From: Mytilus edulis
Lineage: Eukaryota
DNA: 64,000 nucleotides
Assembly: GCF_963676685.1 (NCBI RefSeq)
Contig: NC_092346.1
Coordinates: 3,286,001-3,350,000 of the forward strand
Direction: 5' to 3'
Shown here: positions 1-64,000 of the stretch, in pieces
How the letters are laid out: each line of letters begins with the position of its first letter
How positions within the stretch are numbered: position 1 is the first letter of the stretch
Made by a program: the position numbers and the translations under genes
Notes under the pieces: generated by a model
Database searches by the model: none
The model's input: the letters and a program-made list of their open reading frames with translations, nothing else
Told to the model about the DNA's origin: nothing

Positions 1-3000
1 TGTCGTAGAACACACTTCGAGTTGTCAGCACTGTCCAAAGAAAGACGTATCTACGGTCGTTCTTTCGTTTGATCAATCCTGACACACCTCGGTGTGTTCT
101 ACGACAAGAAAAACCCTAAAATGTTCATTATCTATAACATAATTCGTTTAAGCAGCCTCTTGTGGTTCAATTCTGTCAAAATACGCGAAGAAATATCGTT
201 ATTAAATTCTTCGAACTCATTGAATCCGTTTTCGTATTCACGTGACCTTCAATTCATCGCATTAGCTAGAAACAGGTTACGCATGTTCACATGTACATTT
301 ATATTAGTATTTTGTTAACCTTTAATTTGAAATCCAAAACGTTATTGAAAATTCAATCGCAAGAAGTCGATATTTTTTTTATTTTTTGGTTGATGTTTAT
401 GTCAGGTTATGTGATCGTCGCCTGTCATCGGAGGTCATATTGATTATAGAAAAGACAGCGAATGGACTAAAATACATATAAATTTGGTGTGAGCCAAGGC
501 TCCGTGTTGAAGGCCGTATTTTTTTTTATCTACATGTATAATGGTTGACTTTATAAATTGTTAATTGGATGGAGTGTTGTCTCATTGGTACTCATACCAC
601 ATCTTCCTATATCTATATTCGTAATTGAGTACATGCATTGTTTACTGTTTATGTAAGACTTTGGATATACTTTTAGTATAGAATAAATCAAATGTGAGAA
701 TTTGAGTCAAATCTGTGAACACGATTTTAACCGATAATGCTCTTTTAAAATTTGTTTTCTACAGTACTTTTAAATCTTTTTCAAAACTAATTTTAAAGAT
801 TGGAGTCACTAGCATCAGTTTAATTTTTTGATATTTCACACCAACGATAATGTACCGTATAATAAATATAACCCAATCATAATAGCTTTAGAGATGAATA
901 TCAAGGTGGTAAGCAGCCAATTTGAATTTTCTGAGATCAATAAAATTATAATTCATTATTCTGCAGAACAAGAGTAGCAGTTTAGTGGGTTAATTGAAAT
1001 TGTCTTAGACATGTTAGAGTAGATCTGTTCAGAATGTTAAATATCATTAACATCTTTCTGAATAAATAGGGACAAAATCGTGAAAAATAGTTTTCAAATC
1101 ATCCATCCAGAAACGGAAAACTGTCTACGTTGATGACATTTTTAGATACACTTTTTTTTTTTACAAATTAAAATTTTTCGACTTTTTAAAATAAATTTAC
1201 AAAACAAGTCTTTGTTTACCTCGTGTTGAGCTAATGACTAATAACAGCCGATATGTATTTGCTCTATATTGCGTAAGCTATTAAAAACGAAAACAATTTC
1301 AAAAACATAAATGATTTTCGCTGATGGTTTTTCTGCTTTCTTATGTGTTTTTATTTAAAGTCATAAGTTTTCAAAGCTTATGAACCATTATATACTATGG
1401 AGTTGTGCTTTCTTGCTGGAGGCCGTATTGTGAATTGTTTTAGTAACGCAGTTAGGTTAATGCTTTTGTACAGTAAATTGGTAATTTCTTCATTACACAA
1501 TTAAATTAACATAAAAATGGTACGAACATATTCCTCGATATATTTTCGGCTAGCATTTATGATAACAAGTCTGCATATTACTACGACGATTCATTTGCCA
1601 GTATACTTTACAAAGTAATACATAAATCTTCTTGACAAATTAGCTTGTTTTATATTACAAAAGTTTATAATGTTAGTTTATAATGTTAGTTTAAATGCTA
1701 TATGTAATCTTAATGTTAGACATTGGTGGAAAGAAGAATCAAACTATTTTATCTAAAACGTTTTTGTTTACATTCACAAACATCATTTTGTAAATAAATG
1801 GTACCTGATAACTTAAAGAATTTTGCATATATATTTTGATTTAAATAAACAAGTAAATAAATACACATACCTTTAACACATGATCGCTGAATAATATTGT
1901 ACTAAATGAGTTTTTGTAGATTTAAATGTTATAACGAAACGACCAATCATTTGATCATTGTAAGACAACACTCTTGTTATATATGTTATCATTGAAGGGT
2001 TATGTGCATTGTTATTTCATTAGTATTAGTTGTGGTTTATAATTTTTTAAATGTCTGCACTGTAAAATACTGTATGCAATATATTATAGTAACTACACTT
2101 ATTGTTGTTGTTGATGATGTATGTATGCTTACAAATAGTATATTTTGTTGAGTCCTTTCCAAAATCACAATAATCAACCATTAAAATGACAAAACATCAG
2201 TATGAACCGAACTGTATGTTATTTTATCTCAACTGATCTATGATCTATCATGGCCACCGAGGTCATCTCTAATTCCGTTGGCGTATATTAAACAAGAACT
2301 ATCTTTAAAAAAGATATCCGACGTATTTAAATTTGAGTATATGTTTAAAACTATCATTTCGATAACCTTCAGAAGCACAATGACTTAATGATGCAGGACC
2401 TCTTTAATTAAATTTCCATCTGAATGTAACTACAAGAAGGCGATTGCAGTGCACTGAAAACCTGCATAATTTGACACAATTTGTCCTTGGTGGCAACGCC
2501 CGTTCACTACCTTCATCTTGTTAACAACAATGCTCTAACTATCTAAAAATCAATGAATTACCAACAAAAGAACGTTACAAATTGTTTTGTGAATATTCCG
2601 ATTATATTTAAAAAGAGATTTACCATTTAAATAACGTTTTCTCTGTTTGTGTTCAGTATTCTCGGTCCTCGTATCTTTCTGTTTACATTCACCAAAACCC
2701 CGCGGAATTATCACATGCGTAGGTGCGTTCTAAAAGTCATGTACGTTCGTACAACAAAGTTTACATTGAAAATTATATTAATTGTCCAGAATAAACAGCT
2801 GTCATGGATGTAAAGAGCTATTGGAGAAACAATTAGTTTAATAAAAATATAAATCTTTGCAAGATCTAGTTCAAATATTTATAGATTTTCACTTGCTTTC
2901 CATCACGATATAATTAACGAGACGTTTTTTCAAACACAACCAAATCACCCACCATGACAGCATTTTGTTTAATCACAGAAAGGATTTTCGAGCATGCGTA

Positions 3001-3045
3001 TTCTGTTGCCATAGTTAAGCGTCCTTAAGTTCAAAGGGCACAAAC

Positions 3046-4339
3046 AACTAGAGGCTCTAAAGAGCCTGTGTCGCTCACCTTGGTCCATGTGCATATTAAA
3101 CAAAGGACACAGATGGATTCATGACAAAATTGTGTTTTGCTGATAGTGATGTGTTTGTAGATCTTACTTTACTGAACATTCTTGGTACTTAGAATTTTCT
3201 CTATCTATAATAAACTTGGACCTTTAGATACAGTGAAAAATATTTTGTAAAAATTTACAAAAATTTACCAAATTAGTGAAAATTGTTAAAAATTGAATAA
3301 AATGGGCAACAACTCCTTAAGGGGTCAACTGACGATTTTGGTCATGTCGACTTATTTCTAGATCTTACTTAGCTGAACATTATTGCTGTTTACAGTTTAT
3401 CTCTATCTATAACAATATTCAAGATAATAACCAAAAACAGCAAAATTTCCTTAAAATTACTAATTCAGGGGCATCAATCCAACAACAGGTTATCCGATTT
3501 ATCTGAAAATTTCAGGGCAGATAGATCTTGACCTGTTACACAATTTTACCCCTTGTCAGATTTGCTCTAAATGCTTTGGTTTTTGAGTTATAAGCCCAAA
3601 ACTGCATTTTACCCCTATGTTCTATTTTTAGCCATGGCGGCCATCTTGGATGGTTGGCCGGGTCACCGGACACATTTTTTAAACAAGATACCCCAATGAT
3701 GATTTTGGCCAAGTTTGGTGTAATTTGGCCAAGTAGTTTCAGAGGAGAAGATGTAAAAGATTACTAAGATTTACGAAAAATTGTTAAAAATTGACTATTA
3801 AGGGCAATAACTCCTAAAGGGGTCAACTGACCATTTCGGTCATGTTGACTTATTTGTAAATATTACTTTGCTGAACATTATTGCTGTTTACAGTTTATCT
3901 CTATCTATAATAATATTCAAGATAATAACCAAAAACAGCAAAATTTCCTTAAAATTACTAATTCAGGGGCAGCAACCCAACAACAGGTTATCCGATTTAT
4001 CTGAAAATTTCAGGGCAGATAGATCTTGACCTGTTACACAAGTTTATTCCCTGTCAGATTTGCTCTAAATGCTTTGGTTTATTGAGTTATAAGCCAAAAA
4101 CTGCATTTTACCCTTATGTTCTATTTTTAGCCATGGCGGCCATCTTGGTTGACCGGGTCACCGGACACATTTTTTAAACTAGATACCCCAATGATGATTT
4201 TGGCCAAGTTTGGTGTAATTTGGCCCAGTAGTTTCAGAGGAGAAGATTTTTGTAAAAGTTAACGACGCCGGACGACGGACGACGGACGCCAAGTGATGGG
4301 AAAAGCTCACTTGGCCCTTTGGGCCAGGTGAGCTAAAAA
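3046..4339 (+). mobile_element. Helentron-type non-autonomous element (HINE-like), family A, two ~500-bp core repeats
   Basis: 5' hairpin AGGCTCT-AA-AGAGCCT, subterminal GCTCACCT/AGGTGAGC inverted repeat, GACG microsatellite, 3' hairpin AGCTCACTTGGCCC-TTT-GGGCCAGGTGAGCT, A-run flanks. Confidence 0.85.
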
Positions 4340-4789
4340 CTATACCGACTACGTCGGATAAATATCGATTTAAATTGCGTATCTTGACATTCACTGAGAT
4401 TAATAATATGAAAATTAAATACTTATACGAAGAAATATATTTAAGTATTACATTGATAATGTGTCATTCTTGGAGGCATTTTCCCTTATAACCTATTATA
4501 TAACCTCTGTTGATAAACGGTATCATTGTTAAACATTGTTTATGCATACGCATGGTTAAGTGCTTGGTTTGGTTTTTTTGTATTTCAACGTCTTCTCTAG
4601 AATTCTGCAGTCAAACTACACATAGAGATTTGACGGTGTTGGCTTAATATTTTGTGGATTTAAGTTAGCCCATAAAAACTGCTCGTCTTTACCTCAAATT
4701 GCGTCAGATAGACAACTTCCTTATCAATAATACAATGAGGAAATTTTGAAAAAAGTTTTTTCATATTTCGCATTTTTCTTTATGCATTT

Positions 4790-5690
4790 TGTTATTTGGC
4801 TACCTTAGATCAACAAAAGTTAGGAAGAAAAACAGCAATTCGACGACAAAATTGCGCATGTATCGGAATAAAAAAGATTTAAAATTACGGCTGATTGTTG
4901 CTGGACCGCAGTGTCCACCTTATATATGAAGCCATTTCATTGACTTCTTATAAAACGTTATGACAATATTAACCTAGTTTTATCCGTGATAATTTAGAAT
5001 TTCTAAATCATTTACCAGCCAAAGTCAAAGAAGATGCAATATTTATAAGCTTCGACGTTACCAGTCTTTTCACTGATATGCCGCACAAACTAGGATTAGA
5101 TACCAATAAATGTTGGCTTGAGTTATATATGCATGTTATTGCCTAAGATATTTGAATAATTTGTTGTTGTAAGGATTGAAAATCATACTCGATAATAACG
5201 CCTTTTTCTTTGATGGAAAATATTATCTGCAGATGTCTGGTACAGCTATTGGAACTAAAGTTATTCTAACATACCCAACTCTCGTGATGGGATTTCTAGA
5301 GTATAAAATATATCACTAAGTTGAAATTAAAATTGACATTTACATAAAACCTAAACCACATATAAAAATTATAAAAAGACAAACACCCACCAATACCTGA
5401 ATGATCATTCATGTCATTCTTCACACAGGAAACGAAACATCCCATTTTGTCTTGCAAGACGTCCACAATTGTAAGCGATTAGTCCACGTAGGAATAAAAT
5501 TTGAATGAACAAAAGATCTTTGTGAAAGAACACAACTATCCAAACGCACTAATAGAGCAGGGAATGGAAAGCGCAAAAGCAATAACAAAAACGGAACTGA
5601 GGTTCCAGCACAAAGAGAAAGAACTGCAGATCTTATTCCGTTAAAATAAGAGACAAACGTTCTCAATTTTGTTTTCAATCATAGAATCTT
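4790..5690 (+). pseudogene. Decayed Penelope-like element reverse transcriptase
   Basis: Fragments DLKLRLIVAGPQCP, SFDVTSLFTDMPH, FFFDGKYYLQMSGTAIGTK and HRKRNIPFCLARR, with frameshifts and an internal deletion. Confidence 0.85.
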
Positions 5691-6164
5691 AAAATTTTCT
5701 CTCCAGAGATGTTTGGTAAAACACAATATGTTGTGGGTATATGAATTTCCGATCTGATAATGTTAAATTATCAAGGGGGCACGTGTTTTTTTTTTTTTGT
5801 TGTTATTTAGTTGGTACATGTAGGTGGGAACATTCTAAAATCGTTATTCTGTGGTATTTTCCAATATAAATTTAACAGTGAATGACATAGTTGCAATCAT
5901 ACTAACTTGTTAATTAAGAAATAATTCATGGGGGCTTGAATATATTGTGATTTTACCACGGGTTGTTCCTTTATGACAAATATTCAACTCTGATCACTAA
6001 ATAATAAAAAAAAATGTTATGTTAAACGCATCTATTTCATCGAACTTGAGATACAAAAATACAACAGATACATATATGTCTATATAGAAACATCTTACAT
6101 GTAATACAGGATTGCTGTTCACAAAGAACACAGATTTCTTAATGATGGTGTTGGAATTATTCTT

Positions 6165-6470
6165 TTTTAGGTTTTACGAACGCCATAATCGGAGATGTTC
6201 ATTATGTCGTTCCTAAAATCCTGTATCTTTTAAATGAATATGACCTATCGAATAGGATTTATTACCGGGTCAGTACTGACGTGATCAACTCGACGGTTGC
6301 CACACGTGAAGCAGGATATGCATACCCTTTAGAGTTTTTTATATTGGGTTCGTGTTGCTTAGTCTTTAATTTTCTACGTTGTAGTTTTGGTACTATTGTG
6401 TGTGTGCTTGTCTTTTTTATCAATGGTTTTATGAGTTTGAATGTCCTTTGGTATCTTTCGCCCTTCTTAT
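6165..6470 (+). repeat. Diverged copy of the 9530-9917 Penelope-like 3' tail
   Basis: Shared motifs GACGG.TG.CACA.GTG.AGCAGGAT and GAGTTTGA.TGTCC.TTGGTA. Other copies at 41265-41682 and 43480-43780 (+), and 10494-10630, 35882-36345 and 40708-40921 (-). Confidence 0.8.
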
Positions 6471-7639
6471 GCTTGGTGTATGGCATTGCAGGTCACTCGT
6501 TACTCGTTAATACACCTTGAATTATAAGGGTTGAGTACATATTTGGAAAGATAGTTGAATTAAGGGGACATACATGTAGTCTTGAGGCCGTACTTTTTAA
6601 ACTGACACATATTTGTAAACGACGTAATGATTGGACACAGTTTTGAGACAAGGACACAACTTTGAGAATGTACACGGATTTGAGGCTGACACATGTATCA
6701 GTGAAAAAATGAAAGCAAAGTACAAGTTCCAATAAAACCATTTTTGTCCTCTTTTCTAGTGAATTGAAACTTGTAATTTATAATTTCATTAAAATAAGTT
6801 TTCAAAAATGACAATTTGGATTTGATATGATTATGTGTTACTTGCCTAGTTAGATATTTGAAACCTTCTATTCATTTTCCCTTTAAAATCTTCTATATAA
6901 AAACAAACTACGACTTTACCTTATGAATGACAATGCATTATTGAATACTTCATTAAAGAAATATAAAATAGTTAATTCAATTACATTATTCAAACGACTA
7001 TATATCAATAATATAACCACCAGATTGATCCTTAGCTTAAATACATTATACTAGGCAACCACAGACTTTGATGTCTGCTCAAGAAAGCTGTGCTAAGACT
7101 CTGATGTAACATAGGTGTTCATGGTAGGATCCTTTAAACCGTTGATTTCGTGTGCCAGTTTTATACCATATATTGCATTATACACCGGATGAGAAGTGGA
7201 ACCGTTGTTAACTGAGTCTATAAGATATATTGCGACGTGCACTGTTTGAGATGGCAAAGCGACGTGTTCGTGAAGATATATAAAACGTTTACATCTTTTA
7301 AAAGCATTAAAATACCATTTACTGTGTTTTCACTTCTGCTAATATATTAGAAGTTTGCAAATTTTTTGTTAAAGCCGAGATAGATAACTGTCACCATTAA
7401 AGCTGCTAATGGCCTTCTCTACTGTATTATCTAATTTGGTCCTCTTACTCTTTTGTTCTTCGGTGCCTGGTACTTTTGATAACTATTATGCATTGTTAAA
7501 TTCTTACATTACTGATAAACTGAAAGGCATATAGACAAAGCACATTAGCACAAACGAAAAACCAGAATACAAAAAAATAATATAGTACATTAACACAATG
7601 ACGGAAATACCGCACTATGTCAAATAGATATTGTCAAAA

Positions 7640-8200
7640 ATTGGACTAAACTGTAAAAATTATAATTTATAAAGACAAAAAAAAAATAATTCTATAACAC
7701 ATTATTCTTTCTGCTCAGATACTATTGACGTTTTTCAAAAGTCTGAGTAGCAGCTACAAGATCTAGAATACCGAAAAAACTGAGGAAATATATCCCTTAA
7801 GTAGATGCAGTCGGTATATAACTACTAAGGTAGGGGTAAATTGATTATTTCAAAACTAAAATCGTCTCACTTATGTCAATGACTCTAGTACAGATATAAC
7901 CGATTATGTCAAATTCGAGGTTTAAGTCTTAAAATGAGGTAAACGAAGCCGTGTTTGTTTTTTCCGTAACTTCTGGTTCTGGGTGATATATTAATGAATT
8001 CCAATCAGAATTGGATTGCTATTGGAAAGACCATCATCAGTATATCTGAATGTGCTATTAATTGATCTGCCTTCTTTCATATTCTTAGAAAGTGTATGCA
8101 GGAACTCCGACTTGTATAAAAAAAATAAAAAGAGGTCGGCAAAGAGAGTTACAGTTTGTTCCCTTTAGGAATGCCAACAATTTGTTGAAAAAAGTCTTTT
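7640..8200 (-). pseudogene. Decayed Penelope-like (Naiad-type) RT fragment
   Basis: Minus-strand fragments FQQIVGIP, INSTFRYTDD, PYLSSYIPT and SRSCSCYSDF resemble the 8560-9600 element. Confidence 0.75.
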
Positions 8201-8419
8201 AAAAAAAAAAATCTAATTTAGGAGACTTTTTTACATTAGTCAGATGGTAATGTTTTCGTCCAGGTCTACGTTGATATCGCAAAGTACTTTTACATCAGCT
8301 CAATATATTAACATCATTGCAGCTTTGACTTGACAATTTCCAATAAACAATTGAGAATAGAAATGGGGAATATGTCAATAGAGACAATAATCAGATTAAA
8401 GCGCAGATAATAACCAGTC

Positions 8420-11406
8420 TTACACTTGCTCCATTTCCTTTTTAATGTTCACGGGAAAAATGATGGGTGTCGTTTCACATTTAGCAGATGTCTGCATACT
8501 GTCGAAAATATAAAAGGAATAAGGTTTTGAATCATGAAAAGTATCTAAAATTGTAAAGTCAGTAGTCACCTTCTTTCTAAATTATTAACATCTATTTTAT
8601 CAGCAATCAAAGGCGGGCTTCATAGTTATTGTGAAACTGCCTATTCTAAAGATGGCGTGAATAAGATGTGGATATTTAAATATTCCAAAGATCTTTTAGA
8701 GTACATACTATCTAACTCTCTTTCATCTTGTAACAGTGTTAAAACATTTGACGTTTCTACTCTTTACACAAGTATACCACATTCCAAACTAATAGACAAA
8801 GGGAAAGAGTTGGTATTGTTTTGCGTCATAAAAAAGAATGGCCAACGTAGATATAAGTATCTTGTCTTAGGGAGGGATAAATCCTACTTTGTAAAGGATC
8901 ACTCTGATTCAAACAAAAAATTATCTGAAACTGATATTATAAAGATGCTTGAGTTCTTGATGACAACATATTTGTTATGTTCGGAGGACGTGTTTTTCAA
9001 CACCCTGTCGGCATTCCAATGGAAACAGACTGTTCCCCTCTACTTTCCGAATTGTTTCTTTATTATTATGAGGCTGACCTCATGCAGGAACTTCTAAGGA
9101 AGAAAGATGAGAAGTTAGCAATATCCTTTAACTCTACTTTCCGCTATATAGATGATGTTCTTTCACTAAATAATTCAAAATTTGGTGACTATATGGAAGG
9201 CATCTATCCCATCGAACTAGAGATAAATAATACTACAAATACATTTAGTCGGCCTCATATCTTGACTTACATCTTGAAATTGACAATGAGGGTCGGTTTA
9301 AAACAAAACTTTTCGACAAAAGAAATGATTTCAGTTTTTCAATTATGAACTTTCCATTTCTAAGTAGCAACATTCCAGCAGCACCTGCATACAGGGTAGA
9401 TATATCCCTATTGATACGATTTTCCCGTGCTTGCGTAAACTATCATGATTTTCTTGATTGAGGATTACTGCTCACAGAGAAGCTTTTAAACCAAGAGTTC
9501 CAAATATTGAAGTTGAAATCATCCCTTCGTAAATTTTACGGACGCCATCACGAGTTGGTTGACCGTTATGGAATAACCGTTTCACAAATGATATCAGATA
9601 TGTTCCTTACTTCGTAACTACAATCCCCTTCCCTTTCATGAATGTGATCTACCGAATCAGACTATTTACCGGATTTGTTATCACATAAGCAACACGACGG
9701 GTGTCACAAGTGGAGCAGGATCTGCTTTCCCTTCCGTAGGACCTGAGATCACTCCTAGTTTTTGGTGGAGTTCCTGTTGTTAGTCTTTAGTTTTCTATGT
9801 TGTGTCATGTGTACTATTGTTTGTCTGTTTGTCTTTTTCATTTTTAGCTATGACGTTGTCAGTTTATTTTAGATTTATGAGTTTGACTGTCCCTTTGGTA
9901 GTTTTGGTCACTCTTTTCTAGCTGAACATACGACGAATCAGATGCATCCCAAATGATATTCCTGTAACACACAAGACAAACACTTCAGTGCTCCGTGTAG
10001 CAAAGAGGATCTTTGTAACCCGACAAAGGTTTATTTTAAACACATGTTATTGTTCAAAATGACAAATGAATCGGACACCAGTTTTAACAGTAAGCATCGT
10101 CTTCTCTTATCTGGTTAGTTCTTTGTATTTTAAGTATATTCATCATGTAATCAGCTACAAAGTTAATGATGTCCTCAGGGAATCATCCACCAGCATCAAA
10201 ATTCTTTGAAGTAGACAGTAAAAAGTTAAACAACAAAAATACTACACTCCGAGGAAAATTCAAACCAGAAAGTTCGTAATCAACTAGAAAAATAAAAAGC
10301 TCAAACACATCAAACTAATGGATTAATTGTCATATTCCTGACTTTTTACAGTCATTTTCATGTGTAGAACAAGATGGATTGAAACTGAGTTCAAAGGTCA
10401 CTATATATATATAGCTAAACTTTCCACTCATATAAGAGTCGCATACAATTATATTTACAATGATATGTGAACAAAACAAACGGATATAATTGAAAGACAA
10501 TAACAATCAAAACCAAGGAGTAAACAAAGACTCACAAACCAAAGGAAATTTACATCAACAGTTATAAATGATAATTAAGAAACAACGCAAACTCCACTAA
10601 AAACCAGGAGTGAAATCAGGTGCTCCGGAAAATGTAAAAAATAGCGGAACAGCTGTCAACATTCTGTTCTAATCGTATTCATCATTAACACCAACAATAT
10701 GTAAAATAAAATCATAATAACTGTTTTTCCTTTCGCTAAAGGCGCAGCCTGGAGTGAAATGAAGTTTAAAGGTTGACAATTTTGGATATTCATCGCTTCT
10801 GATAGGCAACAATTGTTTTTTTTTATACCTAACTAGCTGATGGGCCTTTTGGATCATTCAAACAGAGCTTACTTTATTTTTTGACGTTCGAAAATACCTT
10901 TATGACCTGGAATTACTCGTTTGAATAAAAAAGGTGGAATCTTTTTGTAAAATGTTGATGGCCCTGAAAAGGACCGTTGATAAGAGATATAACCGGCTTC
11001 TGATGCATGTACAAAGCCTTGTTTACTCGTCTCTCGAGTGGCTACCGGTAAATCACAATCTGAAACGTGACCGTTATGATGTCATGGGAGATAACGGTCA
11101 CGTTACACGTTAAGAAACTCAAAAGGTTATTCGCCGGTGAATAATAAGGTTATACACTGCTGATGTAAATTGTTAGGGTCATTCGTCCTACCTTGCAACG
11201 GAATGAAAATTAACTGAATTATTCCTTGTCACGTGATAACATGTTACCCAATAAATTTTGTGTGTAAGATATGTAAAGTATAATAATATTAATTATACTG
11301 TTTTTATTAGTATTTGAATTTGATTGATATGCTTGCAATTATCCCTTTGGTTAAGGAAATACCTTGTAGGAATTAGATCCGTTGTATTATTAGAAAAATA
11401 CAACAT
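8420..11406 (-). CDS. Candidate distal C-tail exons of the aGPCR (11363-11406, 9932-9961, 8420-8498)
   Basis: Three short segments with AG acceptors (GT donors on the first two) whose phases chain 0>2>2>stop, ending ...KKEMEQV*. No homology support. Confidence 0.3.
8560..9917 (+). mobile_element. 5'-truncated Penelope-like retroelement (Naiad-type; RT at C-terminus) with 3' tail
   Basis: TFDVSTLYTSIPH, FQHPVGIPM, FRYIDDVLSLNN, FPFLSSNIPAAPAY and KFYGRHHELVDRY across frameshifts (ORFs 8657 and 8977); no endonuclease follows the RT. Confidence 0.9.
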
Positions 11407-11715
11407 CTTAAAGTGCGCAAAATAAACATCAAATCTGGCACATTCCAAGTACAAATATAAGTAATTTGGTACACAGCAAAAATTGCATACCCGTTTTTCA
11501 TGCGTAAAACAGGCGTTTTACGTATGTTATTAAACGTACGTAAAACGCATATTGAGGACCACGCATGTAAAACGCCCGTTTGAAACGTATGAATTACGTA
11601 TGTTAAACGCACGTAATACGTGTGTGAACGTTAAACGTGCGTTAAAATTGTACGTATAACGCCCGTTTTACGTGTAAACGCACGTTAAACGCCTGTTAAT
11701 TTCTAACAAATCATG

Positions 11716-12035
11716 CGTTTTACGTATGTTTTTTTATGTCCTCAACACCCGTTTTACGTATGTTTTTTTATGTCCTCAACACCCGTTTTACATATGTTTT
11801 TTTGTCCTCCAACACCTGTTTTACGTATGTTTTTTCTTTCTCTGCAACAACTATTTATACATGTTTTTGTAGTCTTCAAAACCTGTTTTACATGGGGTTT
11901 TTTTCCACAGCACCCATAATATGTATGTTCTTGGTTTTTTTTTGCATCTACACCAGTTTAATGAAAGTTTTTTTTTGTATGGGGTAACGCATCATCTGTT
12001 TAACATTTTTTGTTGTCCACAACATCCAAAAAATT
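11716..12035 (+). repeat. ~34-bp subterminal tandem repeat (GTTTTACGTATGTTTTTTTATGTCCTCAACACCC), about 9 units, decaying inward
   Basis: Units read directly; explains ORFs 11713 and 11736. Confidence 0.85.
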
Positions 12036-12596
12036 TCCAAACACATTATATATATGATTTTTCTGAGTTTTTTTTCTGGTTGGTATAAATGGATAAACCA
12101 TAGATATTTGTCTTTTCTTACGTAAACACTAACATGACTAACAATTTGATTCTTTTACATATCTTCATGTATGTATATATAAAATCAATGAGTATATCCT
12201 TGTAGTATTTAGTTGGAAATCAAAATGACAACATTTAAATATGATAGTGTTGTCTGTCCTTTTCAACCTTTGCCTCCCTTCCATAACTGTTTTTGGCAAG
12301 GCATACATTTACTGTGCGCTATCTTACAATTAGAATTGAAGCACAATATTTTATGACAGCCTATACAAATGATCTACATCCATGAAAAAACCCTCATAAG
12401 AAAGATTATCAATTACCATTTAGAATGGACTATTTGCATTAAACATGTTAAAGATGTCTTTTGGTCTTTATGCTGGTTTAATTGATGTATACGCAATATC
12501 TCCTTTTTTATATTGAAAAGAATTGGTTATACTCAAGCCAATGTGAAGAAGAAAAGGTACATGTATTAAGGATTAGACATCATCTTTTTCTGTTGG

Positions 12597-13967
12597 CAGG
12601 GTTTGACACTAACATTAGAGGTGATGTAGTCCAAAGGACTACCAAGAAAAAAATTTGGGTAGTCCTGTTAGTCCACCTCTATCACCGGTGAGGGCCGCAA
12701 CGCGGCCCGAACTAGCTAGGGGGTTTGGGGGCATGCCCCCCCAAGAAAATTTTTCGAAATAAGATGCAATTTCCTGCCATCTGAGCACCTCAAAAGCACA
12801 CAAATGTTCATTTGAGTTTTGAAAATATTTTGGTTTTTTTTTCAGATAAATTAAAGTTGACATTCAGTGAATAAATTTTATTACTCCTGAACTTTTACCG
12901 TCAGAAAATTTTGAAAAATGAAATGCAAAATCTGCAATCTGAGACAATTTCTAAGGCCTTGTTAGGTGGAGTTATTTGACCTTTTATTCCAGGATTATTT
13001 AGAAAAAAAGGATAAAAATAAGTCAAAGTTTTCATTAATTCTTCAAACAGTTTATAAGATTTTTCTTGTAGTGATACAATGTCTTTGTTTGTGGACTAGA
13101 GGTCAACTTCATCATCACTGTTGAAAGCAATTCAGTGGATATGTTGCTAAAACAAAATGCCTTTAATACCATTTTGAATGACATGCATATATGGGTTTTT
13201 TTTAATAAGAAAGCCACCAAAAAATATTGTTGGTTTTTTTTTTCAAACTACCTCTTCCTGTTTCTTTTTTTGGGGGTAATAATTTTTTTATCCAAATTTG
13301 GGAAGTATTTTTTTTTTAACTCTGACACCTTCTTCTTCTTTCCTCTATAACTTCCTCCAATAGTTGGAGTACACCAACCTTACTAAATTAAGGTTGGTTA
13401 AACCCTTATAATAATTAATTATTCAGTGAAAACATAACTATTTAAAAATAACATTAAAAAAAATATATACAGTTAAATCCCTGCAAAAATAATAATAATA
13501 ACTTCTATGTACATTAAAAATGTGTCACAATTTAAAGGTTATTAATAGAGTTTTAAGAAAGTTTTGAATATTATTTACAGGGCATACATTATAGTAAAAC
13601 AGCACCTACGTTTTTATTGCTGACCTTTGCTGTCTATTCTGCAGTTCCTTCACATTTTGGTTATCAGACATTTTCATTTTACATTGAAAATCCCATGTGT
13701 TACAAACACTGTGAAGATTCTGATCAGAAATCTGGATCTCAAAAGTGCTTTCATAATAACAATATAAAATTTACGTTCTTCCAAATGCCATCACTGTCTT
13801 TGAAAATGTAAACATAATTGGGAGGACTTTTATGCCAATTTTTAGCATTGAAATAGCCAGACCATATACAAATTTCCGGGTGGTCCACAGGACTACTGAT
13901 TAACCATGTTTTGGTAGTCCTCCTAGATTTTAGGGGGGCACCGGACTACCGTTAGTGTCGAACCCTG
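12597..13967. mobile_element. hAT-like non-autonomous DNA transposon
   Basis: TIR CAGGGTTTGACACTAAC / GTTAGTGTCGAACCCTG (16/17), subterminal GGACTAC/GTAGTCC motifs, flanks GTTGG/CTTGG. Confidence 0.85.
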
Positions 13968-14845
13968 CTTGGTCAATGGAATTTTTTTTCACTACAATTG
14001 TGATTTGAATTGATTGTTGGTTGGTTGGTTCTGATAGAATTTGCAAAAAGACCTCAAAATATGATGGTCATATAAACACTACAAATTTGGTTATTTCAAT
14101 TCTATTTATTTAACAACTGCATTTATTTTGGGACCCGATATTCACAATCATACAAAATGAGTGTACCATAGTTCTTATTTCATTAGCATTATGTGGTATT
14201 TAAATGTACTTGTGGTTGACATATATACACTCCAAGTTTACTCTGCCTTGCTCTTGGTCTCACAAAACTGTTTAACTAGTACTGTTAGTATTATTTAAAC
14301 TGTTCTCCTGTTTACAATATTGTAATTTTTGCTCATGAATTCCTTCATTTACTTGAACTTCTCCTTGTAAGATTCCAAGGTCATGATGATATAATCCTGT
14401 TGTTCATAATCAACAATCCATCCTTCGAAAGATTTCTTCAGCAGCTGAAATGTAAAAACAAAAGAAAATGTAGTTTGGTGGACCGTGGGAAATCATTTTT
14501 TTTAATGGAATAGCAAAGTATACTTAAACATAATTTTTATTCAAATCCCAGCATGAATATATGTAGATGTTTGTCAGGAATGGAGATATGTCCTTTTTAT
14601 AAACACAAGTCTGCTTTACTTATCTCAAAACTAAAAAGTCTGATATACATGTATCAGTGAATTACTGTAACGCAATACACCAAATTAGCCTATTGCTAAT
14701 ATCATATCTGAGTAACTGACCATTGGTCATTCTTAAAGGCTGTACAGTCTCTTGTGGTGAGTTGTCTCAGTGGCAATCGTACCACATATAATCTAATTTT
14801 TATACAAGTTAGAAAACTGTACATTGACTTATCAGTATGTATCAT

Positions 14846-15558
14846 AACTAGAGACTGTGTCGTTCACCTTTGTCTATGTGCATATCATAAATGAAGGACA
14901 CAGATGGATTCATGACAAAATTGTGTTTTGGTGATGGTGATGTGTGTGTAGATCTACCTATACTGAACATTCTTGCTGCTTACAATTATATCTATCTATA
15001 AATTAATGAACTTGGCTCAGTAGTTAAAAAAATATTGTGAAAATTTAAAAAAAATGACTATGAAGGGCAATAACTCCTTAAGGGGTCAATTGACCATTTT
15101 ATTCCTTAACTATGTGTAGGTCTTACTCTACTGTACATTATTGCTGTTTACAGCTTATCTCGATCTATAATAATATTCACGATAATAACCAAAATCTGCA
15201 AAATTTCTTAAAATTACCAATTCAGGGGCAGCAACCCAACAACCGGTTGTTCTACTCATCTGAACATTTCAGGGCAGGTAGATCTTGAATTATGCTCTAA
15301 ATGCTTTGGTTTCAGAGATATAAGTCAAAATCTACATTTTACCCCTATGTTCTATTTTTTAGCCATGGTGGCCATCTTGGTTGGTTGGCTGGGTCACCAG
15401 ACACATTTTTGAAACTAGATACCCCAATTATGAGTGTGGCCAAGTTTGCTTTAATTTTGCCCAGTAGTTTCAGAGGTTAAGATTTTTGTAAAAGTTATCA
15501 ACGACGGATGCAAAGTGATGAGAAAAGCTCACTTGGCCAAGGCCAGGTGAGCTAAAAA
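14846..15558 (+). mobile_element. HINE-like family A, one core repeat
   Basis: Colinear with 3046-4339 and has the same 3' hairpin; a 5' fragment also occurs at 16072-16130. Confidence 0.85.
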
Positions 15559-16437
15559 TGAGGTTTAGGTCAAATGAACACTGCAGACACCACCTACACT
15601 ATGCAATCATTCCTAGCTACATATATAGTTGATAGATTGATTATAGTATCTGGGAAAAAGACATTACCATGAAAACTAACACTAACCAATGAACAAAGAA
15701 TGAGGTCAAGGTCAGATGACACAGGTACACCTTACAATATTCCATACAATACATATATTTGACCCAATTGTATATAGTACAAATGTAGTAGTATCTGAAA
15801 AATAGACCATGCCTAAAAAAATTAACATTGTCCTATGAACCATGATAAAGGATGAGGGGCAGATAAAACCTAACAGACAGACATATTCATCCTACAAACA
15901 TAGTATAAACCATATATTATATACAGATGATCTATTGCTAATGCAGTATTTGAGAAACCAACCAAACCACACATAAAATTAATATTGACAAATTAAATGA
16001 ACCATAAATATGAGACATGATAGCAGCCAGCACGAAGACAATAGATAAGGAAAAACTGTACAGTTGATAAAAACTAGAGAACCTGTGTCTCGCTCACCTT
16101 GGTATATGTACTTATCAAACAAAGGACACTCTACAAAGTTAACGGCTGAAGACAGACCAAGATTCAGATTAATACTGCCGGACAGATATGCAAATCATCT
16201 GACACACCAAATATATTTTAATTTATGGAAGTTCCCTACTCAGTTTCAAAATATCAAGCTTTTTTTAATAGTAGTACATAGAATGCATATCGATAGGTGA
16301 TTAATAAAGGAACTAAAAAACAAAAAAAAATATATAGGCCAATGTGCTTGTTTTCCAGATATTAGCCATTTAAATTTTGGCAGGAAAATGTTCTCTCTTT
16401 GATTTTTTATAGCTTTATCAATGTCAATTTAAGTTCT

Positions 16438-18264
16438 AAACCAGATGCTCCGCATATTTTTTTTTTCACATCCCCCCCTTTCCCTTTTTCCAAAACTGAT
16501 CTCAATTCAAATTTCTAATGGAGTTTGCAACAATAACTACTCATTTAAATACATCATAAAATATTAAAATGTAACAAAAGGTGCTTGTTATCACTGAACA
16601 ATGCTGAATGGTAAAAATTATTTTAATTTATCAGTTGGTAGTAAAAGTGAATATACATTGTATATTGTATAAAACAATGATTTAAGAAGTTGATTCAACT
16701 ACTATTCTGGACAAAGAAAGATAATAATCAATAATCAATTGAAAATTTCTATATTTCTTGCTATTGCGCAATACTGTGCAATTGAAAATATTTGCTATTG
16801 CACAATACTATGCAATTGAAAATTTCTTGCTATTGCGCAATACTGTGCAATTGAAAATTTCTTGCTATTGCACAATACTGTGCAATTAAAGATTTCTTGC
16901 TATTGCTGAATACTGTGTAATTGAAAATTTCTTGCTATTGCACAATACTTAATGTAATAATTTTGGATCCTGATTTGAACCAACTTGAAAACTGGGCCCA
17001 TAATCAAAAAATCTAAGTACATGTTTAGATTCAGCATATAAAAAAAGCCCAAGAATTCAATTTTTGTTAAAATCAAACTTAGTTTAATTTTGGACCCTTT
17101 GGACTTTAATGTAGACCAATTTGAAAACGGGACTAAGCATTAAAAATCTACATACACAGTTAGATTTGGCATATCAAAGAACCCCAATTATTCAATTTCT
17201 TATGAAATCAAACAAAGTTTAATTTTTGACCCCGATTTGGAACAACTTGAAAACTGGGTCAATAATCAAAAATCTTAGTACATTTTTAGATTCAGCATAT
17301 CAAAAAACCCCAGGGATTCAATTTTTGTTAAATCAAACTTAGTTTAATTTTGGACCCTTTGGACCTTAATGTAGACCAATTTCAAAAAGGGACCAAAAAT
17401 TAAGAATCTACATACACAGTTAGATTCGACAACATCAAAGAACCCCAATTGTTCAATTTTTGATGAAATCAAACAAGTTTAATTTTGGACCCCGATTTGG
17501 ACCAACTTGAAAACTGGGCCAATAATAAAAAATCTAAGTACATTTTTAGATTCAGCATATCAAAGAACCCCAAGAATTCAATTTTTGTTAAATCAAACTA
17601 AGTTTAATTTTGGACCCTTTGGACCTTAATGTAGACCAATTTGAAAACGGGACCTAAAATTAAGAATCTACATACACAGTTAGATTCGGCATATCAAAGA
17701 ACCCCAATTGTTCAATTTTTGATGAAATCAAACAAAGTTCAATTTTGGACCCTTTGGGCCCTTATTCCTAAACTGTTGGGACCCAACCTTCCTTAAGTGG
17801 TCATAAACCTTGTGTTTAAATTTCATAGATTTCTATTTACTTATACTAAAGTTATCATGGTGCGAAAACCAAGAATAATGCTTACTTGGGCCCCTTTTTG
17901 GCCGCTAATTTCTAAACTGTTCAGACCTCAACTCCCAAAATCAATCCTAACCTTCCTTTTGTGGTCATAAACCTTGTGTCAAAATTTCATAGATTTTTAT
18001 TTACTTAAACTAAAGTTATAGTGCGAAAACCAAGAACATGCTTATTTTGGCCCTTTTTGGCCCCTAATTCCTAAAATGTTGGGACCAAAACTCCCAAAAT
18101 CAATCCCAACCTTCCTTTTGTGGTCATAAACCTTGTGTTAAAATTTCATAGATTTCTATTCACTTTTACTAAAGTTAGAGTGCGAAAACTAAAAGTATTC
18201 GGACGACATCAACATCATACCATATACGACCAAATTTTTTTAAATTTTTGCGGTCGTATAAAAA
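16438..18264 (+). mobile_element. HINE-like family B with three internal arrays (35-bp x~6, ~260-bp x3, ~160-bp x3), nested in a TTAA-flanked MITE (16301-18460)
   Basis: 3' hairpin TATACGACC...GGTCGTATA; array periods read directly; inserted in an A-run. Confidence 0.75.
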
Positions 18265-19294
18265 CTATTAAAAAAATAACAAAGATTTTATAAGACTTTT
18301 CCAGACATGACAGATGGCATATAGTTTTACATCTAAAAGATTTATAGAAAGAAAAATGGGGGTCAATTGGGGGAATTTTTTAAAGACGATAAATGAATAA
18401 AACCTGAGGATTCTGATAATCTGACAAAAATCACAAAACATGACAAGCAAACATCATTAAAGTAATATATATATAGTAAATGATAAATTTTGTAGACATG
18501 TTTGGAAATTGTCTTTGAATAACTCAATGTATCCTATATATATACAATGTATGCATCATTTATATTTACCTAAAACATAATTTTCTTTTCTTTTAAAAGC
18601 TTGTTAGATCTATACTATAGTATATACAGGATCTGATCATACACCAAAGAACATATTTGATAAACCTAAGAAAGAAAAAATAATAATAGTTTTATATAAA
18701 TTAGTATATAAAAAAAGTTTAGATTTTTTTACCCTCCCTTAAATAGATGATTATGAAGTTTATGTTTAACCATGTTAACTGTTACAGTCTTTAAATAGTA
18801 TATACATGTATATGTGTGGCTATGGCGCGGAATCAGGGTCAACAATACTTATTTACGTGATTGTGAATCTGCTATTAAACATGTTGCCTCTTGTTTTAGG
18901 TGATTTACTGTTGTTCAGTCTTTTATAATTAGTTTTCTAAATAGTGGTGTGTGGACTTATGGTTGGTTTTTTTGTTTTGTAAGACATAAGTTTCACTTCC
19001 ACTTGTAAGTTTTGAATGTCTCTTTTAATTTTGCTGTATCATCATGACCATTCTTTTTAAGATTAACAACTCATGGAAGGAGTTGGCAAGACAATTTTTG
19101 TGCTGTTAAGCTATAGTATTGGTTGACTTTGCGATCAATTTTGAAGTTAAACAAGTTTTTCAGTATATAGTTTAACGACCAACTATCGCTAGTTTTCCCC
19201 AAATTGCTGATATGATGCATGATTTTAAGGTAATTTTCATTCCAGCTATTTGACCTTATGACCTATTTGTTGATCTTGTCTTTTTGAACATAAA

Positions 19295-19445
19295 CATCGG
19301 GGCGTTTTATAGATGACTATGGGGTATAGGCTTTGCTCATTGTTGAAGGCTGTACGTTGACCTATAGTGGTTTATGTCTGTGTCATTTTGGTCTCTTGTG
19401 GACAGTTGTCTCATTGGCAATCATACCACATCTTCTTTTTTATAT
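19295..19445 (+). repeat. Dispersed repeat ending ...CATTGGCAATCATACCACATCTT
   Basis: Related copies at 483-618, 35920-36149, 14720-14800, 48678-48710, 56905-56970 and 20338-20570 (-). Confidence 0.8.
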
Positions 19446-20571
19446 TGTTGACGTGCAAACACAAGGCCATGGCAAGTATAGGCTGACCAATTATTTATCT
19501 TGTTTGTTTACCCCTTCTTCTGATGCAGGCAAAATGACACATTTTTCAATCACCAAGTGGAAATGTCATTATGAGAATTAACAATGTACATGTACATGTA
19601 CATCATACATGACAAATTGATAGCTACAGCTTATAATTGTTTGCTACAAAACAGTATCTAATACTTACCCATTTATATTCAGTTGTTGGAATAGTGATTG
19701 GCACTGAAAAATTAAAAAAATATACTTAATTTTCATGCATACATGTACAAATAATTTGCATAATCTGCAAATATTTTTACAAAATTTACTTGACCATCAG
19801 GTGGATAGTTGCCAATGTCATGTGTGTGTGACATTGGCATTCATATTGCATGCTGCATCTGCTAATTTTGAAATTAGCATGGTATCTTTTTTTAGATTTA
19901 TATCAATTTGACAGTTCTAAAAAAGGTTTAAACTTCAAAATGTTATTGCTTTTGGCATTGGAATTTTGTAAACATACATGTATACAGATGCAGGATTCAT
20001 TTTGTGATTATAAGCATAAGTTTTAAACATTTGTATGAGACATACTTAAGATAGAAAACAGAAACTAGATTCAGCCATTTTTTCTAATAATGGGGCATAT
20101 CTCTTTGACTCCACGAAATTTCAACCTCAATCTGTGCTTTGTGGTAATAAGCATTGTGTACAATGTATATATGTAGTAGCACTTTCATAATATTTAGTCG
20201 AGACAAACTTATGTTGGATTACGAAACAATAAAACGAGACTGCATATGATCAATCAGGTATCCAATATCCATAGTCCAAGTAGTTACATAGCATATACTA
20301 GTATATATATATATAAATAAGATGTGGTATGTAATCTTTAGATATAGGAAGATGTGGTATGAATGCCAATGAGAAAACTCTCCATCCAATTTACAATTTA
20401 TGAAAAATAAAGTAAACCATTATAGGTAAAGGTACATCCTTCAACATGTAGCCTTGGCTCACACCAAACAGCAAGCTATAAAGGGCCCCAAAAATTACTA
20501 GTGTTAAACCATGCAAACAGGGAAACCAATGGTTTAATCTATATAAAAACGAGAATTGAGAAACATATATG

Positions 20572-21133
20572 AATTAAGAACCTTAGTGAGCGGGCCCACA
20601 TACCCTACATGTACGTCCCCACATTGTCATTGGAGAAATTAAATAAGAAAAGAAAATAGAATGAGAAAAAAAAATTGAATCATAATTTCCTGTCAATATG
20701 CACATCTACATTATGAGTATGTCCTTATTATCTAAAAAGTTTCATGAAATTCTGTTGTATGGTTTCAGAGAAGTTGCGATGATGAACTGTTGCAGTAGTA
20801 TATTACAGCAAACTAGTTCAAAGGGGCGTAACTCCTGGAAAAAAAATTAAATTGTAATTTCATGTCGGTATGCCCATCTACGTTGTATGTCCTTATTATC
20901 TACAAAGTTTAGTGAAATTCAGTTGTGTGGTTTCAGAGGAGTTGCGATGACAAACTGTTGCAGTAGTACATTAAAGCAAAAAAGTTCAAAGGGGCGCAAC
21001 TTCTTGAAAAAAAAATGAATCGTAATTTCCTGTTGATATGCACATCTACATATAATGTCCTTATTATCTAAAAAGGTTTTGTCAAATTATGACGGGTCAA
21101 AAACATTATATACGCAATATTGCGTGGGGTATA
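20572..21133 (+). mobile_element. HINE-like family C with ~170-bp core x3, nested in a dispersed repeat (20338-20570)
   Basis: GCACATCTAC...GTCCTTATTATCTA repeated at ~20700, ~20872 and ~21040; 3' hairpin ACGCAATATTGCGT. Confidence 0.7.
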
Positions 21134-21533
21134 ACTACATAAACAGAGGACAACCACTGCAGGGCAGATCCAGCCATTTTAAAAGGGGGGGGGGGGGGTT
21201 CCAAATATATGTCTCATTTCAATTGCATTAATCGACCAAAAAAAGGAGGGTTCCAACCCCAAGAACCCTCCCCTTGGATCCACTACTGCATGCGCTGACA
21301 CATCAGATTCTATTCATATATGGTACCGTACATGTACATTGTATTATCAAAATATCATGACAATATTCATGATTTTATGTATTATGTAAATCTTTTATAA
21401 TTTTAGTGTCTATTAACTATGTCTAGTGCTACAACTCCGTCAACTATGTCATTGTACATTGTAACTAATTCATACATTTTATCTTGAATAAAGTCAAAGA
21501 CAATTAATCTTGGGGGTGGGGAGTGGGGAAGCA

Positions 21534-21659
21534 CAGAGGCGGATTTAGGGGGGGCCCAGGCCCCCCTTTTTGGGAAAAAATTTTGTTGCTTATATAGGGA
21601 ATCACTGAAGCGTGACTGGAGCGGGCCCCCACTTATGAAAATTTCTGGATCCGCCACTG
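21534..21659. mobile_element. CAG.GGCGGAT-type MITE with 5-bp TSD AAGCA
   Basis: CAGAGGCGGAT...ATCCGCCACTG; relatives at 21160-21288 and 27667-27803. Confidence 0.8.
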
Positions 21660-22465
21660 AAGCAGTCTTCACGCTGAGTGGCAGCCCAGGCTAGTAAAAT
21701 TGCTCTCACTCGGGCCTGTTAAAATCATATCTACACTACGGGCCAACAGAATCTAACTAAAAAATTTCAAATATTGAGCTCCTGGCCTGTAGATTACTGG
21801 GGAAAGGCTAATTTAATTAGTATGGGAAGCTACTTAATGCTGATGGGGTTCTGTTACCCAACCCTTTATTTTCCTATATTAATTTAAATAAATAAAACCT
21901 TTTTTTTTTTATATAGTCATTATCTTTGAAGTAAAATGGTTGCTAGATCCCTACTATTTTTCATATAATATCTGATTCAGTTTATAAAACCTTTATGCCA
22001 TTTAAATATATTTGTTTCGTTTTTAAAAACAGTAGGGCGAACGAACACATGGCAAAATTGTCATGCAATAAGCCAAGGACGAACGGACTTGACATCGTTG
22101 TCAACGGTCTTGCTATGAATGTTTGTTTGTTTGTATATGGCAACGCTGATTAGCAACGTTTCAACATTGCATTCAACATACTTAATATATGTAGTGTGTT
22201 TGTTTAAGCGATCTGAGTGATCTACCCATTTATTAATTATTTACCAAAATAAGTTATCTGAATCTGCCTCTTGTTTCGTTGACTGTTTGACAAGTCGTCC
22301 CCATTTTTGAAGCTGTAAAGTGACCTTCTTCTCGGAAAATAATCCGCCTCTGCTTGGTTTGCATATCTTATTCCATTTGTTTTAATTCAAATGTCCGTCT
22401 CTCCAAGTCAATATTTCTCATAAACAATCGCACCCAGCGTCCTTGTCGTCTGCGTCATAACATCT

Positions 22466-23872
22466 AAACAAGAGGCTCTCAAGAGCCTGAATCGCTCACC
22501 TGAATTTTTTTGGTTTAATCTCTCATCAATGATTATTTTGGCTTTTCAATTTATTTAAATGTTCTTTGAATCGTCCTATTTTCTTCAAAAGCAAAAAAAA
22601 ATCATTTTCTCCTATGTTCTATTTTAGCCATAGGAGCTATGTTTCTTGACATACAAGGAAATGAAATATAAAATTTATACTAGATACTCTGAAACTCTGA
22701 AACTCATCTAGCCTAAGTTTGGCTGAAATTGATACAGCAGTTTCATAAGAGAAGATTTTTTAAAGTAAGTCAACATGATGAACAAATTGTGAAAAAAGTC
22801 TTTAAAGGGCAATAACTCCTAAAGAGGTCAATTGACAATTTTGGTCAAATTGACTTATTTGTAGATCTTACTTTGCTGATCATATTTGCTGTTTACAGTT
22901 TATCTTTATCTATAATAATATTCAAGATAATGACCAAAAACTGCAAAATTTCCTTAAAATTACCAATTAAGTGGCAGCAACCCAACAATTGGATGTTTGA
23001 TTCATCTGAAAATTTCAGGGCTGATAGATATTGACCTAATGAACATTTTTACTCCATGTCAGATTTGCTCTTAATGCTTTCGTTTTTGAGATATAAGCCA
23101 AAAACTGCATTTGACCCCTATGTTCTATTTTAAGTAACGGCGGCCATGTTTTTTGACGGATCAAAAATCAAAGCACACACTTTGTGCAGGATAATCTAAG
23201 GAACAACCATGCTAAGTTTTAACCAAATCCATTCAGTAGTTTCAGAGGAGAAGAATTTTTAAAGTTAGCAAATATGATGAACAAATTGTGAAAAATTGTC
23301 ATTAAAGGACAATAACCCCTTAAGGGGTCAATTGACAATTTTGGTCATATTAACTTATTTGTAGATCTTACTTTGCTGATCTTTTTTGCTGTTTACAGTT
23401 TATCTTTATCTATAATAATATTCAAGATAATGACCAAAAACTGCAAAATTTCCTTAAAATTACCAATTAAGTGGCAGCAACCCAACAATGGTTTGTTTGA
23501 TTCATCTGAAAATTTCAGGGCTGATAGATCTTGACCTAATGAACATTTTTACCCCTTGTCAGATTTGCTCTAAATGCTTTCGTTTTTGAGATATAAGCCA
23601 AAAACTGCATTTGACCCCTATGTTCTATTTTAAGTAACGGCGGCCATGTTTTTTGACGGATCAAAAATCGAAGCGCACATTTTGTGCAGGATATACTAAG
23701 GAACAATCATGTTAAGTTTCATTCAAATCCATTCAGTAGTTTCAGAGGAGAAGATGTTTGAAAAATTGTTAACGACGACAGACGACGACGACGACGACGA
23801 CGACGTCGACGACGACGGACGCCAAGTGATGAGAAAAGCTCACATGGCCTTTTAGGCCAGGTGAGCTAAAAA
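22466..23872 (+). mobile_element. HINE-like family A subfamily, two-plus ~500-bp core repeats, (GAC)n
   Basis: Same termini and core as 3046-4339; core period from 22807 to 23308. Confidence 0.85.
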
Positions 23873-24367
23873 AGGAAAACCGAATCCGGACTAAATATCC
23901 CGATTACGTTACTGGTTCCCGCTGACGCATTTTCAATGTTGAGTATATTATTAGTTCTGTCGTTATTAATGATCATTAATACTGCCTTTTCAAAATAAGA
24001 ATGACTGGCCTCGGAAATTTGCAAACTGATAAAAAAATATATCGTTGAGAATAACGGCATGACACGGGTTAGGTTCTTCTCATATATATGTTATGATGGT
24101 ATGATACTAAATCACCGGACACAATTACGAACGATTTTTGAACTGTAATTAATATTTTTTATTTAGACTACTTTTCTTGAATTGAACGGGACACCGGGAT
24201 CGGGTGTTTTTAAGCTCGTGATTTCGGGATTGACCCTTTCGGGATCCGGGAATCGTTTTTTTCGGATTTCGGGACATCGGGATTTATTTTATTTAAATTC
24301 GGGACCTCGGGAATTCGTTTTTTAAGTCCGGGATTTCAGGATCAGGACCCCTCCTATCCCCCCTCTC

Positions 24368-24773
24368 ATCGACATCAGACTCGGACTTCTCTTAAAATTG
24401 AACTGAATAAATACAATTTCTTGGTATTGTTATGCGTTTACTTTTCTACATTGGCTAGAGGTATCGAGGGGGAGCTAGGGTTGATATCTCATAAACATGT
24501 TTAACCCCGCCGCATTTTTGCGCCTGTCCCAAGTCAGGAACCTCTGGCCTTTGTTAGTCTTGTATTATTTTAATTTTAGTTTCTTCGTGTACATTTGGAG
24601 TTTAGTATGGCGTTCATTATCACTGCACTATTATATATTTGTTTAGGGGCCAGCTGTAGGTGCGGGAATTTCTCGCCCTACATTGAAGACCTGTTGGTGA
24701 CCTTCTGCTGTTGTTTTTTTCTATGGTCGGGTTGTTGTCTCGTTGACACATTCCCCATTTCCATTCTCAATTG
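24368..24773 (+). repeat. Dispersed repeat ending ...TTGACACATTCCCCATTTCCATTCTCAATT
   Basis: Related copies or ends at 48915-49747, 8349-8415, 50804-50858, 56826-56885 and 63780-63843. Confidence 0.8.
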
Positions 24774-25290
24774 TATTTATAAAATTGCACCTGTCTTGAC
24801 ACCTTCGACTTCGTTTATCTGAAAAACTAATAAAGGGGGGGGGGGGAGGTTTCACTTTAAATTAATATGTAAAGTGCTAAAATTATGGTTCATGATGTAT
24901 TCATTCGTAAGTTAACCTTACAATTAGATCCCAAATAAACTCCAGAAATTAGCTGCATATTTATGAATTTTTAGTGAGGGTGGGGGTTGGAGGGATCATC
25001 ATCCTGAAATCCCAGGCTTAAAAACATGAAATACTGATGAGGTCCCGAATTTAAAGAAATTCAAAACCCCGACATCCCGAAATAAAAAAAAAAAAGATTC
25101 CCGGACCCCGAAAGGATCAATCACAGGGGTTTAACTGATAAATCGACTGGTTTGCACGAAATTTCCATGTTCAAAGTCAGTTGATTGGGTTGTGCAGATT
25201 AATTAAAAATACTTATGTCTCTGGCATACAGGTCATTCTTTCTTAAATATTTGTATACATGTAGCTATATGTACTGAAAGTCAGTGCATG

Positions 25291-26561
25291 TTATTGTCGA
25301 GCCTGCAACTTTTGTTGCAGAAAGCTCGACATAGGGATAGTGATCCGGCGGCGGCGGCTACGGCGGCGGCGGCGGCGGCGGTGTTAGCTAACTTCTTAAA
25401 AGCTTTATATTTTAGAAGGTGGAAGACCTGGATGCTTCATACTTTGTATATAGATGCCTCATGTTACGAAGTTTCCGTCAGTCACATGTCCAATGTCCTT
25501 GACCTCATTTTCATGGTTCAGTGACCACTTGAAAAAAAAGTTCAAATTTTTTGTAATGTTGAATTCTCTCTTATTATAAGTAATACTAGTAGGATAACTA
25601 TATTTGATATGTGCGTACCTTGCAAGGTCCTCATGTCTGTCAGACAGTTTTCACTTGACCTCGACCTCATTTCATGGATCAGTGAACAAGGTTAAGTTTT
25701 GGTGGTCAAGTCCATATCTCAGATACTATAAGTATAAGCAATAGGGCTAGTATATTCAGTGTATGGAAGGACTGTAAGGTGTACATCTCCAACTGGTAGG
25801 TGTCATCTGACCTTGACCTCATTTTCATGGTTCAGTGGTTATAGTTAAATTTTTGCGTTTTGGTCTGTTTTTCTCATACTATATGCAATAGGTCTACTAT
25901 ATTTGTTGTATGGAACGATTGCAGGGTGTACATGTCTATCGGGCAGATGTCATGTGACTTTGACCTCATTTTCATGGTTCAGTGGTCAAAGTTAAATTTT
26001 TGTGTTTTGGTCTGTTTTTCTCATACTATATGCAATAGGTCTACTATATTTGTTGTATTGAACAATTGTAAGGTCTACATGTCTAACGGGCAGATGTCAT
26101 GTGACCTTGACCTCATTTTCATGGTTCAGTGGTCAAAGTTAAGTTTTTGAGTTTTGGTCTTTTTATCTAATACTATATGCCATAGGTCAACTGTATTTGG
26201 TGTATGGAAATATTTTATGATCTTTATGTTACTCGCACAGGTTTTATTTGACCGTGACCTCATTTTCACGGTTCATTGCACAGTGTTAAGGTTTTGTGTT
26301 TTGGTCTATTTTTCTTAAACTATAAGTAATCGGTCAACTATATATGTTGTATAGAAGCATTGTTAGCTGTACATGTCTGCCTGGCATGGTTCATCTGACA
26401 TTGACCTCATTTTCAAGGTTCATTGGTCTATGTTTAGTTATCTTGGTTAATGTTAAGTTTATGTGACAATTGTTATAAAGCTTAGCTTTATACTTAGGAC
26501 TATCAACATAATATCAATGATTAGTATAGAAGGCGAGACATTTCAGCGTGTGCACTCTTGT
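25291..26561 (-). mobile_element. HINE-like family D with (GGC)n and ~150-bp core x7
   Basis: Hairpin TGTCGAGC..CTGCAAC/GTTGCAG..GCTCGACA; GACCTCATTTTCA repeated about every 150 bp. Explains ORFs 25288 and 25860. Confidence 0.8.
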
Positions 26562-29500
26562 ATTAAAATGGGTATATTTTTAGGCAAAAATGTTGTCACA
26601 CCCTTCTGTGTTTTTTTTTGCACTGCTCAAGATGCATTCTTATTGACTTTATATAGTTTTGAATTCACATATACATGCACCAAGATACATAAATTTCAAC
26701 AAGCCCTCACGATCCCAGATTCTGAAATGAAGACTCATGCTTAGCAAAACAATATGATTGGCGTTCGTTATAGTTTTTTCATCCGATGTTATGATTTTAA
26801 CAATCAATATGCTCTTAATGTTCAATTACCATGATACTTGTCAAAAGCATCATGATACCTATGGAGCTACCATTTGATATTTAGGGGGGGGGGGGGGGTA
26901 GTGAAGACGAAAAATTTCTTTCTTTCAAAATTTCCATATTGTCAAATTACAAGATCAAGAAGCATATATCTAGAATAAGGGAGGATTAAAGTTGAAAATA
27001 AGGGGTACAGGAACAAGCAAGCATGTGTAGCAGCAACAACAAAAATTATCAATCCTGAAAAAAAAATCCTCCTTTTCTACAGTGGCGTTTTAAATGGCCC
27101 GGCGTATACACACATCTCCTGATGAAAATAAAAATAATAATCTTATAAGCTTGAATAAAAAGAGTGGTGTATGCTCCCAAATGTCACTCACCATTTGGGG
27201 TACATGGGGCTCATAACAACGACCCCCTAAAACCAAAATGATTATAAAGTTGAGATTTATTTTGCTATTCGACTGTCAAAGCCATAGCCTTATATTAAGA
27301 CCAAAATTTCTGGCTACATGGAGACATCTAAGTCTACTATCAATATTAACAGGATATTTTGTATGACAGGAACAGAAGCGGTGACATTGTAGAAGAACAA
27401 AGTATTAACGGTATTTATGTTAAAAATGGTTTTTATTTTCAAATCAAAGGGGGCATATATATGACCTCTATGTCACCGTATTAAGAACTATTTAAAATAT
27501 CACCCTCATTCGTTTTTAATTGAGACAAAATGAATAAAGATAAAAATAAAGAATAGCAATCAGTGTCTATATATATATGTTTAAATTACTGGATGGTCAT
27601 GAAAGTGAACTGGACTGAAAGGCAAAACAATGTGACCTCCAGTCCTCTTATTTTTGACTGATTAAGCAGAGGCGGATCCATGTAACCAATTTTTTTCAGG
27701 CCCAGTCATGGATAAAAGGGGGTGGGTTCTAACCATATGTCCAATTCAAATTCATTGATCATCAAAAAGGTGATTCCAACCCCCTTCCCCCTGGATCCGC
27801 CCGGGCACTATTTAATTGCAAATACTTTGATAATTTCTGTACATTTATTTATTTATTTATTTATTGCATAGCTTTTATATAGCGCCTATCTAATAAACAT
27901 AATACTCTAAGCGCTTAACATATAAAATTGAAGGAACATATATATCACAATGCATTTGCCAACTGTCTTCACTCTTTTTATGAAAGTGAGACAATTGCCA
28001 TACTAAAAGTTTCATTAGAAATATGAATAAAAGGAAATACAAAGTATCATAATGTGGTTAATACGTAAATGAGACCGAAGCTCCCTTCCCCCCACAATAA
28101 TAAAAGAAATTACTGCAAATATTCTGGGACTATAGTCCCAGAAATTTTAGACCTTTCAGAAGACCAGCCAACGTAAACAATGAATCATCCCCCCCCCCCC
28201 CATCCCCGGTAAATATATTTACTAACTGTGATTATAAACAGAATAAATCAACATATGACCATGGAAATATCACACCCAAGTGTCCTTCTGATCCCTGCTG
28301 GTATTTCTATTCTCATTTTACTGTAAAATGAGAATAGATTTGAAAAACCAAAGGCGGATTAGGGGGAAGTGCTTACTGAACAACAAAGATATATTCTCAA
28401 ACGTATTTTATTGAATAAGACCTTTAGCGTAGACTTCAAAATTTCATAATAACTTATGAATATCTGATTCATTTATTCACACAGCCCGGTCACACAGTCA
28501 GTCAGGTTTTAACAGCATCTGTGATTTATTATAAATAGATATCTTTTTCAAATATGGTTTCAATGGTAATTAATTTGGCGATAATTTGTGAATGTCCCTT
28601 AATTTTTGGTTACTTATTCCTTTTCGAATTATTTTTTACAGTCAAAGAAAATATTGTGTTCGTCTAATACCTTTCTCTGCATGTAAAAATGTATAGGTAG
28701 AGGCTATGTTTCGCTCCCCTGTACCAATTTATCCCTTTGAAAGAAAACAGAATTCAAGTTGGGATGCTCTCTATCATGCTTCCTACATAAAACAGTGAAC
28801 ATTATTTTGTTCTGATTAGTGAGTGTATAAATATATTGTTGAAATGGTAATTAAGCCAGTTGCTTAATCATAAGGTCAGGATTGAGTAAGGCTAAGACAC
28901 TGTAAGAGGGTGAAAACTGTTGTAGTACCTGACTTATCAGAGACATGTATTTTTTAAAAGATACATATAATGTATTATACTGCTATGTGTTGTGTGTTAC
29001 AGTCTGTTGAAGTCATGATAGTACATATATTTTTAGTGTTTTGGCCATTCTTTCTTCATTGCAATATTCTAATTGCTCAATACTTTAAAATGGAGGGGGG
29101 GGGGGGGGGGTGGGGGGGTGAACAAGGGAAATAAATCAAATTTATCTAAATATGAGTATACTTTGTAATCAGTTATAGAAACTATTATTTTAAATTAACT
29201 CCCATTGCCTCAGCAGTTACATCTAACCTTAAGTGGAAATGATTCCTTTCAAACAAAAAGATATGGTAAGATGATATTTTCATACTTGTACAAAAAAAAA
29301 TAATGTATGAAACCATTGTTTATTACATCTGCTTGCATAATAATATTGAAGTTGAAACTAACAACGATCACGTGTATCCTGTCAACCCCTGAAAAACATA
29401 ATATTGTCTTCTTGACTACTTCCGCAAACCGTGATTTGATAAAATGATATATTGTTATAGTGTATGTTAATCAAAGACATACATTGTAAATACATGAATG

Positions 29501-30421
29501 TTTCACCTTTTCACATTGATTTTTTTTTATTCATTTAAAAATAAGGAGATGTGGTATGATTGCCAATAAGATTACTTCTGAGTTCAACAGAAAATTTGCA
29601 CATGCATTTTTGAAATTCTAGATTCACATGCATGACTACATTTAATGTGTAAATTTTAAGTTTAATAATACCAGAGACATGTATACATACAATATAGCTT
29701 ATTAAAGGAGGAAAATGTGCTTTATCATTTTATCAGCTTAAAGAGGCTTAGCATGAACAGATAATTTTAACCATTATGCAAATATTCATGTTTTCATATT
29801 TATATGCTGTAACAGTTCTAATTTTTTTGTCAGCTTGTACACTATTTATAAATATACTCTCTAGAAAATAAAAAGCGATGGAAAATAAATTGTGAAAAAC
29901 ATGTTCAATTTGATGTAAAATTCTCTTGAAGTTATAAAATGAGTTTTTTAATATGAGAAAAAAAAGGCTGCGTAACACAAAAATATATAATGAAAACGCA
30001 CGTAAAGCACACGTAAAACATATGTTTTACGTATATATATATGTTTTACGTGCGTTTTTAAAACATACGTTTTACGTACGTGATGTATTACGCCCGTTTC
30101 AAAACGGGCGTAAAACACCCGTTTTGGTACAGGCGTTTAACGCATGTTGGCTAAAACATGCGTTTTCCATACGTAAAACGTACGTTTTACAGACGTTTTT
30201 TTAAAACGTACGTAAAACATGCGTTGCACTTTTTGCTGTGTACAAAAGAAAACTTATAACTTGATTTGCTTCAGACATGTGTATTAAGAATACTTTAACT
30301 GGCATCTAATTTCATGTCACTGTCCAGTTTAAAAAAATATACTTGATAATTATTTATTGTCGGTATGACACCGTTTCTTATCAACCTTTGTTAAATTTTA
30401 TATCTATAAAATAATTCTTAC

Positions 30422-30505
30422 ATATTTAGTTGACTCGGTAGATAGTTTCAAATCCATACGACCAGCATGTCGTCGTCTCTGATAATGCCTGTAGCCAAGC
30501 CTTAC
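30422..30505 (-). CDS. aGPCR exon, helix 8/C-tail (VRLGYRHYQRRRHAGRMDLKLSTESTKY)
   Basis: 84 nt, phase 0; acceptor ttacgcag, followed by a gtaaga donor. Without splicing it reads through to a TAG five codons later. Confidence 0.85.
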
Positions 30506-33500
30506 CTGCGTAATTGATAAATATTTACATATGTTCAAAATAAATAGAAAACAGAAGAAAATACATTTAGTATTTGAAAATATTAGTGATTTTAATGATG
30601 CCTTGTGGTTATATTAGCTATTGTTATTTACTATGTTATTTGGTAACTTTAGAATTTTTTAATTTGCAATCATACTTCATTTTACATTTTCTTTCTAGGA
30701 CGAGTGTCAAATGTGGATCAAACTATTCAAACATCCCAGCTGCACTTGATATTACTCCAGTATTTTCCTTGTACTGCCCAACCTGTTATTGTGTTTAATA
30801 ACCTATATCGCAGATAAATAAACTTCTTACCATCATAATGTTTCAATAACAACAATCTTGTCACATGATTTGTTTTTGTCTATCGATTTATGAGTTATGA
30901 ACATCGGTATACTACTGTTGCCTTTATTCATTATTGATTTTGCCTTTGCAGATTTGTTGATTGGAGCATCACTTATGAGTGTTGTATACGAAATTTCGCA
31001 TGTACTGCAAATCTTAATCCAGATGCACTCTGAATTACACTGCACTTTTGTTTAGTATGTGTTGCTCAGTCTGTTACTAATCTTTTATCTGATAAAGTAA
31101 TGACTTTAAGTGTCCGATTTAAACTACAGACACGCCGACTACTAGACGTATGCTACCAGGATTGGATGGGGGTAAGAATACGGTGGTTGGGAGGATATCC
31201 ACAGTGGCGTTAAACCAGTGGTTGTGAGCAAACTCATCAAAGATGTAGGGATTCAACTTGGGAACACAATAACTAACAGAAACTGTAAAAAAGATGCATA
31301 TCCATGTCAGGCATTTTCCGACAAATATGTAGGGTTTATCCTAGTTAGCTAGCTGTGACGGAATTGTCCCCCTTAGAACATGATGTAGATACTTAGTCAG
31401 CCATGAGTAGTTGAGCTAAGGAAGTACTTCTTAAGATCAGTCGATAAATGCGCTTGCCTTGTAACACAGAGTTCTCGCGAGTAGAGACATGCGACTTTGC
31501 AAAAATAATCATGCTCTCCGGTTACATTGGCGCCCAACTAAAAAAATATGGAGGTTAGAGGGGGAATCTTGCAAGTGTACTTTTGTGTGAGAGTCATAAT
31601 TGGTATAATGACTATTGAGGTGGGGGAAGTGTGACGGGATTGCTTCCCTTAAAACATGTGGTAGTTAAGTAGTTAGCCGTAAGCGGGTGAGCTAGGGAAG
31701 TACTTCTTTAGCTCAGTCGGTTTAAGCGCTGGCTTGTAATACAGAGGTCCCGGGTACCAGTCCCAGTGGAGACATACGATTTTGCAAGTAGAATCATGCT
31801 CTCCAGTTACATAGCGAAAAATAACTGGTATTTCGTTCATTGATTATTTTCTTATTGCGTGTGGTGAAAGTTGGACTGTATTTGTTTGTGGGTATTGGAT
31901 TGATAATAGCTCGTGTAAATGTTTGCTTTTCCTTCGTTTCGTTGTATTCTGTCAAAATGATACATACCTGCTCATTCAAGAAACAGTGGAACAGGCATAT
32001 GAAAAGACCCTGTTTAAAGATACATATATATCAACCAATACAAATAGATTAAACACTAACAATTGAAAAAAAAAAATAATTAGTAATAACATGTTCCGAG
32101 ATCGCTGACATTGTCTTCTTTATTGACTTATTGCGTATTAAATATACAAATATTAGCATTAAGTATGCTAGACGAGCATTTTCTCAAAATCAGATTTATT
32201 TATTGCAATCGAACCGAAGGAGCTGGGAAGTCAAATTTAAAAATACGCAGCTCGAAACTTTTGATTACATAGTCTTAAAAATAGCCGTGAAAATTGAATC
32301 ATGTCATAATTACTTCAAACTTTAAGTTGGTTGAGTATGATATAATTGCAAGTTACAAAGAAACACATTATTACCGGTTTAACCATTTTCGTGATGTCCA
32401 ATGCAATATCTTTTAAAAAAAATTGTTTAAAGAGTTATTTTTAATCAGACACATATCTCTGTTAACAATAGTTAATAGACATTGATCATTCAACCTGTCT
32501 GAGACATTGTTGTTATAAAGTTTTGAATAATGTTTTATAAAATCAAGAAGTATCAATACGAGATTGCTTGCAAGGTAGATTTCCATAGCATTAATTTTAT
32601 TAAAAGGCATTTTTTTTTAATTTTAAAAGAGTTTATTTGTACTGATGATCGACATTTTACAAAACATTGCTTATATAAAAATCTTACATATATAAGTTTG
32701 AAAAACAGAGCACTTAAAATGCAGTTTTTCATATGCCTGATATTCTTAAAAAGGATGAAAGACACTGATTTTATACAAATATCCGGAGCTTATATTTATC
32801 TTTGCTAAAACTCTGACAAGAACGATGCATGTATTACAAAGCAATTTTCAATATAGTGTTTTGTTTACAAAGGCATCACTCTTACAAAAAAGACTACCTA
32901 ATGTGAACCATTTCTCTCTGGCAACTTCGCAGTAACGCTTTTATATCGAGTGTTTATCTTCGATTTGAGACGATTTTATCGAGCATTCGTTTTGTAATAT
33001 CGTTTCCTGCACAGATAGTTGCTATTTTTAGTGAAACTAGATCAATTTCACAATGTTGCTTAGCCGTTAGTTTTTCTTTGCTTTTGTGCCAAATGATTTT
33101 CTTTTGGTATTTTTTTGCTTGTATTTCTTTTGTGTTGCTATTCTGTCTTCAACCTATGCTTATTCATATTTCTGTGGTGATTTCAATCTATTTGGTACAC
33201 TAAATTATCGAAATCAAAAGCTTCCTGTTAAATTTTGTTATGCTTTAATATCCGATTGCCATGTGATTATGAACTTTCCGATTGGATTTTCTCTGAGTTC
33301 TGTATGTTTGTGATTTTACTTTTTACAATTTTTTTTTCAGATGCTTGCATTTAGTTTTGATAACTTCGTAAATGATTTTGTCTAGGGGATAAATAAATTT
33401 GATATAGTGTACCTGGAGAGAATTGCAAATTGCAAAAAGGTATTGGAACATGACCAAATCATCGTTCAAAGAAAATGCTCCCAGCACCCAAGTTACACCA

Positions 33501-36500
33501 AACAACGGCAAAATGACACAAATACTTTTTAAACCAGTCCTATCAAAAGACAAGATGCATGTATTATTACAAATACATATAAAGTATATATTTCTCAGGT
33601 AAGACGATAAGCTGGAGCGTGTATTGCTTACCTGGTATGTACGTCCATGAACAGCACGGTATGTGTCTCCTGTTGAAAAAAGCAATCCAAAGAATATGCA
33701 TTTATTCCGTTTTCGCTAGGGTTCGTGTTTTCCAGGTTGTAGTGTCCTACGTATTATTTTTTAATTCGTCCGTTTGTCGTTGTATATCACTTTTTATCAT
33801 GACACTACATTTTAAAGTTTTGGGTTTAAATGTCCCGGAGGCTTTATTCTTTCTCTTTTGGAATCAATTAAGTTTTAAAAAGACACCAGTAGACGAAATA
33901 CATATATGTATAAAGCACAAAGTTCTGAACTACGATAAACTAGACTCTTTTAAAATTTCGAGCCAATCGAGGTAGAAATAACAACAGTTAACTTTATTCG
34001 TGTTTTTAAAAAAAATCTTGCATTTAAATATGTGCTTTTGCATGTTTATTCAGAGCGATAACGGTAAAGCCAAGTGACTGTGATAACATGCTGTATCCTT
34101 ACGTGCAGTGCAGACCAAGTAATGTTTGAGATGCAACGTATTGTCTTTTAAGTTTTCAAAGACAGTTAATGCAATTACTGCGTGCATTTATTATTGGGAT
34201 TCTAAAATGACAGAGGAAAAGTTTCATACTACTTTGGGTGTTAGAGAATAATCATTTAAGTATTTTCTAATTTAACAGTTTCATGTTCTCTTTTTTGGAC
34301 GATAACTTTTTGTCATTAAAAACCGTTTTACTATTTGCTTTTAAATGTTGATGACTACTGGCATATGCCAAAAACGCATTAAATTGGTTGTTTTCTTCCT
34401 TCGTAAGCAATATTCAGATGCGATCTATGTTTGAGTAGTAATAAGACATTCACATGTAATCAGTTTCAATACATCGAAGTCTTTTCATCAATATGATAAT
34501 TACAACATAAAGGTACAAATAATATATGTTGACAAAATGATTACCAATAACACACTTACTTATATTTCGTTTGAAGTGTTTTAGCAGCTAACCCTGTACT
34601 GGTCAATATTTTATACACCGTAATGATGATAATAATTAGATTAATCTGGAATAGACAATGTGAAAATATACATAGTTAATTAAAAATCCATTACGAATAA
34701 AAATAAAATACCTTCTGATGCTAATTTGACTTTTTGTTCGATTTTAATGTTGTTTTGCTCATCTCTATACCTCATTTTCATTGCCCCCTAGGCATCCGCC
34801 TACTTTTAACAATTTTTTATAGAAACATGTTTTGTTTTCAATTTGAGTTATTGCAGACGATAGAGTTGTAACTCCAAATAATAATAGCTTAGAGTGAATG
34901 AATAAATTATTGCAAAAGGGAAGCTCGGTAACTGAATACATTTACGTCTTACGTAAAAACAAAGTGTTTTCATATTTTTTTCATGGTGTAATTGCAAACA
35001 AGTTTTAAGCATTTCAATTCTTAAGCATATGAAATTATCAAATGCTGCGTTTATGGCTACGTTTATTATTTTTTCTTGCATAAAAGCCTAATATATCAAC
35101 ATTTATGACACATTTAAATGTACAAAAGCAGGAAAAATATCAATACAAAGCTATTGTTACTGCAGACATACAGCACACCGAAAAATAAAAAAAATATCGG
35201 TCTGTTCAAGCATTTTTGTGGAATTAAATGATCAAATTATATATTGATTCTTTTCATTTACTCTGGACAAAAGTTTTCGACAGTAAACATCATCCGCTGA
35301 TTTACATTTGAAAAATATCATTGTAACCCTGCTGAACAATAGTTTTTAAAATTTCTACCAGAAAATAGAAAATACTCAACCTTTTGAATGCTTCAATCTA
35401 TATGTTCTTCCCTTAGTATCTTTTAGTGCATTTATGTTTGTTTTGTATTACTATCTTTACATTATTTTTGTTCTTCTTTCATTTATTAGGAGAGATCTTA
35501 ATAATGTTATATATTGTATACAAACGAACTGTTGAACCAAAAAATAATAACGGATATTAAAGGTTAAAACTAGAATCAAAGAAAAAATGACAATTACACA
35601 TTTAATAATTGATCATAATATTCTTTGATTTGTTTTCTTATTGTCATGAAATACATACCAAACTAACAAGTAGTGCTGGTCCAATGAATGCCCAGATGAG
35701 ATTTGACTCAAGGGTTAACCAACAACTGAAACAATTTAAGCAATCATCTTGATAGTTATCATATATATATATATTACGTTTTTCTTCTGATTTGTAAATG
35801 TCCAGAACATGCACACTACAAATACATCAAGAATGCCCATCTAGCATTTGTTTGTTCAGTGCGATTTGCATTCACATTGTAAAAGAGGGACAGAAAATAC
35901 CAAAAGGGACAGTCAAATTGTTACACATTTGTTTTTCGTTCTTTTTTTTTACATAAATAAGGCCGTTAGTTTTCTCGTTTGAATTATTTGACATTGTCTT
36001 ATCGAAGCCTTTTATAGCTGACTATGCGATATGGGCTTTGCTCATTGTTGAAGGCTGTACGGTGACCTATAGTTGATAATGTCTGTGTTATTCTTGTCTT
36101 TTGTGGATAGTTGTCACATTGGCAATCATACCACATCTTCTTTTTTATAAACTCATATTATATAGAAAATAAAACAATGACAACGTCATGTCTTAAAATA
36201 AATAGGCAACCAGACAAATAATAGCACAGAAGACAGAACATAGAAAACTAAAGACGTGGCAACACGAAACCCACCAAAACCTGGGGATGATGTCAGGTGC
36301 TTCGGAAGAGTAAGCATATCATGCTCCACATGTGGCATCCATCGCATATCATTAGTCAGGGACTTAGTAGTTGTTGTGTGACTGACACAAATTCTAAACT
36401 AATTCACAGTCGATTAGATTAATAAGTCAAAGATTAAGGTACAGGTACAAGTCAGATAAAAAACAATATTAATTGATCATGTTCCAAATGGTTAAAGCAT

Positions 36501-39500
36501 TAGCACAGAGAACATCACAAAAAAGACCAATTCACAATTCATTAGCAAAAGACAAATTAATATTGAAAACGGCCAAGTGTTAAAACGATAAATCGCAAAA
36601 CTAATGAATGACATTTTAATGTTGTTGAATTGATGTTTTAAGACAAAAGTAGTACCACTGTTGAAAAGTCATACATCAATTGAACTGCAACAAAAACAAA
36701 CGTCAATGCAATATACATAGAAACGAACTATTAGATAACAACAGCTAAATTTCTGACTTGGAACAGGACATTTTGGTATCAATGGTGGGTTGAACCTGGT
36801 TTAATGACTATCGAAATCTTCCGCTTTTGACATTGTTAATAATTCCGCTTAAATGACAAGATTTCATGACAGGAATACATGCTTTATCTATAACAGAAAC
36901 TAAAGTTTGCGTGCAATAAATTCCAACATTGCACTAGTGCAATAAATCTTCAAAATGCTTGACGTCATCAACGACGAAATCTTAGTTTAAACCAAGTTTT
37001 ACTTTCAAATATTATATTGCTATACAATAAAAGGGTTATTGCATGAATATTGGGGAATATTGTCCCTCGTAGAACATATATTGTACTTGCAAGCTCGTGC
37101 AATATAAAATTCTACTCGGGGACAATATTCCCCAATACTCATGCAATTACCCTATATTAGCTAACTATGTGAGTTTTTCTCCTTAATCAAAATGTGTCAA
37201 ACAAATATATCATGTGCATATAGTTGCTGTTTACTAAAATCATAAAAAAATAAAAAGTAAAATCTCAAAAATACTGAAATCCGAGGAAAATTAAAAAAAG
37301 GAAAGTTCCTAATCAATCAACTTAAGAATTTTTACTTTTACTTTCCAATAAAAAATTTAAAAAAATATAATTCAAACTACTAACGAAAATAAACAAAACA
37401 ATATCAATGATAATTAAAAGCTATTTGTTCAGAGAACAATTGAAGGTCTTTCCAATACCAACAATATATTTTGTTCTGAATCAAAATTCAGTTTAAAATG
37501 TTAGTTCCTATTGCTTAATGATATATACATATGAATTTAAAGCAAAGGTCAAAATCTAGAACGTCCAATCAACCAATGACCTTGACCTTAATTTCAAGGT
37601 CATAAACAAAGGACCTCACATCCAAGGACCATTGGTCATTATATATGTATTGTTAATGAGTTATATCTCTTTACGAATAAGTCTTAATGTAAAATGGACG
37701 AAAACTCTAATAATATTTTTGAAAGTAAGTCAAAATAAGTCAAAATAAAAATTTAGAAAATGACCTTCAACCTTTGACCTTGACCTTTTTTTCATTTTGT
37801 TAACCAAGGACCTTAAATTAAAGGACCCTAGGTCTCCATCACTTATGGTTTATAAGATAATAATGCACATCCTTTATATTAAATGCATAATGGGAAATAA
37901 CTCTCATATGGAGTGTTCATATCGCTTCGATAAAAATAGGGAAAATCATGTATATAACGAGCAATTTTATAAAATAAATTTGTCGCGTTCTTTTACGGTT
38001 ACGGAGGAGATTTAGTCACAAGGAAAATAGTATTCGGGGAGATAACTTCTACACTGAAAAGTTTTTGGTTTAGAATGGGTGATAACAAAAAGCGCAAAAA
38101 CTGTATGATACTATATAAGAAATATCTTGGCGACATATTGCAAATCAAAAATTGTACTCGAGAACAAAATTTGTGGAAGAAAATCAGAACAAATACAATA
38201 AATACAAAAGGTCTCTCCACAGAAAAGTGGAAAGTGGAAAGAACTAATAACAAATAAAACATCAAAACTAAATACATGACGGTTGGATAAACAAATACAC
38301 GTCTTATAGCAATGCGAATTCAGTCATATAAAAATGTTCTTGGGGGAATAGGTCACGTTCGGTACGTAAACCCAGACGACATAAATGGTAATCCACTATC
38401 TAAGACGTGTTAAAAATGTCCTTAGTTTGTTTAGACACAGTCATGTCGTATTGATCAACCATTGTAATACAAAATATAACAAAGAAAACTTATATGTTTC
38501 TCTGCTTATCCTTTTATTTATCAATCATATTTTATTTGATAATGAAGTTGTTAATACGTACAATTGATGATTGCCATATCCTTTCAGTCCTGTCGTACCT
38601 GCTGAAACTCCAACAATAACAGCAGGAATAACTGGAATAAAGAAGTAATCCCTTTCTATCAATCAAAGCCTATGTACATGAACCAACGTAATACGCCCAA
38701 TAAAACAGTTAGATTATATCTCTCCTGCAATGACTTGTAACTATAGTAACGATATAATCTCAGATGTTTTCTATTTACCTTAAATATATGATTGTTTGCA
38801 GTATACTTTCATTCCTCGTTGCAACAAGATAAAACAATAATAGCTTGACAAATCACAAAAACTATTTTGTTCTATTAATTAAGATAAAACAAATTCGTTG
38901 ACAATATAAAAAACAAACAGGCTTTTCAGAAACTTACTTTATTCAGAAGCCTACTTTATTCTTTAGACTTTCAGTTTGAAGTTTTGCTACACGTAGGGTT
39001 TTATACTTACTCCAACATGCTGGTATCAGCTTACGGATAATAGATCCTTTGTTAAAAATTATGACTACCATTCTCACTATCTGGATACCCTGAGCCAACA
39101 TTAGTGCAAAGTCTGTCAGGAACAGATAATGCAAAACAATTGCAATCGCTGAACAAACAACCTTAAAACGATATATAGCAAAGCATAACACACAATATAA
39201 ATATGTGGCAATTATGTGTGAGCAGTTAAACTAAAACAATACCAGTTGATTTTATAATTGTATATCTTTATTCATAGATTTGATTTAATTTTCCTTTTTT
39301 TGTTGATTATGACGTTTCAAAATGTTGATGACTACCTCTATAAAGTATAGATTGTAGTTTAAAAATTGAACCCTATATCATATAAATTGTCATTTTGAAT
39401 TATAGTTCAAAAAGGTAAACCATACGTTGCAATTATAGTTTCTTGCTGGCGTACACATTTCAATCTTGGCATCTTTGGTATTAAAACGATCAAATCCAGT

Positions 39501-42500
39501 CCATGTGCATCGTAGATTTGTGATGAAAATAAATTAACAGCTCTGCATTTTCGAGCCAAATAACCTGTACTTTAGGAATGAGACGCTTTGCGTTATACAT
39601 TTTGAATATAAGCCGCCAGTAGGGAAGATTCATATAGCCTACCTCATAATTTTGGAAACTTTTGTTTAATCATTGGAATTGTTTTGGTTTGAAGTGGTGT
39701 TATCCGTTTTACTTTGAATAATGTGCTTCTGATTTCAGTTTTGAATTTATCACTATTTATGTAATTACTTTGCTGTTTTCTTACTTTGTTCCCTGTTCTT
39801 GAAATACCAGCTAAGAAAATAACATATGACAAAAGCAATGCTACACATAAGTTCATCAGTGTTTGTGTTCTTTCATTTCTTACATACCTGAAAACATGAC
39901 AATATAGATCGACATATGACAGGTAAAAGTCTAGATTCAACATATGATTGCATCCGTATCTTTAAAGATAGAGTCCAAATAACTATTTAAAAGGGACACA
40001 TTTTCGATCAAAACTTTGTTATTGTAAAGTTATAACTGCTATACTGTTACACGAGGGCAATTAAAACACAAGCCCAATAACACATCAAGGTCAAAACGAA
40101 AATTGCAGAAAAGACAACAACACTAACTCAACACTTCATATGCACATAAAGATTGAACAACATAAAACCCTTTCAAAGTCGGAAGGATTTATGTCGTTTT
40201 CAGTTATGGCAAATGGAAGGAAAATTTGACGAGGTTATGATTGCTAGCAAGTTTAATACATGTGTAGATATATTTAAATTAGTAATTGTTTTGTTCATAA
40301 AACGTTTAAGCACAAGGACTTCGAATTTATCACATTAAATCTTATATGCAAAATTTTCTTTTTAGAAGTATTTCTCTTATTAAGTAAATCATGAATAGAT
40401 TTGCTTGTCCAGAAATGTTGTACATGTTGTATGAAAATGAAAACGTTGTTGAAAGCGACAAAATTCAAATCAATTTTTTATTCGAGAAGTTCTTAACCGA
40501 CATTCATTGTCAAGCTCACGATATCACAAAAGATATGAAATATTAAATCATAATTTGCTCTTGATAATTATATTCCAACAGTATAACAAGTGCGATTGCA
40601 TTAAATACTACCATCGCATCGTTTAGGGCCATCTCCTGATGGTTACGTATATTGACAAGATTATTAAGAAGCTTATCAATAAATCAACAAGGTATTAACA
40701 TTATCAGAGAGGGACGAACGATACCAGAGGGACGGTCAAACTCATAGATTTAGAATAAACTGACTACGCCATTTCAAAGAAATAAAAAGACAAACAGACA
40801 AACAATTGTACACAAGATTCAACAAAGACTAAGCAAAACAAACCCCATCAAAAACTGGGGGTGATAACAGTTGCTCCCGAATGGTGAGCAGATCAACATC
40901 AGTATGTGGCACCCGTCGTGTTAAATATATTTCTCAAAATATTTTATGATGAAAGGCATTCACATGCAGTTATCTTTTAAAGAAATTAAAGTGTATTCCT
41001 GACTAAAAGCATGACTTTTTTGTAATCAAACTAACAATGAAGCTTAGCTATATTTGCGATAACATTTTGAGAGGGAATTCGATGTTTTCTATACCACTGT
41101 TCATGTCAACGCACTTCATGACAATACCACTAAACCAATCAAAATGATTTTTTTCCAGTCTTTGAAAAAAGATTTTACTTTATCAAGTAACATTTGTGAA
41201 AAGTTTTATAACTACGAAGTTTCTGTATAAAGTTAATAATTATGTATACATTTGAAGCCCAAATTTGGTGTTGCCTTAAACGCATATGTCTCCTATATCA
41301 TTACAACAATCCCCTTGAATAAGACTATCAACCGGGTTTGTAATAACATGGGCAACACGACGGGTGCCACATGTGGAGCAGAATTTGCTTACCCTACTTT
41401 GTACTAGTTTGGCTTTATAACTATTTTGATCTGAGTGTCACTGATGAGTCTTATGTAGACGAAACGCGCGTCTGACGTATTAAATTATAATCCTGGTACA
41501 TTTGATAACTCTTACCTTTCCGGAGCTCCTGAGATCACATCCAATTTTCTTTTGAAGTATTCGAGTTTTCTTTGTTGTGTCTGGTGAACTATTATTTGTC
41601 GTTTTCTTTGTAAGTCACGACTTTGACAGTTTATGTTTTATCTATTATTTGACTGTCCCTTTAGTATCTTTCGATCCTCTTTTAAAATATCTGACATGTT
41701 CGCCCTACTCAGTTTAACCATTGTTACTTGTTATGATGTGGTTCTGTTTTTGTTATGGAATCTTACGCAATATGATTGGATTAAGCTTTTATTAGTTTAC
41801 CTTTATACGGTTTACGTTTTTATACATGACTATTGATTAAACAAAAATTTGAATAATTGTGTACAGTAACTTAAATTACCTTAGAGCTGGACGCTGAATG
41901 AGTCTAGATTATAATTTATCAATGAAAGTAAAGGTTTGAAAGGTAAGAATTGCCACTACTTCTATTTGTATAAATTTCTATGAATACAAAGTTAAAAAAA
42001 TATCTATAGTAGCTTACTATGTTGAAAAACATGTACGTAATATTAAATATATAAATGAACTGCAATTAAACTAAAGTTTGATTGAATGATTAGTGAAAAG
42101 TCTTTCCTTGCTTCTCATAATACAATTAATGCTGTTTGACAACAACAACGATGATTTCAATACGTATAACTTACCTCCAAAGAACCATATGTATCAGAAT
42201 TGTAATGACTAGAAACAAGATTGACACTCCACATCCGATGGCTGATATGACACTCAATGGAATATAGTGAGACGATGGCTTGTAAAAAGTGTAAAATCAT
42301 ATTTAGAACACAGATTTGTATTTTAATAAATGTATAATTGTGAATAATTTTTTAAATTATATATACTGCTTACTAGATAAATGATAAATCGATGTTTCGG
42401 CATGAATAATAAAAAAAGGGAAAATTCAAAATTCAATCAGTATAAGAAAGACTAAATATTCATACTCTTACGTTAAAATGAAACTGAGAATGCATTGCGT

Positions 42501-45500
42501 GAAAAGGAAACGACGATAAGACAAACAAAAGTCTACATAATACCTCACTTATTTTTTATTTGAGAATACAATCATTTTCTAAAAATCTTTAATTTCAAAA
42601 AATTGAATTTGTATCAAAACATGATCAATAGTTCCGATTCGATGACAACTAGCCCAAATTCTCTATTTACTAAGTTGTAACTTAGTATAACCAAAATGTT
42701 TCAATCCAAAATGATTTAAGAAGAGAGTTAAAGGATATCAAAGGAACACTCAACCTAAAGTAAAAAATACGGACAAACAATAAAACAAGCCACATAACAT
42801 CAACATGGTATTTCTTCAATAGCAAAAAAGATCAAACAATTTTCACTCACAACTATTGTTTTAATCACATTTTTTTACTTCCTGGGGAGTACTCGAACCC
42901 TTTAAATGTCATAACGTCATTTAAGCATACATAAATATAAGTAGATGCGGTTTGATGTCATTGAGACAACTCACAATCGGTTTGCAGATTTTTCGAATTT
43001 GGAAATATATTCCAAACTACGGTACTCTAATTTGTTCTGATTTTTGTATTTAAACTTGAGATACCCGAATTGTATATAATTCGCAGTCAGCGTAAAACGA
43101 CGTGGACAGAGAGAAGACGGCATTAGTTTGTCCACAGTGGGTTAGTGCAAATGACAAAGTCCACCTTGAGTGTAGTGTACAGATGTTTACGATTCTTCTT
43201 ATTGTGAAACGTACATAAAAAAATTGGTAGTTGTAATTACATATAAATACATATTGCTTAAGTCAAAAGATGTACAAATGTTTACGATGTATCTTATTGT
43301 GAAACGTAAATAAATCAATTGGTAGTTTTAATTGAACATACTGTTTTCCCTGGGCTCATCAATATGGCAAAATTAGTGGTGTGATTATATTCACATATTG
43401 TGTATGAATCTGAAGCGTCAACAAGTCGTGAACCAAAAGAAGACCACGCTCCATAAACAGTATTTCTACAAAACAAATTGTTTATTGAATAAAGAGTTCT
43501 AAATGCTGAAGTTGAAATCATCCATTTCAAAATCCGACGGACACCATCTTACACACAATTTACTACGAATATGTTTAAAATGTCAAAACAATAATCATGT
43601 TCTCTTTTCCTAAAAAGGTCACATACCGAATGAAACTTATTAATGCGTTCCTAATTGTATGAGCAACATGATACACATAGACCAGGTTCAATGACACTTT
43701 GGTAACATTTACTATCAAGCAATCATTGTTAAAGGTTTATGTGTTCAGTCTTTAGTTTTCTATGTTGTTCATATTTTGATTGTTTTTCAACATTGTATTG
43801 GTTGATTATTGTACCGTATTATAAAGTAACAACTATGAGTGTACAGATTTTTTTTTATTTCGCTGATATTGTTGTATCCTCGAGCCTCCTTAAGAGCTAC
43901 ATTCCTTGGTATTATTTGACTATTGCTTATCTTGTATGCAGGTGATTCAAATGATAATGGTCAATTAACAGAACTTTAATATTAAAAATCAATCAGCTGA
44001 AAGCAAAACAATAATACATGGAAAAGCAGAACTAATATCAATCAAAATTTCCATGTTAAGTTTTAAAAGAGTTCTTCAGGGACGGACTAGGTTAATAGAG
44101 GGTTGATTGTTCTAGAACATGCCCGATGTTCTCATCCTAGATTTTCAGAAGGTAGATTTCACCCATCATTGTCCTTAGAAAATGCCTGTTCCAAGTCAAT
44201 AATATGACAGTTTTTTTCCACAAGATCCTTTGCAAATTGTGTTAGACTTCCCTTTTATGATTTAGAGTTCAGTATTCATGTTTTTGTTAATACGTTTTTG
44301 TTTTATTACATGTATGTAAGCAGACGATAGGATGTTTTTCTCTTGTTTTGTAATGTTGTGGCATGCTGCAAATTAGTATGCAGTTTCTGATTTGAATGTT
44401 GTTTCAGGCAAATATCTAACATGCTTCCAGTATATAGTTGTCACTTTTCACCAATACACATGTTCTTAATGTATAAAGACTTCAAACTTACATAGCACTG
44501 AAATTCCAATGTCCACAAAATGGCATGGACATGTTATCCTTGTTTAAAAGAAAAAAAAGCAATTGTAATTTTCATACTTTAAACTTTTAAATTTTGTATA
44601 TCCAGAACATTTTTAGATTTTGTATAATCAAAACCAATCTCAGTAATCGTAAAGATAGAACAATTCCTTTAACGATATTTTACATTCGTTAAGTATTATT
44701 CGTATGCAAAATAATCATGCTATAGATATAATAGTTTCTTTAGACAAATATGGAACAAAATTCAAACTAGCAATATACTAGTATTTGCATGCGGAATGGA
44801 TCTAGTGAATTTCGCAAAACATTAGATATGTATTACATCACAGTGACCAAACAATATTGAAGAGAGTGTTAAAAATACTGTTACTTACCAAAAGGTGGTC
44901 GAATTTTATAATTACGGTAAAATCTAAGCAAGATGTTCCATGAATCGTAAAATCCGTTATGATAGAATTAACATCATAACTCCCATTAAATGATTTTACA
45001 TTCCTGAAAAATATTTATATATATTATAAATAACAAAGCAAATTAAAATACGTGTGTCGTATCAATTGCTAGTGTAACGGTATTGTGAACAAGCTTTCTA
45101 TAATATTCAATATTCATAAAGAAAGTTGAAGTGTTGCATAGACAGACAACAAGCTATCTTAGACAACAAAGATCGTAGATCACTGACGGGTCTGCAATAT
45201 TTTCTAGACAAGACTGATCACAACAGATGTTTTTTTTCAACATTTTAAAGATAAATTACATTACCAAGAATAGAATTAATAAAAAAATCGTTGATAAGAA
45301 AAAATCAAACGTTTGATTGTATCAACCCTCAAATAATTGGAAAACTGCTATCATTCAATGAAAATATAGAAGCGTGAATAAGAAAACAAGTCGTAGGGTA
45401 AATAAACAAAAATAAATCAGCTTTTAGCTAAATATTTTAAGGTGCATCATGAACATAATTATTTAGTCTTCACTCAACACGTGTAAGTTGTTTCAACAGG

Positions 45501-48500
45501 TGTATATGAATACCTGTTCAGTTGCTTTGTTTAATACACAAAAGTAACATCACAAAAATACTGAACTTAGAGGAAAATCTAATCGGAGAGTCCATAATCA
45601 CAAGGCAAAATCGAAAAACAAAACACATAAAAAACGAATGGACAAGAACTGTCATATTCGTGACTTGGTACAGGCATTTTCAAATGTAGAAAATGGTGAA
45701 TTAAACCTGGTTTTATAGCGCTAATCCTCTCACTCTCACTGACAGTCTCATCAAATTCCGTTATATTTACAATGATGTGTGAACTAAACAGACATAATAA
45801 ATAAAATAGTCGAACTATGGGTACAGCAGTCATCATCGTGTAACAATTTTAAAAAGAACAATTTAACAGAACACAAAAACATCTATCTACACACATTCAT
45901 TGATTCGCGTGTCTGACGTCAGAATTTTTTTTTAATTTAATGCGTTTACCCGTTGAAATTATAGAAGAAACAAGGAATAATGATAGTCTTCTATAGTTTA
46001 CTATAGCAACTTCAAATTAAAAACAAATTACGTTTAGTCCACTTAGGTATTACCAATTAAGTACTTCGTTGACAATACGGTTTTGTGTTTTTACAATTTA
46101 ATGTTGCAAAATGTTTGCATTTGTTTTCGATAAAGGAATATATCTCCCTCATGCAAAGATTTGATTCCTTGTCATATTTTGGCGATACGTTTTGTGCATT
46201 TTAATTTTAAAGCTATTATATTTTAAAAATTTTCTTTTTAATAAATCTGTCGGCTTCAAGCATCACTGTCAAAATGCGCCTCTTGTATAGGATAATTTGT
46301 AACTTAAATGTTATTACCCGTCTAGTATTAAATACTTCGGAAACAGTCCTGAAATACTTTTATAGAATGTGCTGCTATATCCTGTCAAACCTAAAATAGA
46401 AATATTGAAAATCAATTTGGTTACTTCATGAGTAATCGTCATAACATAATCTGAATCACGATTTTTTTCTCTCATTAAAGCACATCAGAGAACAACGGGT
46501 ATTTAATTGCTCCATACAAACATGGATGTTCAGAACGATATAACAAAAAATGATATAAAATAAAAAAAACTTTTAAGTTTAAAATCGACAAACTGAGTAA
46601 GAATTGTTGACATCTTTGTAATCTAAAGCTGTTAAAACGGAAATGTTTATACCATCCGATTCTATGATCGTAAGTATAAGGGTCATATACTTAGTGGAGG
46701 CATATCAAAGTAAATAAAGCAACATACTGCTGTTCGAAATTTAGTAATCGATTTAGAAAAAAAAAACAAATCCGGGTTACAAACTAAAACTGAGGGAAAC
46801 GCTTCTATAAAATACCTATAGCAACGTTATCAGGTTTAAACTGACCACCCTTCTCACAAGAAAAATCCAAATCATTCAGACCTAAAAGGCGGCGATATTA
46901 AATATTTTGCTGATTATATAAAATGTAGTTTAAAAGTAAATCAATGTCTTCTGTAGTATAATTTAAGGACTAATAGGACTTACAAATTTTGAAATTGTAT
47001 GGAGCTCCTTTGCGAGTTTTTAATTAGACAAAACTGACTCAGATGTTAACCTTATATATGTATTGGTGTTATTTTGGTTTCAAATAGAAGGAAAAGAAAT
47101 CTAGAATTTGCTGCAATTTTGGTAAATGTTCTTTAATGGATTTTAAGTCTAATATAAAGAGAAAATGGATGTTATGAGGCGAATATTTTACCCTGTGTCG
47201 TAGTAACAAAATCACGAGGTACTTTTATCTGACAAACATGACTTTACATCACATAATTAAATCCTTAAGAAAACATGTTTAAAAACAAAGTCAAATTCCC
47301 CAAAATACTGAACCCCGGGGAAAAAAATCAAAACTGAAAGTCCCTAATCAAATACCAAAATCAAAAGCTCAAACAAATCAATTTAAAAGACAACAACTAT
47401 CATATTCCTTACTTGTAACAGGCATTTACTTACGCAAAACTTTGTGTTTGAGCTTTTGATTTCGGCATTTGATTAGTGACTTTCCGTTTTGAGTTTTCAA
47501 TGGAGTTGAGTATTTTGGAGATTTTACTTTTTACAATTTTGAGTCATAACAGGTTTCATTGCTACCTTTAATTCAGTTTTTGCTCTCAAGACTATTTTGT
47601 AATTTCTCCTGCAAAACTTTTTTTCTCCCTGGCAATATGAGAGCATCCTATAAGGATATTTTTCGTGAACACGTGCAACACATATACGGAAATACGAAGC
47701 ATACATTTTTTTACTTGTATTTAGATTACTTAAAATTTAACTTATTGAATATTATATCAAGTTATCATGACACAACTAGAGTTGACTGTTCTGTAAACTT
47801 ATTAAAATCAATGTCATATATATATTTAAAATAAATAGACTTATAAGAGTACTCATCAGCTACATTATTGACAAGAGTATCTGAATAAAGACAACAGTAA
47901 TATACCGCTGTTAAAAACTCATAAATCCATGGACAAAAAACAAAATCGGGGTAACAAACTAAAACTGAGGGAAACGCATTAAATATAAGAGGAGAACAAC
48001 GACACAAAATTAAAATGTAACACTATGTCAGTCTTTTTTTCATTTTGCTTTATTCAATTAAACAAAATCGCTGTGTTTTATATTTTCGTGTCGGGTGTAT
48101 ACCGCTTTAATTACGAATGGTCTATGTAGTATCCAAGTTATCAAGAGGTAGCTCGTAAAATATTAAACAACTGCTTAACAATAAAGTATGTTGATTAAAT
48201 TTCATAATGTTCGATCTAGGATTCAAGGAATTAATTATTTATGATACAGTGTCATTTTTGCTTTCAACATGTCATTTATTTACCGCTACATGTGTTCTTT
48301 GTCAGTGTAATTTCAGTCTGTGTTTCTGATATCCACGAGTCTGATGTTTTCAAGCGATCAGGAACATGTATCTTATCCGACGAAGTCTTCCCTATTTGTA
48401 TTACTGAAATAGTTAACTTAATTTCAACAAATGGTTTATGATTAAGATAATTATATAACTGTTTTATATTACAGAGTAATGGTAATAATAACATATTTTG

Positions 48501-51500
48501 TATGAGCTGTATTGGTTCTGTAATGCTTGTTTAAATTACAAAAATGGCAAATTTCACAGAATGACTATCAGAATCAATACATCCAATGTTACTGCTTGCA
48601 TGCTTGGATAACGCAAGGTTTGTTATTTTGTACCAGCAATAATCATGTTAATATGTAAATCATAATTTACAATATACTCATTGGCAATCATACCACATTT
48701 TCTTTTTTATAATAAAACGCTATCGTTAATGCTTTTTTACAACAATATCACGTTTTACGCTAATTTTAAGTTCAGCAATTCTGCCTAAACATTTTAAACG
48801 GCTACCAGAAAAACCCAATATATAGCGAAAATACGACTTACTTAGAAGCAATAATGTTACGATTGACTTAACATTGATTCAATGATATTGTGCATCGGAA
48901 ATGAATGCATTTATTCTTAAACCAGTTGTTTGCATGATACAGGTTATTTTGTATATGTATATGTTATTGATGATATGATGCATCACCCCAAACGTGCGGG
49001 AATGTGCTAGATTTTCACATGAATAAGGCATGATTTTTCAATTAGATTATTTGGGGTCTGCGGCTTGTATGTCAGTAACATCGGACACAGTTTTCTGAAT
49101 TTAACTGTTCGTATTGATGTGTGTGTGTGTCTTTATTCAACATTGGCTTGAGTCATGGGGAAGGTGTGAGATCGCTAAAAACATAATAAGTTCGCTGCAT
49201 GTTTCACCTGTCCCATGTAAGGAATTCCAACCTCTGGCATATATTAGACATGTATGTTTGTGTTATTTTGGTTCTTTATTTGTTTAGAAGTCTAGTGTGA
49301 CGTCATTGTGAAGTGAACTTCAATTGAAAATGGAAATGGTGAATATGTCTAAGAGATAACAACCCAACCAAAGAGCTGATAACAGCCGACGGCGACTATT
49401 GGATATTAAACGCCGCGAGTAAATCCCGCAGCCGGAGATGAGCCTCAGTTGGCCCCTGAACACAGATGTGTAGTTCAGTGAAAATGGACGTCATACGTAA
49501 CCAAAAAACAGAACCAAAATGCGGTAGGGTAAAACGAGTGTTGTGAGATAGCAAAGCCCTTCTGCTACCGCTAGCTAATGTAGAATAAAGAAATACTTAG
49601 CAATACACACAGTAAAACTCATTTCAACAGAAGTCCGAATCTGAATTTTCTCGCTGTGTTGAAGACCCTTTTGTGGACTTTTGCAACTTTGTTTTTTAAG
49701 TTCAATTTGCTGTCGTGTTGACGCTTTCCGCGTTTCCATTCTCAATGTTATGAATGCAGTGGAAACTTGGTCGGGGACGATTAGTACTTATATGAGGGCT
49801 AAATGATATTGGACTTTGTAATTTTAAATATAAGTTTCCATCAAAGCGTTCCTCACTCTAATATTACAAGTTTTGGTTTAAAAAGAACTTGCGTACTGAA
49901 TTACATAAACACTAGTAATTCACAAATTAAAATGATATCCAACAAGAAATTAAGTAAATCCAAAAACTTACCAACATTTTGCCTTGCTACGACAAGGGAG
50001 AATTCACCGTCCAATACATCATTAAATGCTTTGGTATACTCCGAAACTGCGTGTACGAGTGAAGTAATACCACCCAACCCCTGGTAAAAAGAAATAGATC
50101 AAGAATACCGATAAATGTCTAAAGCCAGTAGTGAACCATCGCTTATATGAGCTAGAGGTTTGGCTAGCATTAAAACCAGTTTGAACCCACTTTGTTTCTC
50201 TCAAAATGTTCTATACCAAATAAGGAATATGGCAGCTGTTATTAAGTAGTCAGTTTCTAGTTCATATGTAGATGTTTGCTTTTACTGCACTTCAGCGTGT
50301 CTGCTGTTCCATTGTATCCATTTGATAGTGGATGTGTTTCCCACGGTTTTTGTTTGTAACCCGAATGTGTTTTTCTTTTAAATCGATTTATGACTTTTTA
50401 CTTATACTATTGGTTTTCTCTTTTTTTTTTCTCTCTTTGCCAAAGTACTGCCTTTCTTTCTTTGCATACACTTAAGTTCAATCTTTTCGAGTCTTCGATC
50501 ATTGAAATAAAAAAAACACCTATCCAATTTGACATACATTTATAACATACCTTTCCGCATTGATCAAATTAAGTTTATAATGAACACCAAGGTTCTTATC
50601 CTAAATAGCAAGTTAAACTTAGATGAATGCTCTTTGATTTAATTTACACATATTAAAAACAAGTATATTTTAATAAAATAATACCTAGATTAAGAATCGA
50701 CCATGCAAGTGCTGTATAGTCAGTCAAGGTCGTTAAAAGCTTCCATTTGTTAAAGATTAAGTTAAGAAAAGTAAAATACGAACTGTCAATGAATAAAAGG
50801 TTTAAAATTGAAAACTGAAATGGGGAATGTTTCAAAGAGACTACAACCCAACTATAACACAGAGATCGGTAAACATCTATATAAAAACAGATCGTGCACA
50901 AAGAGATCGATATCTTTACTGTTCAAAACCCGATCGTGCATACTTTAGATCGATATCTTTCTAAAACAAATGATTGTGCACATTGAAATCGGCATCATTC
51001 TAAAAAAAGAATGATTGTGCACACTGAGACCGATGTCATTTCTAATAAAAACCCGCACGTGCATTTTGAGATCAGTGTCAATTCTTTTAAACACCCGATC
51101 GTTCATTCTACGATCGGTATCAATACCTTTAAACACACGATCATGCACACTGAGATCTTTACTAATACTTTAAAAGACCTGATTTTGAACACTGAGATCG
51201 TTACCAATCCTCGAAAACCCGATCGTAAACACTGATAATGGTACCAATCCTTTACACACATGATCGTGCCACTAAGATCGTTTCCAACCCTTTTAAAAAT
51301 CTGATCATGCACGTTGTGATAGGTATCATTGCTTATAAAAACCCGATCGTACATATTGAGATTTCTATTTAAAATTATAAACCTGGACGTTAAGCTCGTT
51401 CCATTGTTGATAGTTTCTGTCGTCTAGTAAATTGTTGCACAGAGTACCAAAGATCTGAAAGAAAAATATGCCTTTTTATTAAATCGATAGCTGTAAGCAT

Positions 51501-54500
51501 TGTTAATCACTATGCTCATTACACGAAAAAGTTTAACAGTTTTTGACAAATTCAACCTTGTTGAAATAAACACAGTTTTATATTAAAAATTCGTAGATGT
51601 ACAAACAAATTGTTGATATAATTTCAAATGAAAGTTGTAGTTAATATTATAAATATGTATTATTTGATTTACTCTCGATATTGTAGTTGAATCAAATAAA
51701 AACAAGAATGTGTCCAAAGTTCACGGATGCACCATTCGCACTATCATTTTCCATGTTCAATGGACCGTGAAAATGGGTAAAAATATAGGTAGGCATTAAA
51801 ATTAGAAAGATCATATCATAGGGAACATGTGTACTAAGTTTCAAGTTGATTGGACTTCAGCTTCATCAAAAACTACCTTGACCAAAAACTTTAACCTGAA
51901 GCGGGACAGACGGACGGACGAACGAACGGACGGACGGACGACGGACGGACGGACGAACGGACGGACGGACAAACAGACGCATAGACCATAAAACATAATG
52001 CCCCTCTACTATCGTAGGTGGGGCATAAAAAACATGAGGAAAATATTGCTCCAAAGACATAAAACAGTATATGCAAATACTAATTTTTAGCGTCGATCTA
52101 TATTCAAGTTTCTTGCACCTTTTCTTACCCCCTGATCAGTTGATACTTGAATTTTTACCTTAAACTCGTCATGTGTAACGCTAAATGATTAGCTGATTGT
52201 AAATAGAACAGGCATTTGATAGCCATCGGTAGTATAATAATCGAAACAATATGAACACATGTACAATTGAGTGGTCAAACGACAACATATGTGAAGTCAC
52301 TTAAATGAGCATTTTAAACAACGTTTATTAAAATTTGTTGGATCATTTTGAACTATATACTAAACATATAAAACTGTTTTATCCCTTCTATTTAATTCAT
52401 TTTTTTTTATTTGTCTACACTAAATACTACTTTGCCCCATAATTATAGTAAGACAACATACACACTTCTTATAAAATTGAAATTAAAAAAGACAGAATGC
52501 TAAAATATATGTTGAAACTCTTTACGGTAATTTTCAGTGCTAACCGACAACAATACTATGTCAATTTCACCTGCTTTGATATCACAATGTCTCTTAACAT
52601 TTTGGTTCCCTATGCAGATTCCGTATATCGTCAATTGATTGTGAACCCTTCTCTATATTGTATTATGATTACGAACAAAATTAGCAAAGATCAATCGTCT
52701 TTTTATCACCAAAACAACATCGGATACAAAAATTTGATAACACTTTAAGATATCTGGATGATATATTGGCTCTCAATAAGAATAACTTCAGTTTGATGTT
52801 CCGGACAAACTTATTTTTTGGACCATACATGTATGGTCATGACTGTATGTGTATAAACTCATATTGGCCAACCATACGCGTATAGTCCTGGTATGTTATA
52901 CGGTGTAAGGAATTACATAATTGAAATTGTGACTAATCAAGTGGTAATCATTGATACAGTTTTAAAAAAGAAATGAATTTTACTCACAAATTAGAGTGTT
53001 GCATGGTCATCGCCGGTTTTCCTTACGAAACACAATATTTCGACTTCGACTATGGCATAAAACTTGGAAGTAATAGCAAAATTAACAGTTCAACAAAAAT
53101 CAACTATTGAACTCACAAGCACTATAGGCATTGTACCCGATTTTTCGTGTTCATCTTCATTTTTGTGATTCGATTTATTTTTACTAAAACTACAATTTCT
53201 TTAATATTTCAAAATATGTTCTTTATTTAGTTATATTTCATGTTCATAGTCATACGATTAAACAATTCCAGAAGATTATACGCAAAATACATAAACATAT
53301 AGGGCAGCAAGCATACACTCCAAAAAAATCAAAAATGTGAGAAAAAAAAGAAGAAACTAGGCGTATTTAAAAAATAAGATAATCTACAACGGAGAAAGAA
53401 GAAAAATGATTATTCCGACAATCAACAGGATAAAGATGCATCAAATTTACTCTAGTGAAGGCAAGCTTAAAAATTGATGTACAACAATTCCGAAAACATG
53501 TAAAATATAAAGAATTTCGGTAAGTAACTTGTGGTGATTTTTATTGGAGAACGAGCTGTGTGTTCCTGGGAAGGAATACAGATTTATTTGCAGAATAAAC
53601 ATATGGCCAAAATTATCATATGGTCGTGCTCAGTAATAACTATAAGAGTATATACACATATGGTCCGACTATACGGTCGAACTATTTGAATATACGTATA
53701 TTGTCATGATCATACGCGTATAGTCCGGAACATGTATATTAAAAGATTTATCCTACTGAAATGATTAATCTAATTTTGCAAAAGAGATGGTGAAATACGC
53801 TTGATTTAACAGCAGTTCTTTACATCTGGTTAGATTTCTCTCATTGCTTCATATAACAACAATGAGTGCAAAAAGTATGAATTGCGTAACTAACCTCTAG
53901 TTGATCAGATGTGTGCTTATCTTTGTGTTTTGTAACATACTTGGCGATACCATTCAATATAGCTGACGAAGAAAGCAGATCACCAGACCGTAGTTCATTG
54001 TTATCTCTAGTTATGTTTTCTAGATCTTTCAAGATTAGGGTCACATTATCATAGTCACTGGCTCCAGCTAATAACTTAGTCTTTATATATGAAAACATAA
54101 CAATTTCTAGATAAATTATATAGAGGTATCAATATAACTGTACTTATTTATCTGTCAAATATCCAAAACATTTTAGATATATATCTCCATGATGTGTGTC
54201 TTTTTGTTATTTAAACTGACGTTGACAATGTAAACTATGTCATTATGTTAGCTTATAAATCAATACAATGGCTATCATTTTCAAATGGTTACTTGAATGG
54301 AGAGTTGCCTCATTGGTGCTTATACTAATATTTATACAATTTATCGCTTTAAAAAGTCTGAAATATGTTATTTATGAATAAGTCATAGTATACTCAGTGT
54401 ACCTGTGATTTGAGATTTTGTATTGATTTACTAATACAATTGCTGTAGTTTGGTTCCTCCCATTTCCCATAGCTACTGCAGTATCTTGACACATAACCTG

Positions 54501-57500
54501 TATAATACCCACTGCATTTTAAGGTAGCTATTGTGTTTTGTGCAGTTATGCTCCATTTAGTATTGAAATTGTCCACATTTTCTGCACAAAGATTTGAAGA
54601 ATCTACAATAGGACAGTAAAGGGTAACTAAACATGCAATATTATCATGATTATCATTAATTTATTTATGAAGGTGATAGCAAAATAATGATTAAAAATAT
54701 GATAAAGAGTAGTTTGTTGTTATGAAGATGTTTTTTGTGTCAAAATAAAAAGATACTGGTAGAGTACATACTGAGAGGTATTACAAAAACATAGCTCAAA
54801 TATAAACAACCCAACAATAATATCCATATTAGGTTGGAGTACTCTTTAACTTTTATACTATACTTTAATTTGGATTGTCCTGTTCAGCTTGGTTTTATTT
54901 ATTACATTTTGCCACTTACAAGCTAACCAAAACAAACATCAAATTTTTAAACATGGATTTTGAAGATTTATAATTATAATAACGTTAACTTTCTTAAAAG
55001 AAATCAGTTTGCATACAAATGAATTATGCATTTCAACAGTTATATATGTTTCATAAACACCACAAATTCGTTGTTACAATGAGATTGGGTTAGGTAAATG
55101 TGTAAATTACAAACAGTGAAATTTGCAGATTATGAGCAATGTTAAGCATGAGAAGTGAACACAACAATAGATCTAAACTATTATAATTTAAAACCATTAA
55201 GGGATTCTTATTTGTTTACATTTAACACCGACTCCTGCCAAGAAATAATAATAAAAAAAACCATCTCTTTTACAAATACATGCACTATGTTGGAACTCCT
55301 GTTTTACTTCAATTGTTGTGTACATTGTCTAGATCATTCATTATACGATATACGTATTGTTATATAACACAAAACACAACTATGAAATAAATAGCGAGTA
55401 GTGCCATCCTTGTTATCATAAATAAATGTGTACGTGTATTTTATTTTACAATAAAGCAAATTAATTAAACTAACAAAATAAATTATGATTCAAATAAACT
55501 TGTAAAGGACTGAAACCAACATTAGTGACCAGATGAACAGCTCATACTTTGCATGTACAAACTCTCTCACCTATGGAAATCTCAAATCAGTAAAAACAAA
55601 AGTACAAATTACAATAAGAAATACATCTATAGATCAGACGAGTTCACACATATCTGAGATAGAGAAATGATTCATTGTGAGCAGCAACCATATAAGAAGG
55701 AAACAGAGTTGTGTTATCAACCGACCACCTTGTAACTGTCTTGTTGTAAATCAATAAATGTAAATCTCAATTTTGATTGGATAGATGTATTCAGCATAGT
55801 CAAGAACACTATCTATATAGCTGAAAGTTAGACTGACGGAAACTGCCTACTTGATTTCTTTCTTTCTAAGAGGTTCCCGTATGAAGCCAGCCTCATAAGT
55901 CGACAAGAAGAGGTTGAACTTACTATGGCAATCAATATTACAATGGCCAATATTATGTTAGATATTAAATGGCTTAACCCATCAGTTTAAATGATAACAC
56001 AGTGCATGCAGTGTTATTGGCAAATTTTGGAATTTCGGGTCCTCAATGCTTTTCAACTTTGTACTTGTTTAGCTTTTAAACTATTTTGATCTGAGCGTCA
56101 CTGATGAGTCTGGTGTAAACGAAACGCGTGTCTGGCGTATTAAATGATAATTCTGATACTTTTGATAACTAATTAAAAGAAGAGTTTCACAAATTTTTAA
56201 AACTTTCTTTTTTCTTTTGTATTTGAATAATTGTTATAACAATGTAAGGTATAATACACCCTCAATGAAATTTCAAACACCATTTGTGGATGAATATTGT
56301 GTAAGGCAATAATTTGCACATTAATAAGGTGAACTCCAAGTTTTGCATATTTTTTTTTTCATGGCAGTTACAATAAAATACGATTTAAATCAAATGCTCA
56401 AAAGTATCACCGATCTTTATAAACTTACTGCGTTTTCACCGTCTAATGTTATCAACATCTACGCGTTCATTCTTTTTCAATACAAACGACCGTACTGCAT
56501 ATAGAAAAATATGTATATCCTATCCGTTCATTCGATGTAATGGTGTATACAATACATGCATGTACTTAATTTGGTAATTTGTTTCTAAAAGTATGTGGTT
56601 CATTGTATATACTGAATCCATGATAAATAAATGAAACACATTTGATCCAATATTTGCTCTTACCTGTACATTTTTCACCAATCCAGCCACCAACACACGA
56701 GCAGTCTAAATCACCATTATTGTTTTGACTGCAAGACCCACCGTTTGAACAGTACTCAGGATGACAAGAATAGTCTGTGAAGACATTTAGTTTGATTATA
56801 TACATGTAGCTCTTCAACTGTTTTATAAAATTGAGAATAGAAATGGTAAATATTTAAAGGAGATAAAAACCCGACCAAACAGCAGACATTCTTTGTTTTC
56901 AAATATATGGCTTTATCTATTGTGGAGAATGGTCTTAATGGCAATCATACCACATTTTCTTATTTTTATATATATATGTGAGTGTTCCTGATGACGGTCA
57001 ATCCAGAAAAACACATTTTATATAGACTTTACACACGTGATATTAGTGTTTAAGTTAATATCAGGCATTCAAATAATAATAAAACTTATTAAAACAACCT
57101 TAAATAATTCTTCATACTGAAAGAGTTAATTTTGCTATCAACATGATGTCAATATATGTTCGTGGAGTTCGAGTTATCATTTAAATTAAACTGTATTTAG
57201 TCAACAAATAAATGGAAATTTTTAACGACCTTGACTGTATTGAGTAGCACGACATGAGGCATTATATATTTCTTGAGTACAGAAGATGGTTTCGTTTGTT
57301 TTGTTGATACGGTATCAAACAATCTTGAGATGTGCATTATTTACTGTCGTGGTTGTGATTTTTTTCATTGGTTTTGATTCAGGGAAGTTGATTGCCTATG
57401 TTAATTGCTTTTTTATTGCTACTCTAAATTCAAATATTTTGAAGGCTGTTATTGTTTTTTTCTGATCTGCGCTGAAATAGAAAATATATCACATTCCCAA

Positions 57501-60500
57501 TTTGTACCCTTTGGTTGTACCCTTTGGTTTTTGTACGTAAAAAAAATGTTCGTGTCATTTGACAGGTCTGAGTACACTTCCTTGAAACCAACACATGTGT
57601 TTATCCAAAATACAATAGAAATTGTATAGATGTAGATGATATTAACTCTAACTCTATAAATGAAGTACTGACAAATGATTTTTTGGTATACGTCTCCATT
57701 ACCTAGAATATAATGTAATATATATAATTGTCTAAACTATTTCACACTTCATTCTTGTTATAAACATGGTTTTTAAAGTAGAAAAGACAATACGTATACA
57801 CTTACCTGTGCAATTTTCGAAGTCACTGGTTGGAAGACTTGACAGGTGAACATTATTCTGATCCAAGCATGTTACACTACCTCGGTTTGGAAATGATTTT
57901 ATCCAGGACCAAAATGGAGCGTTAATGCAATCACAAATTAATTCAAGGTAACTGTTAAAAAGGAAGGATACAAAGTGAATACATTAATGGTACATTGTTT
58001 ATATTTCAATAAGCGCAATGCCACAATTCCGTAATTGATCATATTAGTTTACGAGCAATATCAATACAACACGGAACACCACAGAGACATGTCTTACATG
58101 GGTGTCTTAGATGAAATTTTCGTTAGTGGTAGCGATAATAAGCGACAAAATATAACTATTAAAAATGTGTTTAGACTCTCCCAGTAACTAGCGTCTCGAT
58201 AATTGTTACAATTGTAGGACATGATATGATTTAAGAATTACGAATGTCCCGTAAAAATGTCGCATCGACATTGCTAATTGTTCCTTATCTTGTATATCTT
58301 AGACCGAATGATGTGCATTTATATTAAATGACTAGAACATCGCAATTTTTCAACAAACCAATATCAACACAAGATATTAGAAATAAACCTAAGATCTGTC
58401 CTCAACAAAATATTCTAATGCAATTTTTATGTTACATTTTTCTCATTGGCTAAAAGTTCCCGTCAAATCCACAGTTGACCAGGCGTAACTAAGGTAGGAC
58501 CCGCCATTTTGAATTGATTGAATCAACAAATGTTCGAATACTGCTATATTATATATAATCGAAAATAAAACAACACTTACCACGATTTAGCAGTTTTAAT
58601 GTTATTTTATCCGAATTTGAATCGTTCAGGTAATATAATATCCTCCAGTTTGTAAGTTTCCATGTGTATGACGTCACGTTTACCCATGACGTCTTTGCGC
58701 CAAAATTATTTATAAAGTTTCGCGTTTTTTTTTTTTATTTGTCCAATTTAGACATTTTATCAAGTTTAATAGTATTATTTCTTTTTTGTAATGCATTAGA
58801 ATCGGAATAACAGTACTGTAGTTGAAGAGTTGCCACCGTCAATTTTGATTTAACGGTCGCAAATCTCCGTTTTACTGTCTCCGCTACGCCTCAACAGTAA
58901 AACTGCATTTGCGACCGTCAAATCTACAATTGACGGTGGCAACTCTTTAACTACAGTACTATTATTCCTTAACCCTCTTACTGCCGAGTTTTTTTCTTGC
59001 TTTGTCGCGCAAAAGCATCTTGATGTTTGTTATATGTGACGTTGCAAAACTTGTTTCTCTCTGTAGAACTGCGCTTTCCCGCCGTCCATATTTTTTCCCG
59101 CGTTACTGTAGCCGTAATTATGAAAAACGATGAATAAGTAATTTTACAGAAGTTATTGCTCTAAGATTGTCATAAACGATATTTTTAATACAAGATTATT
59201 TAAAAATACAACTTTTAACCTTGAAATATTGTTTTTTTAAATGTCTTATCTTAAATAAAGTGAAAATAATATACCAATTGCTAATAGCTTTGAAGGCGAT
59301 TTTGTTTGATCTTTGTCAAGTGAAATGCATAAATGATTCTTAGCCACCTCTAAAATACTAAAATATATATATTCTCGTTTTTGGATTAGCTTATTAAACC
59401 TTGTTATAATTGGTAAATACCGGAAAAAAGTCTCTCAAATCATTATATAAATGGCAAAACAACGGCACCCAATGAAAATAAAAATAAAAACAATGTGTGT
59501 ACAAATAAAAATGAAATAAAATCTCCAAGCAGCTGATTCTATGAACTACTTCTTGTTGTAAAGTATCAAGCGTGGCAGATTAACATTTTCATTCCAAGCC
59601 TTGTTTCGTTAGGCGAGGAAATATGTTTTACAAACAATATCATCCATATTCATTTTGTTTATTTTTTAATCATGTTTATTATTATTTTGTTGACCACCTA
59701 TTGCTCCACATTTTAGAGAATACGAATAAAAAAAAACATAGTTAAAAACGAGGGACGAAATTCTCTAAAATGAATTTCTATTGTCTACAAGTGAACCTGA
59801 ATCAATAATAATTCATTTTCATTTTCTATGATAAAGTACACACTGTAATTAACATACACAAAATATCTTTATAATCTGTTAATTGAGAAATTGTTTTCTT
59901 CTCAACGTTCAGTGGCAAATATTTCATGCTATATTAAGGACGTCTGAAATTTAATGTACAGTACATATATTGCTCAATGGGTCCTACAATGTAAAAGATC
60001 TGTGGTGAATGCCAGAAAAAAAGAGGTTGCCACTGGGAAAGAATATCGATTATATATATGATAGGAATAGAAATCATTGTGTCTACTACTAATTTAACAT
60101 CTTTATTTCGAATGCAAATAAATATTTTTATGTCAATGCTTCCATAATGAAACGGGTTTAAAATGTATTGAAATATCGCATGGCAATGCAAATATATCGG
60201 TTAACATGTGTGTACTTTTACAAAAATAAATCCTAACTGAGATTTCAAACGCGGCATAAATAAAGCGTGTATTTTGACTGAATATTAATAGTTCGCGTAT
60301 AATCAAGTAAAACAGTTACCCTTTTTATGAATATTTATTAGGAAAGCGAGTGTTACATAAGTTATTCTGATTGAAAGATATGCGAAAAAAACGTTAAACA
60401 CATTTTTCGAAAGAATGCAACATTTTACATGAAAATGACGAACTAGATAAGTAGTAAACACGTTAAATATGCTATTATTATAGTACTAACAAGCTTATGA

Positions 60501-62317
60501 TCCAGTATCATTTTTTGACATCCGTTTTAAGTATACTTTTAATGCATTTTATTCAGTTTGCTTCCTTTTGGCGCCGTCTTTTGACGTTGCCAGTGCCCCT
60601 GAGTATTGTGACGTTACCATGGACTTTTGACGTTCTACACAATCAACAAGATTTGTGTGTAGAAGCCATAAGTGTCCCTTTAGCAGCAAGAGGGTTAAGT
60701 GATAGAGGTCATTTGTAGAATGACAAGAGTATCCCGTCTTCAAAGTAGTATTCAATTTCAAAATCAATTATAAATCCTTTTATCAATTTAAGGTATAATG
60801 CATTCTAATGCAATTTGGATGAAACAATTTTTATCATTGGCTTAAAGTAACCGTCAAATCCACAGTTGACCAGTCGTAACTAAGGAGGGACCCACCATTT
60901 TGAATTGATTGAATCAACAAATGTTCGATTACTACTATATAATCGAAAATTAAACAACACATACCTCGAATTCGCCTTTTTAATGTTATTTTATCCGAAT
61001 TTGAAGCGTACAGGTATCGTAATAACCTCCAGTTTGTAAGTTTTCATTTGTATGACGTCACGTTTAGCCATGACGTCTTTGTGCCAAAATTATTCATGAA
61101 ATTTCGCGGATTTATTTTCAATTTGTCAAATTTAGACGTTTTTCAAGTGTTATCGTATTTTTTCTTTTTGTAATGCATTTGACAATTGACGATGGCTACT
61201 CTTCAACTACAGTTCTGTTATTCCTTAATTCGCATCTTTGATGTAAATGGTTCAAAGCTAACAGTAATTTTGGTTTGATTTGTTGTTTGATTGGGAACAT
61301 TTAATTTCATTTTGAAATTACCTTAATTATGAATATCAAGTTAAACATTGACATACAGATTAAGTGCCTATCCCAATAATATAACCCAGTTTGCTGGTGA
61401 CTCTATAGCAAATTATCATTGTATTTGAAACTGTTCAAAATTGTACTTACAGAAATCGTAGACTTGGATTACTGGTAAATGTGTCACTCTTGACAAAGGT
61501 AAAGTTGTTACCGACAACATCTCTGCGAAAAACAAAGTGTGTTCAACTCTAAGACAGAACAAAACAGGTAGGAAATGTCCATGGTCTTCAGCAAAAAAAC
61601 GTAGTGGGCATATTTAGGTAGCGACGAAAAGTGTTTCATATAATTTATTTCAACAATAAATCATTACAATATTCTCGCAAAACTCGTAACGGCTCTACAC
61701 ATTATATAGAATAGACCTCAAAATATGTCATCGTACGGAATTTTCTTGAAGTTTGGTATTTTTGTTTTCTTCTACTATCAAATTCGTATACCAATATACT
61801 TTACAAAATTATGAAAATAAATATAGCTTATTTAAAACGTACACAATTGTAAGCCAGGTAATGATACATGCTAAAATAGTTTTGCGAAGAACAAATTAAG
61901 AATGAAAAATGGAATGATGATGACTTTCACAATGTTTCACTAAATTATTCAATGTGTATTGATTTATAATGCACCTTTTCCATCAAATATGAAAGAAGGA
62001 ATACCCCCAAAACAGTTATATCTTCATCATATTTTGACAAACATACAGAAATATCAATTGAGGGCGGTTTGGAACACAATTTGTTATCGACAACAGCAAT
62101 GATTTTGTCATCTCATTCTTAACTATGAAGGAATATTCGTTATAACTCCTTCTTGTTGTTACTGTACGTTGTGCAGTAGATATATTTCTTTAATTAGTGT
62201 TCCTTTGCATATATTATTTATAGTATTTAAAAATAATATACATACAGCTGGTATAGCGCTGGTAGGCCTTGAAACATTCCTTTGTGAAGTGTGGTTATTA
62301 GATTGTTTTTAAACCAT
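30422..62317 (-). CDS. Adhesion GPCR (secretin-like/family B2, latrophilin-like 7TM) with LRR, LRRCT, EGF, HormR and GAIN/GPS domains; 22 coding exons in window, 5' end outside window, 3' end uncertain
   Basis: All 22 exons have GT-AG boundaries and matching phases, and join into 2281 nt (1+760 codons) with no stop. Motifs: LRR (NNLITTLHKGMFQGLPAL), LRRCT (LICDC..FWSW..C..C), EGF (CSNGGSC..CSCVGGWIGEKC), HormR (C..W..C..G..SRYC...GKWEEPNYSNC), GPS (CGHW..W....C..NHTTNFAILM) and 7TM (SAIGCGVS, NLCVALL, HYLFL, CWL..WAFIGP, LPLFGVTWVLG, FQYLFAICNSLQGLFICLFHC). Confidence 0.95.
31354..31811 (+). mobile_element. TRIM (non-autonomous miniature LTR retrotransposon) with tRNA-derived LTRs, Helenus/TRIMp3-type
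   Basis: LTR1 31354-31526 and LTR2 31630-31811 both run TGTGAC...GTTACA. PBS TGGCGCCCAAC at 31528-31538, PPT GAGGTGGGGGAAG at 31617-31629, TAGC target-site duplication on both sides. Confidence 0.92.
31702..31774 (+). pseudogene. tRNA-derived (Thr-TGT-like) sequence within the 3' LTR; degenerate copy in the 5' LTR at ~31425-31489
   Basis: A box TAGCTCAGTCGG, loop CTTGTAA, variable arm AGGTC, T-arm CCGGG-TACCAGT-CCCAG (degenerate B box); acceptor stem poorly paired. Confidence 0.75.
31968..32009 (-). CDS. aGPCR exon, end of TM7 (GLFICLFHCFLNEQ)
   Basis: 42 nt, phase 0; completes the NSLQG-FI--FHC motif. Confidence 0.95.
33413..33539 (-). CDS. aGPCR exon, TM6-TM7
   Basis: 127 nt; TGLKSICVILPLFGVTWVLGAFS...FQYLFAICNSLQ. 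Confidence 0.95.
34560..34645 (-). CDS. aGPCR exon, TM5-ICL3
   Basis: 86 nt; INLIIIIITVYKILTSTGLAAKTLQTKYK. Confidence 0.93.
35659..35725 (-). CDS. aGPCR exon, ECL2-TM5
   Basis: 67 nt; CWLTLESNLIWAFIGPALLVSL. Confidence 0.95.
36885..37160. mobile_element. Terminal-palindrome element (unrelated sequence, similar architecture)
   Basis: ~120-bp imperfect palindrome at 37032-37153 (AGGGTTATTGCATGAATATTGGGGAATATTGTCCC / GGGACAATATTCCCCAATACTCATGCAATTACCCT). Confidence 0.6.
37500..38248 (+). mobile_element. Probable HINE-like element
   Basis: TGACCTTGACCT core repeats and an imperfect 3' hairpin (GGTCT..TCCAC...GTGGAAAG); boundaries approximate. Confidence 0.5.
38562..38631 (-). CDS. aGPCR exon, TM4-ECL2
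   Basis: 70 nt; IIPAVIVGVSAGTTGLKGYGNHQF. Confidence 0.93.
39011..39161 (-). CDS. aGPCR exon, TM3-ICL2
   Basis: 151 nt; VVCSAIAIVLHYLFLTDFALMLAQGIQI...LIPACW. Confidence 0.95.
39785..39887 (-). CDS. aGPCR exon, ICL1-TM2
   Basis: 103 nt; YVRNERTQTLMNLCVALLLSYVIFLAGISRTGNK. Confidence 0.95.
41435..41478 (+). ncRNA. Type I minimal hammerhead ribozyme, intact core, in a retrozyme-type repeat (41396-41510)
   Basis: Stem I GTGTCA/TGACGT, CTGATGA 41441-41447, stem II GTC-TTATGTA-GAC, GAAA 41461-41464, palindromic stem III ACGCGCGT, GTC cleavage triplet ending at 41472. Confidence 0.9.
42175..42278 (-). CDS. aGPCR exon, TM1
   Basis: 104 nt; PLSVISAIGCGVSILFLVITILIHMVLWR. Confidence 0.95.
43342..43465 (-). 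CDS. aGPCR exon, GPS and tethered agonist (GAWSSFGSRLVDASDSYTICEYNHTTNFAILMSPGKT)
   Basis: 124 nt, phase 2 to 0; H-x-T-N-F-A-I-L-M. Confidence 0.95.
44492..44538 (-). CDS. aGPCR exon, start of GPS (DNMSMPFCGHWNFSA)
   Basis: 47 nt, phase 0 to 2; CxxW motif. Confidence 0.92.
44889..45003 (-). CDS. aGPCR exon, GAIN (NVKSFNGSYDVNSIITDF...IIKFDHLL)
   Basis: 115 nt, phase 2 to 0; VNS.I and I.F.H GAIN motifs. Confidence 0.92.
46318..46390 (-). CDS. aGPCR exon, GAIN (GLTGYSSTFYKSISGLFPKYLILDG)
   Basis: 73 nt, phase 1 to 2. Confidence 0.88.
48284..48403 (-). CDS. aGPCR exon, GAIN (VIQIGKTSSDKIHVPDR...KNTCS)
   Basis: 120 nt, phase 1 symmetric. Confidence 0.9.
49972..50080 (-). CDS. aGPCR exon, GAIN (GLGGITSLVHAVSEY...VVARQNV)
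   Basis: 109 nt, phase 0 to 1; donor gtaagt. Confidence 0.9.
50858..51365 (+). repeat. Degenerate ~42-bp minisatellite, about 12 units (AAAACCCGATCGTGCACACTGAGATCG...)
   Basis: Units read directly; explains the 14-aa periodicity in ORFs 50945, 51011 and 51103. Confidence 0.85.
51383..51454 (-). CDS. aGPCR exon, GAIN (IFGTLCNNLLDDRNYQQWNELNVQ)
   Basis: 72 nt, phase 0; NLL....W..L GAIN helix motif. Confidence 0.92.
51701..52031 (+). mobile_element. Short HINE-like element with (GACG)n microsatellite
   Basis: AACAAGAATG start, GACG array 51905-51975, 3' hairpin ATGCCCC...GGGGCAT. Confidence 0.8.
52600..53765 (+). pseudogene. Penelope-like RT remnant (FDNTLRYLDDILALN...IYPTE) split by a TIR element
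   Basis: YLDD motif at 52750-52761; the RT continues after 53733. Confidence 0.7.
52796..53733. mobile_element. Non-autonomous DNA transposon with 11-bp TIRs and CCATACGCGTATGG-like subterminal palindromes
   Basis: ATGTTCCGGAC ... GTCCGGAACAT; TSD not resolved. Confidence 0.8.
53895..54080 (-). CDS. aGPCR exon, GAIN subdomain A
   Basis: 186 nt, phase 0; LKDLENITRDNNELRSGDLLSSSAIL. Confidence 0.92.
54403..54602 (-). CDS. aGPCR exon, hormone-receptor (HormR) domain
   Basis: 200 nt, phase 1 to 0; LCAENVDNFNTKW...KCSGYYTGYVSRYCSSYGKWEEPNYSNCIS. Confidence 0.95.
56095..56138 (+). ncRNA. Type I hammerhead ribozyme, core intact, stem II weakened (repeat ~56015-56171)
   Basis: GCGTCA-CTGATGA-GTCTGGTGTAAAC-GAAA-CGCGTG-TC-TGGCGT; same family as 41396-41510. 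Confidence 0.8.
56664..56774 (-). CDS. aGPCR exon, EGF-like domain
   Basis: 111-nt phase-1 symmetric exon; six cysteines in DYSCHPEYCSNGGSCSQNNNGDLDCSCVGGWIGEKCT. Confidence 0.95.
57806..57951 (-). CDS. aGPCR exon, LRR C-terminal cap (YLELICDCINAPFWSWIK...VTCLD...FENCT)
   Basis: 146 nt, phase 2 to 1; LRRCT cysteine pattern; donor gtaagt. Confidence 0.92.
58411..58972. mobile_element. Terminal-palindrome element (Crypton-like, non-autonomous); second, internally deleted copy at 60802-61228
   Basis: ATTCTAATGCA (58412) and TGCATTAGAAT (58792), followed by a ~165-bp palindrome at 58804-58968. The class name is inference. Confidence 0.65.
58973..60694. mobile_element. Non-autonomous piggyBac-like element
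   Basis: TTAA-CCCTCTTACTGC ... GCAGCAAGAGGG-TTAA (11/12 TIR); no transposase ORF. Confidence 0.88.
61451..61522 (-). CDS. aGPCR exon, LRR (DVVGNNFTFVKSDTFTSNPSLRFL)
   Basis: 72-nt phase-2 symmetric exon; acceptor tttttcgcag, donor gtaagt. Confidence 0.9.
62246..62317 (-). CDS. aGPCR exon, LRR (WFKNNLITTLHKGMFQGLPALYQL)
   Basis: 72-nt phase-2 symmetric exon; acceptor ttgttgtag, donor gtatgt; typical 24-aa LRR. Confidence 0.9.
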
Positions 62318-62819
62318 CTACAACAAGTATTGTAGAAATTGTTGTTAAAAATGAAAGTGCAGACATGTCCTTATTATTGAAAATGTTAAACCGGCATTTA
62401 ATAATCAGAAGAATGCCAGTTCTATATGGTTAATTGAACAACTGTGTTACCTTCAACAACCATATTTTTACATAATAGTAAAATGTATCAGAATCACAAA
62501 TCAGTTAATTTAAAAACTCAGGATGGATTATTATATAAAAAGGACAGCAAGAATTACGAGATTGTGTCCACTTTAACGTTAAGTGTCAAATTGATGTATT
62601 GACAATACTAACCAGAGAATATCAATCATATATTTTTTGATTGTTTCTATACAAAAAATATTTGCCAACATCAATCCACAGTTGTACTTTTTGCTCAGTC
62701 GATGAGTTCAAACAAGAATTGGTTAATAAGTGTTTGGAGTGGGTATGTGTCATTGATTCTATTTTATGTGTACTGTTTGTTACTGTTGCTTGATCGCTGG
62801 TCGTTTTATTTTTTCTCAT

Positions 62820-63890
62820 GATATTTGTAGTCTTATATGACTAATCCTTGTCGCTTGGCCGTTGGTATGTGACGTAATTTTTAATGCCTTTTCACCATCG
62901 TATGTGACGTCATTTTCATAATTTACTGCGTTGAGGCCTGGACTGAGTCGGGTGTGTCTATTCTGTGTTTGTCTTTGCATTATGTATTCGTGTTTGTTTT
63001 ATGTAATGAGTTAATACTTCAGTTTCATTATGTATATCTGTTATATTCATTTGATAAAATTTACTGTTTGCAATAGCATTAATTGTTCTAAATAATAATA
63101 AGTATGTTCTTATCCCAAGCATAAAAACATAGCCGTATTTGACACAACCTTTTTCAACTTTTGATCTTCACTGCTGTACAACTTTGTACTTTTTTTCGCT
63201 TTCGATCTTGTATATCTGGGCGTCACTGGTGAGTCTTGTGTGGACGAGGCGCGTTTTTGGCGTATTGAATTTTAAACCTGATGCTTTTTGTTATTCATTA
63301 ATCATGTGTTTCTTTGTCTAATACGTTCTCCTATTAATTTGTATTGTAGTCCTGAAATATTATGTTGTCATTTCAATGTTACATTTAACATTGCCATTAA
63401 AGTGCGAGGTTTGGCATGCCACAAAACCAGGTTCAACCCACCATTTTTTCCTTTAAAAATGTCCTGTACCAAGTCAGGAATATGGCCATTGTTATATTAT
63501 AGTTCGTTTCTGTGTGTGTTACAATTTAACGTTGCGTCGTTTGTTTTCTCTTATTTTTGAGTGTAAATTGACATTGCGATAAGACGTGTCACGGTACTTG
63601 TCTATCCCAAATTCGTGTATTTGGTTTTGATGTTATATTTGTTATTCTCGTGGGATTTTGTCTGATGCTTGGTCCGTTTCTGTGTGTGTTACACTGTAGT
63701 GTTGTGTCGTTGTTCTCCTCTTATAATTATGAGTTTCCCTCAGTTTTAGTTTGTTAACCCGATTTTGTTTTTTGTAAATAAAATTGAGAATGGAAATGGG
63801 GAATGTGTCAAAGAGACAACAACCCGACCAAATAAAAAACAACATGGATTTATGAGTTTGAAGAGCGGTATACTACTGTTGCCTTTATTT
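62820..63890 (+). mobile_element. Composite Penelope-associated non-autonomous repeat containing a core-mutated hammerhead (63220-63263)
   Basis: GCGTCA-CTGGTGA-GTCTTGTGTGGAC-GAGG-CGCGTT-TT-TGGCGT; its 3' part recurs inverted at 47882-48022 and 46725-46805. Confidence 0.65.
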
Positions 63891-64000
63891 AGGTTCCTTG
63901 TTTATTATGTTTAGGCTAGTATTTTGTTTTAATTATGAAATAATTCAGATATTTCTTCCCTAATTACATGTACGTGTATATCTGTAAGAATAACACATGC

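Follow-up and report, generated by a model that had tools for sequence, protein, structure and literature searches.

CMCT transposons have CA..TG ends with 2-5-bp target duplications (PMC12730594), and CACTA elements possess short inverted repeats accompanied by arrays of short subterminal motifs (PMC8978399). Among described systems, zebrafish EnSpm-N49 and EnSpm-N49B resemble the mussel element reported here in having a 15-16-bp terminal repeat that starts with CAC and includes an A run, 2-bp flanks, and no transposase while still being mobile. However, they measure 2.5 kb, compared to a 15-kb core in the mussel element, their duplication is CA whereas the mussel element is nearly always flanked by TA, an autonomous counterpart that matches them has been reported whereas none was found for the mussel element, and the mussel element carries a spliced RNA, unlike the zebrafish elements in the part of the source used here (PMC13189230). 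The ESTA lineage of the CMCT clade is likewise EnSpm-like, with TA duplications, a CAC start and a size of about 12 kb in one entry, but it was described from rust fungi and contains genes for a transposase and TET/JBP (PMC12730594). The mussel end motif gave 0 matches in one supplement file of that paper.

Similarities also exist with elements that carry captured DNA. Animal Pack-TIRs, as described in the sections of the survey drawn upon here, hold non-transposon-like sequence inside inverted repeats and are often transcribed, as is the mussel element, but their median capture is 224 bp, compared to about 10 kb of family-specific sequence in mussel. Only four multicopy cases were given for reference genomes, as opposed to at least 12 copies of the mussel element, and their donor is known by definition, whereas the mussel element has no established donor (PMC8277862). 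According to the same source, most animal elements with non-transposon DNA exist in single copy and span a few hundred bases (PMC8277862). The giant Plavaka (EnSpm) elements of red algae, at 17-19 kb, fall in the same size class as the mussel element; unlike it, they possess genes for a transposase and for accessory proteins, according to the portion of the source used (10.1101/2025.02.11.637652).

Termini and subterminal arrays of the window element

The window, that is, the whole 64,000-nucleotide stretch of Mytilus edulis DNA that was analysed, contains an element ending at 11472 and 30240. The matching termini noted in the initial annotation, CACAGCAAAAA(T/G)TGCA, were found at these positions, each beside a TA (11470..11471 on the left and 30241..30242 on the right). 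The terminal inverted repeats are 16 bp long (11472..11487 on the plus strand and 30225..30240 on the minus strand) and identical in 15 of 16 letters. Inside them lie a left subterminal array (11488..11890), in which CGTTTTACG-type motifs in both orientations continue into a 34-bp tandem repeat, and a right subterminal repeat array (30000..30224). When up to 1 mismatch was allowed, 35 CGTTTTACG matches were detected in the window, 22 of which fell within two islands, in both orientations (13 at 11503-11825 and 9 at 30012-30219), with zero in between. By comparison, 100 shuffles of the whole window gave a mean of 10.6 matches, and none attained 35. These counts confirmed the two facing repeat islands, approximately 18 kb apart, seen on first inspection. 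The left end and its array had a CpG observed/expected ratio of 2.8 (11472-11720). The two TAs probably do not represent a single target that was duplicated on insertion, since a paralogue has 834 bp of host sequence between them that the window lacks.

The element is multicopy and moves as a single unit

At least 12 full-length paired copies were found on 6 contigs, comprising the window copy and 11 at unrelated sites, with colinear interiors. The 11 other copies range from 9.5 to 32 kb, and the core common to copies spans 14,918 alignment columns (approximately 15 kb). Intron divergence between the window copy and 9 other young full copies was 0.8-2.0%, and the tree was star-like; this comparison was used in place of a pairwise table inflated by misalignment for copies C8a and C10a. 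Decayed copies, with 65-85% identity, retain the same internal order. The window element is one young copy of a multicopy element of about 15 kb with terminal inverted repeats.

A non-mobile segmental duplication was rejected, since homology stops at the ends and the flanks are unlike among the 12 copies. Two separate short elements, each owning one of the ends, were also rejected: ends and interior recur together, paired and colinear, at the 11 further sites. Thus, collecting elements with the same ends and comparing their interiors, as had been proposed at the outset, bore out the idea of one large mobile unit. Like a Pack-type element, it is non-autonomous and multicopy by transposition, with 12 paired copies in unrelated flanks.

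In this family (family A), TA was present outside 14 of 17 left ends and 15 of 18 right ends (29/35), the exceptions including TT. In 9 of 12 copies, the same 2 bp flanked both ends, TA in 8 and TT in 1. The element moves as a single unit and inserts almost always at TA. Informative empty sites were available for 3 of 18 copies, and none of the three had a 3-bp duplication. The family-A empty site of copy C12a had an overlap of 4 bp rather than 2, a family-B site had a true 2-bp overlap (46 repeat copies), and the window site had an 834-bp gap rather than an overlap.

Interior organization and a spliced transcript

Twelve repeat-covered blocks, totalling 7.5 of the 18.8 kb and several containing more than one element, were found again at unrelated loci, in agreement with the claim of at least 10 nested elements. 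Three large insertions are confined to the window copy: 1.37 kb with the inverted-repeat ends of another transposon (12597..13964), 1.39 kb of 500-bp tandem units (22476..23865) and 1.26 kb of 147-bp tandem units (25295..26549). Other nested sequences are shared by the family. They include repeat remnants present family-wide (14850..15989); a tandem-repeat element with 35-, 260- and 159-bp units (16454..18260), found in most young copies and missing there in the older copies C10a, C13b and C12c; further repeats in the intron 1-2 stretch (19296..21795), at 19296-19449, 20327-20576, 20597-21088 and 21534-21795; and an inverted-repeat element enclosing another repeat (24187..25122). The right arm (26570..29960) is largely family-specific and almost without RNA depth, and contains a 138-bp segment found only in the window copy (29295-29432). 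As had been noted, the centre is CpG-rich (22000..24130), with observed/expected ratios of 1.21 at 22000-22470 and 1.62 at 23868-24130; other stretches of the interior gave 0.24 and 0.41. This region, a putative promoter judging by the position of exon 1, is unbroken in other copies and is interrupted in the window copy by the 1.39-kb insertion.

RNA from four studies revealed a four-exon GT-AG transcript of about 650 nt that starts in the CpG-rich region. The predicted splice signals proved genuine, with three introns removed and all three joints present in 4 of the 4 RNA runs aligned. The exons lie on the minus strand: exon 1 at 22245..22434, with a 5' end at or beyond 22434; exon 2 (35 nt) at 19669..19703; exon 3 (96 nt) at 18570..18665; and the last, exon 4, at 14118..14444, with a 3' end at about 14118-14241 depending on the contig. 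A first mapping of RNA reads was dominated by nested repeats and included no splice joint among the 15 of 650 matches listed, and a search of sequencing runs for the element returned no run recorded as RNA among those listed. In two stranded RNA runs, the exon-4 bin was covered about 1-fold; expression is therefore uneven. At least two sequence variants of the RNA are transcribed, and site 14322 divides both copies and reads.

The spliced RNA, with a GC content of 0.33, contained no ORF over 55 codons, and its longest ATG frame was 36-55 codons. A small protein encoded by exons 2 and 4 was considered and rejected, since the RNA joints insert between them exon 3, which contains stops in every frame. 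A 75-codon stop-free frame spans exons 1-3 and was equalled in 40 of 1000 shuffles (P about 0.04), and one frame keeps register through all four exons with few stops. The exon-4 frame had no homologue in 5.8 or 1.8 billion proteins, a weak result with queries of 47 and 31 residues, and Rfam gave 0 matches. In older copies, exons had diverged by 3.7-6.2%, compared to 4.4% for introns, and in several copies exons are interrupted by insertions or exon 1 is missing. Splice letters were intact at 160 of 160 aligned positions where about 3 changes were expected (P about 0.05), a borderline count drawn from young copies. The exons show no constraint, and the spliced RNA appears to be non-coding; the intact splice letters and the 75-codon frame are two weak hints that it does more than ride along.

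Transposase search, sister families and classification

No transposase had been visible in the element on first reading, and this observation stood: Pfam domains were detected in 0 of 101 window frames, and no DDE/D transposase frame of about 350 residues was found in the element. The genome contained 53 Transposase_21 matches, none of them inside a paired copy. The search for an autonomous Transposase_21 partner, suggested in the initial annotation, was negative among the flanks of 20 of these 53 loci, where several ends were unresolved and the resolved ones differed from those of the mussel element. Three end-pattern searches also yielded no partner, the first two among the matches listed (100 of 124 and 100 of 152), and two rarer end types had no transposase in their first 10 kb. 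Where ends were resolved, the Transposase_21 elements of this genome, at 21-35 kb, shared the size class and CMCT-type ends of the mussel element, but they encode a transposase and have CACT ends with 3-bp duplications. A target duplication of 3 bp is the classic CACTA form.

Three sister families of 13-18 kb (B, C and D) have the same end motif and TA flanks, with unrelated interiors that lack a transposase. TA was found outside 17 of 17 family-B ends. Of 8 family ends across the clan, 7 begin with CAC and one, in family D, with CTAG. At the protein level, six-frame translations of families A and B resembled each other only in their ends and shared repeats, and when 98 frames, taken from a single copy of each of families B, C and D, were searched against Pfam, the 3 hits obtained all fell short of the cut-off. 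No published description of the clan was found in the open literature searched; it is possible that a library entry exists (e.g. in Repbase).

Membership of CACTA/EnSpm, proposed at the outset, is probable rather than established. Short terminal inverted repeats (16 bp) with CA(C)..(G)TG ends and subterminal arrays of direct and inverted short repeats were both present, but a CMCT-motif transposase was found neither in the element nor, among the flanks of 20 of 53 loci, in an end-matched partner. TA duplication is a feature of IS630/Tc1/mariner elements, whose 1-3-kb size and transposase are not seen in this 15-kb core, although the strong TA preference is also compatible with Tc1/mariner. The intron-bearing Tc1-like TLEWI elements were rejected as a match, since they are described, in the part of the source used, as lacking terminal repeats and encoding a transposase (10.1101/656579). 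Judging from end structure alone, the element is probably moved by a transposase of the CACTA/EnSpm-like CMCT group. We classify it as a non-autonomous CMC-type DNA transposon, new and unusually large.

The adhesion-GPCR locus

The element lies at the 3' end of an adhesion GPCR, as originally proposed. The last coding exon remaining in the window allele (30422..30505, minus strand) reads through into the intron and ends in a 5-residue tail instead of one of 20. A paralogue has the sequences matching the two flanks separated by 834 bp that contain the receptor's last exon, with TA at each break. This differs from the simple empty site that had been predicted: the sole homologous unoccupied site observed has 834 extra bases, including the last exon. 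The deletion reading rests on this paralogue, of 84-86% identity, and on protein models. Apart from the paralogue, no full copy of the 834-bp segment was detected in the genome, where only a 150-bp repeat within it recurs; therefore, capture of the segment was not seen. Near-identical mussel proteins retain the 20-residue tail, and the public protein model that matches the window terminates in the read-through tail, which lends indirect support to the suggested presence/absence variation. Thus, the receptor's last coding exon was likely lost when the element moved.

Discussion

We consider it likely that this protein-less, 15-kb multicopy element moves by CMCT-type cut-and-paste with a transposase borrowed from a partner, and that a deletion of adjacent host DNA accompanied its arrival in the window. 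The helper protein would bind the subterminal arrays and pair the ends across 15-30 kb. The interior may be a passenger enlarged by accretion, in which repeats land in the active line and are then copied onward, and the spliced RNA may be a passenger transcript of the internal CpG-rich promoter. At the receptor, the element would have entered the last intron at one TA, with a transposase-made adjacent deletion removing 834 bp of host sequence that reached as far as a second TA and included the last coding exon.

Where the interior came from is a related issue. It may be an old piece of host DNA, a promoter with a spliced non-coding or decayed gene, with each sister family having taken a different locus. 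We regard such Pack-type capture as possible, though we do not favour it; it concerns origin and is compatible with borrowed-transposase movement. The interior is host-like, with introns, nested repeats and a CpG-rich 5' end, and four families combine common ends with unrelated interiors. At C11:55715360, a 68% match over about 480 bp to the promoter and exon 1 has no end motif in the surrounding 40 kb, nor any further family-specific match there longer than 170 bp. However, exons 2-4 had no match above shuffles there, exon-4 matches (14 at the protein level and 17 at the DNA level) occurred only at or beside sites with element ends, and the C11 match may itself be an element relic. Apart from it, three interior probes revealed no host donor locus; an isolated 70% match of 230 bp lies at C11:7.19 Mb. 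The alternative that the RNA is a decayed accessory or transposase gene, left by internal deletion of an autonomous ancestor, seems unlikely to us. The large local Transposase_21 elements and the four-exon register with its open stretch are consistent with it, and the absence of exon-4 homologues (a weak test), of Pfam hits and of any protein resemblance of family A to family B other than in ends and repeats, together with the low GC content, argues against it.

The mover might instead be a Tc1/mariner-type or other TA-specific transposase, which we find improbable. The TA counts in families A and B and the CTAG end in family D point in this direction, TA duplication being typical of Tc1/mariner, but those elements are usually 1-3 kb long and have inverted repeats of at least 20 bp, in the part of the source used (10.1101/656579). 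Moreover, the 16-bp repeats with subterminal arrays are as in CACTA (PMC8978399), and one copy is flanked by TT at either end. Clean splicing in four studies, the transcription of at least two variants and the intact splice letters would also suit an RNA that is a working part, for example guiding or protecting transposition, and selected in the active line. We judge this very unlikely: exons diverge as fast as introns, several copies have disrupted or missing exons, and the splice-letter result is borderline and comes from young copies. A broader proposal, in which a giant (13-19 kb) protein-less clan is moved by an unclassified TA-specific transposase, in each family a promoter and a spliced non-coding RNA of its own form a working part, and insertions with adjacent deletions drive gene presence/absence variation, is distinctly improbable.

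Under the favoured reading of a CMCT-type passenger element, a 15-kb unit that includes a promoter and a spliced transcript has recently been multiplied at least 12 times, and three sister families that match it in size hold unrelated interiors. The clan raises a well-defined question as to the transposase that reads its ends. Mussel genomes contain hemizygous, dispensable DNA. The clan is a concrete, genotypable unit of 10-30 kb, with one worked case of gene damage, the loss of the receptor's last exon.

Copies and age of the element

The element at window 11472..30240 had been annotated initially, from its sequence, as a single CACTA-like unit, and its structure was as described. Both ends and their TA flanks are present, 12 blocks of nested repeats occupy 7,541 of its 18,769 bases, and its centre is CpG-rich (observed/expected 1.21 and 1.62 vs 0.24 and 0.41). 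The two motif islands hold 22 of the 35 matches in the window, with none between them; 35 matches were reached by 0 of 100 shuffles. Searches with the ends, covering the 1.37-Gb genome in which the window occupies G000:C3:3286001-3350000, gave at least 27 left-end and at least 52 right-end matches. Both ends were found at 11 of 19 other loci fetched, spanning 9.5-32 kb and colinear with the window interior, which bore out the reading as one unit; the other eight were partial, rearranged, or fetched as too short a stretch. The flanks of different copies of this family (family A) bear no relation to one another.

Family-A copies share a core of 14,918 columns. Measured in family-specific intron sequence, divergence from the window copy is 0.8-2.0% for the other nine young copies of full length, 2.5-6.6% for older copies and 12% for one decayed copy (aligned parts); the tree of the young group is star-like. 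Each copy carries 1-7 private segments of at least 100 bp, the window copy having four. Most young copies contain the tandem-repeat element at 16454-18260, and three older copies lack it at this position, from which we infer that the active line picked up passengers while still being copied.

Two family-A copies are disrupted. One (G000:C10:35004404-35006763, L096) is rearranged into 2.4 kb that contain a left end of 117 bp in inverted orientation, two segments of the interior and a right end of 93 bp; aberrant transposition may have produced it. The other lies in two parts (G000:C5:8141856 and C5:8164800-8174000; L086, L256, L257), its interior ending near window position 29974 and its right end lying 22 kb beyond; no left end was found in 50 kb.

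Target site and host receptor gene

Insertion prefers TA, which lies directly outside 14 of 17 left ends and 15 of 18 right ends in family A. Of the 12 paired copies, eight are flanked by TA at either end and one by TT at either end, two have mismatched flanks and one is eroded. Empty sites were informative for 3 of 18 copies: the overlap was 2 for a copy of family B, a sister family, inside a repeat (46 repeat copies) and 4 for family-A copy C12a (4 copies), and the window site gave a gap of 834 against one paralogue.

The empty site predicted for the window element was thus not recovered, as the only homologous unoccupied site seen, in that paralogue (L263), holds 834 bp between the flanks. 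The paralogue is 84% alike in the left flank and 86% in the right, with TA at each break and the last coding exon of the receptor inside the 834 bp. The neighbouring adhesion GPCR, whose 98% matches to Mytilus proteins mark the DNA as that of a mussel, has lost this exon at the site of the element (best score in the window 38 vs 60 in the paralogue). Public proteins P0002 and P0003 have the same penultimate-exon end as the window and retain the 20-residue tail, and P0041, the public model matching the window, terminates in five intron-read residues; therefore, the window carries a truncated allele, and there are intact ones as well. The intact alleles probably lack the element, and the 834 bp would have been removed by transposase as an adjacent deletion. 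Left of the element, window 8549-9461 contains what look, by sequence, like broken reverse-transcriptase frames of a retroelement.

Spliced RNA and its origin

None of 100 frames of at least 48 codons in the element, nor the exon-4 frame, matched Pfam, so that no transposase is visible among the tested frames, as first noted; Rfam gave no match for the element. The splice signals noted in its interior are used. RNA reads mapped at strict settings defined three joints with CT..AC ends, corresponding to minus-strand introns of the GT-AG type (14444-18570, 18665-19669 and 19703-22245; 32, 52 and 29 reads, respectively, in one raw run). The same joints occur in contigs from three other studies, and one 594-nt contig covers exons 1 and 4. 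The RNA of family A is approximately 650 nt long, with a GC content of 0.33 and a longest ATG frame of 36-55 codons (seven copies). At three window-unique places the reads carry the family letters, not those of the window, and at site 14322, which divides the copies, both letters were seen. Thus, at least two family-A variants are expressed, and no RNA of the window copy itself was detected.

In the window copy, the CpG-rich region, a putative promoter, is interrupted by a private 1.39-kb insertion. In copies C13a and C5b, exon 1 (equivalent to window 22284-22344) has been hit independently by reverse-transcriptase-coding insertions, and the window copy has an insertion of its own just upstream; insertions may be drawn to the CpG-rich region.

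The cargo has the look of a passenger: in five older copies, divergence in the exons (4.8, 6.2, 5.1 and 3.7%) is like that in the introns (4.4%). However, two borderline results argue against this reading: splice letters are intact in 160 of 160 cases (P about 0.05), and the RNA has a 75-codon open stretch, obtained in 40 of 1000 shuffles. The interior may have arisen by the proposed Pack-type capture. One isolated stretch elsewhere (G000:C11:55715360-55715811, L244) is a 68% match to the promoter and exon 1, and is possibly the donor promoter or else an old relic, but genome searches with interior probes returned no donor of exon 4 or of the right arm. In contrast to this element, animal Pack-TIRs are described in PMC8277862 as small and rarely multicopy.

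Sister families and the transposase

Families A-D, together the clan, have in common the core AAA-x-TGC(A/C) inside the end, and their interiors share only common repeats. Family B gave at least 13 pairs (8-40 kb) among 100 of 124 pattern matches listed; all 6 of those fetched are flanked by TA at either end. Family C pairs span 0.2-18 kb. In family D, 22 left ends are identical, and two complete copies were read (13.0 and about 16.5 kb); TA counts for C and D are biased because their search patterns required TA. No transposase was seen in the interiors of the B, C and D copies read, and the spliced-RNA evidence comes from family A. Two family-B pairs (G000:C7:85739440-85758334 and C7:87632609-87672909) have ends that start alike, the right end of the former being in left-end form. 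An end-like motif occurs in tandem, at about 1.0-1.2-kb spacing, at G000:C6:46173809-46178758 and C1:13130111-13132109.

The genome contains 53 Transposase_21 matches, none within paired family-A copies. Around 20 of them, three families had both ends resolved (32-35, 20.8 and 23.4 kb), all with CACT ends and 3-bp duplications; a further family had one end resolved, and the remaining loci of the 20 had none. Among these resolved ends, the expected Transposase_21 partner with matching ends was not found. The 32-35-kb family (G000:C14:68010982-68046070, loci L203, L164, L165 and L204; C5:35057297-35089215) appears autonomous: its copies are about 98% identical, the terminal repeat is long and starts with CACTAGTAG, the duplications measure 3 bp, and there is a Transposase_21 frame of 600 codons. 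The 20.8-kb CACTA element (G000:C10:58257086-58277885; L210, L211, L168, L169, L212) lies in the middle of a larger inverted repeat formed by its flanks, whose arms still match where they are at least 27 kb from each other.

Mechanism and classification

The element moves as a unit, carries a spliced RNA, and gave no protein gene. It would move by cut-and-paste, with transposase supplied in trans. The enzyme is probably CMCT (PMC12730594, PMC13189230) and would recognise the subterminal arrays, as PMC8978399 describes for CACTA. The element appears to work like a non-autonomous CACTA/EnSpm element. This likeness is the part of the CACTA-like assignment that stands; the search turned up no transposase of the kind that defines the group, and membership is therefore not established. 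A curated bivalve library described in PMC10294476 has only two CMC families, with the longest superfamilies averaging about 5.5 kb, and the literature searched, Repbase lying outside that search, yielded no published account of the clan. That the element is an unusual variant is well supported.

Follow-up and report, generated by a model that had tools for sequence, protein, structure and literature searches.

A probable fossil insertion of Helenus-1, a tRNA-bearing TRIM family of Mytilus, in the genome of Mytilus edulis

Helenus elements are tRNA-bearing TRIMs of 311-1263 bp, in which two short LTRs enclose a short non-coding interior (PMC10886601). In Mytilus, three such entries have been named and described, namely Helenus-1_MyCo, Helenus-1_MyGa and Helenus-1B_MyGa, from Mytilus coruscus and M. 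galloprovincialis (Kojima, 2024, Biology 13:119; PMC10886601), and the Helenus-1 consensus is deposited in Repbase according to the same paper (PMC10886601). For Helenus-1_MyCo, an LTR of 182, an interior of 102, a total of 466 and a duplication of 4 are given (Table S1 of PMC10886601). A Gypsy partner for these elements has been argued from the resemblance of their primer sites to those of oyster Gypsy families, together with the 4-bp duplication (PMC10886601). Herein, an old insertion in a mussel chromosome is compared with these published entries, and the copies of its family in the genome are described.

Architecture and family identity of the insertion

The window, meaning the whole 64,000-nucleotide stretch of DNA that was analysed, carries at 31354-31811 a 458-bp unit on the + strand, which reads TAGC, a 173-bp LTR, T plus a tRNA-Lys primer site, an interior, a 182-bp LTR and TAGC. 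The initial annotation had described a complete two-LTR TRIM that has a primer-binding site (PBS), a polypurine tract (PPT) and 4-bp target-site duplications, and every one of these parts was found in its place. The 5' LTR (31354..31526, + strand, 173 bp, TGTGAC...GGTTACA) and the 3' LTR (31630..31811, + strand, 182 bp), the latter being the better preserved of the pair, were delimited by alignment to each other and by BLAST of parts. The left copy of the target-site duplication, TAGC at 31350..31353 (+), repeats the four bases found 3' of the 3' LTR, where the right copy lies at 31812..31815 (+), 3' of the element that the left copy precedes.

Between the LTRs lies a non-coding interior of 103 bp (31527..31629, +), which by eye is colinear with the 102-bp interior of Helenus-1_MyCo. 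It opens with a T at 31527, followed by the primer-binding site TGGCGCCCAAC at 31528..31538 (+), the complement of the last 11 nt of tRNA-Lys(CUU) including CCA; the assignment to this tRNA had been made from the outset and was confirmed over these 11 nt. The site matches once only in the 64-kb window, and shuffled sequences gave a mean of 0.24 matches with one mismatch allowed. The primer site of Helenus-1_MyCo, shown with other Helenus primer sites and the tRNA-Lys-CTT 3' end, is likewise TGGCGCCCAAC (Fig. S2C of PMC10886601). At its other end, the interior contains a hairpin (31592..31613, +) with the arms AGTCAT (31592-31597) and ATGACT (31608-31613), just 5' of the polypurine tract GAGGTGGGGGAAG (31617..31629, +), which adjoins the 3' LTR. 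The element contains no ORF that reaches 70 aa.

The two LTRs of the window copy can be aligned end to end, with an identity of 74.9% over 183 columns. The 5' LTR is decayed: its T-arm lacks 10 bp, the palindrome described below is broken and a run of three T residues stands where other copies have four. This agrees with the earlier description of a tRNA-like cassette in each LTR, with the T-arm lost from the 5' one. The window copy is dead: its 5' LTR lacks part of the B box and of the hairpin, and about a fifth of the bases differ between its two LTRs.

Altogether, the unit is very probably a fossil Helenus-1 insertion, Helenus-1 being the tRNA-bearing TRIM family that Kojima (2024) described from Mytilus. 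Comparisons with the published Helenus consensus sequences were made by eye against DataS1, and dimensions were taken from Table S1. By eye, the window 3' LTR differs from the Helenus-1_MyCo LTR at 24 of 182 positions without a gap (about 87% identity), and the LTR of a young copy from this genome (L004) equals that of Helenus-1_MyGa save for a few bases at positions 22-31. The Mytilus Helenus-1 entries and the window family share the LTR length (182-183), the 4-bp duplication, the TGTGAC...GGTTACA ends, the tRNA-Lys primer site, the interior hairpin with its purine tract, and the Thr(UGU)-like cassette. Published Mytilus Helenus-1 interiors measure 102, 120 or 125, and both length classes occur in the present genome, at about 103 nt in 14 junction pairs and about 120 nt in 17. 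As a matter of subfamily detail, young copies in this genome have, by eye, an LTR of MyGa type together with an interior of MyCo type. The window copy shows no difference of kind from published Helenus-1; it is just old, with the 10-bp loss in its 5' LTR. The Helenus type named in the initial annotation was borne out by dimensions and, by eye, by sequence matching Helenus-1_MyCo and Helenus-1_MyGa, whereas its suggestion that the family might be uncharacterised falls, since a consensus has already been published (PMC10886601, DataS1 and Table S1). Class and family are both already known, from the literature and, per PMC10886601, from Repbase.

The tRNA-like cassette, its hairpin and the proposed transcription

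In the 3' LTR, a tRNA-Thr(UGU)-like cassette (31702..31774, +) aligns end to end with the Rfam tRNA model, at 17.6 bits and an E value of about 1. In Helenus, the LTR is expected to contain tRNA-derived sequence with an A box TRGCY...YGG and a B box GGTTC, and the present family agrees with this. The cassette consists of an A box (31709-31720), an anticodon loop CTTGTAA (31733-31739) and a B box (31753-31763), all on the + strand; of the two B boxes of the window copy, that of the 3' LTR is degenerate and that of the 5' LTR partly deleted. Young copies, in which GGTTCGAGTCC is intact, score 26.7 bits against a gathering score of 29. A run of four T residues (T4; 31780..31783, +), 6 nt 3' of the cassette, is a candidate Pol III terminator and a putative end of R, and 52 of 58 LTRs of the family have T4 at the equivalent position. 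When 10 young LTRs were compared, the A box, anticodon loop, B box and T4 were invariant and 20 other positions were variable.

A second structure overlaps the start of this cassette. A 28-nt palindrome (31688..31715, +), detected by repeat search and RNA folding, is centred on tRNA position +1, and its upstream arm is complementary to tRNA positions 1-14, the start of the A box included. The RNA fold of 31675-31728 reached -24.4 kcal/mol (z -4.28), with none of 200 shuffles as good, and the same hairpin in the window 5' LTR gave a fold z of +0.26. By eye, a +1 hairpin of 16-28 bp recurs across many bivalve Helenus families and in coelacanth LTR1_LCh, and it covaries, with both members of its central pairs altered from one Helenus family to another. 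The G-U pairs of the hairpin work on the sense strand only. LTR copies of the family itself are too alike for within-family covariation, and a metagenome scan with a hairpin plus A-box pattern returned five chance matches (bacterial-type tRNA and coding sequence) and no bivalve element. The hairpin is absent from the text of Kojima (2024; PMC10886601). The interior hairpin, for its part, occurs in young copies in an intact and longer form (in L004 the stem has 9 bp and the whole interior folds at z -2.5; the window copy gives z -1.83), and by eye it is kept across the Mytilidae Helenus-1 and Helenus-3 consensus sequences.

Judged on these features, transcription of Helenus-1 by Pol III, driven by the A and B boxes of the cassette, is slightly favoured. 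In the proposed life cycle, the internal A and B boxes would set the start of the family RNA at the 5' LTR's tRNA-like cassette. The RNA would pass the weak T4 stop behind the cassette and continue through U5 and the primer site, then through the interior and U3. It would end at the same T4 in the 3' LTR, leaving a roughly 80-nt tRNA-like segment as R; tRNA-Lys would prime reverse transcription, and the cDNA would be made and integrated by enzymes of a Gypsy-type element. Sequencing runs were examined as assembled contigs, which carry no transcript start, end or strand, and some of their RNA labels were guessed. Self-closing contigs that contain only the element (LTR plus interior, 285 nt with a 30-nt overlap) were found in one recorded RNA library and in one run guessed to be RNA, in which DNA carry-over is possible. 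No published test of Helenus Pol III transcription was found in the literature searched.

The main competing account, which we regard as rather unlikely, keeps the family and changes the polymerase: Helenus-1 would be transcribed by Pol II from U3, as an ordinary TRIM, and the cassette would be a structure for packaging, stability or strand transfer, or a tolerated SINE relic. The cloverleaf is indeed decayed, since the acceptor stem of the young-copy cassette has standard pairs at only 3 of 7 positions and the tRNA score stays below the gathering threshold, and the structure that is maintained, in part as judged by eye across families, is the 5' end of the tRNA paired with the upstream LTR. 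Furthermore, a T4 about 80 nt past the presumed start would halt Pol III inside the 5' LTR in most transcripts unless it were leaky, and the Helenus promoter was called unvalidated by Kojima (2024; PMC10886601). Against Pol II transcription, the A and B boxes are tRNA-like in sequence and spacing as well as invariant in young copies, their conservation extends over Helenus families from several phyla (Kojima, 2024; PMC10886601), and Cassandra provides a precedent with its reported transcription from a 5S promoter.

That the cassettes are working tRNA-Thr genes, with the family serving to enlarge the tRNA gene set, is highly improbable. The anticodon loop CTTGTAA does correspond to UGU (Thr), and seven bivalve Helenus families could be scored as tRNA-Thr by tRNAscan-SE (PMC10886601). 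However, ARAGORN called no tRNA, either across the window or among 30 family loci, and the Rfam tRNA model gave no match at its gathering threshold in 20 family loci; from these empty searches, the LTR cassettes are concluded to be tRNA-like and not tRNA genes. The Rfam alignment also places several non-pairs in the acceptor and anticodon stems, and a functional tRNA was judged unlikely by Kojima (PMC10886601).

In this family and, by eye, in many bivalve Helenus families and coelacanth LTR1_LCh, the acceptor stem of the cassette is not preserved, and the selected structure may be the +1 hairpin in its place; possible roles include hiding the 3' copy from tRNA-processing enzymes or helping strand transfer.

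Genome copies, age and mobility

In the 1.37-Gb genome, 327 family LTR cores were counted (control 0), along with 143 PPT-LTR junctions under a relaxed pattern (control 1) and 54 exact LTR-PBS junctions. The 23-mer spanning the PPT and LTR junction occurs exactly 50 times, and its reversed-pattern control not at all. Because hundreds of genome copies share the same architecture, the window unit is not a chance repeat. Copies are scattered over at least 14 large contigs, and among 19 complete ones the 4-bp duplication is perfect in 15, retains three of four bases in three and two of four in one. Arrays of LTR plus interior in tandem were found at L008, L014 and C2:13599370-13600001. Further copies, 4-bp duplications and tandem arrays, all of which the initial annotation had named as things to look for, are thus present. 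These arrays might suggest that the unit is a satellite repeat or the product of local tandem duplication, with only the look of LTR-interior-LTR, a reading of negligible probability that is refuted by the duplication flanking each of the dispersed copies, and the three-LTR L008 array itself, together with an exact empty site for one insertion, and that is opposed as well by the canonical tRNA primer site and purine tract at the LTR borders.

The identity of the two LTRs was measured in 24 pairs and extends from 100% (7 pairs) down to the 74.9% of the window copy, the most diverged of all, in keeping with the earlier view that this insertion is old. Helenus-1 insertions in this genome range from very old, as in the window, to very young. 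Two young copies, L004 and L009, occupy different sites and are about 100% identical. In addition, the empty L004 site, with an exact join and 4 shared letters, is present in contigs of two other organisms. With identical LTRs, near-identical copies at separate sites and an empty allele elsewhere, Helenus-1 looks currently mobile in this mussel.

A search for the presumed Gypsy helper found no autonomous element in the genome carrying the LTR-PBS or PPT-LTR junction of the family, among the junction matches listed. Within those matches, all but 5 of the 54 exact LTR-PBS junctions have a PPT-LTR partner 103-124 nt away, mismatches being allowed; of the exceptions, two have their partner at 327 and 522 nt, and for the other three none is among the matches listed. 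Likewise, none of the junction pairs listed lies kilobases apart.

The +1 hairpin and the signs of current mobility in this mussel both go beyond the published description of the family. The combined proposal, that the hairpin, lying at the presumed border of U3 and R, is an RNA element under selection and that Helenus-1 is at the same time currently mobile in this mussel, is put forward tentatively, as a possibility that falls short of an even chance. The value of these results is modest and consists in a count of Helenus-1 copies and their range of ages for a mussel genome assembled at chromosome scale, with signs of ongoing mobility, and in two features that would shape a transcription test, namely the single T4 that follows the cassette and the +1 hairpin. 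If the mobility is true, the family would offer a natural system for testing Pol III-driven LTR retrotransposition in animals.

Relation to known systems

The closest relatives outside Mytilus are the other bivalve Helenus families (Modiolus, Bathymodiolus, Limnoperna, oysters and scallops) and coelacanth LTR1_LCh, which have the same architecture and a 4-bp duplication. Many of these Helenus families also share, by eye, the tRNA-Lys primer site, the CTTTAGCTCA start of the cassette and the complementary upstream arm, but they have otherwise diverged from Helenus-1 in LTR and interior sequence. In some families, such as Helenus-5_SaGl, the tRNA-like acceptor stem is kept in full and there is no palindrome.

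Among TRIMs of other kinds, biv-TRIM is a bivalve element that likewise occurs in Mytilus galloprovincialis and in tandem and solo forms (Satovic et al., 2019; PMC6934838). It has no identifiable canonical primer site, is characterized by a conserved TGATCCCAAAGGAC segment, and a tRNA cassette does not figure in the description of its repeats (PMC6934838); on these grounds, it was rejected as the family of the window element. Cassandra, a plant TRIM, resembles Helenus in being a non-autonomous LTR element with a piece of a Pol III-type small-RNA gene in both LTRs, and it also occurs in tandem arrays (PMC7215508). It differs in its plant hosts, in carrying 5S rRNA in place of tRNA, in its 5-bp duplications and in that its Pol III transcription is reported as validated, whereas that of Helenus is not.

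Finally, tRNA-derived SINEs (SINE2) resemble Helenus in that their head derives from a tRNA, contains A and B boxes and presumably serves as a Pol III promoter. They lack the LTRs, primer site and purine tract of Helenus, depend on LINE enzymes for mobilisation and produce duplications of variable length. The two are joined in the proposal that Helenus originated from a SINE2 inserted into the LTR of a TRIM (Kojima, 2024; PMC10886601).

Architecture of the window copy

The direct repeats at 31354-31526 and 31630-31811 can be aligned end to end (sequence reading of 31100-32100 and repeat finder), and both begin with TGTGAC and end with GGTTACA. These long terminal repeats (LTRs) measure 173 bp (5') and 182 bp (3') in the window copy, the 5' LTR lacking 10 bp at the place of the T-arm of the tRNA-like cassette in the 3' LTR. 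A TAGC duplication (31350-31353 and 31812-31815) flanks the element on both sides. A single T separates the 5' LTR from the primer-binding site (PBS) TGGCGCCCAAC (31528-31538), which is unique within the 64-kb window and complementary to the 3'-terminal 11 nt, CCA included, of tRNA-Lys(CUU), whose 3' end is given in Fig. S2C of Kojima (Kojima, 2024; PMC10886601). At the 3' end of the 103-bp interior, the purine tract (PPT) GAGGTGGGGGAAG abuts the 3' LTR and is immediately preceded by an AGTCAT/ATGACT hairpin. The copy is without coding capacity; its LTR ends, tRNA-Lys primer site, purine tract and 4-bp duplication constitute the cis-acting set of an LTR retrotransposon. The surroundings (29000-34000) are AT-rich, with a GC content of 0.24-0.37 compared to 0.41-0.44 in the element, and contain no ORF longer than 120 aa, which indicates that the element is intergenic or intronic. 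The structural description in the initial annotation, LTR lengths included, proved accurate upon sequence reading, repeat finding and LTR alignment, and the element had rightly been read as a TRIM with tRNA-bearing LTRs.

The Rfam tRNA model spans the cassette at 31702-31774 in full length, with a score of only 17.6 bits, while ARAGORN returned zero tRNA calls on the window. The 3' acceptor strand of the cassette is not complementary to its 5' strand, and it is very unlikely that the cassettes are working tRNA genes.

Copies, mobility and age of the family

The window's own genome (1.37 Gb) was searched with the element as query; of approximately 500 first-look candidates, dozens matched over the full length with identities of 74-85%, and copies lie on at least 14 contigs. 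BLAST of element parts recovered the LTR-interior-LTR order in nearly all of 30 fetched loci. Perfect 4-bp duplications, each different, flank 15 of the 19 copies with both ends intact; in the others, three of four bases match (three copies) or two of four (one copy). Genome-wide pattern matching with zero mismatches found 54 LTR-PBS junctions (control 0) and 50 PPT-LTR junctions (control 0); with up to three mismatches, 143 PPT-LTR junctions (control 1) and 327 LTR cores (control 0) were obtained. Paired junctions fall into spacing classes of ~103 nt (14 pairs), 114-117 nt (4) and ~120 nt (17).

Tandem arrays of the type LTR-interior-LTR-interior-LTR, repeating every 285 or ~302 bp, were also detected, at L008:1216-1967 (a three-LTR form bounded by its own 4-bp duplication, GGTG), L014:1037-1970 (a longer array), and, on contigs C2 and C9 of the same genome, C2:13599370-13600001 and C9:21590937-21591458. 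Two-LTR copies, tandem arrays and 4-bp target duplications, which the initial annotation had proposed to look for, were thereby all found.

LTR-pair identity (n = 24) ranges from 100% in seven pairs down to 74.9% in the window copy, whose LTRs differ at ~0.21 per site without the 10-bp gap (~0.24 after Jukes-Cantor correction). If neutral substitutions are assumed to accrue at 1e-9 to 1e-8 per site per year, this suggests an insertion age of 10-100 million years. With the young copy L004 as query, copies at other sites were 97-100% identical. Furthermore, when public contigs were compared with L004 and its flanks, runs of two other organisms contained the empty site (L004:1496-1968), in which the two flanks meet with exactly 471 bases left out, corresponding to the element plus one duplication, and with 4 letters shared. 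The L004 insertion is therefore lineage-specific or polymorphic. Altogether, the family has inserted repeatedly over a long period. A separate locus, L009:1501-1967, is ~100% identical to L004 and has an LTR pair of 99.5% identity with discordant flanks (TCTG versus GTTG); it may be a recombination product of two insertions.

Palindrome at tRNA +1 and candidate Pol III signals

The repeat finder located in each LTR a 28-nt palindrome centred on tRNA position +1 (31688-31715 in the 3' LTR; a remnant at 31412-31439 in the 5' LTR). In RNA folding, LTR 45-102 of L004 (L004:1545-1602) forms a 58-nt hairpin (-29.9 kcal/mol, z -5.66), which is kept in the window 3' LTR (z -4.28) and lost from the 5' LTR (z +0.26). 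In the downstream arm lie at least the first 14 tRNA positions, which take in the beginning of the A box; the upstream arm is LTR sequence. By eye, the same arrangement was recognized in the DataS1 consensus sequences of Helenus-1, -2 and -3_MyGa, MoPh, BaPl, LimFor, SaGl-6, PiNo-1, ArIr-2 and -4, MiYe-1 and coelacanth LTR1_LCh, and was absent from families whose tRNA-like acceptor stem is complete. Its central pairs, also compared by eye, vary on both sides between families: from the centre outward they are T-A and G-C in Helenus-1 and C-G and T-A in Helenus-3, the first is A-T in Helenus-2, and three double changes occur in an oyster family. Read on the opposite strand, several G-U pairs would no longer pair. 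Within the family, copies are too alike for a covariation test, and a metagenome scan for further hairpin families gave chance matches only. The text of PMC10886601 mentions neither palindrome, hairpin nor Helenus terminator.

Young copies have canonical A (LTR 80-91) and B (LTR 124-134) boxes spaced by 32 nt, both invariant in ten young LTRs in which 20 other positions vary. Six nucleotides 3' of the cassette lies the sole T4 run of the LTR-plus-interior unit (31780-31783 in the window; LTR 151-154 in L004). Its scarcity elsewhere in the 285-nt unit is statistically unremarkable, about 1.5 runs being expected by rough estimate. This run is kept in 52 of 58 family LTRs; the 5' LTR of the window copy has only T3 at that place. 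Judged from sequence, the run qualifies as a candidate stop for Pol III and would delimit R. Pol III would start at tRNA +1 (LTR 73), giving an R from LTR 73 to ~154, a U5 of the last 28 nt and a U3 of the first 72 nt, with a T4 that would have to be leaky in the 5' LTR but end transcripts in the 3' LTR. Such read-through can be likened to retroviruses, in which the 5' poly(A) signal is ignored.

In a recorded RNA library (fish-gut metatranscriptome), one 315-nt contig consists of LTR plus interior (285 nt) and a 30-nt overlap, a closed cycle without flanks; being assembled, it does not reveal ends or strand. A near-identical 311-nt contig occurs in a run guessed to be RNA. These closed-cycle contigs are weakly suggestive of an R-U5-interior-U3-R transcript, and carry-over of multicopy DNA would fit equally well. 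On balance we lean slightly towards Pol III as the driver of the family; Pol II transcription, with the cassette in a different role, seems less likely. Four runs containing the mussel element (X9, X10, X17 and X18) are fish-gut metatranscriptomes, presumably reflecting mussels eaten by the fish. In another run (X2), a contig at L004:1701 shows 20 A's right after the A-run behind the primer site, which could reflect polyadenylation, internal priming or a variant copy.

Proposed helper element and family identity

Following the Helenus literature, mobilisation would occur in trans by a Gypsy-type element, for which Kojima cited the 4-bp duplication and primer sites resembling those of oyster Gypsy families (PMC10886601). 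Nearly all LTR-PBS junctions that could be paired have a PPT-LTR junction at 103-124 nt; three were left unpaired. Two longer-spaced copies, C3:84087494-84087821 (327 nt) and C9:72279704-72280226 (522 nt), may have a longer interior or represent nested insertions. Among the paired junctions of the genome-wide pattern matches, none lie kilobases apart, and no autonomous element with these exact junctions was found among them. This fits the view of Kojima that TRIMp3 and their helpers do not have LTRs in common (PMC10886601).

Helenus was defined as TRIMs with tRNA-derived sequence in their LTRs; animal families have 4-bp duplications, and 51 families are known from pteriomorph bivalves, including Mytilus galloprovincialis (MyGa) and M. 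coruscus (MyCo), some with cassettes that read as tRNA-Thr, and with primers that include tRNA-Lys (Kojima, 2024; PMC10886601). Another candidate identity, biv-TRIM, was rejected, having no canonical primer site and differing in its conserved segments (PMC6934838). The initial annotation had suggested that the family might be uncharacterised; by its dimensions (Table S1) and its likeness to DataS1 sequences, compared by eye, the window element is a member of the already published Helenus-1 family, and its host is very probably a Mytilus of the edulis/galloprovincialis group. Table S1 gives LTR, interior and total lengths of 182, 102 and 466 with a 4-bp duplication for Helenus-1_MyCo, 183/125/491 for Helenus-1_MyGa and 182/120/484 for Helenus-1B_MyGa (PMC10886601). 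In the comparison by eye, the window 3' LTR is colinear with that of Helenus-1_MyCo without gaps, at 24 differences in 182 positions, and the interiors run in parallel from primer site through hairpin to purine tract. Also by eye, the L004 LTR equals that of Helenus-1_MyGa at every letter outside a variable patch (22-31), whose alternative variant in young copies is the 1B_MyGa form. Similarly, the ~103-nt junction spacing corresponds to the MyCo-type interior and the ~120-nt spacing to the MyGa-type.
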